Source: Candidatus Undinarchaeales archaeon (GTDB taxonomy: Archaea > SpSt-1190 > JASMDC01). Taken from it: a stretch of 13,832 nucleotides of DNA. Of the stretch, positions 1 to 13,832 are shown piece after piece. Position 1 is the stretch's first letter; each line of letters begins with the position of its first letter. Below the pieces are notes generated by a model. The model had not been told where the DNA came from. It saw only the letters and a program-made list of their open reading frames with translations, and made no database searches. The DNA is taken from the NCBI GenBank assembly GCA_030753015.1, contig JASMDC010000031.1:1-13832 (forward strand), in the 5' to 3' direction. Made by a program: the position numbers and the translations under genes.

Positions 1-2
1 AT

Positions 3-53
3 ACATTCTGCCCGATGTTCATCATCGAGAGCCTGTGCTACAAGCTACCCTAA
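3..53 (+). CDS. 3' end of an upstream gene entering the window (...TFCPMFIIESLCYKLP*), product unknown
   Basis: Frame 3 is open from the window edge to TAA at 51-53, has mostly G/C third codon positions like the neighbouring genes, and is followed by a T-tract. Only 16 codons are visible. Confidence 0.4.
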   Translation, partial: TFCPMFIIESLCYKLP

Positions 54-68
54 GGGCGTCCTTTTTCT
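52..68 (+). terminator. Possible terminator (weak AAGG/CCTT stem plus TTTTTCT)
   Basis: aagggcgtcctttttct lies directly after the putative stop. Oligo-T tracts are the usual archaeal termination signal. Confidence 0.3.
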
Positions 69-171
69 GAGATCGCTCGACAGAACAGTAATCCGTGGTT
101 GGTAGTTTTACCAGTAGATTAGAGGGTCACTTGACTATGGGACTAGTCTACAACGATCATTCTCCAGCGTC

Positions 172-2013
172 CTACATCTTCCGCAGCGCCTCGATGCCCA
201 GCAGCTCCAGGGCGTTGCGACAGGTGATGCGGAAGGCGTCCACCAGGGCGAGGCGTGCGTCCTGTACGTCCTCTTCTGCCTTGAGCACCGGCGCGTCGCG
301 ATAGAAGTCGTTGAACACCGATGCCAGGTGGTAGGCGTAGTTGGCCAAAGCATGGGGTTTTACCTCTTCAGCCGCCCGTCGTGCCTCGTCCGGGAACCGC
401 GCTATGGTCTTGACCAGAGTGAGCTCGGCAGGCTCGGTGAGCTTAGTAAGGTCGGGAAGACCGGGAGTGGCCTTCTCAAGGATGCGGCAGGCGCGTGCGT
501 GCGCGTACTGGATGTAAGGGGCGGTCTCGCCATCGAAGTCAAGCACGTCCTCCCACCGGAACACGATCTGCTTCTCGGGGAACGTGCGCACCAGGGCGTA
601 CCGAACCGCGCCTATTGCCACGGCCCGCGCGACCTGGTCCTTGAACAGGTCGTCCTCGTCCGGATTGCGCTTCTCGACCTCCTCCCTGGCCCGCTTCACA
701 GCTTCGTCGAGCACTGTGTCAGCGTCGAACCCGATCCACGTGCCCTCGCGTCCTGAGAACTTCCCCTCGGGGAGCGTGACGTGCTCGTAGGAGAGGTGGT
801 GGGAGTTGGCGAACTCCTTCTCGTGTCCAAGGGCCTTGAGCGCGTGGTACACGACCTGCTGCGGATACTTTTGCTCCATCCCGATGACGTTGACCACGAT
901 CTCGGCATGGCGCTGCTCCCATGGCTCGCCCTTCATGGCGGTCGTATACAGGTGCCGAGCATCGGGGCGGATGCCGAACTCGGTGACAGGCATGTTCGCT
1001 TCCATGAGGCCGAACTTCCACAACTGGAACGCGATGTCCTTGGCTGTGTACACCGCGGTGCCGTCAGAGCGTATGAGCACCTTGTCGTCCATCCCGTACT
1101 TGCCGAGTCGGAGCACCCATGTACCGGCACGCTCACCCTCATCATCGAGTTCTGCGATACCCGTCGACTTCAGCCGCTCGATGGCCTCGTCGAGGAGCTT
1201 GGCATGGACGATATCACTCTCGTACACCAAGAGGTCGTACAGGATGCCTAGACGGTAGGCGGTGATGAGCTGAGCCTTGACACAGTCGGTGCAGATTTCC
1301 CGGGCCCGGTCGAACACTCCTTCCTCGCCATCCTCGATGCCCTTAATGATGGCCGCGATCTCCTTCTCCACCTTCGGATTCAGCTTCTTGTTCACATCGA
1401 CGTAGAGCTTACCGAGGAACTGGTCGTACTTCTCGTCCCCGGCGTCCACGTCCTTGTTGATGATTCCCCAGATGGTGGTGGCCACCTGTTTGCCCAGGTC
1501 GTCGATGTAGTTGAGCACCTGGACGTCGTAGCCCACGCCCGTCATGAGCCTCGCCATGCAGTCGCCCATCACAGCGTTGCGTGCATGGCCCATGTGCCAG
1601 GGCTTGTTGGGATTCACCGATGTGTGCTCCACAATGACACGACGACCTTCACCGATATGCCAGGAACCGTAACCATCGTCCGTGGACTCCACGCGCTCGA
1701 GCGTCTCCTTCACAAAGACCTTCTCGTCCACGCGGAAGTTGACGAACCCGGCGCCTGCCACCTCGACCTTGGCCACGTAATGACGCTTGGACGGGAAGAG
1801 GGCGGTGATCTCCTCAGCGATGGCCCGGGGGGCCTTCTTGAGGGGCTTGGCGAGCGAGAACGCCACCGTGCACGAGAGGTCGCCGAGCTTTGGATCCGGT
1901 GGATCCTGCACCATTGTCTCCACCTCGGGCCGCTCCTTGAGCTCGAATCCTTGCAGTGCCTTCTCGAGCCCGCGAACGACTTCCTGCCGGAACCTGAACC
2001 AGACGCTTCCCAT
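172..2013 (-). CDS. argS: Arginine--tRNA ligase (class I aaRS), archaeal type
   Basis: 613 aa. N-terminal PPDPKLGDL...AGAGFVNF domain, HIGH-like motif EHTSVNPNKPWHMGHARN, YIDDLGKQ, RSDGTAVYTAKDIA, KMSKS-equivalent KFSGREG, and DALR anticodon-binding domain with YIQYAHARA. Confidence 0.97.
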   Translation of the reverse strand: MGSVWFRFRQEVVRGLEKALQGFELKERPEVETMVQDPPDPKLGDLSCTVAFSLAKPLKKAPRAIAEEITALFPSKRHYVAKVEVAGAGFVNFRVDEKVFVKETLERVESTDDGYGSWHIGEGRRVIVEHTSVNPNKPWHMGHARNAVMGDCMARLMTGVGYDVQVLNYIDDLGKQVATTIWGIINKDVDAGDEKYDQFLGKLYVDVNKKLNPKVEKEIAAIIKGIEDGEEGVFDRAREICTDCVKAQLITAYRLGILYDLLVYESDIVHAKLLDEAIERLKSTGIAELDDEGERAGTWVLRLGKYGMDDKVLIRSDGTAVYTAKDIAFQLWKFGLMEANMPVTEFGIRPDARHLYTTAMKGEPWEQRHAEIVVNVIGMEQKYPQQVVYHALKALGHEKEFANSHHLSYEHVTLPEGKFSGREGTWIGFDADTVLDEAVKRAREEVEKRNPDEDDLFKDQVARAVAIGAVRYALVRTFPEKQIVFRWEDVLDFDGETAPYIQYAHARACRILEKATPGLPDLTKLTEPAELTLVKTIARFPDEARRAAEEVKPHALANYAYHLASVFNDFYRDAPVLKAEEDVQDARLALVDAFRITCRNALELLGIEALRKM

Positions 2014-2030
2014 CGCATCCGATACCCCGC

Positions 2031-2045
2031 GTTAATCTTTTAATG
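2031..2045. promoter_or_regulatory. Shared bidirectional TATA-like element for argS and tmk (both probably leaderless)
   Basis: TTTTAAT (2038-2044, +) and ATTAAAAG (2044-2037, -) each end 23 nt before the respective ATG (2068 and 2013). Neither gene has an SD motif. Confidence 0.6.
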
Positions 2046-2067
2046 TTACTCCCATAAGCCGGAATCG

Positions 2068-2799
2068 ATGCCGGGTTTCTTCATCTCGTTCGAGGGCGCG
2101 ACGGGTGTGGGGAAGACCACTATGGCGACCCGGCTTTGCGATACTCTCAAGGAGCGCGGCCACGACGTACTGGTGGTCCCCGAGTTCTCGGACTCGCTCA
2201 TCGGGCGCTCGATCCACGAGAGCCTAACACGCGACCCGTTCCTTCGGCTTCCGCCCCTGTCCGAGACCCTGCTGGTCACGGCCGACCGGGCGTTCTTCAC
2301 CGAGCGCGTGATCGTCCCCGCCCTTAAGCAGGGTAAGGTGGTGATCAAGGACAGGTACTACGACTCGACATACGTGTACCAGCCCTATAGGTTCGTGGAG
2401 GATGGATACCACACGAACAAGGAGCAGGTGTTCAAGTGGCTGGATGCGTTCCATGAATTCTTTGTCATCCGACCTAACATCACGTTCCTCCTGCAGGCCG
2501 GGCCCGAGGACGCCCTGAAGCGACAGGCCCTGAACAAGGGCTGGCGCATCACCAGCGAGGATGTGCGCATGGCCGAGGAGACGGCCAAGATCTACGAGGA
2601 CCTAGTCTCGCGGGATCCTGCACGGTTCATCCGCATAGATTCCTATGTGACCACGATCGACGCCGTGGCCGAGAAGGTGCTGCAAAAGACCTTGGACGTG
2701 ATGGGGAAGGACCACCACATCCACGCCCCTGACCTCTTCAAGGAGGATCTCTCCCAGAAGACGTTGGCCGACTTCGGGAACGGGAAGCCGCAGGTCTAA
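2068..2799 (+). CDS. tmk: Thymidylate kinase (dTMP kinase) family protein with C-terminal extension
   Basis: 243 aa. FISFEGATGVGKTT P-loop, SETLLVTADRA, VIVPALKQGKVVIKDRYYDSTYVYQ (DRY motif), PNITFLL, RFIRIDS. An ~30-aa tail follows the kinase fold. Confidence 0.85.
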   Translation: MPGFFISFEGATGVGKTTMATRLCDTLKERGHDVLVVPEFSDSLIGRSIHESLTRDPFLRLPPLSETLLVTADRAFFTERVIVPALKQGKVVIKDRYYDSTYVYQPYRFVEDGYHTNKEQVFKWLDAFHEFFVIRPNITFLLQAGPEDALKRQALNKGWRITSEDVRMAEETAKIYEDLVSRDPARFIRIDSYVTTIDAVAEKVLQKTLDVMGKDHHIHAPDLFKEDLSQKTLADFGNGKPQV

Positions 2800-2850
2800 C
2801 CGGTCGACCGCTCACCACGACTCAACGTGCAGCCGCTACCGGCCGCGGGC

Positions 2851-2866
2851 CCAAAACCAATAAATA
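2851..2866 (+). promoter_or_regulatory. BRE/TATA-like promoter of the 84-aa gene
   Basis: ccaaaacc-AATAAATA; the TATA-like box (2859-2866) ends 22 nt before ATG 2889, consistent with a leaderless transcript. Confidence 0.55.
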
Positions 2867-2888
2867 CCTGTCGGGAAACCATAAGAGC

Positions 2889-3143
2889 ATGTCCGCCTGC
2901 CCGCCGATCACGATTGCGGTCACGGGGGACCCGAAGACGCTGTTCGAGCGCATCCGTAAGCATCTCACCGCCTACGGCATCGAGCTCTCGGGCGATACCG
3001 GGCACGGGGCCTTCGAGGGTAAGGGTATTGCCGGCGAGTACACCGTCACCGACAACGTCGTGACGGTCACCGTCACCAAGAAACCTCCTCTCGTCCCCTG
3101 CAGCATGGTCGAGCGCGAGCTACGGAAGCTGTTCGAGTATTAA
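2889..3143 (+). CDS. Small hypothetical alpha/beta protein (84 aa)
   Basis: Own TATA-like element, GC3-rich codons and a globular-looking sequence (GIELSGDTGHGAFEGKGIAGEYTV...TKKPPLVPCSMVERELRKLF) with one Cys near each terminus. Confidence 0.8.
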   Translation: MSACPPITIAVTGDPKTLFERIRKHLTAYGIELSGDTGHGAFEGKGIAGEYTVTDNVVTVTVTKKPPLVPCSMVERELRKLFEY

Positions 3144-3162
3144 TGGCCACCGCCCACCCCGC

Positions 3163-3179
3163 CGATACATTCTTAATAC
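3163..3179 (+). promoter_or_regulatory. BRE/TATA-like promoter of the 127-aa gene
   Basis: cgatacattcTTAATAc; TTAATA (3173-3178) ends 23 nt before ATG 3202. Confidence 0.5.
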
Positions 3180-3201
3180 TTCCGCCGCCCACTCCCAAGC
3201 G

Positions 3202-3585
3202 ATGGACGAGGAGCAGCCAGCGATGGACAAGGAAGCGCTCATCAAGCTCGCGGTCGCAGTGGCGGGCATCCTCCTCGTGCTGGTGGCCTCGGCGTGGCTC
3301 AATCCCGTGGAGGAGCCGGGGATCGAGGTCGTTGACCTGCAGCGCACAGGCTCGAAGGTGTTCTTCACGGTGCGCTGGTCCAACGTCCACGCTCAGGACC
3401 ATGTCCTCACAGTGTCAATCTTCCAGGATGGGAAGCGACTTATTGACCCCTCAACGTACCACATCCCGGGGAAAGCGAAGGGGGAGAAGGTGTTCTCGTT
3501 CACCGTGGACGGTGAGGCCACCTTCCGCATCGCCATCACCGATATCGGTGGTTCACCCCTGAAAGAGGTCGTTCGGCGCAAGTGA
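3202..3585 (+). CDS. Hypothetical membrane-anchored protein with a small beta-sandwich-like ectodomain (alternative start 3223)
   Basis: 127 aa. One N-terminal hydrophobic helix (LAVAVAGILLVLVASAWL) followed by alternating beta-strand patterns (KVFFTVRW, HVLTVSIF, KVFSFTV, TFRIAIT). Confidence 0.75.
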   Translation: MDEEQPAMDKEALIKLAVAVAGILLVLVASAWLNPVEEPGIEVVDLQRTGSKVFFTVRWSNVHAQDHVLTVSIFQDGKRLIDPSTYHIPGKAKGEKVFSFTVDGEATFRIAITDIGGSPLKEVVRRK

Positions 3586-3605
3586 TCACGCGCGGTCTCC
3601 CGGTG

Positions 3606-3621
3606 GATGAATCTTTATAAA
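3606..3621 (+). promoter_or_regulatory. BRE/TATA promoter of the sepF-like gene
   Basis: gatgaatc-TTTATAAA (TATA at 3614-3621), a near-consensus archaeal box. SD GGAGG lies downstream at 3655-3659. Confidence 0.65.
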
Positions 3622-3667
3622 CGATCATTGCATATCTCCCAATACCACCCCCGTGGAGGCAGACATA

Positions 3668-4027
3668 ATGGAGAAGCTCTTCGATAAGATCAAGGAATTC
3701 CTCTCGAGCAAGAAAGGTAGCTTCCGGGAGGAGCTCCCCATGGATCTCCCTGAACTGCAGCTCGCAGGCGATCCGGACCACAACCGGGCCACTATGACCG
3801 TACACTCGCTCGAGGAGCTGAAGGATACATACAACATCCTCAACGAGTACCGTGGCGACAAGATCGTGCTCATCAAGCTCGGGAAGGACATGCGGAAGAA
3901 CACATTCGCGATGAAGAAGGCCATCGACAGCTTCAAGCTGACGTGCGGCACTCGCAACGGAAGGGTCGCCGGTCTGGACGACCGCTGGCTCATCCTCCTC
4001 CCCAACGGTATCAGCATCGAGAACTAG
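3668..4027 (+). CDS. sepF: Cell division protein SepF-like (archaeal type)
   Basis: 119 aa from ATG 3668 (GGAGG 8 nt upstream; preferred to GTG 3653). N-terminal amphipathic helix MEKLFDKIKEFL, a linker, then a core matching the archaeal SepF pattern: SLEELKDTYNILNEYRGDKIVLIKL...MKKAIDSFKLTCGTRNGRVAGLDDRWLILLP. Confidence 0.75.
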   Translation: MEKLFDKIKEFLSSKKGSFREELPMDLPELQLAGDPDHNRATMTVHSLEELKDTYNILNEYRGDKIVLIKLGKDMRKNTFAMKKAIDSFKLTCGTRNGRVAGLDDRWLILLPNGISIEN

Positions 4028-4068
4028 GTGTGCATGGGGGGCGCTCCGAGCGCCCCCCGCCCACACAC
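4028..4068. terminator. Strong GC stem-loop directly after the sepF stop
   Basis: Perfect 10-bp stem GGGGGGCGCT (4036-4045)/AGCGCCCCCC (4049-4058) with a CCG loop, extendable by GTGTG (4028-4032)/CACAC. There is no adjacent U-tract, so the terminator function is uncertain. Confidence 0.4.
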
Positions 4069-4084
4069 GCTCGGGCACATATCC

Positions 4085-4092
4085 TTTTAAAG
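4085..4092 (+). promoter_or_regulatory. TATA-like element upstream of the peptidase-arcS-raSEA-tgtA run
   Basis: TTTTAAAG lies 38 nt before ATG 4131, and GGAG at 4118-4121 could serve as SD in a short leader. Confidence 0.5.
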
Positions 4093-4130
4093 CCTGAACC
4101 TCCTTTCCCTCACATCTGGAGCTACTCCTC

Positions 4131-5396
4131 ATGATAGGGTTCGTGCTCGCGGCAATCGCACTGGGAGGGTGCCTTTTCGCCACTTGGTCCGATATAAAGA
4201 CCAAGGAGATCCCCAACGAGCTCAACCTTCTCCTCATTCTGGCGGGCATCTACATCCGTACCTACCACGTCATCAACACCGGAGATCATGAGTTCATCAC
4301 CACGCCGCTCGTCGTTGCTCTTCTTTACTTCCTGGGCTCGGCGGTGCTCTACTATAGCTGCCAGTGGGGCGGCGGGGACGTCAAGCTCCTCATCGCTATC
4401 GGGTGCCTGCTGGGTACCTTCCCCCAGGAGTTCTTCCATCTGCAGGACTATCTGGGATTCGAGATCCTGCCGGGGGCAGCAGCTGCCGGAATCCCCAAGG
4501 TCGCCGGTAATCCCCAATGCCTGGCACCGTGCATCGATCCACCCTGGCCGTTCTGGACCACCATGCTCTTCAACATCATGTTCGTCGGGGCCGTGTACGG
4601 CCTCATGGCCGCTCTGTACCTCGGGTTACGCAATCCCAAGGCCATCACCGAGCTGAAGCGGACTGTGCGCCGTGACGAGAAGGAGCTTGTCGTGGTGCTG
4701 GTCGGTTGTGCGATATTCATCCTGCTGGTGGGCTACGGTCTCACGAACACGATCGATCTGTCCTACTTGGCCCGATCCTGGCCACTGTACATACAGTTCG
4801 CTTTCATGTGGTTCCTTATCAAGTTCGCCCACATAATCCAGGATGTCACCATGAAGCGTGAGGTCCCGGTGGACGAGCTGCAGGAGGAGGACTGGATCGA
4901 TGAGGACGTAATCGTGGACGAGCCCGTGTTCGCCTGGGGGGAGATCCCCGGGAAGGCGGCGGAGGCCGCGCTCCTCGACCATCTACGGATGCTGGAGGGG
5001 GTGGAGCTCGCGGGCAAGGCCACCGTGAAGAAGAAGGACGATATCATCACCATTGAGGCCAAGGGACGGAAGCTCACCCTCACGCTGGAGGACAAGGGTG
5101 GGAAGGCGGTCCTCCGCGAGAAGAGATCCGTGCTCGCCGAGTACGTGGTCCGCGAGGAGGACGACGACCGCTCGGTCGTGACCCTTCCCGACCGAGAGGT
5201 AGCATCTACCTGGGACCCGGGCGTCTCCCAGGAGCAGATCGACGAGATCGTGCGCTTGGCCAAGGAAGGCCGGTTCAAGGACACAATCCGTATCAAGGAA
5301 GGCGTGCCGTTCGCTCCCGTGTTCCCCCTGGCAGTGCTGGTGAGCCTGGTATTCGGAGACGTTATCTTTTTGATTATACTGCGGTATTCTATCTAA
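4131..5396 (+). CDS. Prepilin/prearchaellin peptidase, family A24 (GxGD intramembrane aspartyl protease; FlaK/PibD/EppA-like)
   Basis: 421 aa with multiple TM helices. First catalytic Asp in ATWSDIKTKEIPN, GxGD motif WGGGDVKLL, and a C-terminal soluble domain (VDELQEEDWIDED...IRIKEGVPFAPVF) followed by a final TM helix. Confidence 0.9.
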   Translation: MIGFVLAAIALGGCLFATWSDIKTKEIPNELNLLLILAGIYIRTYHVINTGDHEFITTPLVVALLYFLGSAVLYYSCQWGGGDVKLLIAIGCLLGTFPQEFFHLQDYLGFEILPGAAAAGIPKVAGNPQCLAPCIDPPWPFWTTMLFNIMFVGAVYGLMAALYLGLRNPKAITELKRTVRRDEKELVVVLVGCAIFILLVGYGLTNTIDLSYLARSWPLYIQFAFMWFLIKFAHIIQDVTMKREVPVDELQEEDWIDEDVIVDEPVFAWGEIPGKAAEAALLDHLRMLEGVELAGKATVKKKDDIITIEAKGRKLTLTLEDKGGKAVLREKRSVLAEYVVREEDDDRSVVTLPDREVASTWDPGVSQEQIDEIVRLAKEGRFKDTIRIKEGVPFAPVFPLAVLVSLVFGDVIFLIILRYSI

Positions 5397-5400
5397 CGTC

Positions 5401-7107
5401 ATGGCCATCGTCGTCTTCAGGCGCAGAGACGGACTCGCCCGTGAGTGCTCCCTCCGCATTACCAGCGGGGACCTGCGCACTCCTGTACTTCTCCCTACCG
5501 ATGGTGCTCTCGTCTCGCCTCGACCTGATGCCCGTATGCTCTCGCATGCATCGCCAGCGGAGGCCGGTGCCGCCCTGACCGACGTGCCTTCGTTCCGGTT
5601 CACGGCCCATTCGCCTGCTGCCATTGCCCGCCCCCTGGCCCAGCGCAACGCCGATCTCCTGGCAGCGGCCGACGGACCGACCTCACTGGGCCATCTCCAC
5701 CTCACACAGCACAATGACTTACTAGACCTCCAGCTGAATGCCCTGTACGACAGCGGCGTGCCTGTCGCCTGGATACGGAATCCCGACGAGCTGACCGGTG
5801 CCGATCTCATCCGGAAGCTTATGGTCGTGAAGGAATCGCTCCCCGATGTTATCCTCATCGCGTCCACCAAACGCTTCGAGCTCATCCCCTTCCTCGTGAT
5901 GTGCGGAGTGGACGTGTTCGATCCGGTACCATTGTCGCTCGAGCCCGCCCGGGGACGCATGCTCCACGACCTGGCACCACTGGCCGTGGACGAGCCTAAG
6001 GACAAGCTCCGGACCGACACAATGGCATCCATTTCCCGCACCCTTGATCTCCTGCGTGCCGCTGTCAGAGCGGGAACGGTTCGCGAGACCGTGGAGGGCT
6101 ACTGCGCCCGTGATGTTGAGGCCATGCGCACGCTCAGGCTCTGGGACCTGGCGGACACGTCACGGTTCGCTGACCGGGCCAAGGCCTCGCCCCAGCGGTT
6201 CGTGCTGGCAGCCTCCCTGGGCCGTCCCGAGGTCGTGCGCTGGGAGCGGGACATCCGCGAGCGCTACACACCACCATCACTTTCTGTGCTCCTGCTTCTC
6301 CCTTGCTCCTACACGAAGCCCTACTCCCGCTCGCGCACCCACCAGGCCGTCCGGGAGGCGATAGGGCGGCCGGGGAGCGTGCACGAGGTCATCGTGACCT
6401 CACCCCTGGGTGCGGTCCCCCGGGAGCTCGAAGGCGTGTACCCTGCGGCCCACTACGATATCCCGGTGACCGGTACCTGGAGCACCGAGGAGATCGACCG
6501 CTCTGCCTCCCTGGTCCAGAACATCATAGACAAGGGCGCCTACGAGCGCGTGATGGGCTATCTGCCCGGTTCGTACGGGCTGGTGGCAGCAGAACTTGCT
6601 GCTCGAGGTGTGGACGTCGACGTGGCGACCGAGCTGCAGGCCTTGGCCCGCCTCCTGCCAGAGGACGCGCACGACGAGCGCCGCGCTTGGGGGAAGGAGA
6701 TGTCGCATGCTGTACTGGACATACAGTTCGGGCCCGGGACATGGAGCGGGCTCGAGCCATTCCACTACCGCAAGGGCACCCTTCGCCATCAGGACACCCG
6801 TAAGCGCCTGGCGGCGATCGACCCGGACACAGGTCTTTGGGCGCTCAATATCGCAGGGGCCCGAGCCATGGGCGACAGCCCCACGCACAGGGTGGACATC
6901 GCTCCTTTCGAGTTCAAGGCCAGTATCTTCGCCCCCGGGGTGATGGCCGCTGCAGACGGTGTACAACGGGGAGACGATGTGATAGTGTTCCGTGAGGGGC
7001 AGCTCGCGGCCGTGGGTACCGCCGAGATGACAGGACCCGAGATGGTCCGCTCCCGGCGGGGGCTGGCCATCACCGTGCGTGAGCGCGCCGATGAGGGGGG
7101 TGAGTAG
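5401..7107 (+). CDS. arcS: Archaeosine synthase subunit alpha (ArcS/TgtA2)
   Basis: 568 aa. Degenerate TGT-like N-terminus (RDGLAR...LRTP, LVMCGVDVFD), ArcS signature LLPCSYTKPYSRSRTH...HEVIVTSPLGAVPRELEGVYPAAHYDIPVTGTW, and a C-terminal PUA domain (SIFAPGV...GDDVIV...AVGTAEMTGPEM). Confidence 0.92.
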   Translation: MAIVVFRRRDGLARECSLRITSGDLRTPVLLPTDGALVSPRPDARMLSHASPAEAGAALTDVPSFRFTAHSPAAIARPLAQRNADLLAAADGPTSLGHLHLTQHNDLLDLQLNALYDSGVPVAWIRNPDELTGADLIRKLMVVKESLPDVILIASTKRFELIPFLVMCGVDVFDPVPLSLEPARGRMLHDLAPLAVDEPKDKLRTDTMASISRTLDLLRAAVRAGTVRETVEGYCARDVEAMRTLRLWDLADTSRFADRAKASPQRFVLAASLGRPEVVRWERDIRERYTPPSLSVLLLLPCSYTKPYSRSRTHQAVREAIGRPGSVHEVIVTSPLGAVPRELEGVYPAAHYDIPVTGTWSTEEIDRSASLVQNIIDKGAYERVMGYLPGSYGLVAAELAARGVDVDVATELQALARLLPEDAHDERRAWGKEMSHAVLDIQFGPGTWSGLEPFHYRKGTLRHQDTRKRLAAIDPDTGLWALNIAGARAMGDSPTHRVDIAPFEFKASIFAPGVMAAADGVQRGDDVIVFREGQLAAVGTAEMTGPEMVRSRRGLAITVRERADEGGE

Positions 7108-7109
7108 GG

Positions 7110-8036
7110 ATGACGTACTGGTTCTTCGAGAACGACCGGGGGCCGGAGGGACTGCTACGTTACCTCACCCTCATTCTCACCACCCGTGGCTGTTCCTGGG
7201 CCCGCGGTAAGGGCCCTTGTTTGATGTGCGGCTACCAGGCCGACGCCGATCCCGCCATATCGCCCGAGGCGGTGGTGGCACAGGTGGCAGGTCTGAGCGG
7301 CCAGCTCTCCCAGGCGGAGGGCGTGAAGCTCTATACTTCGGGGAGCATCCTGGACGAAGACGAGCTCCCGACCGACCTACGACGTGAACTGCTAGCACGC
7401 CTGGCAGCGAGCCCGGCACGCGAGATCGTGCTGGAGACACGGGCAGACATGGTCACTCAAGAGGGAGTGGCCGAGGTGCTGGCCGCCCTGCCGGGCAAGC
7501 ACGTGGAGTTCGCCATGGGACTGGAGTCGTCCAACGACGAGGTGCTCGCTCACTGTGTGCATAAACCCACACGGTTCGTCGACGTGCGCCGGGCCGCCGA
7601 GGAGATACGTCTGGCGGGCGCGGGCGTCAAGCTATATCTCCTCTTAAAACCGCCCTTCCTCACAGAAGGAGAGGCCATCGACGACTGCCTTGCGTCATGT
7701 CGCGACGCTGCCAAGATCGCTGACACTGTGACGATCAACCTGCTCAACGTGCAGAAAAGGACTCTCGTAGAAAAACTGTGGGGACGGGACGAGTACCGAC
7801 CGCCGTGGCTGTGGTCCGCGGTGGAGGTGGCCCGTGAATGCCAGGACCTGCCCGTCCGCCTCCTTATGGGGCTGGCCGGGGCCGGCAGCCGGCGCGGCGC
7901 CTACAACTGTCGACGCTGTTCCAAGCACGTGACGCGTGCTTTGCGGCATGCTGCCCTGTCGGGCGACTACTCCCTGCCGGGCCTTGCCTGTGGGTGTGAG
8001 GATGAATGGAGGGTCTATCGTGAGCTTCGAGATTAA
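7110..8036 (+). CDS. raSEA: Archaeosine biosynthesis radical SAM enzyme RaSEA
   Basis: 308 aa. Non-canonical cluster motif ILTTRGCSWARGKGPCLMCGY (CX8CX2C), VKLYTSGSILD, ETR, MGLESSND, YLLLKPPFLTEGEAI, YRPPWLWS, and C-terminal GSRRGAYNCRRC...CGC. Lies between arcS and tgtA. Confidence 0.9.
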   Translation: MTYWFFENDRGPEGLLRYLTLILTTRGCSWARGKGPCLMCGYQADADPAISPEAVVAQVAGLSGQLSQAEGVKLYTSGSILDEDELPTDLRRELLARLAASPAREIVLETRADMVTQEGVAEVLAALPGKHVEFAMGLESSNDEVLAHCVHKPTRFVDVRRAAEEIRLAGAGVKLYLLLKPPFLTEGEAIDDCLASCRDAAKIADTVTINLLNVQKRTLVEKLWGRDEYRPPWLWSAVEVARECQDLPVRLLMGLAGAGSRRGAYNCRRCSKHVTRALRHAALSGDYSLPGLACGCEDEWRVYRELRD

Positions 8037-9975
8037 ACATAAGGACGCGCTAGGGCGTATCGGCGTGCTGAAGACCGCCAGCGGGAGCTTCGAGACGCCC
8101 ACTATAATGCCGGTGATGAATCCCAATCCCGAGAACCAGCCCATCTCCGGTCCGGACCTCTACCGGCTCGGGGCCCGGACCGTGATCACCAACGCCTATA
8201 TCATCCACTCGCACGAGGACCTCCGCGCCCGCGCCCTGGACGAGGGACTTCATAGTCTGATCCAGTTCCCAGGGCCCGTGGCCACCGACTCCGGCGGGTT
8301 CCAGATATACACCTACGGTAACGTTGACGTGGGGGCTGCTGAGATCGAAGCGTTCCAGGAGGACATCGGCTCCGATCTTGCGGTCATCCTCGACACACCA
8401 CCACCACTCGACCTTCCTAAGGCAAAGGTCCGTGCCGCGATCGATGTGACCCTGAAGCGTGCCCGTGAGAACGTGGAGCGCCGGCGAAAGGACGACGTGC
8501 TATGGTACGGTCCAGTGCACGGCCACATGTACCGGGACCTTGTGAAGCGCTCTGCTCGCGGTATCTGCGAGCTTGACTTTCCGGTGGTGGCCATAGGCTC
8601 CTCGGTCCAGATGCTCGTGCGGTACATGTTCGCTGCCCACGCACGCTCGATCGCGAACGTGCGCGAGCACTTGCCTGCCGATCGGCCCGTCCACCTGTTC
8701 GGTGCCGGCCACCCCATTTACATGGCGGCCGCGGTTATGCTGGGTGTGGACCTCTTTGACTCGGCCTTCTACGTGCTCGCCGCAAGGGACAACCGCTATA
8801 TTACCCTCTCGGGCACTCTCCGCCTCGATACGATGACCGAGTTCCCCTGCTCGTGCGAGGTGTGCAGTCGCACGACGCCCGCTGAGCTCATGAAGGCGGA
8901 CCGGGACGCACGAACCAAGGCCCTGGCCACGCACAACCTCATCGTCACTATGGAGGAGCTTGCCCGCATCCGCGAGGCCATCCGGTCGGGAACGCTCCTC
9001 GAGCTCGCCCTGCGACGGATGCGCTCACACCCCCGTATGACGGAGATCCTCGACGACTTCAAGCGGTACGGCCGGCTCATGGAGCCCTACGATCCCGTAT
9101 CGAAGCGGAGCGCTCTCCTCTACACGGGTCCTGAGGCGCGCTACCGGCCCGAGGTGGTCCGGTTCCAGCGCAGGCTCTACGATCGGTTCGACGGACCTGC
9201 ACGTGACGTGCTGGCCGTGATCCCTGATCCGGGGATGACGCCGTTCGCTTCGTCCGGGCTCCACGTACGTTCCCGTGCCTGGGTGCATACCGAGCACCCT
9301 GATGCCTCGGTCCAGTACTGCACGAGCTCTCACCTGTTCGGTGTGGTCCCCGAGCAGCTCGAGGAAGCGTACCCCGTGGCCCAATGCGTATATCCCTCTA
9401 ATGCCCGGGGACGCTCCGCCGAGGTGCGCAGGTTCATCGATGCCTTCGGTGAGCGCTACGGCACGGTCCTCGTCCTCACCGGGAAGGAACGAGTGTCAGG
9501 GAACGTGAAGGTCCCCCTCCCCGACCATGTGGAGACCGTGCGTGCACTCGCGGACCACCAGTTGTATCGGGGCGCCCGGGCACTGATACCCGATGGCTCA
9601 CGAGTGAAGCGATCCCGAAAGACCAAGCGTTTGCGTGCTGTGTACGGTCCCGATGGGGAGCTCATCGCAGCCCTCAGGGCGTCGGACCTCGCTCTTATCC
9701 CCAAGCTCTCAATCCTCGAGGCCATGCCCATAGGTGTAAAGACGGTCGTCGTCGATGACGATGCTACACCCTTCGTACGCGAGGGGCGGAGCGCGTTCTG
9801 CCGGTTCGTGGACAGTGCTGACCCGGGTATCGGAGCCAGGGACGAGGTGGCCGTGCGGGACCTGAAGGGAACACTCCTGGCCGAAGGCACTGCTCAGGTA
9901 TCGGGTCGTGAGATGATGGACCTGTCGGCCGGTGTCGCCGTCAAGGTGCGGGAGTCGATCAAGGGCGGGGAGTGA
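8020..9975 (+). CDS. tgtA: Archaeal tRNA-guanine(15) transglycosylase (ArcTGT), full-length with PUA domain
   Basis: Start reassigned to GTG 8020 (SD GGAGG at 8008-8012), giving MSFEIKHKDALGRIG and 651 aa. Contains ETPTIMPV, ITNAYII, TDSGGFQ, HLFGAGHP, GVDLFDSA, Zn site CSCEVC...HNL, and C-terminal C2 and PUA domains. Overlaps the end of raSEA by 17 nt. Confidence 0.96.
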   Translation: MSFEIKHKDALGRIGVLKTASGSFETPTIMPVMNPNPENQPISGPDLYRLGARTVITNAYIIHSHEDLRARALDEGLHSLIQFPGPVATDSGGFQIYTYGNVDVGAAEIEAFQEDIGSDLAVILDTPPPLDLPKAKVRAAIDVTLKRARENVERRRKDDVLWYGPVHGHMYRDLVKRSARGICELDFPVVAIGSSVQMLVRYMFAAHARSIANVREHLPADRPVHLFGAGHPIYMAAAVMLGVDLFDSAFYVLAARDNRYITLSGTLRLDTMTEFPCSCEVCSRTTPAELMKADRDARTKALATHNLIVTMEELARIREAIRSGTLLELALRRMRSHPRMTEILDDFKRYGRLMEPYDPVSKRSALLYTGPEARYRPEVVRFQRRLYDRFDGPARDVLAVIPDPGMTPFASSGLHVRSRAWVHTEHPDASVQYCTSSHLFGVVPEQLEEAYPVAQCVYPSNARGRSAEVRRFIDAFGERYGTVLVLTGKERVSGNVKVPLPDHVETVRALADHQLYRGARALIPDGSRVKRSRKTKRLRAVYGPDGELIAALRASDLALIPKLSILEAMPIGVKTVVVDDDATPFVREGRSAFCRFVDSADPGIGARDEVAVRDLKGTLLAEGTAQVSGREMMDLSAGVAVKVRESIKGGE

Positions 9976-9978
9976 GGC

Positions 9979-12900
9979 CTACCAGCCGCCCCCGCCGGAT
10001 CCGTCGTCCTCGCCACCTTCGGGAGCCTGCCAGCCGCCGCCCTCGGCACCACCTTCTTCGCCACCACCTTCTTCGCCACCAGGGGCCCATCCCTGCTGCT
10101 GCTGGTCGCCCCAGCCGCCACCTTCCGCTCCTTCGCCGCCCATACCGGGCATACCGCCTTCTGCTCCTTCGCCGCCCATACCGGGCATACCGCCTTCCAT
10201 GCCCTCGATGCCGCCACCCATCCCCTCCGTGACTGGCGCATCGCTCTCTTCCTCGCTGTCCTCGCCACCGACGTAGTCGGGAACCTCGGTGTCCTCGAGG
10301 TCCTCTGCAGAGGTGCCGCCGCCGCCCTGCAGGCCAGAGAGAACAGCGTACACACCTCCGCCCAGAATGGAGATGGACACCAGGCCCACCATGGCTATCA
10401 GGAGCCAGTTCGTCTCATCTTCTTCATCCGTGCCACTCATGTCGCCTGCGGCCTCTGCGGTCGGGGCTGCCACCTCTTTAGCGTCATACAGCACGTCCTT
10501 CGACTCCTTGACGTAGGAGTGCGCCACACCGTAGAGGTCCACAAAGAACACCTGGGTCCTTGACTCGGGGAAGTTGATGCGCTGTGTCATGCTGTCCTTG
10601 AGGCCCTTGTACGAGTAGGATCCGAGCTTCCTGAACGTTCGGAGGATTAGGGTGCCGTTTTCGTCGACGAGCTCCTCCGGTCCGGTGAAGTTCATGTCGC
10701 TCGGCGGGATGAACATGAACACAATCTTGGCGGTGAGGTTCGGTCGGAAGGCGCGCACGTTGTAGTTTAGGGTCTCGGAGATCTGGTTGTAGCGCTGCTC
10801 GACCTGGAACAAGGTAATGTCAGAACCGGGTAAGGCCAGGGGAACGTCGAGGGGGAAGGACTGGGCGACGTACTCGTATCCCAGCTCGTCAAAACAGTGG
10901 CTCGTGAGAGTTATGCGCAGGGGGGGTTCCGTCCCTGTGCGTTTGAGATGGAGTGGGACGCGCACGAGTTCCCCTGCGGGGATGGAACCGGTGTAGCCGC
11001 AAGCGGTACCGCATTCCAGCCCTTCTGAGAGGGTTAGGTTGAGCTCCAGGTCGAAGGCAGTGCCCTCACCGTGGTTGAACACAATGGCCTCGAGGTTCAC
11101 GTCCTCGGTTGAGTTGTAGTCGTTCTTGTCCAGCAGCCCTATGATCTCTATCTTGGGGAAGAGGCCGAAGTGGGCAGGGGCGGCGTAGAACACGTCGGTG
11201 TTATTGGCGAGGACCTCGTGGCTCTTGAGGTCCTGGTCATTGTAGGTCACCCTGGCCGGTGGGAGGTCGTAGCTCCCAAGAGCATAGGGCGTGAGCGTGA
11301 TGTTGACGCTCTTTGCCTCGCCCGCAAGGAGATCTCCGTTCCAGGTGTATTCTTCCCCCCATTTCTTACTCTCGAAGAAATCGTCACCCACAGCGGAGTA
11401 GATGGTGACGTTGTGGGCGTCGCCTTCGCCGATGTTCTCCACCATGAGAGTGAAGTTCATACCACCGAACATGGTTGTTGCGTTCGCCTTGTTATCCAGC
11501 ACCTTGAACTTTATCTCGTTGGATTGGAACTCCTGGTTGAGGCCGCCGATGTTGAGGAGAACGCGTGTGGGATCGATCGTGAAGTTTCCGGTCCGGATAG
11601 CTCGCATCTCGTAGATGTACTCGATGGTCCGGCCCTCCTTGATCTGGGGGATGTCCCTGAACCGGGCTGTATGGTCGAGGAACTCCAGGGTCTCGGACGT
11701 GGGCTCAACACAGGTGATGGCAATGTCCTCGTCGAGGTTGTTGGTGACGTGCACATAGGCACGGACGATGTCACCCACGGCAGGATTGAGGTCAGAGAGA
11801 GACTTGAGCACGATGACGTCAGGCGTTTCACCCATCTCCTTAACGATCTCCCGTCGGAGGAGGGCGACTTCGCCCTTAATGATGCGTGAGAACACTATCT
11901 GAGGGTCCTTCTCGGTGAGCACGACTTCCATATACTTGGCCGAGGCGTTCACGAGGAACTTGTTCTGGCTGGCATCGAAGTAGAGGGTGAGGAGGGGCGG
12001 GTAACTTGTTTCACCGCCGTCCTCGGGTGCCTGCATGTCATATGTGAAGTTGACGACGCCCTTTGCAGGAATGGTGCCTGAGAAACCCTTCTCTCCTTTG
12101 ACGAAGATGAAGCCGGGTGGGAGCACCTCGTTGAAAATGACATTGTACGCGGGAACGGAGCCGACGTTCATCACGTAGGCAGTTACGTTGACTACCTCGT
12201 CAATCATGGGGGTTGCGTCTGAGAACTCCCGCTCAACTACTACCTTGGGGCAACCGCAGTCCTCGCAGCAGTAGATCTTTCCGGGCGAGGGCGGCTGGCC
12301 GGGCACTTGCCGTTCCTCCAGCTCAGAGCAGATCCCGTCGCCGCAGAGGGGGCCGATGGGGAAAGATGGGAGCACCGCCGTGTGATGCCTCTTCTCGCTC
12401 ACATAGTCGCCCTCTTTAGTTATTAGGGACATGTCCATGGGTAATGATGCGTTAGCAAGAGCAGTAACGGTCAGAGTATCCGCTTTCAACAGCCCGATGC
12501 GGTTGTTACCTTCCTGCGACCGGTCGAGAATGGTATGGTCCCCGCAGAACATAAGACCGCTGATAGTTAGGTCGTTGGGGCAAATCGTCTTCAATCCTAT
12601 ATCATACAGCATAGACTGGTTAGTGATCTTGAGATTGTATCGATCGCTGTCCTTGCTACGGAATTCCATCCATCGAATAGGGATGCTAGAAATGATGCCC
12701 GGATCCTCAGGCACATCAGTACTAACGCCCGTGCTACGGAAGAACGTCTCAAGAGAATCTATTGCTTCAATAAGATTCCGAAGGGATAGGATTGATATGT
12801 ACCCTTTATTATAAACATATACACTCCCGTTCGAGAATGCCTGATAATAGAAGCCATGATCTCTCCAGCGAACTGAACGGTCACTCTCAAGCCCGAGGAT

Positions 12901-13832
12901 ATCCCGTTTCTTCACCTCCTCGGTTAATGTAGCAAAATTCATTTTGGGGAATGTCACTTCAAGTCCAAGATACTCCTTTGGGGGTAGCGAGATCTCACTG
13001 AAAATACGATGTAGCTTGACATCCCCTTCGGAACCAGTAATCACTGGAGGAACATCATTCTTGCATAATACGAGAAGCTCTGTCTTTTTTTCATAATCTG
13101 TCGAGAGGTCGATTTTCATCGACAGTATCTCTTCCTGATTTTGAAAATGGGATGTTTCGATGATATAATTAGTGAGGTTGAAATAGCTGTCAACAGGTGT
13201 TGGGAAGGTAGTATTGAGATTCTTGAATCCGGATCCCCCCGTGTTTCCGAGAAGTTCAAGTATCCCGCAACGGATGAATTCCATGGAGAAAGACTCAGGA
13301 TCAGTTAATTCGATTTCGTAGAAGGTCGAATCGGATCCGGATATTTTTGCTAGGTTGTGTATGACCGTCTCATGAATAGGGGAAATTTGGTAAATATCGT
13401 GTAGGTGCTCCTCGAGCTTGTCGAGCAGCAATTTATAGCTAATGGCAGAAGATGTGAAATTGAAGTCCGACACACGGCGAGTACCATAATGAGTATCATT
13501 CGCGTTACTAAAAGAAGTATTTACTAGGTCGATGCGTATCCTGCCGTCCAGGTGATCCTCAAACAAGAAATCCCCCTGGATAGAACGCTGGCGCCAGACA
13601 AGCTTCTTCTCATCTCGTTCGAGAATGTCATTACTCGTTCTAAATTCATCTTCGAGGGCCTGAAGATCAAGATTCGTATCCGTGTAGGCGTGTATTGTAT
13701 AGTTTGAATCCGTCGCGTTCAATGAGCGAAGGTAGACCTTTACGACGGTCTCGCCATAACGAGGCTCGTCAATACAAGTCTTTTTTTCATCCTTTTCTTC
13801 ACATGTCTGGAATTTTGTGGATTGGACATCTG
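9979..13832 (-). CDS. Large membrane-anchored cell-surface glycoprotein with DUF11/BatD-like Ig repeats (5'-partial, >1280 aa)
   Basis: The frame stays open from TTG 13722 to the window edge (…DVQSTKFQTCEEKDEKKTCIDEPRYGETVVKVYLRSL…), so the true start lies outside. It has many N-x-S/T sequons, a CGDGIC...CCEDCGC motif, about four Ig-like repeats (V-x-N-x-G...P...G-x-I/L-x-A-G/K), a TM helix at 10339-10407 and an acidic tail. Confidence 0.85.
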   Translation of the reverse strand, partial: DVQSTKFQTCEEKDEKKTCIDEPRYGETVVKVYLRSLNATDSNYTIHAYTDTNLDLQALEDEFRTSNDILERDEKKLVWRQRSIQGDFLFEDHLDGRIRIDLVNTSFSNANDTHYGTRRVSDFNFTSSAISYKLLLDKLEEHLHDIYQISPIHETVIHNLAKISGSDSTFYEIELTDPESFSMEFIRCGILELLGNTGGSGFKNLNTTFPTPVDSYFNLTNYIIETSHFQNQEEILSMKIDLSTDYEKKTELLVLCKNDVPPVITGSEGDVKLHRIFSEISLPPKEYLGLEVTFPKMNFATLTEEVKKRDILGLESDRSVRWRDHGFYYQAFSNGSVYVYNKGYISILSLRNLIEAIDSLETFFRSTGVSTDVPEDPGIISSIPIRWMEFRSKDSDRYNLKITNQSMLYDIGLKTICPNDLTISGLMFCGDHTILDRSQEGNNRIGLLKADTLTVTALANASLPMDMSLITKEGDYVSEKRHHTAVLPSFPIGPLCGDGICSELEERQVPGQPPSPGKIYCCEDCGCPKVVVEREFSDATPMIDEVVNVTAYVMNVGSVPAYNVIFNEVLPPGFIFVKGEKGFSGTIPAKGVVNFTYDMQAPEDGGETSYPPLLTLYFDASQNKFLVNASAKYMEVVLTEKDPQIVFSRIIKGEVALLRREIVKEMGETPDVIVLKSLSDLNPAVGDIVRAYVHVTNNLDEDIAITCVEPTSETLEFLDHTARFRDIPQIKEGRTIEYIYEMRAIRTGNFTIDPTRVLLNIGGLNQEFQSNEIKFKVLDNKANATTMFGGMNFTLMVENIGEGDAHNVTIYSAVGDDFFESKKWGEEYTWNGDLLAGEAKSVNITLTPYALGSYDLPPARVTYNDQDLKSHEVLANNTDVFYAAPAHFGLFPKIEIIGLLDKNDYNSTEDVNLEAIVFNHGEGTAFDLELNLTLSEGLECGTACGYTGSIPAGELVRVPLHLKRTGTEPPLRITLTSHCFDELGYEYVAQSFPLDVPLALPGSDITLFQVEQRYNQISETLNYNVRAFRPNLTAKIVFMFIPPSDMNFTGPEELVDENGTLILRTFRKLGSYSYKGLKDSMTQRINFPESRTQVFFVDLYGVAHSYVKESKDVLYDAKEVAAPTAEAAGDMSGTDEEDETNWLLIAMVGLVSISILGGGVYAVLSGLQGGGGTSAEDLEDTEVPDYVGGEDSEEESDAPVTEGMGGGIEGMEGGMPGMGGEGAEGGMPGMGGEGAEGGGWGDQQQQGWAPGGEEGGGEEGGAEGGGWQAPEGGEDDGSGGGGW
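10047..10081. repeat. 15-bp tandem repeat (2.3 copies) encoding GEEGG
   Basis: caccaccttcttcgc twice, plus cacca; exact copies. Confidence 0.85.
10121..10198. repeat. 36-bp tandem repeat (2 copies plus partial) encoding GMPGMGGEGAEG
   Basis: 10121-10156 and 10157-10192 differ at one base (10126 c vs 10162 t), followed by ccttcc. Confidence 0.9.

What the first reader, a model, noticed from the sequence alone, without database searches (positions are those of the whole stretch)
2701..2799. Thymidylate kinase with a PCNA-interacting (PIP-box-like) C-terminal tail
Seen: after the last helix of the kinase fold there is an ~30-aa extension ending ...EDLSQKTLADFGNGKPQV, with QKTLADF at 2755-2775. 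Established: Q-x-x-L-x-x-F-(F) near a C-terminus is the PCNA-binding motif of archaeal Fen1, RNase HII, RFC-L and PolB, and single-aromatic QxxLxxF variants occur in archaea. I know of no such tail as a standard Tmk feature. Inference: this kinase may be tethered to the sliding clamp and supply dTDP/dTTP locally at replication or repair sites, a possibly undescribed link between nucleotide synthesis and the replisome.
Basis: partly seen in the sequence, partly recalled or inferred. Interest (0 to 1): 0.72.

Follow-up and report, generated by a model that had tools for sequence, protein, structure and literature searches.

The report
Clamp-docking tail on archaeal thymidylate kinase
An archaeal enzyme that makes a DNA building block carries a short floppy tail that looks like the tag replication proteins use to hook onto the DNA sliding clamp, and similar tails turn up on the same enzyme in other archaea.

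Summary
ORF 2068-2799 (+) is a 243-aa dTMP-kinase-family protein; QKTLADF lies at 2755-2775 in a 31-residue extension after the last kinase helix.

The gene is a divergent second paralogue. The canonical Tmk lies on another contig.

Evidence for a PCNA-docking (PIP) motif:
- It is kept in all 4 other sequences of this small clade (96, 96, 63, 57% identity). Flanking residues 191-229 drift to 10/39 and 5/39 identity.
- Between genus members, residues 214-242 show 9 synonymous and 0 non-synonymous codon changes.
- It matches this genome's own single-aromatic PIPs, for example RNase HII QRSLDDF.
- The motif is low-confidence in the AF2 model.
- A complex model docks residues 227-237 in the canonical PIP pocket: score 0.67, best control 0.00. 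Similar complexes are solved, so this shows likeness only.

The motif alone is near chance level: 12 of 3116 C-termini against 5-9 in control windows.

New here: in another archaeal order, 14 of 29 canonical Tmks end in a basic linker plus a strict PIP box, and 5 more in variants.

Earlier scan notes report PIP-tailed nucleoside kinases in Asgard archaea (not checked here). Six literature searches found no paper on this. Binding is unmeasured.

The parts
2068..2799 (+). Whole ORF: 243-aa dTMP-kinase-family protein with C-terminal tail (stop codon 2797-2799)
   Evidence: PF02223 100.1 bits, TIGR00041 100.7 bits (cut-off 83.25)
2068..2703 (+). Kinase fold, residues 1-212. P-loop GATGVGKT is residues 10-17 and DRY is residues 95-97. 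All near-invariant family residues are present (E9 G10 G15 K16 E39 D95 R96 Q105 R152 R186).
   Evidence: 63-sequence alignment; AF2 mean pLDDT 89, last helix 197-212; best solved relative 5x8k thymidylate kinase, E 8.6e-21
2704..2754 (+). Linker, residues 213-229. Contains a second small conserved patch, P221-[DE]-[LI]-[FW] (nt 2728-2739), and invariant L228. Its first part is modelled as packed on the fold.
   Evidence: invariant P221, L228; pLDDT 90 for 211-220, 70 for 221-230; identity over 191-229: 10/39 to the 63% orthologue, 5/39 to the 57% orthologue
2755..2775 (+). PIP-box-like motif Q230-K-T-L-A-D-F236 (single-aromatic variant)
   Evidence: Q230 K231 T232 L233 invariant; D/E at 235; F/Y at 236; 6/7 and 4/7 identical; 3 synonymous and 0 non-synonymous changes within the genus; residues 227-237 form the modelled PCNA interface
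2776..2796 (+). Last 7 residues GNGKPQV: variable, predicted disordered
   Evidence: 2/7 and 0/7 identical; pLDDT below 50 for 239-243

Best explanation
The gene encodes a catalytically intact-looking, divergent second paralogue of dTMP kinase. Its flexible C-terminal tail ends in a single-aromatic PIP box (QKTLADF). The motif most likely docks in the hydrophobic pocket, IDCL and C-terminal strand of this archaeon's single homotrimeric PCNA, as the C-terminal PIP boxes of Fen1, RNase HII, Nre, PolB and PolD do in the same genome. That would tether the (normally dimeric) kinase to clamps loaded on DNA.

Shown: family membership, intact catalytic motifs, motif conservation under purifying selection, predicted flexibility, and a PIP-like docking model.

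Inferred: that binding occurs in the cell, and that its purpose is to raise dTDP (and then dTTP) locally at replication or repair synthesis, for instance to keep dUTP out. The inferred purpose is less certain (about 0.35) than the docking itself (about 0.7).
For: 1. Family: PF02223 and TIGR00041 score above their cut-offs. All near-invariant residues of a 63-sequence Tmk alignment are present.

2. Conservation: the clade has five distinct sequences (window; G001 and L044 at 96%; P0003 at 63%; P0004 at 57%). After residue 190 the only invariant columns are P221, L228, Q230, K231, T232 and L233, with D/E at 235 and F/Y at 236. Identity to P0003 / P0004 is 132/190 and 126/190 in the kinase, 10/39 and 5/39 over residues 191-229, and 6/7 and 4/7 in the motif.

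3. Selection: window vs G001 shows 61 synonymous and 10 non-synonymous codon differences. Residues 214-242 show 9 synonymous and 0 non-synonymous.

4. Paralogue: a degenerate paralogue that has lost the P-loop and DRY (G000:C49) still ends ...GMRTLDQFDEG, which aligns with the window's tail.

5. Own-genome comparators: 7 of the 12 proteins with C-terminal Q..L..[FYW] belong to known PCNA-client families: Fen1 QGKLDQWF, two Nre (QRRLTSFF, QKRLTDY), PolB QSTLFGY, PolD DP2 QVGLDTFL, and two RNase HII (QRSLDDF, QASLSRW). Single-aromatic PIPs are therefore in use in this genome.

6. Flexibility: AF2 pLDDT is 53 for residues 231-240 and below 50 for 239-243, with a one-turn helix at 233-236.

7. Complex model of PCNA plus tail residues 200-243: verdict 'supports binding, does not show it'. 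Score 0.67 (runs 0.59, 0.67, 0.70), best of 3 controls 0.00. The mark was reached by 116 of 157 solved complexes and 2 of 215 mismatched pairs (these counts hold only roughly, because my own alignments were used). The runs agree in at least 77% of contacts and the partner's pLDDT is at least 52. The interface is tail residues 227-237 with PCNA residues 41, 44-48, 125-127, 224-225, 241 and 243-248. PCNA-PIP complexes are solved, so the pass may come from memory and shows likeness only.

8. Recurrence: in another archaeal order, 14 of 29 complete canonical Tmks end in a basic linker plus a strict Q..[LI]..[FYW]. 3 more have aliphatic variants and 2 more have Q-less variants. Fen1 in that order ends QSSLDGWF or QRSLDSWFK.
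Against: - No binding measurement exists.
- The bare motif is near background: 12 of 3116 C-termini against 5-9 of 3116 in control windows. After removing the 7 known client families, the 5 remaining hits (this Tmk, DUF72, a 97-aa ORF, a transposase, DUF4350) are no more than chance predicts.
- The second aromatic of the canonical PIP is absent (G237).
- The clade is tiny. Only 1 representative in 1.84 billion has E below 1e-30, so conservation rests on two informative orthologues.
- The complex model can dock any PIP-like peptide from memory of solved complexes, and no scrambled or mutant control could be run.
- No replication or repair gene lies in the window.
- The usual TREPGG stretch is replaced by VPEFSD, so dTMP specificity is not certain.
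- Among the other Tmk-family proteins examined, the tail was found in 0 of 266 from the database searches. It was found only in the G355 order (10 loci) and the f11 genus (2 loci) among the 102 archaeal loci.
Confidence: 0.7

Rival explanations
1. The conserved tail motif is a docking peptide for a replisome partner other than PCNA, or in addition to it, for example primase or RPA. PIP-like C-terminal peptides can have dual specificity.
For: In Pyrococcus abyssi the C-terminal PIP of PolD DP2 binds both PCNA and primase (passages of bioRxiv 10.1101/2020.01.29.925263). Conservation says only that the motif is functional, not what it binds. The degenerate paralogue lies about 1.6 kb from RPA-like and RadA genes.
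Against: The motif has the Q, the L and the aromatic at PIP spacing, like this genome's Fen1, RNase HII and Nre tails. The model places it in the canonical PIP pocket with 0.00 for all controls. No other partner was tested.
Confidence: 0.12
2. The tail is an intramolecular or dimer-interface element of this Tmk subfamily, for example a lid or regulatory arm over the active site. It is conserved for that reason, and the PIP resemblance is coincidental.
For: Residues 213 to about 225 are modelled with pLDDT 70-90 as packed on the fold, and a second conserved patch P221-[DE]-[LI]-[FW] lies there. The bare motif frequency is near chance. Only a monomer was modelled.
Against: The motif segment itself has pLDDT 53 and below. 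The catalytically dead paralogue keeps the motif although it has no active site to regulate. Unrelated linkers in another order end in the same kind of motif at the extreme C-terminus, which fits a portable docking peptide better than a fold-specific element.
Confidence: 0.1
3. The tail has no function. The motif is a chance match in a recently added, neutrally evolving extension.
For: 5-9 of 3116 proteins show the strict motif in arbitrary 20-aa windows. Loose-motif hits include SecY, a CDP-alcohol transferase, a PIN protein and adenine deaminase, which are surely chance.
Against: 9 synonymous and 0 non-synonymous changes over residues 214-242 within the genus. QKTL is invariant at 57-63% overall identity while the flanks fall to 13-26%.
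Confidence: 0.05

Closest known systems
Archaeal C-terminal PIP-box clients of PCNA (Fen1, RNase HII, PolB, PolD DP2, Nre)
   Same: A short motif with Q, an aliphatic residue at +3 and an aromatic at +6, sits at the end of a flexible C-terminal tail and is modelled in the pocket between the IDCL and the PCNA C-terminus. A single-aromatic form is described for A. fulgidus RNase HII (review PMC3504372, passages) and is seen in this genome's RNase HII, QRSLDDF.
   Different: The carrier is a nucleotide-metabolism kinase that does not act on DNA. Seven more residues follow the motif. The second aromatic is missing. No binding data exist.
Canonical dTMP kinase (Tmk; TIGR00041, PF02223; solved relative 5x8k thymidylate kinase)
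   Same: Same fold and motifs: P-loop, DRY, LID arginine and Q105.
   Different: It scores 100.7 bits against 160.4 bits for this genome's canonical copy. VPEFSD replaces TREPGG, there is an insertion after YQ, and there is a 31-residue tail. It is one of three Tmk-like paralogues seen with the protein query. The PF02223 profile search counts 4 matches in G000; the fourth was not examined.
Human TMPK recruited to DNA damage sites through TIP60
   Same: A thymidylate kinase is brought physically to sites of DNA synthesis, where it is said to raise the dTTP/dUTP ratio (review PMC11381932, passages, citing Hu et al. 2012).
   Different: Recruitment there goes through TIP60 and depends on ATM. It does not use a PIP box on the kinase, and it is eukaryotic.
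S. pombe Spd1 (ribonucleotide-reductase inhibitor with PCNA-binding motifs)
   Same: A protein of dNTP supply carries disordered PCNA-binding motifs (PMC10939359, abstract seen in the listing only).
   Different: Spd1 is an inhibitor that is degraded on PCNA, not an enzyme. Its motifs are highly divergent.
Phage T4 dNTP-synthetase complex and the 'replitase' idea (recalled, not from any call)
   Same: The concept is that dNTP-synthesising enzymes are coupled physically to the replisome.
   Different: That is a multi-enzyme complex with no clamp-binding peptide on the kinase, as far as I recall. It was not checked here.

Membership tests
dTMP kinase (TIGR00041 / PF02223) | Profile score above the curated cut-off | tested here: met
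   TIGR00041 100.7 bits against 83.25; PF02223 100.1 bits against 27
dTMP kinase (TIGR00041 / PF02223) | P-loop GxxGxGK[ST], DR[YH] motif, LID arginine and base-contacting Gln | tested here: met
   G10, G15, K16, D95, R96, Q105 and R152 are the near-invariant columns of the 63-sequence alignment and are all present. The paralogue at C49 lacks the P-loop and DRY.
dTMP kinase (TIGR00041 / PF02223) | Phosphorylates dTMP to dTDP | not testable with these tools
   Needs an enzyme assay. VPEFSD in place of TREPGG leaves substrate specificity open.
PIP-box PCNA client | Q at position 1, aliphatic L/I/M at position 4, aromatic at position 7 | tested here: met
   Q230, L233 and F236 (Y in P0004)
PIP-box PCNA client | Second aromatic at position 8 (canonical consensus) | tested here: not met
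   Position 8 is G237 (V in P0003 and P0004). Single-aromatic archaeal PIPs are known (PMC3504372 passage) and are used by this genome's RNase HII. I therefore file it as the single-aromatic variant, not the canonical box.
PIP-box PCNA client | Lies in a flexible terminal segment | tested here: met
   pLDDT is 53 for 231-240 and below 50 for 239-243, and the motif is 7 residues from the C-terminus
PIP-box PCNA client | Motif conserved among orthologues while the flanks drift | tested here: met
   Only two informative orthologues exist.
PIP-box PCNA client | Docks in the PIP pocket of the cognate PCNA (in silico) | tested here: met
   Score 0.67 against best control 0.00. The mark was reached by 116 of 157 solved complexes and 2 of 215 mismatched pairs. 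Contacts agree at 77% or more and partner pLDDT is at least 52. The pass may reflect memory of solved PCNA-PIP complexes.
PIP-box PCNA client | Motif-dependent physical binding to PCNA | not testable with these tools
   Needs ITC, BLI or pull-down with wild-type and Q/L/F-to-Ala tails

The most novel reading that the evidence does not exclude
Archaea have repeatedly and independently fitted dTMP kinases with clamp-docking tails. The cases are this lineage's divergent paralogue, perhaps also its dead paralogue and its canonical copy, the canonical Tmk across five families of another order, and nucleoside kinases in Asgard archaea according to unchecked scan notes. On this reading, dTTP synthesis is physically coupled to PCNA-loaded DNA as a general but unrecognised feature of archaeal replication and repair. 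The catalytically dead, PIP-tailed paralogue would act as a non-enzymatic adaptor or heterodimer partner.
Probability: 0.4. Interest if true: 0.8.

Novelty: new variant of a known kind. Interest (0 to 1): 0.62.

Why it matters
PCNA clients are almost all enzymes that act on DNA. A clamp-tethered nucleotide kinase would be direct molecular evidence for local dNTP supply at the fork or repair patch. That idea is long debated (phage T4 dNTP synthetase complex and the 'replitase', both recalled) and, for thymidylate kinase, is so far documented only in human cells through TIP60 (PMC11381932 passages).

The motif recurs on unrelated linkers in a second archaeal order. This gives a set of natural variants and a simple test: peptide-PCNA binding, then kinase activity with and without PCNA.

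It also points to further unrecognised PCNA clients in this genome: DUF72 and two small ORFs.

Tried and rejected
- Gene neighbourhood. The window holds ArgRS, a weak SepF-like ORF, a prepilin peptidase, ArcS-like, radical-SAM and ArcTGT genes, and a DUF11 giant protein. There is no replication gene, so context says nothing.
- Defence or viral origin. PADLOC gave only weak Tmk-like hits (best 2.1e-08) and PHROGs gave only 'thymidylate kinase'. Housekeeping neighbours argue against a provirus.
- More orthologues. The scans of metagenome contigs and genome contigs returned only 96% copies. The 1.84-billion-representative search found one hit below 1e-30. The search with the dead paralogue found only a 92% relative.
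- First crude ORF set. The longest-ORF-wins set (3275 ORFs, 31 loose hits) lost the canonical Tmk to a shadow ORF. It was replaced by a codon-usage-scored set (3116).
- Loose motif Q..[LIVM]..[FYW]. It gave 26 of 3116 hits against 13-17 in controls. The non-Leu hits annotated were clearly chance (SecY, CDP-OH transferase, PIN and others), so the loose motif was dropped as an argument.
The second order is cited by handle only.
- Earlier scan notes. Look-ups by place and by sequence found nothing.
- Slip. In some searches some minus-strand references were shifted by one codon (first codon dropped, stop included). Family assignments are unaffected.
- Survey bias. The 74 loci were picked from the 150 listed matches because their open frame was at least 212 aa. 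A further 331 matches were not listed or examined.

Full report
**Observation.** The window holds an ORF at 2068..2799 (+) of 243 aa ending ...HAPDLFKEDLSQKTLADFGNGKPQV. Pfam Thymidylate_kin matches residues 8-195 (E 1.6e-28). NCBIfam TIGR00041 (dTMP kinase, equivalog) matches residues 3-202 with 100.7 bits against a cut-off of 83.25. The best solved relative is a thymidylate kinase, 5x8k, at E 8.6e-21 over residues 1-194. An AF2 model built on a 63-sequence alignment has mean pLDDT 89 and pTM 0.85, and its last kinase helix is 197-212.

**What the gene is.** The genome (G000) is 3.85 Mb in 117 contigs at 60% GC, and the window is the whole of contig C42. It is archaeal: it has one PCNA, PolD, PolB, Fen1 and Nre. 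It holds three Tmk-like genes.
- G000:C29 encodes a 213-aa protein scoring 160.4 bits on TIGR00041. This is the canonical Tmk.
- The window's gene is a divergent second copy. It keeps every near-invariant residue of the family: E9 G10 G15 K16 E39 D95 R96 Q105 R152 R186. VPEFSD replaces the usual TREPGG stretch, and there is an insertion after YQ. It looks active, but dTMP specificity is inferred.
- G000:C49 encodes a 236-aa sister of the window's protein that has lost the P-loop and DRY and matches no NCBIfam model.

**Conservation.** The subfamily is tiny. HMMER against 1.84 billion representatives gave one hit below 1e-30 (P0003) and the next at 2.5e-26. Five distinct sequences are known: the window, G001 and L044 (96%), P0003 (63%) and P0004 (57%).
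- After residue 190 the only invariant columns are P221, L228, Q230, K231, T232 and L233, with D/E at 235 and F/Y at 236.
- Identity to P0003 / P0004 is 132/190 and 126/190 in the kinase, 10/39 and 5/39 over residues 191-229, 6/7 and 4/7 in the motif, and 2/7 and 0/7 after it.
- Within the genus the DNA has diverged: 61 synonymous and 10 non-synonymous codon differences between the window and G001. Residues 214-242 show 9 synonymous and 0 non-synonymous changes, three of the synonymous ones inside the motif. The tail is translated and under purifying selection.
- The dead paralogue ends ...GMRTLDQFDEG, which aligns with the window's tail. The motif outlived the loss of catalysis.

**Chance level.** In a codon-usage-filtered ORF set, Q..L..[FYW] occurs in the last 20 aa of 12 of 3116 proteins. 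Internal 20-aa control windows give 7, 5 and 9 of 3116.
- Seven of the 12 belong to known PCNA-client families: Fen1 (QGKLDQWF), two Nre (QRRLTSFF, QKRLTDY), PolB (QSTLFGY), PolD DP2 (QVGLDTFL) and two RNase HII (QRSLDDF, QASLSRW).
- The remaining five are this Tmk, a DUF72 protein, a 97-aa ORF, a transposase and a DUF4350 protein. That is no more than chance predicts, so the bare motif proves nothing.
- What the comparison does show is that single-aromatic Q-x-x-L-x-[DS]-[FY] tails are in use in this organism. A review describes the same for A. fulgidus RNase HII (PMC3504372, passages).
- Hits to the looser motif that lack Leu were chance (SecY and others).

**Structure and docking.** In the AF2 monomer, block pLDDT is 90 for residues 211-220, 70 for 221-230, 53 for 231-240, and below 50 for 239-243, with a one-turn helix at 233-236. 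The first part of the tail, which includes the conserved P-D-L-F patch, packs on the fold, while the motif is free.

A complex job used this genome's PCNA (48-row alignment) and tail residues 200-243 (4-row alignment). Its verdict was 'the model supports binding; it does not show it'.
- The score was 0.67 (runs 0.59, 0.67, 0.70), and the best of 3 controls was 0.00.
- The mark was reached by 116 of 157 solved complexes and 2 of 215 mismatched pairs. These counts hold only roughly because my own alignments were used.
- The runs agree in at least 77% of contacts, and the partner's pLDDT is at least 52.
- The interface is tail residues 227-237 with PCNA residues 41, 44-48, 125-127, 153, 197, 199, 224-225, 241 and 243-248. 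From recall, these are the hydrophobic pocket, the interdomain connector loop and the C-terminal strand used by solved PIP peptides.
- Many PCNA-PIP complexes are solved, so this pass may come from memory. It shows likeness, not binding.

**Recurrence elsewhere (new).** I read the C-termini of Tmks in 102 archaeal loci. 28 came. The other 74 were chosen from the 150 listed PF02223 matches because their open frame was at least 212 aa; 331 further matches were not seen.
- Ten loci matched the regex. Seven were real tails ending in a PIP box, and three lay in the last kinase helix and count as chance.
- Five further loci carry variant tails that the regex did not match: three aliphatic variants and the two Q-less f11 tails described below.
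- All seven, together with the three aliphatic variants, belong to one order. In a dedicated search of that order (35 genomes; 30 Tmk loci, 29 with a complete C-terminus), 14 of 29 canonical Tmks end in a basic linker plus a strict Q..[LI]..[FYW] at the extreme C-terminus. Examples are QKDLEEYF, QKDIEAYF, QKALGEYF, QRALEDFT and QVGLNGYL.
- Three of 29 have aliphatic variants (QTRLEDLL, QTKLEELI). Two have Q-less extensions (..AELTDFFKN, ..DKDLRYFL). Ten have no tail.
- Tails occur in families f101 (3 of 3), f84 (5 of 6, counting the two Q-less), f40 (8 of 11), f140 (2 of 2) and f119 (1 of 1). They are absent in f29 (0 of 2), f57 (0 of 3) and f74 (0 of 1).
- Fen1 in that order ends QSSLDGWF or QRSLDSWFK.
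- These linkers are unrelated to the window's tail, and the window's nearest non-orthologous relatives lack tails. The tails therefore look independently acquired.
- Two Tmks of one further genus end ..IGKRLDEYL...
- This genome's own canonical Tmk ends ..SVQTDIARFVDEE. That tail is not conserved in the two same-class Tmk loci read (L026, L028).
- Earlier notes of this scan report PIP-tailed deoxynucleoside-kinase-like proteins in Asgard archaea (e1-5603966, e1-5577140). I did not test them.

**Rivals.**
- Another or additional partner. The PolD C-terminal PIP binds both PCNA and primase in P. abyssi (bioRxiv 10.1101/2020.01.29.925263, passages).
- A fold-internal regulatory arm. The first half of the tail does pack on the fold. 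However, the motif is free, the dead paralogue keeps it, and unrelated linkers carry it elsewhere.
- Neutral chance. The synonymous and non-synonymous counts contradict this.
- Context, PADLOC and PHROGs added nothing.

**Literature.** Six full-text searches found no paper linking a thymidylate kinase to PCNA or a PIP box. Only the held library was searched, and supplements were not examined. The nearest precedent is human TMPK at DNA damage sites, recruited through TIP60 (review PMC11381932, passages).

**Verdict.** The PIP reading is supported by every computational test available, and it is strengthened by convergent PIP tails on Tmks of another order. Binding and function are unmeasured. 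Docking to PCNA: about 0.7. Local dTDP/dTTP supply as its purpose: about 0.35. It is a new variant of a known kind: a PIP-box client that is a nucleotide kinase.

Noticed in passing
L140-L161 (order of G355; e.g. L141:1489-2139:+, L147:1486-2139:+): Canonical Tmks of another archaeal order end in a basic linker plus a PIP box at the extreme C-terminus. 14 of 29 are strict, 3 are aliphatic variants, 2 are Q-less and 10 have no tail. Tails occur across 5 of 8 families that have a complete Tmk.
   Followed up: yes
L040:29-739 (-) = G000:C49:16928-17638: A 236-aa sister paralogue of the window's kinase has lost the P-loop and DRY motif (a pseudo-kinase) but keeps a PIP-like tail, ...GMRTLDQFDEG. 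Its only relative found is 92% identical. RPA-like and RadA genes lie about 1.6-2.8 kb away.
   Followed up: partly
L041:170-811 (-) = G000:C29:120769-121410: This genome's canonical Tmk (TIGR00041 160 bits) also ends in a short tail with Q-x-x-I-x-x-F (..SVQTDIARFVDEE). It is identical in G001 and is not seen in the two same-class Tmk loci read (L026, L028).
   Followed up: partly
L032 (G000:C25:21763-22686, -): A DUF72 protein (307 aa) ends ..KGQKTLTSFTCK, nearly the same motif as the Tmk. It is a candidate unrecognised PCNA client.
   Followed up: no
L051 (G000:C33:841-1134, -) and L042 (G000:C27:52258-52764, +): Two small ORFs with no Pfam family carry very PIP-like ends. The 97-aa ORF ends ..KKGQTGLNQWF. 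The 168-aa ORF has QRRMNQFF eleven residues from its end.
   Followed up: no
L038 (G000:C95:124890-126011, -) and L050 (G000:C23:41702-42346, +): There are two RNase HII genes. One is a standard 214-aa protein ending QRSLDDF. The other is 373 aa, with a roughly 155-residue N-terminal extension, and ends ..QASLSRWS.
   Followed up: no
L016, L019 (G046, G023): Tmks of one further archaeal genus end ..KGKTIGKRLDEYL.., a Q-less PIP-like tail. The two genomes are congeneric, so conservation is uninformative.
   Followed up: no
G000 / G001 whole genomes; L045 record title: G000 and G001 are 3.6-3.8 Mb with about 5% contamination. All 15 same-class genomes in the held set are 0.6-1.2 Mb. The record title of G001's contig reads Candidatus Undinarchaeota. 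That is an unusually large genome for this group, or a misplaced or mixed bin.
   Followed up: no
window 5401-9975 (+): Three consecutive genes: DUF5591+PUA (ArcS-like), a radical-SAM protein, and TGT+PUA (ArcTGT-like). From recall, this looks like an archaeosine tRNA-modification cluster. The 7936 start overlaps the preceding ORF by about 100 nt.
   Followed up: no
window 9979-13722 (-): A 1247-aa ORF with DUF11, BatD and TRAP-beta-like repeats, probably a large surface protein. It runs to the contig end if read from an upstream start.
   Followed up: no
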